In this document: positions 1 through 64,000 of the stretch, in pieces
Numbering within the stretch: position 1 is the first letter of the stretch
Layout of the letters: the number at the start of each line of letters is the position of its first letter
NCBI GenBank assembly: GCA_020536535.1
Contig: JAHLWZ010000187.1
Coordinates: 62,001-126,000, forward strand
DNA from: Pelomyxa schiedti
Lineage: Eukaryota > Protista > Evosea
Direction of reading: 5' to 3'
Length of the DNA: 64,000 nucleotides
Position numbers and translations under genes: made by a program
The notes under the pieces: generated by a model
The model's database searches: none
Told to the model about the DNA's origin: nothing
The model's input: the letters and a program-made list of their open reading frames with translations, nothing else

Positions 1-981
1 AGCAAATACATTGGATGAATTCCTTGCAATTCTTCGCAATGATCCCAAGCTAGCCAATGTAACCCTTGAAAATGTTCAGGTTTGCACTTCTACTTTCTTC
101 ATAGGTTTTCTTAGTTGACCTTGCCAGGCCCGCATGCGCACATTAGTTTTAATGTCAGTGGCTAATCAAGTAAATGGACTTGTAGTAGGAACAGGTGACT
201 TGAGTGAAAAGGCTCTAGGGTGGTGCACGTATTCAGGGGATCATATTGCAAACTACGATGTTAACTGTGGCGTCCCTAAGGTATGAGAGATATTGAGCTA
301 GACTTGTTACTTACCCATTTCCCTTAGACTTTAATACAATTTGTAATACGATGGGTAGCAAACGAACGGGTAACACAGTGGGGAGATGACCCAACCAAGG
401 GCAATGCAACCCTACTGCGCCAAACACTCTTCAGCATTCTAAATACCCCCATTTCTCCCGAATTAGTCCCTCCGGATGCCCATGGAAGAATTGCACAACT
501 CACAGAGGTAGTCCTCACAAATTCTACAGTTAAGAATTGACGCACGGCAGTCTTCTATCGGGCCGTACGAGTTGCATGACTTCTTCTTATATCATTTTGT
601 AAGACACGGCCGCGGTCCCCAAAGGATTCTTGATCTCGCTCGGATTGCGTTTGGAACTAGATACACAGTTGACGAACTTAAAAAGTTCTTCCATTTGAAC
701 TTTTTATAGATTGTCAATGACCAATACACAGGTGGCTGACCATCTTCATCACCCGATTCTTCCGGAACCAATTCAAACGAAGTTGTGCCACGGATGGGCC
801 AAAAGTACTTCCCAAAAACACCACTTACAAACGGGGTCATAGTCATAAATGAGTAACTTTCGAAAACAAACAACACCACTAGGTTGGAATGGTGGCACTA
901 TCACCCAGAGGAGACTGGAGAATGCCATCAGATGCTTCCTGTGATGACTGGATACACCAAATTAAAACCTACACTGAGTGA
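1..981 (+). CDS. nadE: Glutamine-dependent NAD+ synthetase, C-terminal part (5' truncated by window; 4 introns)
   Basis: Spliced translation gives ENVQ|[51 protein letters not shown]|TLIQFVI...[12 protein letters not shown]...AQLTE|[16 protein letters not shown]...K|[25 protein letters not shown]|[17 protein letters not shown]. These are hallmark NadE motifs. The stop is TGA 979-981 unless GTGAGT at 978 is a further donor. Confidence 0.9.
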
Positions 982-1236
982 GTACCTACCGACGAGATTC
1001 TCGATGGTCTTGGCTGGATTGCGAGGAAGCAGTTGCCGGATTAATTTCGATACGAAAAAGGAAAAAAATAGCCGGGCCTATAAATAACTCTTCAATTTTC
1101 CTTTGACAGGAATTAAATTCCTCGCAGTAAAGAATTAAATTTTGCTAACAAATTAAAAAATACAAAAAGAAACCCAATCAGATCCGACCAGGACCAACAC
1201 AACACACTATTAAACAACACGTACAAGGAGCATTCA

Positions 1237-3728
1237 ATGTCAGACGATCCAGCACACCAATCTCATCGTTCCGCGGTGAAAAAACACGGTCTCGACGCTG
1301 GCGATGTAAGACGCAAACGTGAGGAGTACTCTGTGAGCATTCGCAAAAACAAGAGAGAAGAGACCTTGAACAAGCGCAGGAATGTTTCGGAGCTTGTGGC
1401 AAAAGCTACTCAAAATACCCCTGCCCCGCTTATTGTGCCACAACAGACGACTGCTGCGGTGGTCGCAACACAACCAGCCGCGACTGACATCGATTTCGAG
1501 GTTTCGTTGATTTTCATTTCGTGGCGCCTGGGGTGTTTCTTTTTCGCTTTAAGATTGCCAATCTTAATGTGCACTGTGCTTTGTTTGTCTGCAGACCCTT
1601 GAGGACATGGTCGCAGCTTGCAATGGCAACGATTCCTCACTTTGGTATCCCGCCACCCAAAGTATAAGGCAGCTTCTTTCAGTTGGTAGTTATCAACGTT
1701 TCTAGACCTTTTTATCTTTGTAACTTCCCCTTTATATAGAACAGAACCCCCCAATCCCCGAGGTTCTTGACAGCGGAATTTTACCTCGATTGATTCAGTT
1801 TTTAACTGTGGTGCGTTGATTCCTTAGCCGCAGAATCAACTGTTAACAGAGTTATTAGAAGGAACACACAAAACTCCAGTTTGAAGCTGCATGGGCTATT
1901 ACGAATAGTTTGTACTTGAAAGAGGTTTTTTTTTATTCTTAGTTCGTTCTAGTTGCCAGTGGTACCAGCACACAAACCCGAGCTGTACTTGAAGCGGGAG
2001 CAGTTCCTCTTCTTATAGGATTAATGCTCTCCCCTGATCCCGAGCTTAGAGAACAGGTCTCATCCAGTTTTTCTTGTTGGTGGTAATTGCTTGTTGTAGG
2101 CCGTATGGGGTGTTGGAAATATTGCTGGCGATAGCTCCGAGTACCGCGACTACGTTATCAGGTCTGGGATGGTCCCACCACTAATCAGGCTAGTGAGTCT
2201 TGATGCGGGTTCAGTTTCCCTTATCAGAAATGCTGTACGAAATCAAGTTGATGCGTCTCACGGTTCTAATTTTTTTATGTAGACCTGGGCCTTCTCCAAC
2301 CTGTGTAGAGGAAAGCCGGCACCCGACTTTACAGCTCTTAGGCCTGGTACAAAGTTTCACTCCGACATTAGAACCTAATTTTAAAAGCACTTCCCACTTT
2401 GTGTTCACTGCTTCAGTACAATGACATGGATGTTCTCACAGATGCTCTATGGTAATTCTGAGTTTCTCAGTTCACGAGAAGCAAATTAATTTTTTCAGGG
2501 GACTGAGCTACCTCACTGATGGCGGCGATATTCCAAATCAGGCAATCCTTGAGGCTAATATCTGCAAAGTTGTCGTTCCTCTTCTCTCGGTATTTTTACA
2601 TGTTTCGAGATTCTCTCTGACATCCGCTAAGGTGAATAATATAAACATGCAAATCCCTGCTATGCGAGCACTGGGTAATATCGTTACAGGATCGTGTGTT
2701 ACCCTAAATTACTTCTAAGTAAAGTCAACTAACTGTGCAGACATGCTCAAACTCAAGGCGTAATTGATGCTGGTATTTTACCAGCAATGGTTCCTCTGTG
2801 TGCAATTTTTCTTGTATTTCCATAATTTTCTTATCTGATTTCAGTTTGAAAAATCCCAAGAAATGTATCAAGAAAGAGGCTTGTTGGGTGGTATGCACAG
2901 TTTATACCAATCAAACAAAATAATGTTTTTATCCTAGTTGTCAAACATAGCAGCTGGAACAAGGTGGGGTGTTTTCCACTTGTATTTGAAAAACTCATCC
3001 ACTTATCTTTTTCAGAGACCAAGTCCTCGCATTAATCAACAGCAATCTTATTCCACCTTTGGTGTCATGCATGACAAATTCTGATAGGGAAATTGAAAAA
3101 GAAGCATGCTGGGCAATTTGCAATGCAGTAGCGGGTGTGGGTCAAGAACACATAGGGTATTCCTATTCCAGTCTTTCCCGAGTTTTTACAGCCATTCCCT
3201 TAGTTACTTGGTGTCACAGCTGTTTGTGGAACCAATGTGCCAACTCCTTGCTTGTAGCGATAATAAAATGATAACTGTTATTCTAGAGGTATCAATTATT
3301 CTTCTGTTCTCCTACTTATTTCCTTTCGCCAGACAATTGAAACTATTCTCAAGGCTGGGGAGGCAACTACAGCAGGGGAAAATCCGTATATTCAAGTTTT
3401 TGAGGAGGCCAACGCTATTGAATTACTTGAAGACCTACAAGAACACGCCAGCGAACGAATCTTCAACCGAGTTCAACGACTATTCACGGAGTACTTCCAT
3501 GTAGGAGAGGACGGGGATGAAGACGATGAGGAAGAGGAAGAAGAAGGTTCAGGAGAAGGGGACGGAGATGAGGATGTCGCCGAAGGGGACGCAGCACCCG
3601 CCCAGCCGCCCATCACACCCACACCACCACCACCTACAACACAACAACCCACAACCGGGGCATTCCAGTTTGTCACACCTCCAACAAATACTTTCACTGG
3701 TGGATTTTCCTTCACATCACCACCATAA
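1237..3728 (+). CDS. KPNA: Importin subunit alpha (IBB domain + ARM repeats, acidic/Pro-rich tail)
   Basis: IBB motif RRKREEYSVSIRKNKREETLNKRRN. ARM motifs LQFEAAWAITNIASG, AVWGVGNIAGD, ALRALGNIVTG, KKEACW, EIEKEACWAICNA lie across about 14 short introns. Stop TAA 3726-3728. Confidence 0.93.
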
Positions 3729-3929
3729 ACATTTCATTTGAGGAAGAAATTCGATAATTTTGTTTGTTTTCTTTCCGTTTGGTTTTGTTTTTTTTTTTTT
3801 ATTCTATGCGGTACTGTTCAAGGTTTTAATAGACAGACTACGTTGTATGTAATTTTACAAATACATCCAGCCTAAAAAGAAAAAGATTAGTACGTTGTAG
3901 AGGAAAAATCCTAAGTACCTTTTAGTAAG

Positions 3930-4967
3930 TCACTCTGTTTGTAAGACTGACCATGTTACAAGGGAAGATATTCCAACACCAAGCAAAACGGCGCCAATGG
4001 TAGCCTTGATGAGATGTTTGGGAACCTTGAGTACCATGATGGTTCCACACACAGTTCCCACAAGTTGGCCGGCCACAAGTGCCAGCAGCAGTTGCCAATA
4101 GTCCGAAACAACAGTGAATTTCCACGACATTACATTTACCGCGAACGCGGCGCTGCTTACGAGCGTGAGTAGGCTTGCTGTGCCGGTGGCTGTGTGCAAT
4201 GCAACGTCGGTATGAGTTACTAGTACAACAACATTGAATGCACCACTGCCCCAGCCAAAGAATCCAACCGTGGCGTAGCACCCAAAGTTGAATAGTATGA
4301 AGAATCCAATGATGATCGCTTTGTGAACGTGAAACCGCCGCAGAAAGACCCATTGGATGGGAACTTTCCGCTCGTCTTGCTCAACTTCAGGGTCGCCGGC
4401 GGGATTACCGGTTTTGGGTAATAGCATCTGAGTTCCCTCATTTGGAATGTCGATAGTAATAATGCTCACTTCAGACTCAGTACCGCTGAGAGAGTCGCTG
4501 GGAGAATCTGGTTCCGTCAACCTGGACTGTAATTTGTTTGCTTCGCTTTTTGTCTGTGCTCGCTTCCAGGATTTGTACTTCATGATAATGTCATAAAGGC
4601 CCACACCCAGCATTCCCGCTCCAAGGAGAAATGCTATGATAGCAGAGCCAGTCTCGAAAAACGACTGACTTCTCATTACTAGCTCATGCAAGAGACCAAC
4701 TGTTATTTTTAAGTGTTGTTATTTGAGGTGTGCCTTATAACATACTTATTACAGTTATTTCGACAACCGCCATTGCCATTCCCAGAGCTATCCACCCCGG
4801 GGCCTTCCAAATGTACTTTTGCTCCGAATACACTGCAGTAATTGCAGCACTGGAAGCAATATCCATACAACAAGCAATGAGCAGTACATCATATAAATTC
4901 CAGCATTCAAATAGCAACAAAACGGGCACTATCATCATCCATGCTTTTTTTTGTATCTATGAGGAAA

Positions 4968-5008
<41 letters not shown>

Positions 5009-5111
5009 AAGAAAGGAACCCACCTGAGGCACCAAGAGAAGCGGCACCCAACCCTGTTATGAATGAAAGTGGAACTACAATCCACACTTGCCCACCGCAC
5101 TCACTTAACAT
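3930..5111 (-). CDS. Sulfite exporter TauE/SafE-family membrane protein
   Basis: Two internal TauE-like repeats: GLGAASLGAS|AWMMIVPVLLLF and GFFGWGSGAFNVVVL...HTATGTASLL. About 8-9 TM segments with a cytosolic loop. Two introns, ATG at 5111. Confidence 0.68.
4969..5006. repeat. 38-nt poly(A) (poly(T) on the coding strand) inside intron 1 of the TauE gene
   Basis: Homopolymer seen directly in the sequence. Confidence 0.95.
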
Positions 5112-5570
5112 TGTACTGTTGTGGTTGTTCAAATAGTATTACGAAATGAGAAGTAGAACGACGAATAGGTTGTAGTATCCCTCCAGTCTCCTCAAAACAG
5201 TGACCAGAGGGAAAAGAACTTTCGTTTGAATTAGGTATAATAGATGCACGTCTCCTTTTTTTGGATACTGAAAGCCCGGATCCTGGATCTGACTTGCCCC
5301 TCATCACACCATTGTAACAGGACCGTAGATTCCCACGGCACTGACCACTGTGATTTACTCCCTCTGGGTATCTTCTTGGAGCTTATCTACTCCTAGACAC
5401 AAATAACCAGTGATGAGAGCACCTGTGCTTGATGTCCCGGAACTCCGATCTCAAAGCCTTTTCTTGTCATTGCCGGCAGACTGTACAAATAAGTACCAGA
5501 GTAAAAGCCCGGAAGTGTCAAAACAAAAAAAACCTTGCTTCTGTCCGTTCAAAACCATAAAGACCGAGAA

Positions 5571-8500
5571 ATGACGAGCCACACCTCGACCTTGCTTAGA
5601 CTTACTCGGACCGAAACCCCGTGCAACTGTAGTGTTTGTGAGTACGTAGATCTTGCTCTTATCGTTTCGTCCGTTTGACAAGTTTAAGTGCCGAGGCTAG
5701 GGCGAAGCACCACCATTACGTGTGCAAAGGTATTTTCTTTTTTTGAGTTCGTACATTAAAAAATAACTGTGGGGCAGACTGCGGTACGGTGATACATCAA
5801 ACGTGTCTTGATAAAGCCTCGCAGACAATATGCTTGAACACTGACGCCACACCACTCCACCGAGTTTCTTCACGGCGAGGTACGTCGTAGTCTTACTAAT
5901 TTGTTCCTCACACTGGCAGTGAGTTTTGGCGGCGGCATTCCCCGGGCCAGTTCCACCCCATCCACCTCCACAGGCCGCCGCTGTAGCTTTTCTGTCAGCA
6001 CTCCTCCTGTTGTGTCCCCTGTTGGCTCTCCAGTTTCAACCCCACGAAACATGACTGATGAAATGTCCATTTCTAAGGCTATGGGCCTGGATGATCCTAA
6101 TTTGGAGCCTGCATTTGCAGCTGCTGCTGCGGCCGCTGCTAGGGCTATAGCTGCTGCCAATTCTGCTGCTGCCGCCGCAGCCAGTGTGGCATCCCTTTAT
6201 GCGGAAATGGAAAAACCTGGTAAGACTAGAGAGCCAGGTCTTAGAACCTCTCGCTCTGACGGTTCGCATAAACACCATACAAGCCCTTCCCCGAGTTACA
6301 AACATAGTGGTCACCATAGTCATTCACGCAATGGAAGTGGCAATAATGGAAATAACAGCGAAGGCAGCATTCAAAGTCCTGGTTTACCTTCGGCGGATGC
6401 TAGCCCAAGTGAGAGTATGATTGCAACTGTGTCAGCAGTTAAGGAAGAACATGTGACGTTTATTCAAGGAATACTGAGACAAAAGTTTCTTTTGAAATTC
6501 TACACACATATGCGGGGTACCTATGCCACTTGGATTCTCTAAATAAATTAAGTCCCTTTTTCAGCAAAGTCCGATAAAATTGGGAGTATTCTGGAGGAAC
6601 TTGTTGGCACAGAACAAAATTATGTTAACCATATGAAGAATGTGTTGAAGGTAAAGAAATTATTAACATCCTTTAATATTCTTTAACTTCTCTTTAGTTT
6701 TTTATAGAGCCCCTTTCTCACAAATTCGCAACATCTGATCGGTGTAATATTCCAAGTTTCATGCCGAATGCCTTGGCCACCCTTGTTCCTATTTTATCCT
6801 TCACCGTCGATCTTCTAGCTGCTTTTCAGCAGTTAATCTCTAATTACTCCTATCTTTACAGTAATCTAAATAAGGGAGCAATCCGTTGAGAATATAGCCA
6901 ACACATTTATGGGAGAGCCTATAGCCAGCATGGTTTCTATTTATACACCATTCCTCGAAAATCATTTCAAGTTGTCCAATTGCTTATTGACAAGGCGTAA
7001 AATCCCAGATCTGGATTCCTTTGTTAAAGTAATCCCCCCCTTTTTTTTTGTGTTGGTTTTAAACATAACCAAATAGCAACAAATGCAAGCAGCCAAGAAA
7101 GCAGGCATAACGAACTTTGATTTGCAAGAGCTTTTGATCACCCCCGTTCAGAGAATTTCGCGATGTGGGTTAACTCCTTCCATACTGTTCTGTTAATTTC
7201 TGCACAGATAAAATGTTACTTGCAGTATGGCACATCATTTTTCTTTCTTTTTTTTTATTGTAAGCGAGGCTAAAACTTCCCACCCCCCGCTTCTCAGGAT
7301 CTACTGAAAGTATAGCCATTCACTTTACCAATCACTCAAAAATCATTCCCAAAAGGAAACCTCTAAATTTGCTCCGTACTATGATAAACTGCAAGCAGCA
7401 CTTGATAGAATATCAAGCATTGCTAATGATATCAATAAAGCGCAATCCTCTGATAGCTGTAAGATATAATAATTTCCACTTCACCTAAAAAAAAACCAGC
7501 TGCTCTTATTGAGATTTCTGTGGACTATACACTGGATCCGTTTGTTCGTGTTTACTCCCTATTACGAGTTGGAAATGAGATATGGTGTGGCTGCGATGAC
7601 GGTACTTTGCAGCTCTACAACAGTCAGACCAGGGAGCATGTTTGTGTAATAGCACTCGATACAACAGCAACAGCAACAACAACAGTCAATACCACAGGCA
7701 CTGTTCCTGTCAGTGTGAAACTGTCAAAGCACAATCGTATGCACCGAGCACATTCAACCGTATCGTCGGAATCGTCACAGCACGAAACGCATGAGAAGCG
7801 TGTGTGGTCAATGTGCCTATGCAATACAACAGGGACAGTATTTTGTGGGATTGAACTAGCCAATGTGGTTGCTGTTGACTCGAAGGCCAGGAGTGTGATG
7901 GGAATGCTGCAAATATTTTCTTCCTCCAAGTCAGTTGTGCAGAGCTTGACAGTGGTGTCACCAGGTGTAGCATGGTGTGCCAGTGGGAGAGAAGGAACGC
8001 TTGTAGTGTGCAGTGTTGCTGATGGCTCCCTGAAGACCATCGCGCAAGTTCCCCTTGGTACTGAGCTCGCGCCCAACTGCCTGTGCTATGTACCAGAGGC
8101 AGAACAGGTGTGGGTGGGGTCTTATGCTAGCCTAGGAATTTGTTGCTCCAAAACAAACAAACTCCTTCTGACAGTACCGGTTTTCGGACACAAGAGAATT
8201 GCAGGTATGACAGTGCATGAAGGCAAAGTTTGGTGCATTATTGGCGGAAGGGTGTTGGTTTGGCAGCCATCCACACCTGCACAGAGACCCCCTGCTACTA
8301 CATCCTCAAATACCGCCCAACAGGACTTACTAAGACCTCAGCTACTCCAGAGATTAGATGTATGCTCGCAACTACTCACCGGGTTACATCTATTTTCATA
8401 CCCCGACATTATGCAAATACTGATTACCACCCGCCGCGACAATGGTCTGTTCCTTTTTGATGCACAGTCCTACGAAGTTGTAGGCAACTCCTCCGTGAAA

Positions 8501-8839
8501 ACCGCCCTTTCACAGCCAATTCCAATAACCTTTGGACCCAACGTAGTCTCCACCGTAGTAGCGGACACTCTAACACCCTCACTTCCCAACATTAATCCGC
8601 ACCCCGAGGAACCCACCAACCCAATTTCACTCGCGGCGTCGTGCCTTGCCACGGCCGCATCCATCCTTCTGCCCAGCCATACACCAGCTGCCCCTCCTGC
8701 AACAACCACATCACCACCCGCAACAGCAGAGTCATCATCATCCTACATACCACCAAAGAGGGGCACTCTGGACGTGTGGGCCAACTCTGTAGAAGGCCCG
8801 CGACTCCTTGTGGTATTCCGAGTCAAAATGCTTCTCTGA
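5571..8839 (+). CDS. RhoGEF: C1 zinc finger + DH domain + C-terminal WD40-like beta-propeller
   Basis: Spliced N-terminus MTSHTSTLLRLTRTETPCNCSVCD|LSAEARAKHHHYVCKD|CGTVIHQTCLDKASQTIC (C1 pattern). DH motifs ILEELVGTEQNYVNHMKNVLK, LQELLITPVQRISR, LQAALDRISSIANDINK. The last exon (7500-8839) has propeller-type repeats (EIWCGCDDGTL, QVWVGS, KVWC). Confidence 0.8.
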
Positions 8840-8982
8840 AGACACCACCCTATTTGCCCTAGTAATACAACCACTATTTAACATTCCTCGAATTTTTCCT
8901 GTCGTTTCTATCGTTCTATTGATTGAGCAAGTTGTCGTTCGTTCCGCGAAGAATTGCCGTGGGCGAGCAAACAACGAATGAG

Positions 8983-10316
8983 ATGGAGGGAGACACCGAC
9001 ACACCCATAAGCGTAAGCCACGAGGCATCGCCGCCATCAAATGACCGTGTATTATACACGACTACTACTAGCACGGCAGCGCCGGCAAAGAAGGTGGTTT
9101 TGGCCGCCTCTGAATCCGACGACTCTCCGTCGGCAGCCAGTTCAACGACGACGATCACGGCGACATCGCCGGTGAGAAAAACGGCCCCGGTCAGATCGTT
9201 GTACCCACGCAGCACGTGGACATTGGCAGATTTCGAGATTGCGAAGAACTTGGGAGGCGGCAAATTTGGAACTGTATATTTGGCCAGGCACATTGACAAG
9301 TGAGTGTGTTGCCAGGCTGAGGCAGCATCTGATGAAAGATGAAATTAAAACGCTGATCACTCTATATCTACTTTTAGGAACTTCATTGTTGCTCTCAAAG
9401 CAATTTCCAAGGCTGCTCTGCGGAAATCCAAAATCCAGCACCAATTGAGAAGTGAGATAGAAATACAAGCTCACCTGAGGTATCTCTAATAGCTTAAATA
9501 GGACACTTATGAATCCCATTAGGCACCCCAATATCCTGCGAATTTATGGCGTCTTTCACGACAAGAACTATGTGTACCTTATACTGGAATATGCACAGTA
9601 TGGTGAAGTATTCACAGAACTACAGAAAGCCAAGTACTATGATGAAATGAAAGCTGCCCGAGTAAGTTTTCTGAATAAAAGAAAAATAACAAAATTGCTA
9701 TGTCAACTTTAATTTAGTACATAAAAGCTGTAGCGAGTGCCCTTGATTATTGTCACAGTAGACATGTCATTCACAGAGACATTAAAGTATTAGGAGGCTC
9801 TTCTCTCAGCATTTTTCGCTCAAAACAATCTTTACTAGCCAGAGAATCTACTAATTGGTAGTGGACATCAAATAAAGATAGCTGACTTTGGCTGGTCTGC
9901 ACGGGCTAGAAATCACCCCAGAAAAACATTTTGTGGTACACCTGAATACCTGGCACCAGAAATAATAAACGTAAACCCTACACCAAGCTTTTTAACCTAA
10001 CACACAAAAAGAACAAGCCACATAATATAGGTGTTGATGTTTGGGGACTTGGTGTACTCACCTTTGAATTCCTTAATGGAAGCCCACCATTTGAGGGGGA
10101 AGAATTCAAAGAAATCGTTAGTAAAATCAAGCAGAGGCAATTCACGTGGCCTTCACTTATCAAGGAAGATGCTAGAGACTTCATATTAAAAGTATGGTTA
10201 GCAAGCACACTCGTTCTACTAATTTTTCGTATTGTTAGTTGATGAAACAATCACCTGAGGAACGAATGAGCTTGAAAGATGTTCCCAAACACCCCTGGAT
10301 TGTCAAGAACACATAA
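8983..10316 (+). CDS. AURK: Aurora kinase
   Basis: [23 protein letters not shown]; [19 protein letters not shown]; HRDIKPENLL; IADFGWS; [12 protein letters not shown]; VDVWGLGVL; ends HPWIVKNT*. Ser/Thr-rich N-terminus. Confidence 0.93.
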
Positions 10317-10482
10317 TAATAACCTCTCCTTTTCTTTTTCTTTTTCTTTTTTTACGAAGTTGAATTCCCCTGGCTTTCACAGCCTGGTTCATGTCCCTGT
10401 GAACACATCCACCACTGTAACATTCAGCAATAGTAGATTGCTTTGTTTCCAGCATTAGGAGCCTCCTGCATAACTGGATCAT

Positions 10483-10637
10483 GGGTGAAGGGGTGAAGGT
10501 CCGTGTTTTCCTCTATGAAGTCTTCGCCAAAGACCCAAGGGGTGAAGGTTTTTGCTGTCTCTTTCCTCTGGAAACCTTTGCCCCATGGCGTGGGGTGAAG
10601 ATTTTGCTAGTGCATATACGGCCAACATCTTCTCTCT
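10483..10637 (+). repeat. Degenerate ~50-bp tandem triplet; each unit can fold into a hairpin with a GGGGTGAAG 5' arm
   Basis: GGGTGAAG occurs at 10483, 10491, 10540 and 10593. Complementary 3' arms are TCTTCGCC (10521-10528), AAACCTTTGCCCC (10572-10584) and ATCTTCTCTC (10627-10636). The region is intergenic with no ORF. Confidence 0.55.
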
Positions 10638-11056
10638 TGCTTCTTCCCAATTGAGAATGAACCTCAGAAGTCAATTTCTCACCAGAATTAGCGTGTGTGG
10701 AAGTCCGCGGGGTTTACCGGTTACCGGTTAACCCACCATAGTTTAAAGATGATTACAACAAACACCAGTATACCCTTCTTCATTTTTTCAAGAACATCAA
10801 GTTTTTTTTATTATGGAGGACAGAATCGTTGAGCATCCAATTTGTGGTGTGCAATGAAGGGGTGATGTGTAGTATGTGCGGATGCTCAAGCTTGACTGAG
10901 GATTCTCTCACTCTTTCCAGAAAGGGCGAAAAACAAAAAATGACAACGTGGGCACTTCGTTTTCAGCCTTGATCGCTTTTAACTAAGGACAAAAACATCG
11001 GATCAAATAAAAAAGAAAACAACACAACAACCAAGCAAAGAACAAAAACAACAACA

Positions 11057-11449
11057 ATGGGATCAGTGTTTGCCAAGTTGTTTTCGGGACTGGGGAGGAA
11101 GGACATGAGGATTCTGATGGTTGGGNNNNNNNNNNNNNNNNNNNNNNNNNNNNNNNNNNNNNNNNNNNNNNNNNNNNNNNNNNNNNNNNNNNNNNNNNNN
11201 NNNNNNNNNNNNNNNNNNNNNNNNNTCCAGAAGATGCTCAACGAGGACGAGCTCAGAGAGGCCGTGGTCCTGGTCTTTGCCAACAAGCAGGACTTGCCCA
11301 ACGCGATGACGGTCTCTGAGCTCACAGACAAGCTCGGGATGCACACTCTGAGGAACAGGAAGTGGTTCATCCAGGCCACGTGCGCAACATCGGGTGATGG
11401 GCTCTATGAGGGCCTCGATTGGTTGTCCCACAACCTCGGCCGCTCTTGA
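11057..11449 (+). CDS. ARF: ADP-ribosylation factor (Arf1-like small GTPase), interrupted by an assembly gap
   Basis: MGSVFAKLF (myristoylation Gly2), [41 protein letters not shown]. Confidence 0.92.
11126..11225. other. Scaffold gap (exactly 100 N)
   Basis: Run of 100 N inside the Arf CDS. Confidence 0.99.
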
Positions 11450-11670
11450 TTGAATGTGACTCATGAATCAAATTCATTGACCACTCACTCACAAAGGATG
11501 TTGTCACTTGTTCTCACTTGTGTCGGGAACAATGTAATGTATCTAAAAAAAAAACATATTTTAGTTTTTGATTCGTTCTTTTTGTTTGGGCTTAATGGAC
11601 AATGGTACATGGGCTGGCTTCGGAATTTGCTATTTCCGGCTTATGCAAGGTACACTGCTTGTTTCAGTGT

Positions 11671-14600
11671 TCAGGGAGCATTTTTGGGTGGGATGGGTTC
11701 ATCCTCAAAAAACTCCTTGAGCTCAATGGAGGGATGAATGGAACTGAACAAGCTCTGGAGGTGTGAATGTATTTGCTTGCGCTTGACTACACAGAGAGTG
11801 ATGGCAACTCCGGCAGCAAGAACCACCGCCGGTATGACTGTGCATAGAACCTGTTGCCACTGTTAGGCATATGCGGGTGTGGAACTGGGCACACGATCGT
11901 TAACACGTGGGATGTGGTTTTGTTTGGCTTTGTGCCATGAATCACTACAGAATTAATACATGTGTCATTTGTTGAAGCCCTGTTTTGGTTTTTTGTTAGT
12001 AAAAAAAAGTTGTTGGCTGTGTTAAATGGATACCTTCCTAAAGAGTCCCTAGTTATGACAGAGTACTGATAGGTTTCGCTCTAGTGTTTGCGTGAGTTAG
12101 GTTCTGCTTACATCTGTGCCTTACATCAGTGATGTTACTTGTGTCAGTGAAATTTAAAGTTTCCGATTCCCCTAAAACGAAACCGTTTCTCAGTACTATG
12201 AAGCTGCACGGACAGCAACACGTCAATAAGCCTACAGTGCAAGCATCCCAAGACAACAAGACATTCACAGCATTGTTGTGGGTGAACTACAAGAAGTCAG
12301 TTGGAAGTACAGGGGACCATTTATACCTGCTTTACGGCAATGTTGGACGGAGGGGCAGGAGGAGGACACGCGACGACTGCAGGGAAGTTCATGTAGCTAC
12401 CATGTACTCGATTGATTCCGTCGGTTACAGACAAGCCGAGAACTGCCGATGTCGGGCCGGTGTTATTTTGAGACACAACCGAAATCTTGATATCCCCAGT
12501 TTCACCCGGATTAAGAGTCATAGAAGAAGGCTCTACGCTTGCCTCTAGTAATACAGTGGTAGTATTGAAGATGGTTCTGTTAGAAGATGTCAGGGAAAGA
12601 GGGAGATGACTGCTTCTCACATTGCGAATGAAAAAGTTGTTGGTGAGCACAGTGATAGATCATTGTTGGTTACTGTTGTAGTTATTTCCGTTGTTGCTCC
12701 TTTCCAAGGATTGAGCTGGGGAACGGTTCCTCCAAGAAGTGTGGGGGAGTTCAGCTAGGAACACGAATCAGAAGTAGAAAGAACACCCTGAAGCTCGACA
12801 TACAGTACATGTGTCAATGAAATTACATGTGAGAGCAACAGTATTAAAGCACTTTGTGTTGTTAAAGGTGAATAGATTTAAATGTGTTTTGCCTCGTCAT
12901 ATTTGGAGTTTCGGACAATGACTGAAATGTTACCAGTCGTACTTCTGTCAGATTCAACACGGATGGATGTTGTCTGAGAGTCTCTAAAATCAGAAACGAT
13001 GTTTGGAAGAGAAGAGACGTACTACTTGCCCCCCAGCTTGAATGGTCACTTGTTGAGCTACTGAGACAGAAATACTACCTGGATAATTGGTTTCTATCTG
13101 CAAGATTCGGTTAAACAAGCATTAACAACAAGTTCCGAAGTACGGTATACTGGTAGGAACCGCAATATTGCGCCGATGTATCGGTAATGCGCAAAGAATT
13201 CCATAGTGTGCTAGAAATAGCTGAGAGCAGTGTCGTTGGTTAATAATTATAAGGAGCAACCAAAAGTTACCTCCTGCCGTTATAATAGGGGAAACAAAGT
13301 TCAGTAGGGGGTTTCCACAAACACATTTCCCTACTTTTACCTGGAAAGGTAAGCATAGTGTGAGGAACAAGAGAGTAGGTCTCACCTTTGTTGAAGTGGT
13401 AACATTGTGAGACAATAACCCAGAATTATCGTAGACTTTCACTGCTATTGTTATTTCCCCAGAGAAGTTCGCTACGATTTTGACTGTTAGTGTCGGCCTG
13501 GAGTAATAACGAGGATAGGAATTCCATGTGTCTACACTCCAGGTAGCTGGTATTTTTGGTTTTATTTAAAAGTGAGTTGCCCTGATGTAGCCTCGGCAAG
13601 GAATACCAGATAGTCCCTTTGGCACTATAACAGGAGACAGGTAATACATCCTGTTTGGGCAGTTCCAGGAGTCACGATTTATTATCAATGAAGAGCATGT
13701 AAACTCTAAAGAGTTTGTATTATTGGCAAAAGTCCGAGGGCAGGAAAATGAAAAGTATGGTGGGTAAGGTGAACACGACGGAGTGTATACCTAGGAAAAA
13801 ATAAGTTCAACTTCGGAACCCAAAACCTACACGAAACAACAGTACTACTTCTGAAGAATCTACATTCACATCACCCACTGGTAGAACAGAGATGATGAAC
13901 GTAATATTGATATCTGGGGTTAAATCTGATGTGCTTAATGTTGCTCCTGTCTGGTAACTTTGTGAAGGGCACAGAGTAATGGTACTATTTAACAGGCCCA
14001 TAGATACCTTGTTAGTAAAGTAAGTAATATGGTGAAATTCGATTAGCGTACACCATCTCGTGAAGGGGGTGAGACAATCATATACTGTCTTGGATTGCAG
14101 GAGGGCTACAGTGCTTTTTAAAAATATATTTCTTTGCGATTTTACGCACTGCATCTTGGGATATAATTGTAAAGGGAAGAAACCAGCTCTCATGTGCAGA
14201 AATGTTGTGTATTTCATTATCGTAAATAATTACAGGTGCCTTGTAGATGCACCTGTGTGATACAGAGGTTAGGATATATTTTCCTTTCAATGGGTACATG
14301 CATGGAGTCTTGTTGCAAGGGTAGAAGAAGTGAGGCATTATGAAATGATGCACTGAGACTTGAAACCGTTACAGAGACATTAAAATTAGGGTGTTCCACG
14401 TTTGAAGAGATTTGCAGAAGGAAATTGCCCTCAGCATTAGGTTGAATTAATTTCTACAGACGCTCAACAATCGCGAAATATTCAACATCCGCACCATCGA
14501 AGGGTAAGAAACCCAGGAGATACGACTATCAGAAATCGAGAGGAAGAACTGAGAGCTACCACATGGGGGAAGATCCCGATTTGCAACTGTGATGGTGAAG

Positions 14601-17219
14601 TTTATTTGACTCATGTTCATAGAGAAAGGTGACAGTTGTAAAAAGGAAAGCCTTGGCGATTGGACGCAGCTCCCAAATGTTGTATTGACGAGATATTCAA
14701 GGAAAAATTCCTAAAGGGGGAAAAAACCTTGAGACTTGGTAAGAAAGAAAATAACAGACCGTGTCATTAGCGTAGTCAGGTTTTACAAGTACTGTGAGTG
14801 GAGATAAGGCAAACAAGGGCTGGGAAGGAGGTGTGACTGACACGGTAATGTTACACTCCGTTCCTGGTAGTAGCGAAAAAAGTTGAACATCCACAGTAGT
14901 ATTATAATCACCTTAACTTTGTTGAACCCTTTTATTGTAAAAAAAGACAGGACAAATACAAGTAGAACTGATCGCTAACGAAGTTACAGGGCATAAAATG
15001 GAATCTATACTCTTGACAGATATTCTTAATGAGGTAGCTTCACCTGTCTTCATCATGTAAGATGATATAATTTTCATTCAAATTTAAGATGACAAACATT
15101 CATAAGAAGTTGGGTGGTGCCGTCATATGAAATGCTACTGAAGACTCCTTCTTCCAACACTAGATCGCCAGCTTCACTGCATCCCCCACCCAATTTGGAA
15201 AGTCAGTCTCAACTAAACCACAAAAAAACAACCCTATGAGGAAAGATGTATATAAAGGCGGTTTCCTATCACACCCTAGTGACACCTAGCAAGTTGTTGG
15301 GTATCAATATGGGATACTAGGCAACAACACCTGGAGAAGCATAAATTCATCATTTAGTTGCATTGGTGCAACTGAAAATCTCTTGTACATATCGAAAAAG
15401 TATGTTCCAAGATTCCGGGAAGTTATGAACTCGGGAGTACTACTTCCTGTTGCCAAACGGTGCACAAGTAACCTTTGGCAGGTTAAACTTTTGGGTTTTA
15501 GGAATTTTTGGTATACTGGTCTGCAAATTCAGCAACACCCACTCCCTTACTTGATGAATATGAAAAGTAATATGTGTACCCAGAACCCTGAATTTTGATT
15601 GCCAGAGGGTAACTCTTATTCGCGAATTCCTAAACCAAAGGTCATAACCAACAGTAAAAATGTGTCAACAAACCTCATTTAAAGAAGAGATCTTATACTC
15701 TCCGCTGCTACTAACCAATAAAAACTTAAGCAAATGAGTGAGTTTTTAATATTCCAAATAGCGAACCCGACCAGGTGCCCATCCTTGGCGATCTAAATCA
15801 CAGGAAACAAATCCCATGATTGTATTGGTATCAAGCCACTTGTTCCCCATTACCGAGGTTGGGTCCCCATAAGTAATAATGTCACCCTGCAATAAGTCAG
15901 CTTGCTATAATTTTTTTTTTGTTACTACCTTTTCATCAAAGTTTGAGGCAGAGTGTCTCAACCCCATGTTGTGCCCTAGTTCATGGGAAATAACTTGCAT
16001 GTCAGAGCACCTCAGACTCCACACAGAACAAAAATAGGAGCACCCAACAGATCCGAGTCCAAGCCAATCACAAACCTTGAGTGACCATAAGGAAGAATAA
16101 ATGAGGGGAGAAAGGGGCTCAAACAGTAAGAATAATAGCAAACCTCTGTGTCTGGGAGTACATATATGTAGTGCTGATAATAACGGAAATCTACACCAGA
16201 CAGAGTTGCAGCATCTTTAAGTGATGTGGCCCATTGGTCGTAGTTACACTAGGATATTCAATTACAGATGGCGGTAAAGAGAGCGCACTGTTGAAGAGAC
16301 CCCAAGTGGAATAACATAGGGACCAAAAATATCAAAATCAGTGAAGTTATATACATGGGGACTGAAGACTACTTGTCCATATGTGAATTTAGCAAATTGT
16401 TCTGTTCAAAATTAGATTATATATTACAATTCTATGGGAACCAGAGATTGACCAGCCATCGAAGTAGGCAGTGGAATCTGCAGTACCCTCCCACATCATT
16501 TGTGTGATATCGTCCACTGTGCAATCAATTACATCACCTGAGTCGAATGAGGCCACCAGGATAACTGCCCTCCTTTGTGATACACTTGAATCAGAAAGTG
16601 TTAAAAAGACAGGAGTATTCTCAGAATTTTCCTAACAGCAGGGTAAAACCGATATTTTGAAACCTTTAACTAGTTCCAACCTGTGTATCCAACAAAGATG
16701 AAACTGCAAAATTTCTATTCCTGCCTTCCTTTGCTGACCACTCACCAGTAACTGAAACCTACCATTTTATTTTCCCCCATCAACCCAGTTAATGGAATAT
16801 GGCTTTTCTGTCCTTCTCACCACTGTCATTCTGTTCAAAGCTAAAAGTTTCAAATGGCTGAGTAAGGTTTCACTCTGTGATGTGAGCTCTATGACAACTA
16901 AAAACAATTAAGATGATGAAATGGAGTGTGGTGAGCAACCATCCTTGTTCAGATTGGGGAGGGAAAATAATCCAGAGGATTCATCCAAATGCAACAAAAG
17001 TAGCTCCTTCTGCAAAAGTAATCAGATTAAAAAAGGGGGGATAATGCACAGGCACCAAGAGAGGGGAAAAGGAATTACGGGAGAAGTTGCGAAGTCGTCA
17101 GCAATTCGCAGTTCCAGAGAACCCCTCAATGTCACACAAGATCCAAAGCCACAAACTAAAAGCACGCCAAGCCAAGACAAAAGCAGCGACGCTGCCCCAA
17201 CGCCCCTCCGGCCAATCAT
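11671..17219 (-). CDS. Type-I membrane metzincin, peptidase M11 (gametolysin)-like, with beta-sandwich ectodomain repeats
   Basis: Signal peptide MIGRRGVGAASLLLSWLGVLLVCGFGSC. Zinc motif HELGHNMGLRH (~15955-15990) and Met-turn YGDPTSVMG (~15845-15872). Post-catalytic YYFSY...LLVHR. Ser/Thr stalk, TM VLCTVIPAVVLAAGVAITLCVV-KRK, stop TGA at 11673-11671. Many introns; internal exon structure not fully resolved. Confidence 0.78.
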
Positions 17220-17498
17220 TTACAATTATGGGAACAACAGACGAAACAACGAAAAAGGTACTAGGTACTTTACGCTTTAGGCAGTGACCAACCTTACAAG
17301 CCTGATGTGCGATTCCAAGTTATATGCAGCTCTGGTTGCAGTTGCATTCATCTACCCCAAGCCATTGAACTTTGTCGAGGCAAATCACTGGAAAAACGCG
17401 GGTTCCAAATCTCAGCTTTTTTCAAACTGGGATTTTGTCGTACCATTTTTCACCGAAAGCATAAACAAATACGCTTTTTTTCCCAACACAAACCACCG

Positions 17499-19365
17499 AT
17501 GCTCACTACAACAGCGGCTACGGCAAGTGTGGAACTAGACAACCGCGACACGCCATCGCCAGATCTCGCAAGTAGACCAGATCTCGCTGCTGTCGGCGAT
17601 CCGGAAACTCGTCGTGGAAACAGTGGCCATGGAATAGACGGCGATGGCGACGAGGAGAGCAGTACTGGGCGTTGTTGTGGGGGAAGGTGGCATCGTTTGA
17701 TGGGAAACGAGTTTTTTGGACTCGGCGTTTTGACGGCCGTGGCGGCGTTCAATTACTTGGACAGATACATACCGTCGGCAACCAAGGATTTGATCAAGGA
17801 AGACCTGGGTTTGTCTGATTTTCAGACAGGTATTGTCTTCCCCAAGCCCTCCTGAAAGAGGTTTTTTTTGATAGCTATAAGATAAGGAGACTTTGTGTGC
17901 GTTTTTCATGCCAATCACTTAGGCTTTTTATTTAGTGCTTTCATCATTGTTTACATGTTGACTGCTCCCATTTTTGGAGTTCTTGCAGATAGAGGTGTCT
18001 CACGTAAGGTTCCTCCTACCCAACTGTTATATACACTAATTTTCAATAGGGAATTCTTGCTGGCTGTATTATGATGTGGTCCCTGTCAACTGCTGCAACC
18101 TCCCTTGCTCAGGATTACTGGTCATTGCTTATGGCCCGCGCTTGCGTTGGTATTGGGGAAGGTATACTTGTGACCCTTTCATTTCATACACAAACCGAAA
18201 ACAACAGGAGGATTTGTGGCTGTCGTCCCCAGTATCATATGTGACTACTTTCCTCCTAACAAAGTTTCACGCAGTCTGACCGTGTACTACTCTGTTCAGC
18301 CGATTGGAGGTGCTTTGGGGTACCTAATTGGTGGCGTACTCGGTGCTATCATCGGTTGGCGGTGGACGTTCGTTGCCTCAAGCCTCCCTGGGATAGTGGC
18401 AATTCTCATTCTATTGTTAAGAGAACCCAAGAAGGGCCGCTTTGAGGAAAAGCAAGTTGAACCCCCAGGGCTGTGGGAAGGCACCAAGGTCAGCCCTCGT
18501 AAAATTAGAAGGAAGTCAACTTAATGTCTTTGATAGATCCTTCTTAGAAGCTCAGCATATGTTATCTCGACAATTGGCTACATTGCCATATCCTTTGGGC
18601 TTGGGGCAAGTGCAGACTGGCTCCCTACATTTTTCTCCAGGTAGAAACGCTCTCATGAGTGGCTGGTAATTTACTTTACTAGAACCTACGGATTCTCTCT
18701 GGGAGTTGCTGGATTTCTTTCTGGTGCTCTAGTCGTGGTTGGTGGATTCTGTGGAACATTCACAGGCGGATTTTTGGGTGATCTGTGCCGGAAGTACATA
18801 TCACAGCCTTACTTCTTTGTTTGTGGAGTTTCTGTACTGATATCCGCTCCAATAATCTTTTACGTCTTCATGCTGCCGCCACCAAAATATGCAACATGCT
18901 TTCTACTGGTAGTCTCTGTAACTTTTTCGTGGATGTATGTTGGTAAGCCAAGCCTTCCATTAACAGAAATTTTTTCAGTTGTTAATTCTGCACAGGTCCA
19001 TGCAATGCCATCCTGAACAACTCTGTTTCAGCCAACATGAGAGGGCGGTCAAATGCTGTTAGTGTATTACTAATTCATTTGCTGGGGGATGCCAGCAGCC
19101 CCGCCATAGTGGTGAGGTTTCTTCGTTCTATAATTTGCGTCTACACCCAATCAGAACTAACAAACCCAACCAGGGGGCTATTTCAGACGCCACAGGGAAC
19201 CTTCTGTATGGACTCAGTATTGTTCCTTTGTCATTCTTGATAGCCGGACTTGTGTGGTGCTTTGGTTGGCTTGTTGTAAAGCAAAACACTGATGGGATAG
19301 TACACCCAACAGAGGAAGAAAAGGCAAAACTTGTAAAGGAACACACCCAAGGGGGATTGGAATAA
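17499..19365 (+). CDS. MFS transporter, Spinster (SPNS) family
   Basis: LGVLTAVAAFNYLDRY...LGLSDFQTG, APIFGVLADR, IICDYFPP, YSVQPIGGALGY, GGFLGD, IHLLGDASSPAIVG. About 12 TM segments. Confidence 0.85.
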
Positions 19366-19464
19366 ATAAATTAAAAAAAAAGTTCCCTAGCCTCCAATTG
19401 GGAGGGAGGTGTGTTGTTTTGTCTCTAGTTTTTTTTGTGTGTGGCTTCCTGAAATAGACATTTC

Positions 19465-21968
19465 TTAACTGGACTCTTCCCCTTCTTCGTCCAGCAGTTC
19501 AGTGAGGTGAACACGCAAATCGCTGTAGACTGTTACTTTGAAAGACATGTGCACTTCAGGCTCAAATGTTGATGGTACAATGACAAAGAATGTTTCCTCA
19601 TTTGCAGGTACTCGGAACTTATCAAATACTAAAGTGGGGTGAGAAAAGGAAAAGTGGTATGGGTAGCCAACCAGTTTGAAGAACAGAGTGACCTTCTGGA
19701 GGCTTCATCAACCGTGCTTTACAAAGTTCATCAGGTTGCAATCGTCCTTCGTCAGCTATATCGGCTGTTAAGATCACTAAGGAAAGCAAGGTACACACTT
19801 TTATCACGTGTGAAGAATGCGAGACCGACAGATGTCAGTGTACGCTGAGATTTGGAGGTTATCTGGGTTAACTGTACAAGTACTTCAGCTTTGTCAGATC
19901 CAAGCACTTCACCCTCTACAGGCTCCACATGACAAAGGAATTGTGGATTGGTAGAAAAGGTTTCTTGATTTGGGGCACCACCTGCGGTACCTTCAGCCCA
20001 TTTACTCTGTAGAGGTATCAGAATTTGGTGTTTCTTGTTGTATTAAAATTCACATATCAAACCTTTGAGGACCGAGAGTGCCTCCATTCGCTAGTCAGTG
20101 CTGTTAGAGTGGCTGCCGGGTCATCACTGAAGACATGCAAATCAAATTTGCTTGCTCGTCTTTCCTCATGTGTAACAGGGATGATGATGTACGTTCCGGG
20201 CTTATTCCTCTTCAGATTTGCTCCAACTGGGAATGTTAACTGTTTATAATAATAGCTATTTGTCACCAGAGCACACAGCTTGGCATTCTTGTGTAGAACC
20301 AACAGTATCACGATACCAGACTGCTTTCTTTGTGGGATCTATATCACAGTGAATCCACATAAACCATAGGTGAAAATACCTTCTGTGCTAATTACATAAA
20401 TTCCCATGCTTGCTTCGTCTTCTGGTTGATTCAATTGTATTGCGATATCCGTTCTCTTGGTAAGTGTTAGGAGGAACTGTGGGTTTTTCATCCAAGTTGC
20501 GCCTGTAATGTCTGCACCACCACAGTTTTCCTCTGTCCACTCACTCTGTACCAAGTGACAAAGTAGAAACGGAAACAGGAGCTCACCACTATGGACGCAC
20601 AATTCCAAGATTCCAGAGGTAACTGTGTGAAACTGAGGGTGTCAATAGGATCTGTATACGCCATGATAGTAAACTTGCCCCTGTGGGGTCTTCCTTCAGA
20701 CCCGTTTCTAGACTGAGAACAAGGTATCACACAGTAGGTTCCCGCGGGAAGGTTTTCTTTGACTTGGACTGCAAGGCATGTAAAAAAAGATACTAGAGTG
20801 TGTACTTTGTTGACCATCATGTGAGTGTGTTGGACACAGGGCACTCCCATGTTCAACTTTGAAAATTTCATCAATTTGGAAGGCCGTTTTGCGTCTCCCC
20901 TTGTAGAAATCGTCTAGGTAACATATTAGTGAGATACTTGGAGAGTCTAGTGACTACTGTCGTAACGCAAAATATAGAAGCTTATTTGTTCCTCACATGG
21001 TGGCTGAAAGTGTGTTAGCAAAAAAGGGTGGGAAGGAAGAAAAACACTTGATGACAGATTATTTCAATATCACAAGGCTTCAACACAGTGAGAAGAAACT
21101 GTGGGTTATTGTACCAGCGTGGGTTGCTGATTATGTTTCCACCAGAGAGAAGTTCAGAAAATTCGGCCTGCTCGAACTTTACTCTAGCGCTTAAGAATTT
21201 TTCAATACATCAATAGCAATTCCTTTGACAGGGATCTTTTCTGGTGGTGCTGCTTCAAAGCTAATTTGGAGTCGAACTTCGCCCTCTCCTTTCTTGGGAC
21301 CCCTGGTGGTGATGAATCATATATATAGATATAAGGTCATGAAAACTTACCCCTCGGATTGAGTTGGAAGAACGGAGTTAGTTACCTTGAAAAATGTAAA
21401 TTGGGGATAGAGGACAGTAGAAAATACCTTCGCTTTAGAGGGTTTTTCGAGGCGGTACCATTGGCTTACTGGCGTCTAAGAGTATTTGAGAGTTCAGCTC
21501 AGAGATTTAACATGACATACACCGGCTTTGATAATTTCTGCCACTGGAATATTGGAATAACCACTGACAGACTCTCCAAAAAGACTCTTTTTATTTGCGT
21601 TTATAACCAGCATAGCATTCTCTCGTTGAACTCCACTTAGTGCTCGGTTAGGGAGCGAGGGAGGTGCAAGAGGAACAAACAATTGAAACGGCGAGTCCGT
21701 AAACTGTGTGTTCTTGGAGTTTTTCTTTCTAGCCGTAGACTTAATGGTATACTCGCAGTCGCAAGTCACCCAACCACATGAGACGTTCCTGACCTCACAC
21801 ACTGTAGAACAATAAACAAGCAAAAATAGCGGGAGGAAAAAAAAAGGCCAATGGTTTTAAGCAGCAAAGAGTACCCGTCACGGATAACGTCCCTATGACT
21901 TTGTGGTCCTTTTTCCCACCACCCGTCGTTGGTGTAGACGAAGTGGTAGTCGTGCTACTTGTCGCCAT
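19465..21968 (-). CDS. C2 domain + three tandem calpain domain-III (CBSW) modules; no protease domain
   Basis: N-terminal VIGTLSVTV|CEVRNV (C2 beta-1). Three calpain-III starts: GGNIISNPRWYNNPQFLL, EWTEENCGGADITGATWMKNPQFLL, KWAEGTAGGAPNQETFSTNPQFL. Matching ends GTYCVIPC, GTYIIIPVT, FFVIVPSTFEP. Stop TAA 19467-19465. Confidence 0.75.
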
Positions 21969-22709
21969 CTCAAATCGATTCGGGTTTTTTTGTTTTTTTG
22001 TTTGTTTTTTTAGTTCACGAAAGCAAATTTGAAATTAGTGTAAAGGCAGGGGAACGAAGGTGTCAAGCTGCCAAATGGACACCCCCTCCACCAAGAAAAC
22101 CCAACACAAAGCCCGTGCCTCTGGCGTGGGTGGCACTGAAAATTGAATTTTACAATGCTTCCCTCAAGTGCCAACAACCAGGCCGAAAACAATGTAAATC
22201 GTAAACGTGAACACTGAAACTCAAAGGAATTCTGTTCAAGAGCAGAACCTTATTCACAAACCAAATGGTGAAATTGTATAAAGAGGTATGGAGCCCCTAA
22301 TTATAATATGTTGAGCTGACACTCCAGAGAAAAGGCCAACATGAAAAGGGTAGACCCCAAATGCTGCCAATACAACAAGAGATAAATTGTGGCTGGGAGA
22401 AAGGGAAAGCAGTGCTCTGAATCACTTCCAAAATAAGTCACCCAACATATCAGGTGCCAGGTGAGCCATTGGTACCCTCAGAAGAACTTCAAAAGGATGC
22501 TCTTGAAAGTCGCCTGAGCTTTCCTTTTTTTTGGGTGCTCACTTATGTTCCTTGTGGGCACCAGTACCTCATATCGTGGCCCTTGAGTTTCTGGGCTTCG
22601 ACTAACTGCCGAAGATCGACTCTTCTTGATCCCCCCTAAAAAATCGTGGCCGAGTTGCATTCCAGTAACCACCTGGAACCTAATTTTAATCAACATAAAC
22701 AAACCAAAG

Positions 22710-25649
22710 ATGAGCCGAGACGAACGGCCCCTTGAGAGGGTCGCTGTGGGTTTGTGGCGTAATTTGGTCGAAAACCCCCTGGCCACGGCGCTTGCGTTTG
22801 TACGCAGCTTTTCTCCCAGCTCTCTTTCCAAGACCAGCAGGCACAACCCCAAGCCAAGCGAGTTTAACCTCCTGGAGGTTATTAGTTGGAACTACGACGA
22901 ACAACAGGCAGGCATAGACCACGTCATTGCAACTGGGGAACCGAAATGCTCAACTGAGGAACTTGAACTTGACAACAGCGGGCCAGGCGGTCCTGGGCCC
23001 CAAATTGCAACTTTGTGTGCTTTCATCAACTATCACTAACAAAACAAAGTTGATTGCAATCAAAATTCCGTAACGCGCCCACACATAACGAAATTGCTCC
23101 TCACAAATTAATGTATGCAATGCAAATAGTGAGGAAAAGCTGACACAGTGGATTGCTGATTACAAGCGATCTGACCTCAGCAATAACCTCGCCCTTATGC
23201 TCTCGGAATGGCTGATGTCAAAGCACTGCATAAGGGAGTTGTTCGAAACAACCCTTAGCACAAGCCAGAGGCATGAGATTGTGACCACAGGTGTGGAAAT
23301 CCTTCTGCTCGTTCGAGCAGAGGGCCTTTCTCAGCTCATTGCGTCTATTGTATGCTTGGATTCCTGGTGGGAAGGCCTCATGTTCCAGCAAATGGCATCT
23401 AAAAAACCAGAGAATGCTGGTGAGGTCTCGTTCAAACTGCTCAGATCTCAAGCTGTAGTCAACAAGGACCCAGAGAAATCTGAAAATATGGGTGACAGTG
23501 ACGAAGTAAAAAGAGAGTGGCCCCGAAAATGTTCCTGTGGAATGAAACACACAATTGATCTTACCGAGTTCCCGGAACTGAGGCACCTCTTGTTTGACTT
23601 TTGCCTTGAGAATTTAGGCCGCTGCAACTCCAGGTACATACGTGCCATTTTATCAACAATTTGGGGAAGGCAACTGGCAGAAGAGAAGCAGGAAAAGTTT
23701 TTGGCTGGTATAAAACTTCACTTTCCAGATACGATGGAGCCTATGACCCTGGCCATGATTTGCATGGAGGTCCCTTCCTTGCTTACTCCTGTTTTTGAAA
23801 TGACACTGGAAACAGAAGACCTTTACCGCTGGTGTGAATACTTGGCGTCGCTAATAGAACAGGGTAGTGAAAAGATCAACTCTTACCTGGCAAAATACGC
23901 AGATAGGATCTTGGAGAAGGTTCTAGAAATGATACAAGATATGGATGTGGAAGAAGAATACAAGTGCAGGGATTCAATGACTGTATTAGAAGGGTTGTTC
24001 AAAATTGGAGGGGATCCAATTTGCTCCATGCATATGCACAGAAGAATACGAAGCCATTTTCTTCCAGTATAATTGTATCATGTCTTCTGCCGCTTTGGAA
24101 TGGGGTTGATCAACATGTTCTGCTGAATACCATCAAGTACATCATGGAAGATAATATCCTTGACCTTGACACTGGTCAGGAGATTGTTTATTCAGACTTG
24201 ATGCTTGAGAAGCTTGATGACCAGAACAAGAAAGCCCTAATGGAGCACTGTCTAACGGGTCTGGGTATGGGACATGAGGAACCTGCTGAAGGCACAGAAA
24301 GCCCAGAAAGCTCAGCAAGTGAGAAGGACGAGCCAGGCTTTGATTCTGAAAGAGGACTGTACATTCTGACAGCTCTTTTAGAGATGCTGTTTCCACGAGC
24401 AGAGAAAGAAGACCTGGCAATCTTTTCATTTATTACATCCCTGAAAACCGTGGAGTGGATCCTTTCAGTGGTCATTGAGGGCTCCTTTGATCATGATTAC
24501 GAACTCCTCGTATGTTTGGGCTTGCTTACTTATCTTTCATCGTCTGGAGAACAGCCAAAAATCTTGGATTCTATCAGGAATTTCCTCCACAGTTTGAGAA
24601 AAGATCCAAAGAAGAAGGAATTGAAGGAAACATTCTACCTGGCATGTGCTGAGGCAAAGGCTCGTGTAAAGAAAATCAGGAACAAGAACAACGCAACCTC
24701 CTCCAATGTTTCAAGAGGAGTCCAAGACTGGCTCTCAGCTTTTCTTTCAGAAGAGAAGGAAAAACTGAGAGAAAGGATTTTCGGGGAAAGCTTGAAGGGG
24801 CGTGATATTGACGTGGTGTCTTTGGTTGTGTCTTGCAGTACTGGAATGCCCAGAGAAATTGCTGCAACTCCGACCCTGGAGTTCTTTCTTGAACATTCCT
24901 CGCCAGGAAATGGCATAAAACTCTCACCAGACCAGATAGCGACTATTTTACCCATTGCCGAGCTATTGCTTACGAATGGGGCAGACCCAAATGCATCAAT
25001 CAGGGACGGCAAGTCACCCCTGTGGAAACATATTGTTGACAAGGATGTAATCTCCCTTTTGCTGAAGTACGGAGCAAAGCTTGGATCATGTGGCCCCAGG
25101 TTCTTCAGCAAAGTCTTGAAGGCAGGGGATAACGATGTGGCTGAAGTGTTGTGGTTACATGGAATGTCATTGGACACAGCACCTCAAGGTGATGTGGTGT
25201 GCAAGAGTCTTCCGCCCACTGTGCCAAGCCATTTCTTCTCTCCTGCAATGTGGACACCCGCGAGGCACATCAAGTTCCCCAAATGGTTCAGGCTCACTAT
25301 TGAAACCACTCTCTTGTGTTGGAGAAGACAGTCATTGCGCTTCCAGCACAACCAGGTTCTCTGTTACCGGTCTCGGTCAGAGGTTACACAATCACAAGTG
25401 AGCAACCTTTTTCGATCTTTTTCCTCTCACACTGAAAAGGATTACACAAACAGTGAACCACAAGAGACTGCAAGGAAAAGACCGAGGATTGGACCACCTG
25501 AAGCAAACAAAAGGCCAGAAATGCCGGTATCTGTTCCAAGAGATGGCGCAGAGCCTTTTCACCCAGTGGGTGTTCTCCCCAAGTGCGTTCTGCTCAGTTG
25601 TATTTGTACCCTATTGTCCCCTGCCCATTTTTCCGTTTTATATTACTAG
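22710..25649 (+). CDS. Large helical protein with C-terminal ankyrin repeats and a WTP..H..FP..FR motif
   Basis: Long exons 23129-~24066 and ~24138-25649. Ankyrin-like IAELLLTNGADPNASIRDGKSPL and VISLLLKYGAKL. Linkage of the first exon (22710) and the exact intron near 24000-24137 are uncertain. Confidence 0.6.
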
Positions 25650-25699
25650 GACTCAATTGTTCTCAAAAAATAATAAAAATTTATTCCGAGTTGTTTCTG

Positions 25700-27847
25700 C
25701 TACTCAATAATGTTCCATGAACCTGACCACAGTTCCTTGGCATTCACATCTACGCGGCCGATTCCAAGAATCCTTTGTGATGCCATGATGTGAAGTGGTG
25801 AGGCAACAGCAAATAACCACAGGTTGCTATGGACAAATGAGGCTGTCATTTCAGGGAACACTCTCATAAGCATCTTCCAGGTTCCAACCCGGACAAAGGT
25901 TGTCTCTGTCTCATGGTTGTGATCCATTACGCTAAGCTTTTTTTTTTTGGTAAGATGTTAACTCGGTAATTGCCTAATGGTTACCTCTTTCAAAGTCACA
26001 TGGAAAGTTCTGATGATCCACTCTGCACAGCTTTTCTTGTTGTTGGCAATTAATGCACTAAGCAGCTTGTTGTTGTTCATCTTGACTTGCTGTTCATTCA
26101 AGTGGTAGTTTTGAATGAACCACCTTACAACTTTTCCTGAATGTACATAGTGTGGGAAACCTTGGGTAATTTGTTTTGGGGAGAAGCTGACATGTGCCAC
26201 AATTTGCATGACTTTGGAAAGCTCATGGGGGAAAAGAATACTACTAGCGGTCCCAATCCACTTCCATTCAGTTATTGAAAAAGTGTCCATCAAGAGCAAT
26301 GCAAAAGCAGCCTGTGACCTGCCCAATTTGCCGAGAATAGCCGTGCAAACTGCATTTTTACCGATGTTTGTCACTGTGCAATTAGAAAGGAACCATTGAA
26401 TGCCACTAGTTCCGCGACTTTCGCTGTTGGAACATATCTTGGTGAAAGTTTTGTCCGTCAAACTGGGTGTAGCATTAATGCGGTCCATTACATGGAATTT
26501 CTTTTCCAACCAGGCTGCAACCGATGTGTTGTTGTTAGAAACGGCATCCACAAGGCACTCCAAAATGTCATCTTCTTTCAAGGGTGAACTCGTTTTCGTC
26601 AACAGGACCTCCAGTACTGGCACACTATCCTTCTGGTTTTGGCAGGCCCAAATGAACGTAGAAGGTGGAACTATTCGGGCACTATTGGGGAAGTTTGTTG
26701 TAATCCACTCAATGAATTCGGCATCTGGATTTTCAGTGCATGCAAAATGCAGGTTGAGTTGGGTTGGTTGCACAGAAAAGCTGTTGGTTACCCACTTAAA
26801 ACCTCTTGTGCCTAGAGTGCAGTTGAGATTTGGGGGGCTTGTCATTGAGTATCTTTCTTTGATCCACTGGCATCCTTCCTCAAGTTCACCTGATGAACAG
26901 TATTCAATAAATTCAGCCATAAGCAGCTCAGCGGTTCCTCCCCGTACATCTGCCCAGAATAGCTCAGTGCAAAACTTCACAACATCCAGGCTTGGACTGG
27001 CAATGAATGTAGAAAGCGAACAGCGGTCAAAGTCCCATTCAGTTATTTGCCTGCAAGCAGAAACAACACGAGTGTTGGACGCCAGCCACTTCACTACGTC
27101 AATGTGGCCTCCCCTCACAGCCGCACGAAACGGCATCGGGAGCTCCCATAACTCCGTCCCGACGCCGTCGAACGTCGAAGTCACCCACTTGACAACATCA
27201 AGGTGGCCCCCTTTGCACGCATCGTAGAGCAAGCTGTGTGGAACTTGTGGGCCAGCACGGATCTCCCGGATGTCATCGATCATGTCCGTGTCCTTCCCAG
27301 GCCACCTGAGGAGTGTCCGATAATTCCACGAGTTGTCAAAACTCTGGGAGACAAGTTCCTTGGCCATTCCAAGGTGCCCACCTGGTCAAATTTTTTAGTA
27401 TCGAATGATCAGAACTTTCTGGATCCGGGACTGTGGAAAACGAATCGACTCACCCAGGCACAGCCCTCTGAGTACGGCGAGGCATTCTTTCCGAAGGTTC
27501 CTCGCTTGCTTGCTCTTCATAATCCAGTTGATGCACCTAATACTCGCGGCCGCCGCTGCGCACTTCAACGCGAAGTACCTCGACGTGTGGGTCCTCCCGA
27601 AATCCATGTCGTGCAGCTCGAGAACGTCGACGCCTCCCATAAGTAGGGAGCAGGCCCTCGGCACCAGAGGGAACAGTGCATCTGCCAGACCCAGCAACCA
27701 GCAGCACAGGGAGGGCGCGACTGGGGCGCCGCGATTATGGTACGGAACCACCACCATTGGTTCGACAACGTGCTCCCACACAACTCTAGAAACTCTCACG
27801 ATTCTCTCAGTCTCTTCGAGACGGCGACGTCGTGGTTCCACGTACAT
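25700..27847 (-). CDS. Degenerate ankyrin-like repeat protein (lineage-expanded hypothetical type)
   Basis: ORFs 27395-27847, 25958-27367 and 25700-25927 join through GT-AG introns. Repeats LYDACKGGHLDVVKWV, FRAAVRGGHIDVVKWL, LHFACTENPDAEFIEWI, FIWACQN, ALIANNKKSCAEWII. Confidence 0.65.
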
Positions 27848-28099
27848 TTCTCGTTCAAACTAAAAAGAATTTCCCAAGGAGCCGACCTTGCCTGACGAGG
27901 TCCCTAAGCGCAGGATCTCATAAAACCGGCAACTACCAACCAATTCAAAAACCGCCAGGCGTATCGTGAGTCCTGGGATGGTAAGAACTGTTGGGAAATA
28001 CGAAAATAGAATTTTCTTGTGATTGTAAAAAACTATTCGCAGGTCGCCCGTTCTTTTGCAAATTTTTTTACCCCCAACCGACTTGTATAGCATACAGTG

Positions 28100-30231
28100 A
28101 TGGATCTCCTTGGTCCCAAACCACCGAAGAAACTACCACTTGATGGCCTCGTTTTCTGTGTCGCAGGTTCGGCCTTTTTTTGTATTGGTGTTATTTTTTT
28201 TTTCCCCTCGTAGTTATGTTCCTGAGACATAACGCATGTGTAACTAGGCATGGTGGATGACATTTCGAATGGCGAGTGCAAATTGCTTGTGACAGAAAAT
28301 GGAGGACAGTTTCGCGATGCATTTGGTCCTGGCGTAACCCACGTTTTGTCAAGTCCACAAATGGAAATTATCATTGAGAATGAATACAAATGCCAGTTTT
28401 TCCCTACATTGAGGCCACAAATTGATGCTGTGTGTAGCTCCGGCTGATTTTTCTCCATGGTAATTCTACGCATATTAGGCAAAGGCAAACAGGGTTCCCA
28501 TTGTGGCAGTGGAATTTGTAAGGAAGTGCGTTTCCCTTGGCAAGAAAACACGAGAGGGCCCTTTCCTCCTTTTTGCTCCAAAAGCTGTACTCCTCCCTTT
28601 TGTTATTTGATACACTGCACGTCCATTGTGACAAATTCTCACTCGTTTTCCAGACAGCTGAAGGGTCTGAATTTCAGTCCACTCTTGATCCCGTACTTTT
28701 TTCCCTCTTTTCCTCAGCTGTCCTAATCTTTTAGAGAGTGCAAGATCTTGTGAATCTTCTTTTTGATGAATCGGAAATGGAAAGGAGCTTGACTGAAATG
28801 AGAATTGATGCAAGGCAACTTATGGCAACTATCACCAAAGATACCATTCGACAGGCACGGTTTTTCATCCGCTATTTTATATTTACACATTTCTAGGCAT
28901 ATACGGTTCTGTCCGAACTTGACGGAATTGTCAGGTCTCCAGCAGTTCAACCAGCCCAAAAGGCTCAGCAAACTGAAAGGTAGAAATATAAAACTACACC
29001 CCTCCTTTACTTTCTTTCTAGGATTAAACAGTTATCAACTCGGTTTTATGGGTTGATTCCTCACCAAGGTGCTACGTCACCGCTTTCCACTCCCGAATCT
29101 GTCAAGGAGAAGATCAAGATGATGGAGGTAGTCTTCTATTTTCACTTCCACTCCTTTACCGTCTCCAGGCTATTACAGACGTGGAAATTGCCTCTTCCCT
29201 TATGAAAGAGGGTCGTTCAGGAGGGTCCCTAAGTCAAGTAGATATCAAGTACCGAAAATTAAAAGCGAGAATAGAACCCCTGGAGAAGCACACACAAGAA
29301 TACTCCTTTATTGAGCAGTAAGCTCGACAAAATAAAAACTAAACAACAAACAAGCAGAAAACACTAACCAGTGGACAGGTACGTAACCAATTCTCATGCC
29401 TCTGTACACAATACCTTCAAAATAGAAATTGATAATGTTTTCAAGCTGGAAAGGTAGTGCTCTTTGACATTTTTCCTTTTCCCATTCCCATTTCGATTCC
29501 AGGGAAGGTGAAGCAGAGCGCTTTGTACCATACAACAGACTTCCCAATCATCGGCTTCTTTGGCACGGCTCCAGATTCACTAACTTTATTGGAATCGTTA
29601 CCCAAGGTCTGCGTATAGCACCACCTGAGGCTCCTGTTACAGGTTAATTTGTACATTTCCCGTCAAATTTATTAAGGAATGTAGGGTACTTCCTAGGGAA
29701 AGGCATTTATTTTGCAGACATGGTTTCCAAAAGTGCTGAGTATTGTCATGCCACAAAAGAAAACCCTTATGGGTAACTCTGTCGTCTTTTAGTTAAGGTT
29801 TTTTAACAGTCCGAAGATTGTTGCTTCTCTGTGAAGTGGCTCTGGGAAGATGGTTCCAAATCGCCCATGGCAAGTTCATCAATAAGTCCGATTTGGACGG
29901 AGCTGGTTTCCACTCCACCAAAGGATGCGGTGAGACAGCACCAGATCAGTCATTCGACTTTGTAACGTGCGTATCCTCGCCATTCAAACCCACACTAACA
30001 TCACACAGCACTGATGGGTACATCATCCCCTTGGGACGTGAAACTGAAACCGGCGTTCTCTGCTCTGAGTTACCCCACAATGAGTTCATAGTTTATGACG
30101 CAGCCCAGGTACCAATCCCACACCAGTGCCCAAACAGACAACCAACCACACAAAAACAACAGGTCAAAGTCCGCTACATGATTAAAATCAACTTCATATT
30201 CGAGGAGCCTCGTGCACAACTATCCTACTGA
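28100..30231 (+). CDS. Poly(ADP-ribose) polymerase: BRCT + PARP regulatory + catalytic domain
   Basis: [14 protein letters not shown]...GGQF...GVTHVL...[12 protein letters not shown]. Regulatory [14 protein letters not shown]. Catalytic [57 protein letters not shown] (intact H-Y-E triad). Confidence 0.92.
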
Positions 30232-31048
30232 TAAAACCCCCTGTTTTTGTGGTAACGAAGACAAGAAAAAAATAATCACGCGGCAAAAGAAACCTTCTTT
30301 TTGTGGTTGTGCTCCTTTCTTTGATGTGTTCAAGTTGGTGCGAGAAAAGTTTCCACGTGGCAAACTGGGTGGAAAGTTTCCTTTCATCCAGGAAAGGGCG
30401 AAGTAAAAACAAATAACAAATAAAAAATAAATAAATAAATAAAAAAAAAACCTCTGCCAGAGAGCCTACGGCGTTGTTGCTGGTGCTATGTGTAAAAATT
30501 GCGGGTTTTGGTGTTGGGTGTTTTGGCATATCAACACGGCACTCGATCTAAACCCCATTGTCACTGTCACTGTCGCGGTCCCAGCTCATCCAAATTCAAA
30601 AAACCTCGCTATTATTGGCATGTCGCATGAGCACCTCGCAGCTTGACGCCACTTTGTACGTGACCTTTTTTTTTTTTAAACTGCCGCGACTGCACCGCCA
30701 AACAACAAGAAATAAAAAAACAATTATGCATCAACTTACGCACAATCGGCAGCGTATTGGCCTGTACGCTGATTACGCTGCCGCATCGAGTCGTTGTTTC
30801 GCTTTTAAATTTACACGAAGGCACCGAGATATAACTTTGGCGAAATCACGGCGAGACTCACACCTCTGCAGAGTCCGCTCGATAAATAGAACAGCATATT
30901 TAGCCTTCTCGCTACGGAAACGGCACGGCAGCCAATAATGGAGCTTATAAGCGACGTACCTACGCGGTTTTCGAAAACCAAAACAAAAAAAAAAACCCTC
31001 AACGCGTGCCGATTCGTCACCACTAAGCCGAATACTATTACGAGCAAT

Positions 31049-32690
31049 ATGTCATCTACTGTCGAGGCTAAGACCTTCAACAACAAGACCGACTCCAGGC
31101 TCAACGCAATACTTTACATTCTGTTTCGCCGCGGAAGCTTCGTAGACGCGATAACGCTGACACCACATCACTGTGTTACTGGAAACGCCTCTTGTGCTAT
31201 GTGCACCTTTAAGGTTTCACTGTTTTTTTTTCCCGAGTGTTTTCTTATAACGTACTCAGGGTCTGATAAACGAGTATAAATTCTCAGAGGAAACTGTTCT
31301 GAATGCAAACAACCTTCAGTTGTCGCTCGATGTTGTGGATCCTAATGTATGTATCCCCTAAATCATTCTGTTCTTTGTTGACTAATATACATTCCAGGCT
31401 CATCCCCAAATACTCTTGTGGTCTCTTATATCGAAACTTCACAACTGCAACCTGCGGGATTTGGATTGTGCACGTGCTCCTACATTTCAATATTTTGGTC
31501 TCTTGGTGAAATCTACATGTTCGTACTGTGGAGACTTCGAAGACAGACATGAGAACTTCCTCACAATGGAGGCCACAGTAACAAGGTAGTCCCTCTTCCT
31601 TTTTCGCCCAAAGTAACTTCAATCAGGTGCATGAGTGAACCCGTTTCTATTAATACGCACCTCAGTGAATACTTGGGCAAATTAGGCTGCAAGGTTTGAC
31701 CTTACACCACTCAACCTTTTTGTAAGACTTGTAGAAGTGTTCAAGACAAGGAGGACTGCAACTTGCTTTTACTCACCTCCCACGTTACCTTGCAGTAGAA
31801 GTGTTCTACCCATCACCTTGGTCGACTCCGGGTACGTTCCTCATTTACCATCTAGTATTCTCATCCTGTTTGTAGATGCCCTAATAGACCGTTTGGCTGA
31901 CTCACTGAACTTGGGATCGGAGTGCTTTAAGCTCATCGGTGTGATATGCAGGAATTCAAGTAACACCGTCAGTTTTGTTTTGCGACCTGGAGGCTGGCGC
32001 ATGCAACGTGATGCAAAAGAGATCATGGTTTGTCTTCATCCCCTATTACCAAATTCTTACAGCGAAATCCAGTTATGTACACTTGATTGTGTGATCTCTT
32101 TTATGAAAAGTCAGCATTACTCTCCAGAGATCCTTTTTTTTGAAAGGACACCTTTCCTGCCCAGTGTTACTCGCTCTGCCCTTCAACGCCGACTTCCTCC
32201 AGCATGTACCACAGTGGCAACACCCCAATTTAAGCAAGAACCTACCGCGTACAGTGCTGGCATACTGGACACGCAAAGACCTGTTGAAGCTGTGAGTGCA
32301 GAGCCTTTGAGAATACCTACAGCAGGCCTCGAACAGCATACCGAGTGTACTACGCCTTCTCAGCAGTTCACTGAACTTGTAGAACCACCTCTGGCCAGAG
32401 CACATACTGTAGCTATTACTCGACGAACACCGGGCCCTATTCGCAGAAGTACTTGTGGCCGAGAACAAGTGGCTCGTGACCACTTTGGTTCCAATGGTCT
32501 AACCTCGTCGTCTACACATAGACAGGTGGGAGCAGTTAGGTTTTGTGAGGATCGAAGGGCTCCTCGGGCCTTGTGCATAGGACGTAGATACGCCGACCTT
32601 GTTGGGGGTGCGTGTGTATTAGCTCTTCTGGTCCTTATGTTGCATCTTATCGTGGGTGCTGGGCGGGATATGATAGGCAGATTGTGGTAG
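31049..32690 (+). CDS. USP (peptidase C19)-fold pseudo-deubiquitinase with C-terminal transmembrane anchor
   Basis: Spliced model: FNNKTDSRLNAILYIL (Cys box), CSYCGDFEDRHENF, LGCK|KCSR...HLPRYLAVE, FKLIGVICRNSSNTVSFV...WRMQRD (His box), PEILFFER. Terminal hydrophobic LVGGACVLALLVLMLHLIVGAG. An in-frame upstream ATG at 30938 is an alternative start. Confidence 0.6.
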
Positions 32691-33048
32691 TTAGGAAAAC
32701 AACCAACAACGAAACCAACAACCAACCAACCAACAACCAACAACCACAAAACAAAAACCTCCAACAAACAAAACCGACACCAACGCAAACACGAAGAAAC
32801 GGGAACTAAACAAAACCATTTTCTTGTCCTGTACCATGTCTTTTTTTTCCATCCTCTTTCTTCCCCTCTCGAAGGGGAAAACAAAAACTTCAAAAAGGAA
32901 CGATCATCAGACAGATTTCGGTGTCGTGGTTACGAGACGCACATCAACAACCACCAAAGCCGAATAAAACAAGTCGCGAAGGGGCGTCACAACAACATCC
33001 CGTTCTCCTCTTTCTTGTAGTGAAGCCCCTCCAGTCTAGCCGTAGTGA

Positions 33049-35992
33049 ATGAAGGTGATAGAAGTGATAGACGCCACGTCCGGCATGCCCGTGTACAGCG
33101 AGTCGGGCATGTTCATGGGCCAGCAGCTCAACGCCACCCAAATGACCCTGGCCTCCAACCTCTCCGAGTCCCTCGCTTACATCTCCGCCCATAACGCCCC
33201 GCCCCCCACGCCCCCGCCCACCCTCGCCACCACCTCCACGACCTCCACGACCTCCACGTCCCTCTCCGCGGCCTCCACCCCCACTCCCTCGCCGTCCTCC
33301 TCTTCCTCCTCCTCGCCGCCGCCCCCTCCCTCGCAGCAGGCCGCCCCGCCGCCCAAGCCCGAGGCGCCGCCGCGGCTCCGGGCCAACTGCGCGGTGCTGT
33401 CCTCCGGGTCCCACAACGCGTTCGCCATCAGCAACGAGGGCGAGACGCCCGAGGAGCTGCGGGCGCAGCTGGCCATGATCCTGGACCTCGCCCGCATGCG
33501 CGGCGGGCCCTCCTTCGGCCCGCAGACAAAGTCGCTGCGCGCCATCGAGCGCCTCATCGTCACGGCGCAGCACCTGTGCGCCACGCAGCAGTCGGCCCTG
33601 CTCATGTGCCTCGAGCACCTCGACGTGGCCCCGAGGTTCCGGCTCAACTCCCAGAAGGCCCTCAAGGCTGCTGTGTGTGACTCCCACGCGAACCTGGAGG
33701 CGCGGTTCGCTATGGTCTGCGCGGATTCTAGGGTCGTGGCTTTGTGGTCTCAGTCGGCTCAGTCGGGGATTCCGCCGCAGGAACAGTTCATGCTTTGTGT
33801 GCACGCTCACTCCCTGTTTGAGTACTCGAAAATCCCGCAGAAGCATCATGGCAGGGACCCCTTTGCGTCGATGTCTTCTCCGCCTCCCCCGCCTCCTACT
33901 CCTCAGACTCTTTCTCAGTCACTTGGCCAGGTTTCTGCTTCTACTGCCGCTGCTGCTCCTGCTGTTGTTCCTGCTCAGCCGGCTGCTCCTCCTACTAGCC
34001 TGAGTCAATCTGTTACTCCGGTTTTTGAGTCCCCAGTGTGTCAAACAAATGTCATTCCAAGACCTTCAACACCTCCAACTCCAGTAAGTGACATATCACA
34101 ATCTGCTCCTTCTACCCCACTGTGGGCCTCAGATATACCTTCACGCCTCCCAGCCACTGCAACATCACCTACAATAGACTCTACTGAGAAACACGACGTT
34201 CCTAGCAATTCTGTTCCTGTTCCTAGTGAGTCCGTTTCTGGCGCTAATGTTTCTGGTGATTCTATTCCTACAATCAAAGAGGTGGTAGCCTCCACTGAGA
34301 CCACAGCACCCTCCACCGAAACCACAGCACCCTCCACTGAGACCACAGCACCCCCCACTGAGACCACATCCTCCACAACTATTTCCTCCAATACAAGTGA
34401 GGTACCGAAAAAAGATGATCCAAAACCAGTTGAATCGAGTGAACCTGGGGCAACAGATCAGCCTAAAGATGGTGCAGAGGAAGCTAACAGCGGCGCCGAG
34501 GATGGTGAAGAAAGTATGGTTGTAGTTGTGGAAGATGAGGGTGGTGCTACAAGTTCAATTTCCCCCTCTGGACCAGAAAGTGATGCCCCTGGTCGTCCTG
34601 ACACACCCCTCTTGTCTACCAGTCCTCCTCCTGGTGATACCTCTCCAGGCACTACCCCACCAATCGCACCACCGACACCATCGCCAGATATTCCCAAGGC
34701 TGTGGATACTAGTAAGCAACGACTGTCTTCACCCGGCCTTTTGACATCAAGTGCCAGCACTCAAGCCTTACGACCTGTTGCTTCTGCAACATCTCGCTCC
34801 CTCTCAAATATTGCACAATCTCCTGGTGTCCTCCTACCTTCAACTTCGGCTCCAATAACTCCCATGCGATCCTCTGGTACACCACTGAAGCCACATTCTT
34901 CCTTAAGATCCAGCCCTCTACGAACTACTGTGAGGGGTGAATATACACTGCTTTATCTTACTCCACATGGCTACACACACACGCTTTCCAGTAGCTCAGG
35001 GGCAGTTGACCCTGCACTACACATTAAACCGCACTGGGTCTATACAGTTCAGATTTTCCCCAGCTTTTATCTCATCGTTGTCATGAGAGGTCAGAACAAA
35101 CAGCCAGACCAAATTAAAGACATGGTTGCTAGGCTTAGAAGAAGCCTCACAGATTTCGCCGGTATGTATTCCACAAAACATTTATTCCTTACACCCATTC
35201 CTCCCAAAACTATTTGTTTACTTCCGCATTTGCATTCACACATCCATATTCTCATTCAAATTTGAATCCTTTTTATTGTCATATCATCTAATACCAGACC
35301 CAGACTTCTTCCTGGCAACACACCGGCCTGTTCTGCCATATATATCGTCATTCCCAGGACTAGTCCACTTCATGTTCGCGGAGCGCGTGCGCGGGGTCTG
35401 CGTGACGCCGCCGATATCCTCGCTGTACGGGCGGCAGTACAAGCACGACGCGGCGGCGGACGAGCAGTTCACCCAGCACATGCGCCACGTGCTGTGGTCG
35501 CACGTGTACCGCACCAGGAGGTTCCTGACCGCCGGGTACCCCTGCGCCATACTGAGGACAAACCAGTACCACTACAGCTACCGCCTGTGGCTCGACGACG
35601 ACGGCATCGAGGTGCCCTGGGACACCCCCTGGGTGCTCGTGATGCAGAAGCGCTGGATAGACAGCAAGAACGCCGCCGCGGCAGCGGCTGCGGCTGCGGC
35701 CGCGAGTGGAGCGGCTTCTGGGGGTGGGGGAGGGGCCAGGGGGTCTGGCGGAGGGGGACCTGGGGGAGCGAGTGGTGGGGCGGAGGAGCAGATGTTCATT
35801 GCGGAGGGGCCCAGGCCGGTTACGCCAGAGTGGTATGTGGAGCTTATTGAGACGATAACGGCGCATTATGGGAGGAGGCCACAGCGGTGCTATGAGCTAT
35901 ATTCGGTGTATATCCCGTGTTTACCAGCTTCGGTTGTGGCGAGGAATGACAGGGCTCTGGCAGCTTCACTGATAGCACACATATCAAATTGA
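33049..35992 (+). CDS. HPS1: Hermansky-Pudlak syndrome 1-like protein (BLOC-3 subunit, longin domains)
   Basis: C-terminal FPGLVHFMFAERVRG, YSYRLWL and RCYELYSVY match HPS1 motifs as I recall them (FPGLVHFIYVDR, RCYELL). N-terminal longin-like segments. One intron ~35162-35297. Long Pro/Ser/Thr insert. Confidence 0.8.
34291..34368 (+). repeat. 21-nt coding tandem repeat (STETTAP x3 + PTETT) in HPS1
   Basis: TCCACTGAGACCACAGCACCC-like unit repeated about 3.7 times. Confidence 0.9.
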
Positions 35993-36311
35993 AAACAAGA
36001 GCCTCTAGACCTTTTTCTTTTTTTTTTCTTTTTTTTTTTTGGAAAACTCACCAGCGGTTGGCATTGCGGCGCTCTTCACAGGAGCGACACATTTCGGGAA
36101 TTAATCCTGACCTGCTCTCATACCGTCCTTCAATGCCGGCGTAGCAATATTTGCACTACGACTGATCAGTAAATATCCTTCCAACGAATTGGCTTACATT
36201 GGATTTTACCGTGGAGTTCTTGTGGGTGCCACAATATTTAAAAGACTGTCTTGAAAATGTAGTATCCTGAAAGGTCGCCTGAATAAAAAGTAAACAAACT
36301 TTCCTAAAAGG

Positions 36312-39300
36312 CTATAACTGACACACCTCGTCGAAGTTTGTACTCTGATCCGCTTCGGTGGTGTTCAGATTACACTGAGAGACAATCGCCCGTCTAAAGT
36401 CAGTGTTCTGCAACTTGGCCCCCTCAAAACTAACATGTCTCAGTTTTGCATTGCAAAAAGAAGACCGCCACAGGGTGCTGTTGTTAAAATAAACATCGGT
36501 TAGTGTCGCCCCTGTGAAATTGCAGTCACTGAGGTCAGCGCCCGTGAAATTTGTGTATTGCAGATCTACGTTCTCCATGTTCACACCCCTCAGAATGGCA
36601 AAGGACAGTCGAGCTGGTCCAGAACCTGAAATTGTCGCTTTATCGAGGTGCGCTCGTTCCAAGTTCACATTGTACCATGTACAGTTAGAAAAACTGACAC
36701 CTTCTAGGTGACCTTCCTGAAGATCTACGTTTTCTAAGCGTACTCCATGGAATCTTGCTCCCTTCAGCTGTACGAGTCGGATGTTGTGGAGATGACCACC
36801 TGTCAAGGTAGCTTCCTCAAGAATTGCCTATTAGGCAGATAAGTCCTTGCGAGATAGTTCACACACAAACCATGTCCAGGTTGGCCCCAATGAGTCCATC
36901 TCCAGTAAGGGAAGTCTTTGAGAGATCACAGCCAGTCAACTGTGCTTTCTGAAGCTGGGCATTGTCGAGCTGGGCACCCTTCAGGCGAGTTGTACGGAGG
37001 TCAACTTCAGATAATAAAGCTCCAGTAAGGCAGCAACCTTCAAGATTCACATTTATAAGTGTTGAACCTTTGTCAAATTGTGCCCCCGCGAGATTTGAAC
37101 CATGTAGGTCCACTGATTCAAGACGTGTTTGGCACAAGTTTGCACCCTCAAGTACCGTGGGCCTTCGTTGACTTTGCCCAACCAATAAAGCACGGGTAAG
37201 GGTGGCACCAGAAAAATTGACTTGATGAAAATCGACACCAATCAAGTTAGCTTCTGTGAGATTGGCCCCACTAAAATTAGCAGGACATATTGGGTCCTTT
37301 GTAGGACTTTTTCTCCCCTGACAATCTATTTCTGGTGATGCACATGCATAAGATAAATCCACTTTGGACATGTTGGCACCAGAGAAGTCTACTTTATGTA
37401 GTGTGCTGCCTGAGAAATTCTTTTGTGTGAGGTCCTTGCCCACCCAGGTGATTTCTTCCTGTTTGACCCCTACAAGTGGGCATTCAACCATTTTCGTCAG
37501 AAGGTCATTCCCTTTGATTACAGCTCCTGCAAGATTACACTGGTGTAGCTTCGTTTTTTTAGAGAGAATTGTATCTGACATCACCACTGACTGCAGGTTT
37601 GTATGTGCCATTTCAGTCCCAGATAAGTCTGCACCGGTCATATCTGCTCCTGATAAGTCACATTCCAGGAAAGCGGAATGTGACATATTTGCATGGGAAA
37701 AGTTGGCTGACTTTAAAGAGCATTTCCTGAAAGCTACGTGAGTACAATCATCCTCAAAGACCACGGGATCCAGGTCACATTGTTCAAAAGAAGAGTGGAA
37801 CATCGAGCAACTGGACAGCTTCGTAATATGAAATCTTTTTACCAACGTAAATGAAATGTCACTGTGATCAAATATTAGCGTTGAGATGGGTTTTTGGGGT
37901 GAGGACCAACCCCACTGGGAAGGCCTTTCAGGTGCTTGCAAGAGTAATCCGCGAAGACAAGATGAAGAAAATGAGCAATCTAAAGTGGATTGAAAAGTGG
38001 TGCACAGGAAGTCACATTTGAAAAATTTGCTCCCGTCAATATTAAGTCCTGAGCATTCATTGAGGTCGCTTTCCTCCACTGTACAATCATTAATGAGAAA
38101 CTTCTCAATGTGATTGCTTTGAAACTTGGTTCCTGTGACGGAACATGATTTCAGTAATAAAGTAGCTTGTGCAGGAAGCGAAGAAAAGTCAACATTTTTC
38201 ATTACACAGTTGGAAAAAGACAGTGCTGTTGGTACCCTTTCAATGAGAAGGGCTTCTATGTTGCACCCAGTGAAGGAACAGTTCTGTAAGGTGCAATAAA
38301 CGTCTTTTAACTGTACATTGGTGAAAGAGCAGTTTTGGAAGGTCCAATAGCGGTCTTTGAACTGTATATCAGAAAATTGTGAATCCCTGAATTCTGAGGA
38401 CTTGCAAGCAATAGTCTCAAACCCTCTTACAGCCGCCATGGTAACTCCAGTCCAAGTGATACCTGATACAGTTGATAAAACAAACCACTATAATGCAAGA
38501 GACCTGCTGCTTGATTGTCTGGGAAATGACAGGAAGTAAAGTCAGCTCCTGTGAAGTCAGCGTTATCAAACACACACGATATGGCAGGCATCACTGAAAA
38601 AATTGTTCCCCTAAATTTGCAGGATGTGAAGTTTGTATGCATCATGACCAGGCCTGTCCAGTTCAGAAGCATTGTGAAATCGGCTTGAACGGAATTGAAA
38701 TTGACGTGAGCCACATTATTTCCTTTGACCTTAGTCAGAACAGTGCCGCCAATAAATTGCGACGAAGTGAAATCAACGCCAGTTACCATACTCTCTGAGA
38801 AGCACGTTTCATTGAAGATGCAAGCACGCATCTGTGCTTTGCTGAGATCTGCCTGCGTGAAATCGGCAGCCTGGAATTTTGAGGAGCTGAAGTTGACGCC
38901 TGAGGCAGCAACTCCAAGGAAGCAAACTCGATCAAATTCACATTCAGACAAGATGCACCCCGAGAGGTCCAATCGTGTCAAATCAACGGCAGAAAATTTC
39001 GCTCCAGAAAAATCAACACCTCTCACTTCAGCCTCAGTGAAACACCCTCTATTTATTTGGCAACTTCTCATAGTAACGCCTTTTAGGTCTGCTCTACTCA
39101 AATCACAGTCTGTGATTGGATGAGTGAAATCACTTAAATTGTACTACCTACCACTGAAAGACGTTCCTGTGAATACGGTACTGTGGAATTTAAAGTGTGT
39201 CATATCTGTTTGAAAACTGGATTGGGAAAACTGGCAGGAGGTGATTGTAAAAAGTTCTTGCACATGGCATGCTTCAAAAGAGGAGGTAGTAATGGAAGAG

Positions 39301-40204
39301 TTTAACAGTGATGTGTTCGAGAGAGCTGAGCCAATAAAGGTGCAACTGTTCATGGAAGCATCAGTAAATGCACAACCAGAGAAATCAGACTTGGCAAGAT
39401 TGCAATTTGTCAGACAAGTGTGTGAGAACGTACAACCTGAAAGACATCAAAAGTTTGCGTTTTAGGAAGTTTGAAACCTGAGAAGTTACACCCCGAGAGA
39501 TTACAGGATTTAAAAGAACATCCAGAGAGATCAGAAGATGAAAGAATAGCCTTTTTAAAACTCACTTGGCAGAAAGAGAGATTGCTCAAATTTGTATGAG
39601 GTAGCCAAATTTCAGAGAGAGAGGACAGAGAAGCTGCCTTAAACAAAATGATTTTGTGCAATTTCTCAAAATTGAAGGTTACTTTAACCATTTGTCTCAT
39701 TTGAGTTTCAGATAGATCAGGCTCGATCATTTCTGATGGGTCAACATATAAGGCCCTGGCACACTGTATTATGCTCTGCCGGTGTTTTTTTGATTGGAAA
39801 GGTGGCTTCCCAGAAACTTTTTCCTACATTATAGTAAGTACTGAGCAACTCAGATTTACAGGTAACATACCCCCTTGGTTACAAATTGAACGATTGCACA
39901 TCCCTCTCTTGATGTCATCCCTTGCAAAATAATTGCCCCGGTCTTAGCGTCAGTCTCTCCTATCATTTTTTGCCACGATAAGTGGGGGGGGAACAAAAAG
40001 CGAAAATGGAACAAAGGGAAACGCACCGGGAGTCGCTCCCGGGGCAAACATCCTCGTGAAGAAAGTGTCTGTTCCGCCGGCAACGGGGTGCAACAACGCA
40101 TCCTTGTTTACTCGTATAAAATCGTTCTCGATTTTAAACAACACAGTATCTGAGAGCTCAGAGGCCGGCGCAGAGTTACTGGTGGTAGCCCCCGCCGAAG
40201 ACAT
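36312..40204 (-). CDS. BTB/POZ (KCTD-type) + very long pentapeptide-repeat protein (KCTD9-like architecture)
   Basis: N-terminal VLFKIENDFIRVNKDALL...TFFTRMF (BTB). Then A(D/N)LxxA-type repeats (ADLSGC, ADFTQADLSKA, ANLTEANL, ADLSDCNFTGATL). Frame breaks are explained by 41-43-nt GT-AG introns. Confidence 0.85.
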
Positions 40205-40277
40205 TTTTTTTCCCAAACTTTTTTGCCACACCTTTCAGTCGCGTAACTTCGGAACTTCAACGATTAGAAATAGCCTG

Positions 40278-41162
40278 ATGGCGGACGTCACGTCGACCGT
40301 GGTGTCGCAGATGGAGTTGGCGGCGAGCGAACTGGACAAATTGGTGAACTTATGGGACGCCGTGATGAAGCGCACGGCGGACCCGACGTCGCTACTGAGG
40401 CGCAGCCACGTGCCGATGTCCCAGCTCGGCCGCAACGTTATCGCGACCCATAATAGCAACACCGGTCCCACCGCCGCGGCCCCGACGGAAGATGGCGGTA
40501 GCGGAATCAGGGAGGAAGCCGCGGAAGACGCAGGCGTTGGAGGGGCGGGGAAAAACAAAGTTATGGGAGTGGCGGAAGTAAGGGGCCGTGTGGCCGTAAT
40601 GGAGGCCGCGATGTCTCGTATTACTTTGGAATTGTAGGGTGTTGTATTTATTCTCTTGTCTCTAAACTGTAATGGCACCTTTTTTTTTCCCTCCCATAAC
40701 TTTTAGTTAGAGATACGCTCAAGACTGTTGTTTCTAGAATGAGAAATGCGACTGATTTTGCGTACAAAAGTTGCCTGGATTCTTGGCCCAAAGTTGGGCC
40801 GGAAGAGATGGTCAGAAGGACTCCAAGTTCACCTTCTTATATTGATGTACTTGAATCAATGCTCTATATTGCAGAGAGCTATGAAAAAGAGTGAGCACTA
40901 ATAATGCACGTAGTAGTTTTCCTTACAAGATACTGACACCAACTTCACAGATTGTATGCAAAGGAATCTGCTCTGGCGAAAATTACTGTTTACTGTTCTG
41001 AGCAATTGGAGCCATTTGTTCAGCAGTGGTTAGTTGATCAATACATAAACAAGAAAAAAGGTTACATTCTACAAAATTTTTACTTTTGTTATTAATCTTC
41101 TTTCAGTTCAAAATCTAGTGACTCGCATTGGTGCATTTACTGAGGCAGTTTCCCACAGATAA
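40278..41162 (+). CDS. C1orf109/AIRIM-like (CK2S family) coiled-coil protein
   Basis: Spliced SSPSYIDVLESMLYIAESYEKE|LYAKESALAKI...QQW resembles the family motif SPS.ADMLEWL.DI...Y....L.RK.LL as recalled. The 3' end is ambiguous. Confidence 0.5.
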
Positions 41163-41558
41163 AATCTTGTGTACAAGATTGTAAAAAAAGGGTGGGGGAT
41201 TGGATTGCATGTTTTCAATTTTGACACTTTCCTAAAGCTGAGCCACCACAAACTTCCTTCCCATCAACGAAAACCCCTTTGGCGATTTGTGTTCTTCCGA
41301 AAAAGGATTAGTCTTCATGAATGGGGTTGTTTTTTTAACAATCTTTGACAATCAGAACTACAACCTTCCAAGTAGAGAGGGCAGGACATTTTCCCTTGAT
41401 TGATTTCCACGCCAATACGAGAATGAATCCCGGGATTGTTTGCAAATTTAGACAAGAACAAATTCCCTTCTTTCCAGGATTTCGCACTTGGTTTTGGTTT
41501 ATAAAGCGCTAACCTCAAACCATAAATGCATAGAAAAGAAATAAAATAGACAACCCCT

Positions 41559-43330
41559 ATGGACAAAGTAAAAAAAAAAAAAAACCATTCGCCTTGCGCG
41601 ATAATTATTCATTGTCGTTAACGTAATTCTCGCTCTCCCTGTTCTGTTCTTGTTGTTATCGTCGTTGTAGCAGGCAGAACGGGGAGACCTCACACCCAAG
41701 TTGTCGTCTATACATATCGCCACCACCGTGAATGCGCGAACTCCGGAGCCCAGGCCTACCACTCCTCTCCACGCTCCGTACCCGTACCGCCCCAGAAGGT
41801 CTCCGCAGCTGTCGGCCAACCACTACGTCGTAGCCCAGGCCCAGGCCCAGGCGCCGGGCCCCGACTTCGAAGCCGTCCCGAAGTACGCCAACCCGCCGTG
41901 TACGCGCCACGTAGTGCTGGACGAGACGTCGCAGGATTCTTCTTCCGACCCGTCGTCCTTTTATCTTTCCAGTACTTCTTCCCCTGCTATTACCGCTCTG
42001 CCTCCGCCGCCGTCGCCGAATACTACTACCACGACCCCTGCGTTCTGGTTCGAGCAGTTCGCCAGCGCATTTCAAAATGCCCGACGCGTCCCGCCCCCGC
42101 CGCCGCCGACTCCTCCCCCCGTGCTCGTCAAAACGTGCGAATTCGCCGACATGCCCGAACAAGTACAGCTTACCGTGCTGGCGTGTTTGCCTGTGTCGAG
42201 CCTGTGCCGCAGTGCCCGAGTCTGCAGGCGGTGGAAAAGAATGGTCGATGGCATCTTGATTTCTCCTGACTTCTGGTGGCAGTATCAGTACATCGTGGCT
42301 TTGAGAAGAGAGGTGAGTTTCCCTGAGATTGTTGGTTCTATTTTTTTTTTTTTTTTTAATTCCATATGCAGTTCACTTGGTTCCAGAAACATCCGTTTAA
42401 TTACTTTGCTCGCCATGTGGCACTCAATTCAACAAACAGAGCCATCTTGGTATCTTTTTCCAACTCTCACTTCAACTTGTATAACCTCTTGATAGGTGGA
42501 ATGGTTGTTTGAAGTGGCGTCGGACTTCCGTATAGGGGATCTGACTGCTTTCACTACCGTGGCTCTGTTGGATGGCTACCTTTCTTTGTCGCGCCGGCAA
42601 GAACCAACAAACAAGTTCCAGCTGATTGGAGCTACTTGCCTCTTTACTGCTTACAAAGCTGTTGCCACATACGATTCCAGTATTGTTAATGCTGAAGCTC
42701 TATCACAAATATCTAGCTCTGTCTTCAAACGTGAGGAGGTAGTCCATTCTTACATCCTCCTTCTTTTCTCATCCTGGGCAGTTAATTCAATCGGAAACAA
42801 ATGTCCTAAGGACACTGGAGTATGACCTTCTTGCACCAAGTAGCTTCTCCTTTCTCGAAATGCTGATGTCACTTCCGTCATTGCAACCCTGTTTCGAAGT
42901 GAAACATTTAACTGAGCTAACCCTGGTAGCCTCTTTAGTGAAAAATCCTTTTCTCACTAACTTGTTCCTAGTGCTATTTGGAACTTTCAGCATTGAAGTT
43001 TGGGCTGCAGGGTTATAAACCATCCCTGCTGTGTGTTGCAGCAATTGTACTGGCAGCCGAGACACTGGGAAAGCCAATTTGGGTAAGCTGTGTTACAGAA
43101 GGGAAGTTTTACCCACTAACTGTAAATAACAGAACAACTTGGAACAGTTTATGCCAATTTACACGGAAAAAGAAAAGCAAAGGATTGCAGCCTGCATGTC
43201 AATAATGCAAGGTCACATCTTGGAGATGAAGGATCCACCAAAAAAATCCAGGCTCAGAGGCAGCACTGTACTGAAATTTGTTTCTATTTACCGTGATCCA
43301 GTGCTGCCTTTCTCTGTGTTCCGACTTTAG
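41559..43330 (+). CDS. F-box + cyclin-box fusion protein (cyclin F-like architecture)
   Basis: F-box MPEQVQLTVLACLPVSSLCRSARVCRRWKRMV. Cyclin_N NRAIL|VEWLFEV...TVALLDGYL...FQLIGATCLFTAYK...ETNVLRTLEYDL. Cyclin_C YKPSLLCVAAIVLA. Micro first exon MDK at 41559. Confidence 0.85.
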
Positions 43331-43769
43331 TGGAACAGGACAACAATTCCACTGTTGTGGGTTTGTTGTTATACCCGCATCCTCTGGATGCCAGGGACAA
43401 ACACCCTTTGACTGACTGTATTAGATAAAACCAAAAAAACCACCAAACACAAAACAGAAAAAACCAAAGACAACAAAAAACCGAAAAAAACAAAACAAAT
43501 TAAAAAAGAGCCAGTAACAATGCAAAAACATTGTTATTGTTGTATCCTATACATTTGTTTTTCTCTTTCTTCCAAACACACCACTGGTACACCCCTTTGA
43601 GTGAGTCAACACAACATTCACACCACAAGCAGTAAGTATTTTTGACAGACGCAAGATACTATGGGACCCACAGCCCATCTTCAGCAGCGCGATAGGCAAC
43701 AGCAAACGGCAAAGCCACCAACCAACAAGGTGCTATTGTTGACGGTAGCGATGCCGATGCTGATGCTTA

Positions 43770-44210
43770 TCACGACGACGAAGACGGCTGAGGCAGTTCG
43801 CCACCCGCGTCGCCCGAGCCCAGCTGCCGATGGTTGTTGTGATTGTTGTGTGTGTGATTGTTGTTGTTGTTGCTGCTGCTGCTGCTGCTGTGGTCGCAGT
43901 CCGAGTCGTCGTCGTCGTCGCTGCTGGTGTCGCTGTCGCTGCTGCTGCTCTCGTCGTACCGCCGTGGCTTGTGGTAGATGCAGCACTTCTTGGAGCTCTT
44001 CCTCCCAAGGAACTCGTTGTCGACCACCGACTCGTCCCACGTGACGTGGTTTTGGCAGTCGCGGCCGGCCTCCGCCGTTGGCGCGCCGTCCTCCTGCACC
44101 CTCAGCCTCAGGGTCACCGTCCGCACCGCCGTGGGGGCGGCGTCCTCGTCCTCGGTCTCCGTGACGCTGCTGCCGCCCGCACACACCACAGCCGTCGCCG
44201 TGCCACTCAT
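43770..44210 (-). CDS. PPP1R11: Protein phosphatase 1 inhibitor-3 (Ypi1/PPP1R11), intronless
   Basis: [29 protein letters not shown] signature followed by an acidic Ser/Asp tract. Confidence 0.9.
43833..43949. repeat. Compound trinucleotide repeats (TGT/TGC/TCG) encoding Ser/Asp/Asn/His runs of inhibitor-3
   Basis: Seen directly. These repeats also generate several spurious overlapping ORFs. Confidence 0.9.
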
Positions 44211-44295
44211 GGAATTGATGATGGGACTTAGGTGAAGCCGTGCTTGAGTGATGACGTTTCTGCAGCGAAAATCTCATTTTTTTTGAAATTAACAA

Positions 44296-44939
44296 ATGGC
44301 AACAGTGGCACTGGGGAATAGACTGAGCGGGTGTGTGTGTTTGTTTGACGTTTGTATGGGTGTTGTTGGTGTGTGTTGATGTTGTATTAGATGTGGAACT
44401 TGGATTGTGGTAGGTGCTTCACAGGACACGTCCAAGTTCGGCAACAGAATTTTCAAGGAGCTGGTGCTTAACCATAGGCGCGTTTTTGGCGTATGTTATC
44501 GTTATGCACCTGTCACAATGAACTTTCATTTGTGTTGGCTTTGGTATTTGCTATGGAGACTCCTAAGATTTACAACGACTCTTCAGATTAATGCACGAGG
44601 AGGGAGCATTGATGGTGTCAATTTGCACACATCATTGGAACAACTGGTCCACTCACCAGAGTTCACAACAGTCTGCTCACCACCCTTTGACGACGTGGTT
44701 GTAGATGTGGTTGTTCCACCAAAGGTGACTGAAGATATTGTAAAGCAAGCAGTCGGGTACAGTTCTTCCATTCCCTCGCCGATATTCTAATGTTTTTTTT
44801 TTACAGGCTTGGTCTCAAGAACATATGGATGCAACCAGGATCAGAGAGTGAAGAGGCTATGAACTGGGCAGAACTAAACCAAGCTGCAGTTGTGCACCAT
44901 GACTGTATCATGAAACACCTTCCAACTCACAAGAGCTAG
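44296..44939 (+). CDS. YccU-like stand-alone CoA-binding (Rossmann) protein, 3 introns
   Basis: Spliced: WIVVGASQDTSKFGNRIFKEL...VFG|INARGGSIDG...VDVVVPPKVTEDIVKQAVG|LGLKNIWMQPGSESEEAMNWAELNQAAVVHHDCIM. Introns about 44331-44390, 44491-44587 and 44757-44806. Confidence 0.85.
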
Positions 44940-45128
44940 CTGCAGTAAAAAAAACAAGAGAACTTATTGTATTTCCAAACAAATTCTACCATTGATTTGG
45001 GTTTTTGACTCAATGACCTGCATCAATCATCAGGTGGAGAACCATTGTCCTCCCGTGAGTTTGAAGGTGTAGTAGAGCTTGTTGTAGTAGTTGTTGTGGT
45101 TGGTGCATCCTGTGATTCAGTGATGCTC

Positions 45129-48100
45129 TCAAGAAGCTGTGTTGTTGGGTTTGGGGGAGAGGACAAGCTAAATTTGGGGCTACAAACGGAGATAGGGGAA
45201 AGATAGATACCTTGTCCAAGTCCTCCTCGTCTGTATCATCTTTGACTGGAGGTGGTATGTTAGTGTCTTCAGCTGGTTTATTGGCACTCTCTTCAATCTG
45301 TAAAATGTGGTGAGGTCACTTGGACATTTTGAGACATTGATACTTGTTGCTCTGTGAAACGTTTTCTCTTACGCTTGGGTTTATCAAGCTCCTCGTCCGA
45401 CTGCAAGAGGTACATGAGAATTAGTTACTCAATACCACTATTTTTGGGAAAGTACAAAATATTGTGCATTGTCTGTTTCTCCATTACTGACTCCTGTCAT
45501 CATTCTTCTCTCGGCCCTTGATGGCCAAAACAATACCTGCTGTTAGTCAGTCTCAGGATGGAAAAGGATCGAAAACCTTCAAGTACAAAATGGGGTTTTC
45601 CTTTGCAAGAGCAAAGAAGGAGCTTGACACGAGAGTGATGAATTGCTCCAAGTCTTTTTGTTCAGGGGTAGCTTCTCCAGACATAGTTGTGAAAGTATCC
45701 ATTATATCAGCAAACACCCGGAAAATGGACAACTAGAAGAATTTTAGATGCTCGAATTCAAAACAAAAAAACAACCTTATAGAAAAGTGCAATGCCACCT
45801 TCAGCTTTGAGTGAAGCCAACCGTCTAAAAAATCTTGTAACTCGAGAAATGGTTTCCCACGAAACACCGGGGGACTGCAGTAGCATGCAATAGGTACTAA
45901 TATTATTGTTCGATCCAATTTCAGAGAGATAAGTTTCGTACTGGGCCAGATAAGTGCGAACAAACAAACAAACAAAAGGTACTTTGTACAAGCGATCATA
46001 TTCTATCTTAGAACTTTCTGGGTCAGAGACAGGTAATTCTGCGTCTGCATCGTTTTCACTAGGTTTTTTAGTTGTCCCTAAAAAACCTTTACTGAGAGAA
46101 ACTATAATAATGTGTATGGGCTAACTTCGTTTCTTTGGCTTTTTGGCCTTGAGTACAAGCATATGCATGGATGACAACGAGTGAAGGAGTTCAAGGAGTA
46201 CATCAACTGCCACAGTAACATTTTCTAGGTAACTACTGGGAATCAGTGGAGTAAGGGATCTAGTATTCAACCTTAGATAGTGCTTAGAGGAGTCAAATCG
46301 AGAAAGAAGCTGTTTAATTCTATCCAGAATAATATCTTTCTCATGGAAAAGTTTTAGTTGCATGCGCAAGCTCAAATTGTTGTGCATGTCGTCACCATGT
46401 GAGGACATGAGTTGAAGTAAAGCAAGCTGAATAATGTAAGAAAAGTACAATAGGAAGTACAAAATTGGTACTGTATAAGCTAAAGCACCAGTAGCGTTTG
46501 TCAGGATAGTTTCCGAGGACTCCGCACCTATAAAGCAGTTCTCGAGTTTGGTACTTAGCCAAATGAACGTCTCTAAAAGGAGATTGAAAGATACTACATC
46601 ACATTGGAACTTGTTTTCCTGGGGACTGATCAGTTACCGCTAAACAAGCTGGGGAACTCACACCACTTTTATGTGCATAATACCAAATTCCAGAGGAAAT
46701 TTCAATGGCCCGTATGAAATTTGAAACATCCAGAGGGCGATGAGCCTCAATTGAGGAAAGGCCAGGCCAAATTGTTCTCATCATCTCTTTTCCTCAGATT
46801 AAGCATTCAAATGGGAGATTGCACATACTATCATAGGCAGCTTCAATAAAATCTATTCCAAACTGCCATAACAGCTGTTTCGTTGCTGTAGATGAGGGAA
46901 TAAGATCAGCTTGCATACTCAATGCAGAAAATCCTCCTTTTGTGGGTCGGTTTGAAACTCCGGCACTGACTCGGCGTTTCCATATAGCCGGGGACCCACG
47001 CTGGTAGTTTGTTACTGTCGTAACAGGAAGCCTAATATTTGGTGCACCAGAGGATACATTGTGGGTGACAAAAAATGTACCCATCTGGAACAGTTCTAAG
47101 TCTGGGCAAAGAAAGGAAGTCTTGGGTACCTGTTCAACCAAAAAGGCAGCATTCCTCCTGGCAAATAAAGGGCGAACTGAAGATGTGTTTAAGGTTGGCT
47201 CGGAGGAGGATGAATGTTGAAGAAGAGGTGGCATTGATTTGGGCATAGATTTCCGCCCGGCCTTAAAGAAAATGGGAATGTTAAAAAAAAAAAAAGACAG
47301 GACAATGGTACCTGCACTCGACAAGAATAAAGTCCTTGCATTGTTTCTTTATGAAAGAGAAGGCAAAAAACTTCTAAAATCGCTCGTAACCAAGATCTAC
47401 AGGGGTTATTTATACTTCAAACTCCCAAAGCACAAACATGTCAACAAGGAATGATTGAGTAATAAGTATCAATGTCTCAAAGAAAAAATGTTCTTTTAGA
47501 AGTCCAAGTAGAGCGTCATGCCCTCTATTCTTGGTAAGCAATGCTAAGGGAAATGGTTAAATACCCTGAACCACTTGATCTTGTTGGTACATCAGCAATT
47601 AAAAGGATGTTGCGTACAAGAACCAGGCATACTTCAACCAAGTTTTTATCAAATGGGGACTCCTCACTCCTTGGAAGTGTGAAACAACTGTTGCGTGCTA
47701 AACCGTAGGTGTAACTGGTATGATAATCGAGCAAAAGCTTCTATCAAGCTCCGACAAACTATTTCTACTGCTCCCGACTCTGTTCATGCACTGCCATTAA
47801 GAATATGACGGTTACGTGAGAGGACCAAGACAAAGAAGAAGAGTTTCTCATGGAGAGAGGGAGGAGTCCAAACAATGAAGATGTGTCACACCTCTAGCCA
47901 CAAAAAACTGCTTGATAGCACGAAGGTTCTCCAGGAGTTCTTGCCGGTAAGAAACAGTAGCATCAAGTGGTGCAGTTATGGCGACCACAATCTTGCCTGT
48001 ATTCAGTCAAAATTTGTAATGTGATCATCCAACAACACAATCAATGCCAAAGAACTGAATAGTTGACTCCAACTGACAAGCACATGTTGGGAAAAAAAAA

Positions 48101-48454
48101 AAGCCACCCACAAGTCCAAAAAGCAATCTCAGAGTTTTTCATGTTGGCCTGCAAAACAGGAATGAAGTGCGTTTCAACTGCTCGCATGTTTCCCAACACC
48201 CTGGCCACATCATAAGTGCGTGATCCATGAATAAACTCTTCCTCGAGCATTTCACTCAATCCCTTCAGTTTCTCTGTTGAGATTGTTTTGTTCTTGTTAA
48301 TTGGCGAGTTGTGTTGCTTGGGGAAATTACCGACGCAGTTTGAAGCACAGACAAAGCGATTAGAGACATCCTTTTTGCCTAAAATATATATAAGCCGATG
48401 CGCATGAGGGGAGGGTTTCTAACCTAACGAGCTAAGCAGCTCAAGGCACAGCAT
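45129..48454 (-). CDS. TIMELESS: Timeless/Tof1/Swi1 replication-fork protection protein
   Basis: ELLSSLG|...CVEKLKGLSEML...YDVARVLGNMRAVETHFIPVL; LVLVRNILLI; IKQLLSRFDS...YLENVTVAVDVLLELL; ISTYCMLLQ...VTRFFRRLA...IALFYKV. Both ends are approximate. Confidence 0.8.
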
Positions 48455-48680
48455 CAACAAACGAATTGTTTTTCCCTCTTAAGGTTCTGAGACTGAGTGG
48501 GTTGGTCGTTGCAGATGGAAAGGAAGGACTCAGGAGTATTAATGCAAGAGTGACCAGAAAGGAATAGGGGGAGGGAGCCAGAAGTCTGGGATTTGTGCAA
48601 CAATCATTGATCTCCTTCCCAGAAGTGTGGCCACCAAATCTGAAGATCAATTTCGAACGAACAGAAAAAAAAAGGAGCAA

Positions 48681-51600
48681 ATGACGTCGTTCCAGGTCCC
48701 ACTTGGTATCAATCAAAAAAATCCACCTCCCACAATCCCCTCTTTGTGTCTCTCTGTTTCTTTTTAATTTTTTTTTTTGTCCCTGTGGATATAGAAAATA
48801 AAACCATAGCTTGCGTGAACGTCCCTATTAACATTGTGGGTTGCGTAAACAACAGACGTGGAGGGCCTGTTCAAATTTGCAGATGCTGATGGAGATGGTA
48901 TTTTGAATACAAGTGACCTCACAAAGTTATTGATGAGGTCAAAACTTCCTCAAGAAGTTTTGGCAAGGGTATATTTCTTATGGACCCTTGTTTTTTTTTT
49001 TTTTTTTTTGCTTCTGTGTCCCCTTTTACATTTTTTTCCCTTTTTCAGGTCTGGGAAATACTCAGCAAGTCAGGCATGAATATACAGTCCAGAGAGTTTT
49101 TCTTTGCAGTCTTGAGAATGGTGGCAGCGGTGCAACAAGGCAGGGATATATCACAGCCCTGTTATGGTGTGGTGCCATGATGTGGATGTATATTTCTAGC
49201 TTAAAATTACAAGGCCTTGCTCCACCACAGTTTGAGGGATACAAACCACCCCTGGATCCTTGGGCAATATCGCCTGAAAACACTATGAAGTATGGAGCAA
49301 TTTTTGACCAAAGTAAGGACTTGCAGAAAACTATGTCAAGTAACTTCTCAAGTATCCAGTTTTCTCTGACTGATAAAATTTTAAGGAAGCAGGTTTAATC
49401 AACTTGTTGCATTTATTCCTCCCGCTGATGCTGGGAGAATTTGGTATACCCTATTCCACAGAAAAACCATGTAACTGTGAGATGGTTCTTAACAACCCTA
49501 GGGACATTGCCGATAATGATCACGACACAGCTCTGTCCCGTGCCGAGTTCATTGTTGGGATGCACTTGGCCAGCTGTAGAGCGAATATGTGTGATATCCC
49601 CTCAGCACTATCTCCATCTATACTGTCATTTCTTCAGCAAAGTAAGCAGTCCATGGGAACCCAGTCTTTATTTTCTGGGGGTGCCTCCACCATGATGTCA
49701 GGACTTGGCCTTACTAGTTTGCCACCAAGTACTAGTAATTCGTTTGCCATGTCTGGCATAAACAGAGGTGGCGCAATGACTGGTAGCATCAACCTCGGTA
49801 CTAATGTCACCAGTTCCCCTGGTGTTGCTATTGGTTCGACTACACCCACTATACCAGTTACTGGAACTGGTTTCACGACAGGTGGACGCAGCAATCTCAC
49901 ACAACCAACCAGTCCACAACTAACTGCTACACAACCGACTATGGTTCAGCCTGTGAAACCGGTATTCTTATTTCTTGGTCCTTATTCTAGTAACACTTCG
50001 TAATGCACAGACGGTGCCTGTGGTTGCAAAACGAAACTATGACCTTGGGGATCTTAGACCACCCCCAACAAATGCTCCCCTCTCTCTTGATCCCATGCCT
50101 TCCCTTGGGCAGCCCCTATCCTCCTCCTCCACTTTCAATCAATCTCCTCGGTTGGACCCAAAATCCCTTTTTGAAAGTAGTTCAGTTTTCGATTCCTTGG
50201 ACAACACCCCAGCAATTGCATCCTCTACTGTACCCATAAAACCAGTTTCATCAGTCATAACAGTCCCAAGCAAACCAAATACCTCCAATTTGGCCTCGTC
50301 AGGTTCTCTCACAGCTTCGAGTGGTCCTCTAATATCTCAGATATCAGTTCCCGTTCCATCACCCAGTCCTTCCATTGTTACTACACAACAACCTGCCTCT
50401 CCCATGTCACAGTCTGGCACTGTGGTAACTCAACTTGGTAGCTCTTTTGCAACCGTTTATACCCCTCAAATGACAACAACAGCATCAGGAGGACTTCGTC
50501 AGGTTTCTATCCAAAAGGGGAGGGAAGTAAACTTTTGTCTTAAAGAAAACAGGAGATTCTAAATACAAAAGAGTGCATCAAACAAGTTCAAGACAAAGGC
50601 ATAGATACCCAAATATCCATTGCTGCTGAGCAAGCTGAAGAGGCACATTTAAAGAAGGTATTCAAAAGCCCTATCTCTCACAAAGACTTGTGGAATAAAA
50701 CACAACTGTTTAGGATCTCAGTGACTTGCAAGCTAAGCTGGCAGTTTTTACTGAGCAGTTTGCAGACTCATCTCGTCAATTTCAGGTGGTGAAAAGTGCA
50801 AATGACGCTGTCAGGGTACCTTTTCCCTTCTCTCATTTCTCCCTTAAAGAAATGCAGCTGGAAATAGAAAACAAAAAGAAGACTCTCATGCAAATGACCA
50901 AAGAGATGCAAGAAGCAAAGGCGGCACAAAAAGTTGAGCAGGATGCCATAGGCGAATTGAAAGAACAACTAAGCACCCTCTCCAACCAAATTGCCGTGTG
51001 TATGATTGGATGAAAAAAGGTGGCTTACCAATTCTTTCAGGAACAAATGAGACTTCGTGACCAAGCGAATGATGAAATGGTGATTATTACAACAACCAAA
51101 AATGGTCTTCAGGAAACTATACAACAGTCACACATAGCACTCAAGGCATCAGAGGCAGAAGTCTGTGAGCAGATAGCCAAAGTGGATACCGCTCGAGCAG
51201 AAAAAGTGCTGTTAGAGCAACAATCTCAGGCTTGCAGAGAGGAACTTGCAAAAGTCCAAGAGGAGATAAGAAAGTTGAACGAGTCCCTAACAAAAGAGAA
51301 GAAAGAGATAGAACAGATACAGAGGGAAAACGAGCTGAAGAAAAAAGAGGCGGAGAAAGATAGGATAACCTTGGAGAAATTGAAAAAAGACCTTTCTAAT
51401 GTCATGGGAGAGTTAGAGCGAGCTAGAAATGAGGCACAAAAAGCAAAAACTACATCGAGCTATGTGAAAGCTGAAATGGAGAAGGTGAGCAGAGAAATAG
51501 AAGTTCAAATATCTGGAAAACGAGATTTAGAGAAAGAACCAGAAGTAGGAAGTGTTAGTGGGAGTGTTGGAGCCAAGGTCGAGGAGGAAAAGAAATCCGA

Positions 51601-53883
51601 AAAATCTGCAGATAGCAGCCAATCTGGATCTCAGAAGCACCACCGTCATTTGCATAGAACAAGTGCCACGTCAGAGACTGCAGCATCTCCTGCTAACCCC
51701 GCCGCGGTTGGTGTACCTGAAAGAAGCAAAGTAAGTCTCCCCTGTTAATTTCCTGAAAAAAACCTTCCACAGAGTGGTACACTTGGTAATATTCGACCGA
51801 GGTCCACAAGTTTAGCAGAAAGATTTGCTAGCAAGCTTCCTGTATTTGCTGGGAAAGGCCCTCACCACGGCGCCGTACCGCCAGTAGCTACCGGCACCTC
51901 ACTACCTCCCCCAGCGGCTCCGATTCAACGAACAAAGACACCCCCAGTTCCTGGAGCACTTCCTACCCAGCTTCTCACCCCAAACCAAACATCGCACCAT
52001 TCATCTACATCCGACTCTTCACAGCACATGGCTCATCTAACACCACCACAATCACCTAACCTTTTTCCACAGCAAATGGGGTTGCGTGCCCCTCTAGGTA
52101 GTCATCAACCATCAAACACCACCATTTCTTCAGGGGCTCAATCCTTCATTCCGTGGCCTGACCCATCTTTGGTGTTTGGTCCCAGGTTCATCATGACTTA
52201 CACAACAAATCCACTTAACCATGAGATTACGGCACACACACTTGGGCCTTATTCTCTTGGTTTCCACATTCCACCTCCCACCCCTACCCTAACACCAGGC
52301 AGCGCCATCTCTCCAACAAATCTGCTACTAAAGCGAAATAGTGCATCTTTTACACATACTACTCCCTCTTCTTCACCATCGACATCTACTCCCCCACAAT
52401 CACCTCAGCCCTTTATAAACGACGAGACCTTTAACCCCTTTGGCACACCATCAACTCCTACAAACACTCGTGCTTCAGAGGTTCCTCCCTCCAATCCTGC
52501 TAAGGTTGACGACCTTTTCGGCACTTCTTTTGCGTTTCCTCCAGCTCGGAATAGCGAAGAACAGTCATTTCCAGCACACACAGACCAATTTGGCTTTTCC
52601 TCCTCGGATAGTTTATTTGGAAATTCTTCTTTCACCTCCGAAAGTAGCACACTTGGCAACAGTCAGGTGTTAAATACTTCCTTGGATCTTACGCAATCAG
52701 GAGCAGAGGAAAAGAAAGAAGACACAACACCCAAGCCCACAGAAAATCTGTTTTCATCATCAATAGATTTTGGAGCTTTCCCGGTTTCATTTGACGCACC
52801 CACCACAACTACCAGTACAACTGAGCCAGATAAAAAAGTTACTTCACAGGAAGAGGCTGTCTTGGCAGGTGACATTCTTCCTCCACCATTAGAAGATATG
52901 CCACCTTCACCAAAATCTGTGGAGAGCCCAGTTGTACAACAAACAGCGCCAGCTATAAATACCCAAATAACACAAAGCGCAGATTTGCCAACTCAACTTA
53001 CAACAGCAGAAACCCTAGTAGATTCCCAACTGGATTTCCAAGTTCCACCCCCACCACAACCAACTTCAGAAACCCTCTCTGAAACGCCAGCAACTACACA
53101 ATCTTCGGCATCTCTCTTTCCATCAAGTTCTGATAACTGGATTTCTTTCAGTCAACCAGACATCCCCTCTTTCACGAATCCGACTCTCACATCTTCCACT
53201 TCAGGCAATCTTGGCAATACAACATCTTTCTTCAGTAGCTCCAGTGACAACTTCTTCGATTCAACACTCACTTCACCTCTTCCCGATGCACCTCAAGCTC
53301 CTTCAGATACCGGGAAATTTTCGTCATTCAATCGTGCGGTTTCATTTCCTGCCACTTCAGCATTCTCTCCTTTCAACTCCTCCGAATTTAACCCGTTTGG
53401 AACGGATTCAGACAATACTGAAAATCGGCCCAAAGAAACGCCGGAATCATCCTCGCCCTTACCTACCTACACGTCCTCCAACAATGAAACAGAAGACAAA
53501 AAGCACAGGACCCACCACAATTATAAACACCGGTCTGAGGCCTTTGGTAACAAAAGCTACTCATTCACGGTATGTTCCCAATTACCACTCAAACCCCAAA
53601 ACCTTCCCCTCTCCACCAAACCAACAAACAAAGCAACCCTCAACACTAGACAAATACAAATACATAAAAAAACCTAACAACAACCAACAAAAAAACAAAA
53701 AACAAACAGAGCACTGGGTCATCATCATCACCAACATCAGCTACGCCCACATCATTAGGCACATCAGGACTCGCACAGGGGGGGACACCAGACACACCCC
53801 CTCCTAGTTCATCACCACCTCCCGGCCATCACCACATTCACCACCGCCATCACAGTTCCACCTCAAAGAAGCAGCAGTCATGA
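48681..53883 (+). CDS. EH-domain endocytic scaffold (Eps15/Ede1-like): 2 EH + coiled coil + Pro/Ser/NPF-rich tail
   Basis: LFKFADADGDGIL...SKLPQEVLAR|VWE; WAISPENTMKYGAIF...IADNDHDTALSRAEFIVGMHL; heptads at 50730-51530; FNPFG motifs; stop TGA 53881-53883. Confidence 0.8.
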
Positions 53884-54230
53884 TGGATGGCAACCCAAAT
53901 TACCCCCCCACTATCCCACACAATCTCACCAATGCCTCAACATCCCACACACCCACCTCTTGCGATTTTATATTGTACTCTCTAAATTCCACACCCCCCC
54001 CCATGTCCCCCAACACAAACCAACACAGGCCCCTTCACCAAACATCACGAAAATGCGGTACAGCTAGCAAATGGAGAGATTTTTTTTTTCATTTTGGATT
54101 CTTGAACTAGACCTAGTCTGCACCAAGTTTCAGGGTTTGATTTCTTGAGCACCCAACTTGGGCTCTTGAGCTCCCCGACGAAACTCTGTTTTTTCCAACA
54201 GCAAGAAACAGAAATAACGAGAAATCACGA

Positions 54231-57200
54231 ATGGCATCGGGTTACTTGTGTCGGGTAACTAATGCCATGTCGGGCGCAGATTTCCAATTGTCTGACTCAG
54301 CTCCATTGTAAAATCCTGTTCTTTTTCTGCGTTTGTTATCGTATCGGCGTATTTAGTGTTCTTGTTGTGCTTTTTTCGTTGGCACGAAGTAACACATGCA
54401 AATACTCTGAAAGGTCTATGGACTGCATTATGGGACATATTAGAAGATGGGGGTTAAGTGGGGATATTACTATATTAGTGGAATCAAAAAATCCTCCAGA
54501 ACAGTGTCAAACTATTCACTTGGTACCTTTCATTTGTATTTTTTTTTCCTCCTTTTGGTACTATAAATAAGTGGCTTCATTCATGTTTGGTCTTATTGTT
54601 TGAAATAATAATTTGACATTTGTCACACAGATGGAGAAAAATGTGAAATTAGTTGTATATGCGACACTCACACCAAATGTGAAATTCAGTAAGGGAGCAG
54701 ATGGGCCCTCATTAGGTATTCCAATGTGAGGTGCGTTTATCTATCTCATTTTTTTTTATTTGAAGAAAGCAGCGACATGATGGCACAACGTTTGGAGAGG
54801 CATGTGTACTCACTATCTATCTTATTGGAATTCTTGCAAATATCCCTTGGGTACGTATGCAACCCCTAATTTATAATGAAAGTATTCGAGCCGTTTTTTT
54901 TTTTTTTTTTTATCTATGAATGTTCAAATTGTTACACACACAGATCTACACAAGACCTCTTCAAAGAAAAAATCTGTACTCTTAAGACCCAGCTTCAGGA
55001 ATTTAAGGACTCTCTGGCACGACTTGCTCAAGATCCATCAATTCCAAATGAAATAGAAAGAAATGCTGCGGTTTGCCGAACAGTGATAAGTGTGACCCCT
55101 GGTTTCATGTGCCGACGTCCATTAACCATATTTGCTCAGAGAATGTTGAAGATCACATTGCAACAAAAGAGAGGCAAGGATGTAAGAATTTCGATTTATT
55201 GGCCTCTCTACGTGATACCAACAATAGACTATTGTATGAATTTCCTTACTGTACTGCCCCACTCAACCTTCCACTCAAGGCCCACAAAGAGTGATATACG
55301 CCGAATTGTGGGTAAGTCGCCAATCTGAGGCGTCTTGAATCAATACATGATAAAATTGTTATATTCCCTTTGTTTTTTACCTGACTCAGAAACTGTCTCT
55401 CGGGATCCAGACTCTAGTGCAGTAGTATATGCCACAATTTTCAAAATAATAGCTCTAACTTGTCAAGGATGACTGCTCGGCAGACATAAAAAAAAAGATA
55501 CTAGATGCTTTGACTTCTTTTACTATGTACCAGTCTCAAATTGGCTGCTTATCTTTTGACACCACCAGCTTAAAAGATACTAAGTCATTCTGTGACGCTA
55601 TGGAGACCATGAAAAAACTGTCTGCCCAAAAGTTTGAGACTATTCTATTTGCTGTGAAGCATCCCAAAGTATGCAAAATGCCTGGAACAACTCCGGTACC
55701 GACATTAACACTATATGAAGGTTACCGAGGCGTACCAAGAAGAGTTGGCTAAGAGAACTCGTTTCCTTGTACCTCCACAAGTTTTATCTGCAATTTTCAA
55801 CTTTTAATTGGAGACTAGAAGATGGTCCAGCAACAGGTGGATGCTTTGAAGGAGACATTGACGAAACAATCTGAAGTCGAATATGACCGACAAACTACGT
55901 ATGTGAGGGGATGAGCATCAATTTTCTGGTTTGTGCCTTACTGAATGACAGGTTCAATGAACAGTTTTCTCAAAGTATGAAAACTCATTGGAATTTGCCC
56001 CCTGAGGTTCCTCAGTTCATTGTTGACTTGCAAAAACCGTGCTCTGTATGCCGACGGGTAACACTTAAAAACTAATGAGGTTTTTTTAGGTTGCAAGGCC
56101 ACAGTTTGAGAAAACTCGTCCCGACACAACCTGTACAGTAATGAAGCTACATGTAAGCAATGCCTCCACCCATCATTTTACCCGAATTTGAACCGATTCT
56201 GCGGAAACAACTCACACAGCATAGGAGGAAACAAACCGCTTGAAAGAGGAACATACCAACACAACAAAGCAACTGCACGAAAAAGAGGAGCAAGTGCGAG
56301 ATCTTGAAACTGAGCTGAGTCGCTTAAGAGCGCAAGTTGAAGCCGTCACTGCAGAAAAGACAGAGCTTTTGGCTCAAGTGGCACAAATTCGGACTGAGAA
56401 CACTGGCCTCAATACTGACAACGCGAAGCTCCGTGCCGAGAAAGTCCGGCTTCAAGATGAAAATCTGAAGCTGAAGAACGAGAACGGCATGCTCAAGGCA
56501 GAAAACGTCAAGTACCTCGACGAAAACACCAAGTACCTCGCCGAAAACACCAAGTACCTCGCCGAAAACACCAGTTGCGCGGACGAAATTTCCCGTATCA
56601 GGAAGGAGAATGACGTGATGAAAGCGGAAAACGCAAGGCTCAACGGCGGTATGGGAAATTCCCCTGAAAACAACCCTCAAATACCTGACTGTGTGTTTCA
56701 TTGAAAGAGGTAAGCAGGGAAAAACAGGAGCGGGAGGCACAGGTGAACGGACTCAAAGTCCTCAATGAAGCATCTCTCAGCCTGGTGTGTCAGCAGTACT
56801 TTCAATTTCTTTTTCTAATTTTCTATCGGCCGATAAATAGCTTAAATTTTCTGTTCCTCTTGCCGGGTGTGTATTTATATCCTGGATCGTTTGAAATTGA
56901 CATTTTTAAAAAGGTTTTTGGCCAATCACCACTGCTTCGTTGTCAAACTGGACAAATTATTTTTTATTGCTGCCCCAGCCACCAATGTTGTGTACATAAT
57001 CGAGCCCTTCTCCGCAGCCAAGTTCGATAACATGTCACTGCAGTTTGTTTCCTCACTTAGTTTTCATTTGTGCTCACACAGTCACAGAAGAATCAATGTT
57101 GGAGGGGTAACAGTGGGATTCAGTGTAGGACACGCGACAGGCAAACAAATTTCATGTGCACCAGAAAAATACCACTTGCCTGGCACAGTCTCTGTCTTTG

Positions 57201-57232
57201 AGGTTGCTGTTGACCCACTGGAATTCTCATAA
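54231..57232 (+). CDS. Multi-exon hypothetical protein with coiled coil and an unassigned C-terminal beta-rich domain
   Basis: Consistent chain of GT-AG-bounded exons; coiled coil 56240-56650; C-terminal FLKRFLANHHCFVVKLDKLFFIAAP...VYIIEP. Could be two genes. Confidence 0.5.
56501..56572 (+). repeat. 21-nt coding tandem repeat (ENTKYLA heptad) in the coiled coil
   Basis: GAAAACACCAAGTACCTCGCC-like unit, about 3.5 copies. Confidence 0.9.
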
Positions 57233-57472
57233 TATGTGTCTTGGTTTTGTTCAAGAAAATAGATTTTGGCCGTCTCTGTGTATTCTGCTCTCTAGTATTT
57301 CTCTGTTATTTTTTGGAGTCTTGTCCAAAACAAAAAACCAAAGCGTTTTCAGAAAACCCCAAAATGGGAGAATAAAGAAAACCCAGACTGGGCCTGCCTG
57401 CAAAAAAATCGAGCTCTATTCCAGTCTGTTGATTATTTTATTCCCCCAAGTCGGGACCCGTATTGGCCCCGA

Positions 57473-60400
57473 ATGGGTAGATAAGCCAACGAACCACTAC
57501 CAACACTTTTTTTCCCGCCCCCACACCAAACTGGTTGGTGGCAACAATAACTTTTTTTTCCCCCCCCACAGCTGGCTTCATTTCGCACACCACAACAAGT
57601 GGTTGTCCAACTGATCCCAGCAGTTCCACCGCCCCCACGACCTCGAGTTCCAACCGCTCTGCCCTTTCGAACCGGTCAGGAACACGCCACAGGAAAGCAC
57701 CCATTGATGCAGTTGCAATTCCCACTTGCGCCGTGGAGCAGCGACAGGACTGGCTCCGGTGTGAGAGCCGGGTGAATATCCACCTCGTACTGGCATTTGA
57801 ACTGCTTGGTTTCAAGGCAGTTCCCATCGACGGCACTTTCGAGAACAATGAGCTGGCCCTCTCGGTGCTGTCTCAGATGTGCTCTGAGGAAGACAAGAGC
57901 AATGGGGTTGAGGATGCAAGCCACTGCCGGGATTTGGCTCCACCACTGGACAAAGTGGAAGCAAAAGGGGTAGCGACGAACCGGCCCTCCCCACTTGCAC
58001 TTTTGACCATTTCCCGAACTAGTGCAAGATTGAAATGCTATGGTATATCTCTCAATAAGGTGTTTCATCATATTGGGAAAGCTTTTAAACCAGATGAACA
58101 GAGCACTGTGATGAATTTCCAGAAAAGTGTGAGTCACATACTGGAGGTTTTTGACACAAATGTCTCCCTTGAGGCCAGCATTGCCTTTTCACCCCTTGAT
58201 ATTCAGTTGGACCTATTTCAGGTCACATTTGGCGATTGTGTAAAACTCGGGGTAGTTAGCAAGCCGGAATCAAAAATAGACAGTGAAGTGGGGAACAAGG
58301 GAAACACAACACATACCCTTGAAGCTGAATTAAAACTCACTATGGGCTCAGTTATGGGCTTTATAAGGAACATCCTTCTTGATCAGCCATCAATTGCTGA
58401 CACCTTGGAGGTGATAACACAGACAAAATTCTTGACACTGACGGAGACATCTCTTTTCCACATTATTATCAAACTTGATCTAGGTGGAGGGAAGGGAATG
58501 GTGATGGAGCACTTCTCTCTCTTTGTGGGACCCATCACTCTCCTTGGGGTACCACTGAACATTACAACTAACTTACCCACGTCGAGTGATCAAGTCAACC
58601 CCAGAAGATCGCTCTCCTTGGCACTACAAAAGCCAATACTTCCACTTGGAGAAGAGACTACCTTGCTCTCCATTGTCTCGAAACTTCATGCACTTCCCCC
58701 TAAGATCCAGGATGTACTGCAGAAATTCGTGCTTAAAGACTACAAGTTATTGCTATCACTGCCAGTGGATTCTGGGGGATTGTCAACCCTTCTAGAACTT
58801 TCTTTTGCTTTCTACATTAATGTGTCTCTCCGTTCTCGTAATGCTATCAGCTGCCAGGCTTGCCTGCTGCACAACCCATTGCAGACATGTGTTGTGGTGT
58901 TGTTTGATAACTTGGAGTTATTTACGATCATAAGTGCCATCTTTGGCACTTCCTTCGGTCTACCTTTGCGTCTCTATATATGCCAGTTCCTGCTTCTTCA
59001 TCAATCCACGAGCGCAACAGTACCTTGTTCAACACCAGAGTCTTTTGTCACCTCATTTTTTTCTGAAAATGAAGAGAGGCAATTCCAAAATATGTCTGGC
59101 CAGCAGCTGGCACTTAAACAGGAGGAAAGGATTCTTTTACAGAAATCTTGTCAAAAATTGCTTAAGCGGAAGGAAGATACCTTTCTTTGCCTTACCATTT
59201 CTTGTTACCTCACTGGACAACTTTTTGACATGCTGCACCTTGAAGGAACAACTCTTGTGGGAAAGCTTATGATTTTGGACGAATCTCCACAATTGAAGAT
59301 CAGCCTCCCAGAACTTAAACTACCTGGCTTGGATCCTGGCAAAGCCTCTTTGCTGCTGAGTCCTGGGGGAGTTGAAATTAAGACCACTCTGAAGTTTTCC
59401 CATAATCTGAAGTTAGAAGCTTCTCTTAAAGGCAGCATAACCAGTCGTTCAGTGAGAGGTAGGGTCACACTTGATGAGGATGAAAAGGGTGAAAAGCCTG
59501 GTATTCCCCTATCACTATTTATTCCTGGAAGCCTGCCCTTTATCAAAAATCTGGCCGTATATGGACTGCAGGGGGAAGTTGGTGTTTCCTTCCCACCACT
59601 AAATGTATCCATCCTCCTTGGTGGGGGAATTAGGGTGCTTTGGGAAGATGGGCCAAAGCCATTCATGGAGGCAGTAGTCAGAGCCACTGTGCTAGTGTGT
59701 GCACCTCCGGCAATCTCAATAACAACACTTTACGTTGCATGTGCTGACATCACTCTTGGCTCACTTATTCGGATTGTCACTGGGTGGTCCTACAAGGATG
59801 TGCAGCTCCTCGATACTATATTTCCTGTTGTGAAAGAGTTGGCCTTTCTGTGTAAGGTTGATGACAAAGAACTTGAAACAGTACCATCGATGCCAAACAC
59901 AGAGTCGGCAAAACAAAACTCTCTGGTGCATGTAATTCAAATGTTCTCGGAAAGGAAAAAAGGATCGCCACTATTACTGGCACATGAGCAATGCCTTGCA
60001 TTTGTAGCACATCTTTCCTGGCTCGGCCTGGAGGGAAAAGTGGTTTTCTTTTCTAAGGTGGGGAGTACGGGTGCTGCCCTTCTTTTCCAGCTTATGATTG
60101 AAAACTGGGAATGTAAAGTAGGCTCCATTGTTCTCTTCAAACTTGGACATGGATCTTCAGGAAAGGGTCTAGATATAAAATTGCTGTTAGACACAAAATC
60201 CAGACAAGCTTCTTTCGACCTTGAGGCTTATATTGAGGTCCTCCCTGGAATTCTAGGATTTACAATTCAAGCTGAAGTTCATTTTGGAAATGGTGGGCGA
60301 CCTGGCAGTGTCACTTCCTCAGGGAAAAAGCAAGACAACGGCTTGCATTTGGAGATTGCTGTTAAAATATCTTTCTCAAGAAGGGAAAATTGTGAAGATA

Positions 60401-63400
60401 ATGACATGTCACCAGGAAACCCCAGTGGTCTAGTACTGGAGGGTACCTTGCAAGTCACTTGGAGAAAAATTGTACCAGATGTGCGTGCTGCTATTCGAAT
60501 GTCCAGTAGAGATGGAGTGATATCTGCCCTTGTAGATGGACTGAAGTACTGCCTCACCAACTTTTTTAATGTGTGCAAAGGGGCACTACAACGAGCTGAA
60601 GACGCAGTCTCAAAGTATGTGCCAAGATTTGTTCAGGGCCTTCTGAAAGGTGTTCTTTATGTAGCAAAGGCTGTTGTCAACGTAGTTGAGCAAGGTTTTG
60701 TTGCAGCCATTCTTAAACTTCTTAATGCCTGTGCGAAAGTATTGGATGTAAAATCACTGGAAGTATGTGGTGAAGTTTGTGGGGATGACAAATCAGTAGT
60801 CGTGATGGTTAAGTTTGAACTCATTGTTTTTGGGCATGTACTTCAAGGCTCAATTCAAGTGAACTTGAAAACTCTGATAATTGATCTTTGCAAAAAGGTC
60901 GGAGGATAAGCTTCCCTTGTTTACCTTCTCACTTGAGTACAGGTACTTCAAAATATAGTTTTATGGTGGAAGGACAAAAATGCTTCCGAGCCCGTTGAGA
61001 AGTCAGAAGTACCTGATGACGATTGGTACAGAAAGGAATGCTTCTTTAGTGACGAGGATGAAGAACTTAATGTCACGAGTACAACTTGTGAAGATGCAGC
61101 GTACAAAACTGTAGCCTTGCCTCCTTGTAGTGAGTATATCGGCAGTCCCGATGACGATGAGTCAACGATACAGTTGAACAGCCTTATCAATGATGTATCT
61201 CGTAAAGTTGATCTATCTAGTAGCATGCCCCCAGAGGATGCCCTTGATCTCACAACTGCAAGTCTGAGTGACCCAATGCTCTCCGAGGTACCTTGCATAA
61301 CAAAACCCCCCATCAAGTGCTCCTTATGCAGTGAGTTGGTTCCAACATGCATTTTTAGCAAGCACATGAGGATTTGTCGTCTTACTGAATCACCATGCCT
61401 CAAGTGTGGTGAGAAAGTTAGGCTTGCCAACAAAGAAAGGCACGATACCGTGGATTGCCCCAAAAAGGTTCTCATCCCTAGGCACTGTGAGTACTGTTCA
61501 GAGAAAGTTGCTGATGGCTCAAAGATGCATGAGCACTACAGCCAGTTCTGTGAGGGTGATTGGACTTGCCCCAAGTGTGAAAAGCCAATGCGCCGGAAAG
61601 CTATAGTCATGCACTTCTTAACTTCTGATGTATCTGTGAAGTGTTCAAATGGCGGACCAGATGATATTTGCTCAAAATGCAACTGCTACAAAGAAAGTCC
61701 ACATGATTGTAGTGTAGATAAGTTCTGCCCGTACTGTGAAGAAAATCAAAGCACTACAAACCACATCTGCGGTGCGGCAGAGGAATGTGCTTTTTGCCAT
61801 ATACTATTTCCGCGAGATTTAGGAGAGGATCATAAGGAAAGAGATTGCACGGGTGAAGTGTCATGTTCATACTGTGGAGAGCTCTTGCCGGCATCCAAAG
61901 AGCCTGCTCGGGTGAAAAGAAGCCAGCACTTTGCTGCATGCAAAGATGCTCCTGCTGTGTGCTTCTACTGCACTCAGCTTTTCCACCGCTCAGTAATATC
62001 CAAGCACATGGAAAACTGCAAGGACAGGTTTAAAAAGTGCACAGCAAGAGGGTGTACCAAGAAAATTGAAAGTGAGGTTTACAATTCCGCCTATGACTAT
62101 GGACAGTGCCCTTGTTGCCTGGAACATTTTACCTCCCACTGGGAGCTCAGGGAGCACCTAAAGCATTCGTGTGCAAAATTTTGTTTACAGTGCCGCTGTG
62201 GGGCCAAGTTCTTGCGGACACACATGACTGGACATCTAAAGTCGTGTGCAACATTCGAAGTTTCTTGTGGTGTTTGTAATCTGACCAACTTATCCCTGAG
62301 GGCTCTCTGTAAACACCTTTCCTCAACGTCATGTGCACTTCCCCTTCCGTGCCCGCTTTGCCGGGGTCCAGCTTGCTTTAGTGAACCAGACATTACTTCT
62401 CACCTATGGAAATGTACTGCAGAAACAAAGTGTCCTTTTTGCCCCACCAGCACGTTATTGTGTGACCGGGCTAACCATCTGCAGTTTGAATGCGAGTTGT
62501 TTGAGGTTTTCTGTTTTTTTTGCCAGCGTAGAATGCCTATGAGGAAGCTATATAATCACTTGCACTGCTGTCCATGTATCAAGCGCTATTGTATTTTTGA
62601 CACTTGCACAGCAGCAAGAATGACCCTCACTGAACTTGAAATTCACTTAGACACTAGGTGCCCATACTTTTTTGTCTCCTGCATGGAATGCAATGCACCC
62701 ATTTTGAAGAAGGATGAGGAAGCCCATTTGATTCAACATAGAATCCTCCGGGTTCAAAAACTCCCTCCTGACAGTTTTCTTACATCAACAACTCATGGAA
62801 ATAACCTTCAACGCCTTCTGCCAATTGAAAAGAAATTCCTGATTTCAAAGGGAAAGACAGCAACCAGACGTCAGAACCGTCTACACAAGATTGCTCTGGT
62901 GAATTTCTTATCTGAAGAAATGCTTCAACAAGACGAAGGTATCAATCTTGTTCAGTGTCCCAAGTGTAGTGAAACAATGGGGTACTCCGATTTACCTGTG
63001 CATCTGAGTTGCTATTGCCCCCGCAATCTGGAGAAATGCCCGCGGCAGTGTGGCTACACAGGGCCTGCAAGCAACATAATCCAGCACCTAACTAAACAGT
63101 GCTACCTTTCACCAGGAAGGTGCATCCGTGGAGATAAGTGCACACTGCAGGTGCACTTTCGTGTCCCACCTGAGGAGGCACGTCTATTATATCCAGATGA
63201 ACCAGGTACTGAAATTCACAAACCAGGTATTTTCCAGTATGTTGTGGAGCGCATCATCCCAGAAAATTCCAGGCGCCTTTCAGGTATTGATCCCGAGGAG
63301 GCACTGTACACGACACTGTGTTCCAGGTCGGTGGAGAATGGAGCCCCTTCGTGTATTCATAAGCGCGACGAAACAAGGCATGCTATATTCTGCTTCAATG

Positions 63401-64000
63401 GAATCCAGGAGTGCATATTTTGTCATTGCCCGACCAGTGATTTGTCCCAACATATTCTTGATTGTACTGAGGCCCGCCGGCCAATCGAGTGCGATTTCTG
63501 CTCGGTCAGAGTCCCTGTCGTTGAAATGCCTGAGCACTGGCTATACAGTTGTGGGGGAAAAAACTTCCTAGTCACCTGTCAGGATTGTGGTGCCCGAGTG
63601 CCGTTTCGTTCGTTAGAGGCTCACCATCTTTGCTCTTGTCCTAAATCTAGCTTACAGTGTCACTTGTGCGGGAAGCACTTCAATACAGAAAAGTACCCCA
63701 GGCACATGCTGAAGAAGTGTAACGGATCCCTTTTCACTGTGAAATGTGGGTTGTGCTCGCAGTGCTGTACCACAGGCGAGCTGCTGAATGGAACTCATTA
63801 TGCCACCAAGTGCTCAAACTGCAGTTGGAGGTGCCCCCTTGGTGCTGCGGATGAAATAGAAACAAATGCATGCCGCAAGGAAGTACCACTTTGCAAACTC
63901 GAGAAGCACTTGATCCCTGACATAGGGGGTGACCTCTGCAAATCCTGTAAATTGCCTTGCCCCAAGTATCCAGCATGCAAAGCAATGGTATTGAGAAGGG
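57473..64000 (+). CDS. >2100-aa protein: ~1100-aa beta-rich N-terminal region + ~25 tandem TRAF-type (CxxC..H..C) zinc fingers; 3' truncated by the window
   Basis: ATG G|intron 57477-57571|exon to 60897|45-nt intron 60898-60942|exon 60943-64000. I read the last exon codon by codon and found no stop (1019 codons). Confidence 0.8.

Follow-up and report, generated by a model that had tools for sequence, protein, structure and literature searches.

The gene and its reading frames

The window analysed here is a 64,000-nt stretch of the genome of Pelomyxa schiedti, an anaerobic amoeba, and covers positions 62001-126000 of contig C187. At its end lies, on the forward strand, what we read as a single two-exon gene spanning positions 57676-64000 of the window and 686 further bases of the contig. 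Exon 1 (57676-60897), which begins at the Met that is also the start in the public gene model, lies within the open frame 57535-60909 and encodes a 1074-aa N-terminal domain rich in beta-sheet (N-domain). It is followed by a 45-nt, phase-0 GT-AG intron (60898-60942) containing the TAA at 60907-60909, which is the sole in-frame stop between the two open frames, and by exon 2. As a preliminary description of the window had it, frame +1 is open from 60943 to the window end; translation gives 1019 stop-free codons. On the contig the same frame extends a further 228 codons to a TGA at window-equivalent 64684-64686, and exon 2 as a whole has 1247 codons, with 9.9% Cys and 4.7% His.

Exon 2 starts with an acidic and probably disordered linker (60943-61317; exon-2 aa 1-125), located in the translation between the N-domain and the fingers. 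Zinc-finger block A (61318-62739; aa 126-599) comprises 11 strict and about five degenerate C2HC fingers according to the unit list and the unit HMM. A conserved non-finger spacer (62740-62955; aa 600-671) with the motif PPDxFLxSTTxGNNLxxLxPxEKK leads to block B1 (62956-63102; aa 672-720), which holds two fingers, and a conserved non-finger insert with the C-terminal end ...KRDETRHAIFC (63103-63402; aa 721-820) separates the latter from block B2 (aa 821-1088). Block B2 occupies 63403-64000 in the window and extends past it to equivalent 64206. Beyond it follow a linker, a C-terminal Cys-rich domain (aa ~1144-1225) and a conserved ...EKGYF tail.

Since the exon-2 frame leaves the window before its stop, it is missing from the list of open reading frames, as had been pointed out. 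The exon is "hidden", as it had been called, only with respect to that list, as the locus is already present in GenBank as a 2041-aa hypothetical protein. The public model removes aa ~278-294 and ~362-610 of block A as introns. Block A is collinear with the paralog Pelo_7632, with the ligands conserved, and judged by such sequence comparison the 2041-aa model is wrong, lacking some 280 residues and with them about 11 conserved fingers. The public models of the sister genes may contain the same error.

The zinc-finger array

Exon 2 contains 20 non-overlapping strict C-x2-C-x9-13-H-x3-5-C units, whereas 1000 residue shuffles gave 0.64 on average and never more than 4. An HMM built from the strict units adds about eight degenerate fingers, so that the total array consists of about 26-28 individually distinct C2HC fingers in two blocks, with three units located 3' of the window end and the last finger ending at aa 1088. 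The long array seen in the preliminary description is thus borne out, and the finger sequences quoted there are present exactly as quoted. Its layout of units in 61318-62740, a spacer of about 70 aa and at least eight further units likewise agrees with block A at 61318-62739, the 72-aa spacer and the units up to aa 1088.

The fingers are of the TRAF/CEP104-type C2HC class, as had been suggested for TRAF-type fingers; Pfam scans, the search of the PDB with a family profile and the comparison of folds agree on this assignment. With the whole exon as query, zf-TRAF (PF02176) scores 23.4 bits, which is under the gathering cut-off of 27. When the exon is scanned in segments, zf-TRAF reaches a marginal 27.2 bits (aa 999-1051 of the segment aa 920-1090) and CEP104_ZnF (PF21039) an equally marginal 27.9 bits against a cut-off of 27.4 (aa 824-913), while zf_UBZ scores 23.7 bits in block B2. 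In the homologous arrays of relatives zf-TRAF scores 32, 61.8 (P0032) and 91.8 bits (P0008). Searched against the PDB, the family profile matches CEP104 (E 4.9e-9), TRAF4 (1e-8) and TRAF6 (2.5e-7), the matches to these three proteins ranging from 5e-9 to 3e-6. AlphaFold2 (AF2) models block B2 as repeated beta-beta-alpha (E-E-H) units with a pLDDT of about 80-88; at a pTM of 0.31 the packing between fingers is not fixed by the model. The best matches among 48,161 chains compared with VIA are TRAF4 (Z 5.3 and 5.1), TRAF5/6 (5.0) and FLN29 (4.3), the Z-scores of around 5 being low because the finger domains are tiny. Foldseek recovers TRAF6, TRAF4 and CEP104 at a probability of 0.99-1.00; its top match to the finger model is the DNA-binding C2H2 array of CTCF.

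A conserved eukaryotic family

By homology, the protein is a member of an old, uncharacterised eukaryotic family in which a beta-sheet domain is combined with a TRAF-finger array. A homolog search of 1.84 billion representatives yielded only 24 matches at E<=1e-3, which include five other Pelomyxa paralog proteins as well as proteins of Diplonema, Novymonas, Flabellula, Durusdinium, Entosiphon, Peranema and Amoeba. The family layout, i.e. an N-domain ending in ...L[CA]K[KSH], an acidic linker, two finger blocks with conserved spacers and a Cys-rich C-terminus with a GYF tail, is found in the Pelomyxa gene when it is compared with Pelo_7632, Pelo_10359, Diplonema EP01059_P007249 and Flabellula EP01129_P008132. 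Acidic linkers equivalent to exon-2 aa 1-125 occur in P0002, P0004, P0008 and P0016, and the spacer aa 600-671 is conserved in the paralogs, P0004, P0007, P0008, P0015 and P0016. The same collinear layout with 17-25 fingers recurs in the five sister genes, in Diplonema, Flabellula, Novymonas and the dinoflagellate Durusdinium and in environmental eukaryotes. Hence, the array length, described before as unusual, is so in comparison to canonical TRAFs but not among these relatives. Within Amoebozoa, where the preliminary description had proposed to look for the same architecture, it is found in the Pelomyxa paralogs and in Flabellula.

The gene is one of six paralogs in the Pelomyxa schiedti genome. 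The remaining five (Pelo_10359, Pelo_7632, Pelo_13298, Pelo_16943 and Pelo_1443), all GenBank hypothetical proteins, show 30-43% identity and have the N-domain, intron position, finger order, spacers and C-terminal tail in common with it; Pelo_7632 maps to contig C601 at ~100% identity and hence is not an ortholog from another species. Pelo_1443 carries the N-domain and finger regions in one 1654-codon open frame with no stop or frame change between them, and Pelo_16943 has only about six fingers, followed by URGCP-like domains including a GTPase domain. Outside Pelomyxa, the proteins of Diplonema ambulator (EP01059_P007249, 2152 aa) and Flabellula baltica (EP01129_P008132, 2118 aa) and the environmental P0008 (1868 aa) are collinear over their full length at 19-30% identity, from the C-terminal half of the N-domain through the acidic linker and the two finger blocks with their spacers to the Cys-rich C-terminus. 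These three, all uncharacterised, have nothing that corresponds to the first ~480 aa of the N-domain in Pelomyxa. In Novymonas esmeraldas, KAK7197222.1 (3246 aa; annotated as "Lipase (class 3)/TRAF-type zinc finger containing protein") contains the end of the N-domain (aa 1714-1869) and, after it, about 19 collinear fingers, but carries a Lipase_3 domain at its N-terminus and some 1500 additional residues. When this protein was used in a word search for further trypanosomatid orthologs, only itself was returned, and literature queries on the family, covering Trypanosoma, Amoebozoa including Mastigamoeba, and the combination with lipase, retrieved nothing relevant.

Conservation is concentrated in the zinc ligands, of which 90-96% are retained in relatives. 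Ligands are kept at 72 of 76 positions in the paralog on C795, 73 of 76 in that on C601, 71 of 76 in Diplonema and 69 of 76 in P0008, the corresponding non-ligand identities being 39%, 35%, 21% and 19%. The fingers correspond one-to-one to orthologous fingers of the relatives, and Tandem Repeats Finder detects no DNA-level tandem repeat in the array. Both findings argue against a recent repeat expansion, and the former identifies the array as a fixed ancient structure.

For the N-domain, AF2 yields a model with a mean pLDDT of 70 that consists mostly of long antiparallel strands, with a helical hairpin at aa 949-1018. Its C-terminal end is formed by this hairpin of about 70 aa, followed by the conserved motif ...NLKTLIIDLCKK. 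The C-terminal ~590 aa are 30% identical to aa 202-798 of the Diplonema protein P0004 (E 5e-61), exon 1 matches no Pfam family, and a word-based search found no homologs of the domain. In the ESM Atlas the N-domain retrieves only unnamed bacterial clusters with low recognition. Foldseek and VIA return only generic beta-sheet, barrel or porin folds at a TM-score of 0.1-0.2 or an rmsd of 13-19 Å, and we rejected these porin and beta-sheet matches as fold assignments because of their very high rmsd.

Interpretation and comparison with known systems

Taken together, we propose that the locus is one two-exon gene for a cytosolic protein of about 2321 aa with a conserved array of 26-28 TRAF-type fingers, which probably serves as an interaction scaffold (probability roughly 0.7). 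Whether the two open frames belong to one gene is decided at the intron. Two separate genes, one encoding an N-domain protein that ends at the TAA 60907-60909 and the other a finger protein starting from an internal Met, would account for the stop codon between the frames, and the first ~430 aa of the N-domain have stand-alone paralogs of about 550 aa. Five paralogs, however, carry a GT-AG intron at the same codon. In those on C795, C601, C877 and C1219 it follows the same ...CKK/AKK codon with lengths of 60, 47, 42 and 43 nt, respectively, and the 47- and 43-nt introns, whose lengths are not multiples of three, shift the frame and must thus be spliced. Homology moreover reaches both edges of the junction: the transcript-derived Diplonema protein P0004 aligns continuously over it, its residues up to 798 matching the N-domain and those from 799 onward matching exon 2, and Diplonema, Flabellula, P0008 and Novymonas have both parts in one polypeptide. 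The 60897/60943 junction is also used by the public GenBank model. On these comparisons the 45-nt GT-AG intron, already proposed in the preliminary description together with the stop it contains, is real and joins the 1124-codon open reading frame in frame to exon 2, which makes two genes very improbable. A genetic code with TAA as a sense codon is likewise unlikely, with one in-frame stop in 2336 codons and this one inside a GT-AG intron conserved in the paralogs. The resulting protein is not a TRAF. Its TRAF-type fingers and the weak hints of a RING at the C-terminus (zf-C3HC4_3 matches with E 0.027, and every ESM Atlas neighbour is a RING cluster, with scores of 0.79-0.83) are what a genuine TRAF-family E3 adaptor with RING, TRAF fingers and MATH would lead one to expect. 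Pfam scans of either exon, however, reveal no MATH/TRAF-C domain, and there is no N-terminal RING, exon 1 being without any Pfam match and modelled as a beta-sheet domain. The protein terminates 160 residues past the last finger, and the domain order is reversed. Extension of the contig, which had been proposed in order to find the stop and a C-terminal domain such as MATH or kinase, led to neither of these domains but to the TGA preceded by the Cys-rich domain and the GYF tail, at which the paralogs and the Diplonema protein end as well. The family pattern of this domain, C-x3-C-x2-C-x9-11-C-x4-C-x2-C-x8-10-GC, does not have the His that canonical RINGs conserve and is one ligand short of their eight. 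The domain may be a degenerate RING-like module, and a bona fide TRAF adaptor is already largely refuted.

With respect to function, each finger would bind one zinc ion via its Cys2-His-Cys ligands, and the array would form an extended, multivalent interface that binds protein or ubiquitin rather than DNA, like the fingers of TRAF6, TRAF4, CEP104 and UBZ. The N-terminal sheet domain could anchor or target this scaffold, possibly at a membrane or lipid surface. By analogy, we thus infer a scaffold for protein or ubiquitin interaction. A polydactyl DNA- or RNA-binding domain similar to C2H2 arrays would share the classical beta-beta-alpha fold, and CTCF ZnFs 3-11 give the best Foldseek E-value; one Durusdinium gene model, which may be chimeric, moreover carries an upstream Fapy DNA glycosylase fragment. 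We nevertheless consider nucleic-acid binding unlikely, as the ligands are C2HC with TRAF-type spacing, TGEKP-type linkers are absent, the profiles match TRAF4, TRAF6, CEP104 and FLN29 far better than C2H2 factors, and the known fingers of TRAF, CEP104 and UBZ type have proteins or ubiquitin as binding partners (PMC5222566). The long antiparallel strands of the N-domain model, together with weak Foldseek matches to the sheets of ApoB100, LptD and lipovitellin and the class-3 lipase domain at the N-terminus of the Novymonas relative, could also be read as a bridge-like lipid-transfer protein of the VPS13/ATG2/AsmA type, in which the zinc fingers would close off the groove. Yet the N-domain has no Pfam match to the RBG, VPS13 or AsmA families, no VPS13, ATG2 or AsmA structure is among its structural matches, which stay at the low TM-scores and high rmsd given above, and a single TamAB match (Z 9.1, rmsd 16.0) stands amid outer-membrane barrel matches of equal rmsd. 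A lipid-transfer protein is therefore quite improbable.

Building on the interaction scaffold, a considerably more speculative extension, to which we assign little probability, would be an ancient signalling platform. Hereby, the amphipathic sheet would dock on a membrane or lipid surface, perhaps that of an endosymbiont or phagosome, and the fingers and the RING-like end would assemble ubiquitin-dependent complexes. Such a platform would correspond, in protists, to TRAF-based cell-autonomous immunity or symbiont control. Hints in this direction come from three observations, namely the expansion of the family to six divergent paralogs in an amoeba that is full of prokaryotic symbionts, the fusion of one paralog to URGCP-like domains with a GTPase domain among them, and the fusion of the kinetoplastid member to a class-3 lipase.

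TRAF-type fingers are known mainly as spacers of four to five fingers in animal immune adaptors. Here, a fixed array of about 26 fingers is found in an unstudied family of giant proteins and is conserved finger by finger between Amoebozoa and Euglenozoa, which implies that eukaryotes employed the TRAF-type finger for a very long modular scaffold early in their evolution. The family members in a diplonemid and a trypanosomatid represent possible experimental entry points, since both groups include species said to be tractable.

Among characterised proteins, the C2HC array of CEP104 (PF21039; 5lpi), which binds the proteins Nek1 and CP110 (PMC5222566), is the best profile match in the PDB and likewise consists of tandem C2HC fingers. 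In CEP104, however, four fingers are packed as one globule beside a TOG domain, and the Pelomyxa protein contains neither a TOG domain nor any other CEP104 feature; it is thus not a CEP104 ortholog, and the two have the finger class but not orthology in common. The fingers of TRAF4/TRAF6 and FLN29/TRAFD1 (2yuc, 2eod, 3hcs, 5vo0, 2d9k) are the best sequence-profile and structural matches and share with those of Pelomyxa the C-x2-C-x11-12-H-x3-5-C ligands, the beta-beta-alpha fold and the tandem order. Whereas TRAFs place four to five such fingers between an N-terminal RING and a coiled coil plus MATH, the Pelomyxa protein, devoid of MATH and N-terminal RING, combines about 26 of them with a 1074-aa beta-sheet front domain and a different, Cys-rich C-terminus.

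Splicing and gene structure

As the preliminary description had reported, frame +1 is open from 60943 to the window end (1019 codons). It is missing from the ORF list because ORFs running off the source go unlisted. When the contig was read past the window, the frame was found to continue to a TGA at window-equivalent 64684-64686, giving 1247 codons in total. Between this finger frame (exon 2) and the upstream 1124-codon ORF, which contains the N-domain (exon 1, 57676-60897), lies a 45-nt GT...AG segment (60898-60942) holding the only in-frame stop. In the paralogs on contigs C795, C601, C877 and C1219 of the same assembly, the corresponding ...[CA]KK codon is immediately followed by a GT-AG intron of 60, 47, 42 and 43 nt, respectively. 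The 47- and 43-nt introns set the flanking exons in different frames and their removal is therefore required. Exactly the 60898-60942 junction, with KK joined to VLQNIV, is used by the public model of the gene (P0001), and in the transcript-derived Diplonema ambulator protein P0004 the N-domain match extends to residue 798 (...NLKSLIMDLCKK) and the exon-2 match starts at residue 799. These three independent lines, i.e. paralog introns, public junction and Diplonema protein, support splicing of 60898-60942 within a single gene and agree with the intron originally proposed. The gene product most likely comprises 1074 + 1247 = 2321 aa.

A word search returned P0001 and the hypothetical protein Pelo_7632 of Pelomyxa schiedti. 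Mastigamoeba balamuthi is ruled out as the source by its GC content of 60.7%, and the contig is non-human. The gene is real and publicly deposited, yet mis-modelled. Apart from the true intron, P0001 cuts out segments at ~59257-59298, ~61772-61822 and ~62024-62770, all of them in-frame and encoding residues alignable to the paralogs and to Diplonema. The last of these (747 nt) encodes about ten conserved fingers. In total, about 280 residues with about 11 fingers are absent from the deposited 2041-aa protein.

Elsewhere in the window, a 526-aa ORF (36859-38439, minus strand) strongly matches pentapeptide repeats (PF00805, E 2.4e-46), and its N-terminus weakly matches a right-handed beta-helix. 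A 549-aa ORF (52028-53677, plus strand) is Ser/Thr/Pro-rich and of low complexity, matches no Pfam family and sits where the GC skew is strongly negative (-0.42). Short motifs of the NPF and (D/S)LFG types recur in it, as in endocytic adaptor proteins. Local GC content rises to 0.53-0.57 at 32001-36000, compared to about 0.44 elsewhere, overlapping a 738-aa ORF (33049-35265, plus strand) without Pfam match.

The finger array and its class

Exon 2 is rich in Cys (9.9%) and His (4.7%) and contains 20 strict, non-overlapping C-x2-C-x9-13-H-x3-5-C units; when its residues were shuffled 1000 times, the mean count was 0.64 and the highest 4. An HMM made from the strict units detects about 8 more degenerate fingers, so that about 26-28 are present, matching the count and coordinates first given. 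No tandem repeat was found at the DNA level. Finger block A (aa 126-599 of exon 2; 61318-62739) is followed by a 72-aa spacer (aa 600-671; 62740-62955), two fingers (aa 672-720; 62956-63102), a non-finger insert of ~100 aa (aa 721-820; 63103-63402) and finger block B2 (aa 821-1088), which runs from 63403 past the window end. The Cys-rich C-terminal domain (aa ~1144-1225) lies beyond the window.

With whole exon 2 as Pfam query, both zf-TRAF (23.4 bits) and CEP104_ZnF remain sub-threshold; on segments of ~150-200 aa, both attain their cut-offs, CEP104_ZnF with 27.9 against 27.4 bits and zf-TRAF with 27.2 against 27 bits, and zf_UBZ, at 23.7 bits, stays under its cut-off of 25.6. Homologous arrays score far higher for zf-TRAF, namely 91.8 bits in the 1868-aa environmental protein P0008 and 61.8 bits in one Durusdinium protein. 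A family-alignment profile run against the PDB finds CEP104 (4.9e-9), TRAF4 (1.1e-8) and TRAF6 (2.5e-7). The AF2 model of aa 815-1247 consists of repeated hairpin-helix units (pLDDT about 80-88), for which the best four VIA matches among 48,161 chains are TRAF4 (twice), TRAF5/6 and FLN29 (Z 4.3-5.3); Foldseek returns TRAF6, TRAF4 and CEP104 at probability 0.99-1.00, although its best E-value is that of CTCF. Pfam, the relatives' scores, the PDB profile, the model and the fold matches thus place the fingers in the TRAF/CEP104-type C2HC class.

A scattered family

Six genes of the P. schiedti genome combine N-domain and fingers, on contig C187 (the present gene), C795, C601, C877, C1219 and C120; Pelo_7632 maps to C601 at ~100% identity, and four further named Pelomyxa proteins lie on other contigs. 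A HMMER search of 1.84 billion representatives gave just 24 matches at E<=1e-3. These comprise the gene's own model and five other Pelomyxa paralogs, proteins of Diplonema ambulator (2152 aa, a single collinear match across 916 residues) and Flabellula baltica (2118 aa), a 3246-aa protein of Novymonas esmeraldas named "Lipase (class 3)/TRAF-type zinc finger containing protein", TRAF-type domain proteins of Durusdinium trenchii, fragments from Entosiphon, Peranema and Amoeba proteus, and environmental sequences. The array is not unique to this gene. The observation in the preliminary description is confirmed, and its interpretation is partly supported.

Alignments of the relatives are collinear across fingers, spacers and C-terminus, and the N-domain module in Flabellula is confirmed by profile comparison. 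Ligand positions of the strict fingers are conserved at 71/76 in Diplonema and 69/76 in P0008, compared to non-ligand identities of 21% and 19%. The array is thus old and fixed, with each finger conserved individually under strong purifying selection. The family is uncharacterised, scattered widely among eukaryotes and distinguished by an unusually long TRAF-type array; literature searches found no paper on it.

Several stand-alone ~550-aa paralogs of the N-domain's first ~430 residues exist in the genome. One 548-codon ORF of this kind (27% identity, E 3e-30) lies directly downstream of the gene, just past the window end (window-equivalent 64991-66634, plus strand; 4049-5692 of the contig stretch L002); similar ORFs adjoin the C795 paralog and, twice, occur on C601. 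The C1219 paralog Pelo_16943 (3157 aa) keeps the N-domain but has only about 6 fingers, followed by URGCP (PF25496, 30.1 bits, cut-off 27) and URGCP-like GTPase domains (PF25683, 45.9 bits, under the cut-off of 55). In Durusdinium trenchii P0029/P0032 (3654-3992 aa), fragments of AAA-lid, ankyrin and Fapy-glycosylase type precede the collinear array; these giant gene models may be chimeric predictions.

Possible function and comparison with TRAF proteins

The N-domain matches no Pfam family. Its AF2 model (pLDDT 70) shows long antiparallel strands and a ~70-aa helical hairpin, and structural searches gave only generic beta-sheet or barrel matches of very high rmsd, with no fold assigned. By analogy with TRAF6, TRAF4, CEP104 and UBZ fingers (PMC5222566), the array would most likely form a long surface for multivalent binding of proteins or ubiquitin, with the N-domain possibly serving in targeting. 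Further hints come from domain context, i.e. the URGCP-like domains, including a GTPase, fused in Pelo_16943 and the lipase fused in Novymonas.

On the extended contig, the protein ends in a Cys-rich domain whose ...EKGYF tail is conserved in paralogs and distant relatives. This domain gives weak RING-like signals and lacks a conserved His and an eighth ligand. Neither a MATH domain nor an N-terminal RING was found in Pfam scans of both exons, each of which was analysed on its own throughout. The protein is not a TRAF: it is without these two domains, whereas its fingers are like those of TRAF proteins.
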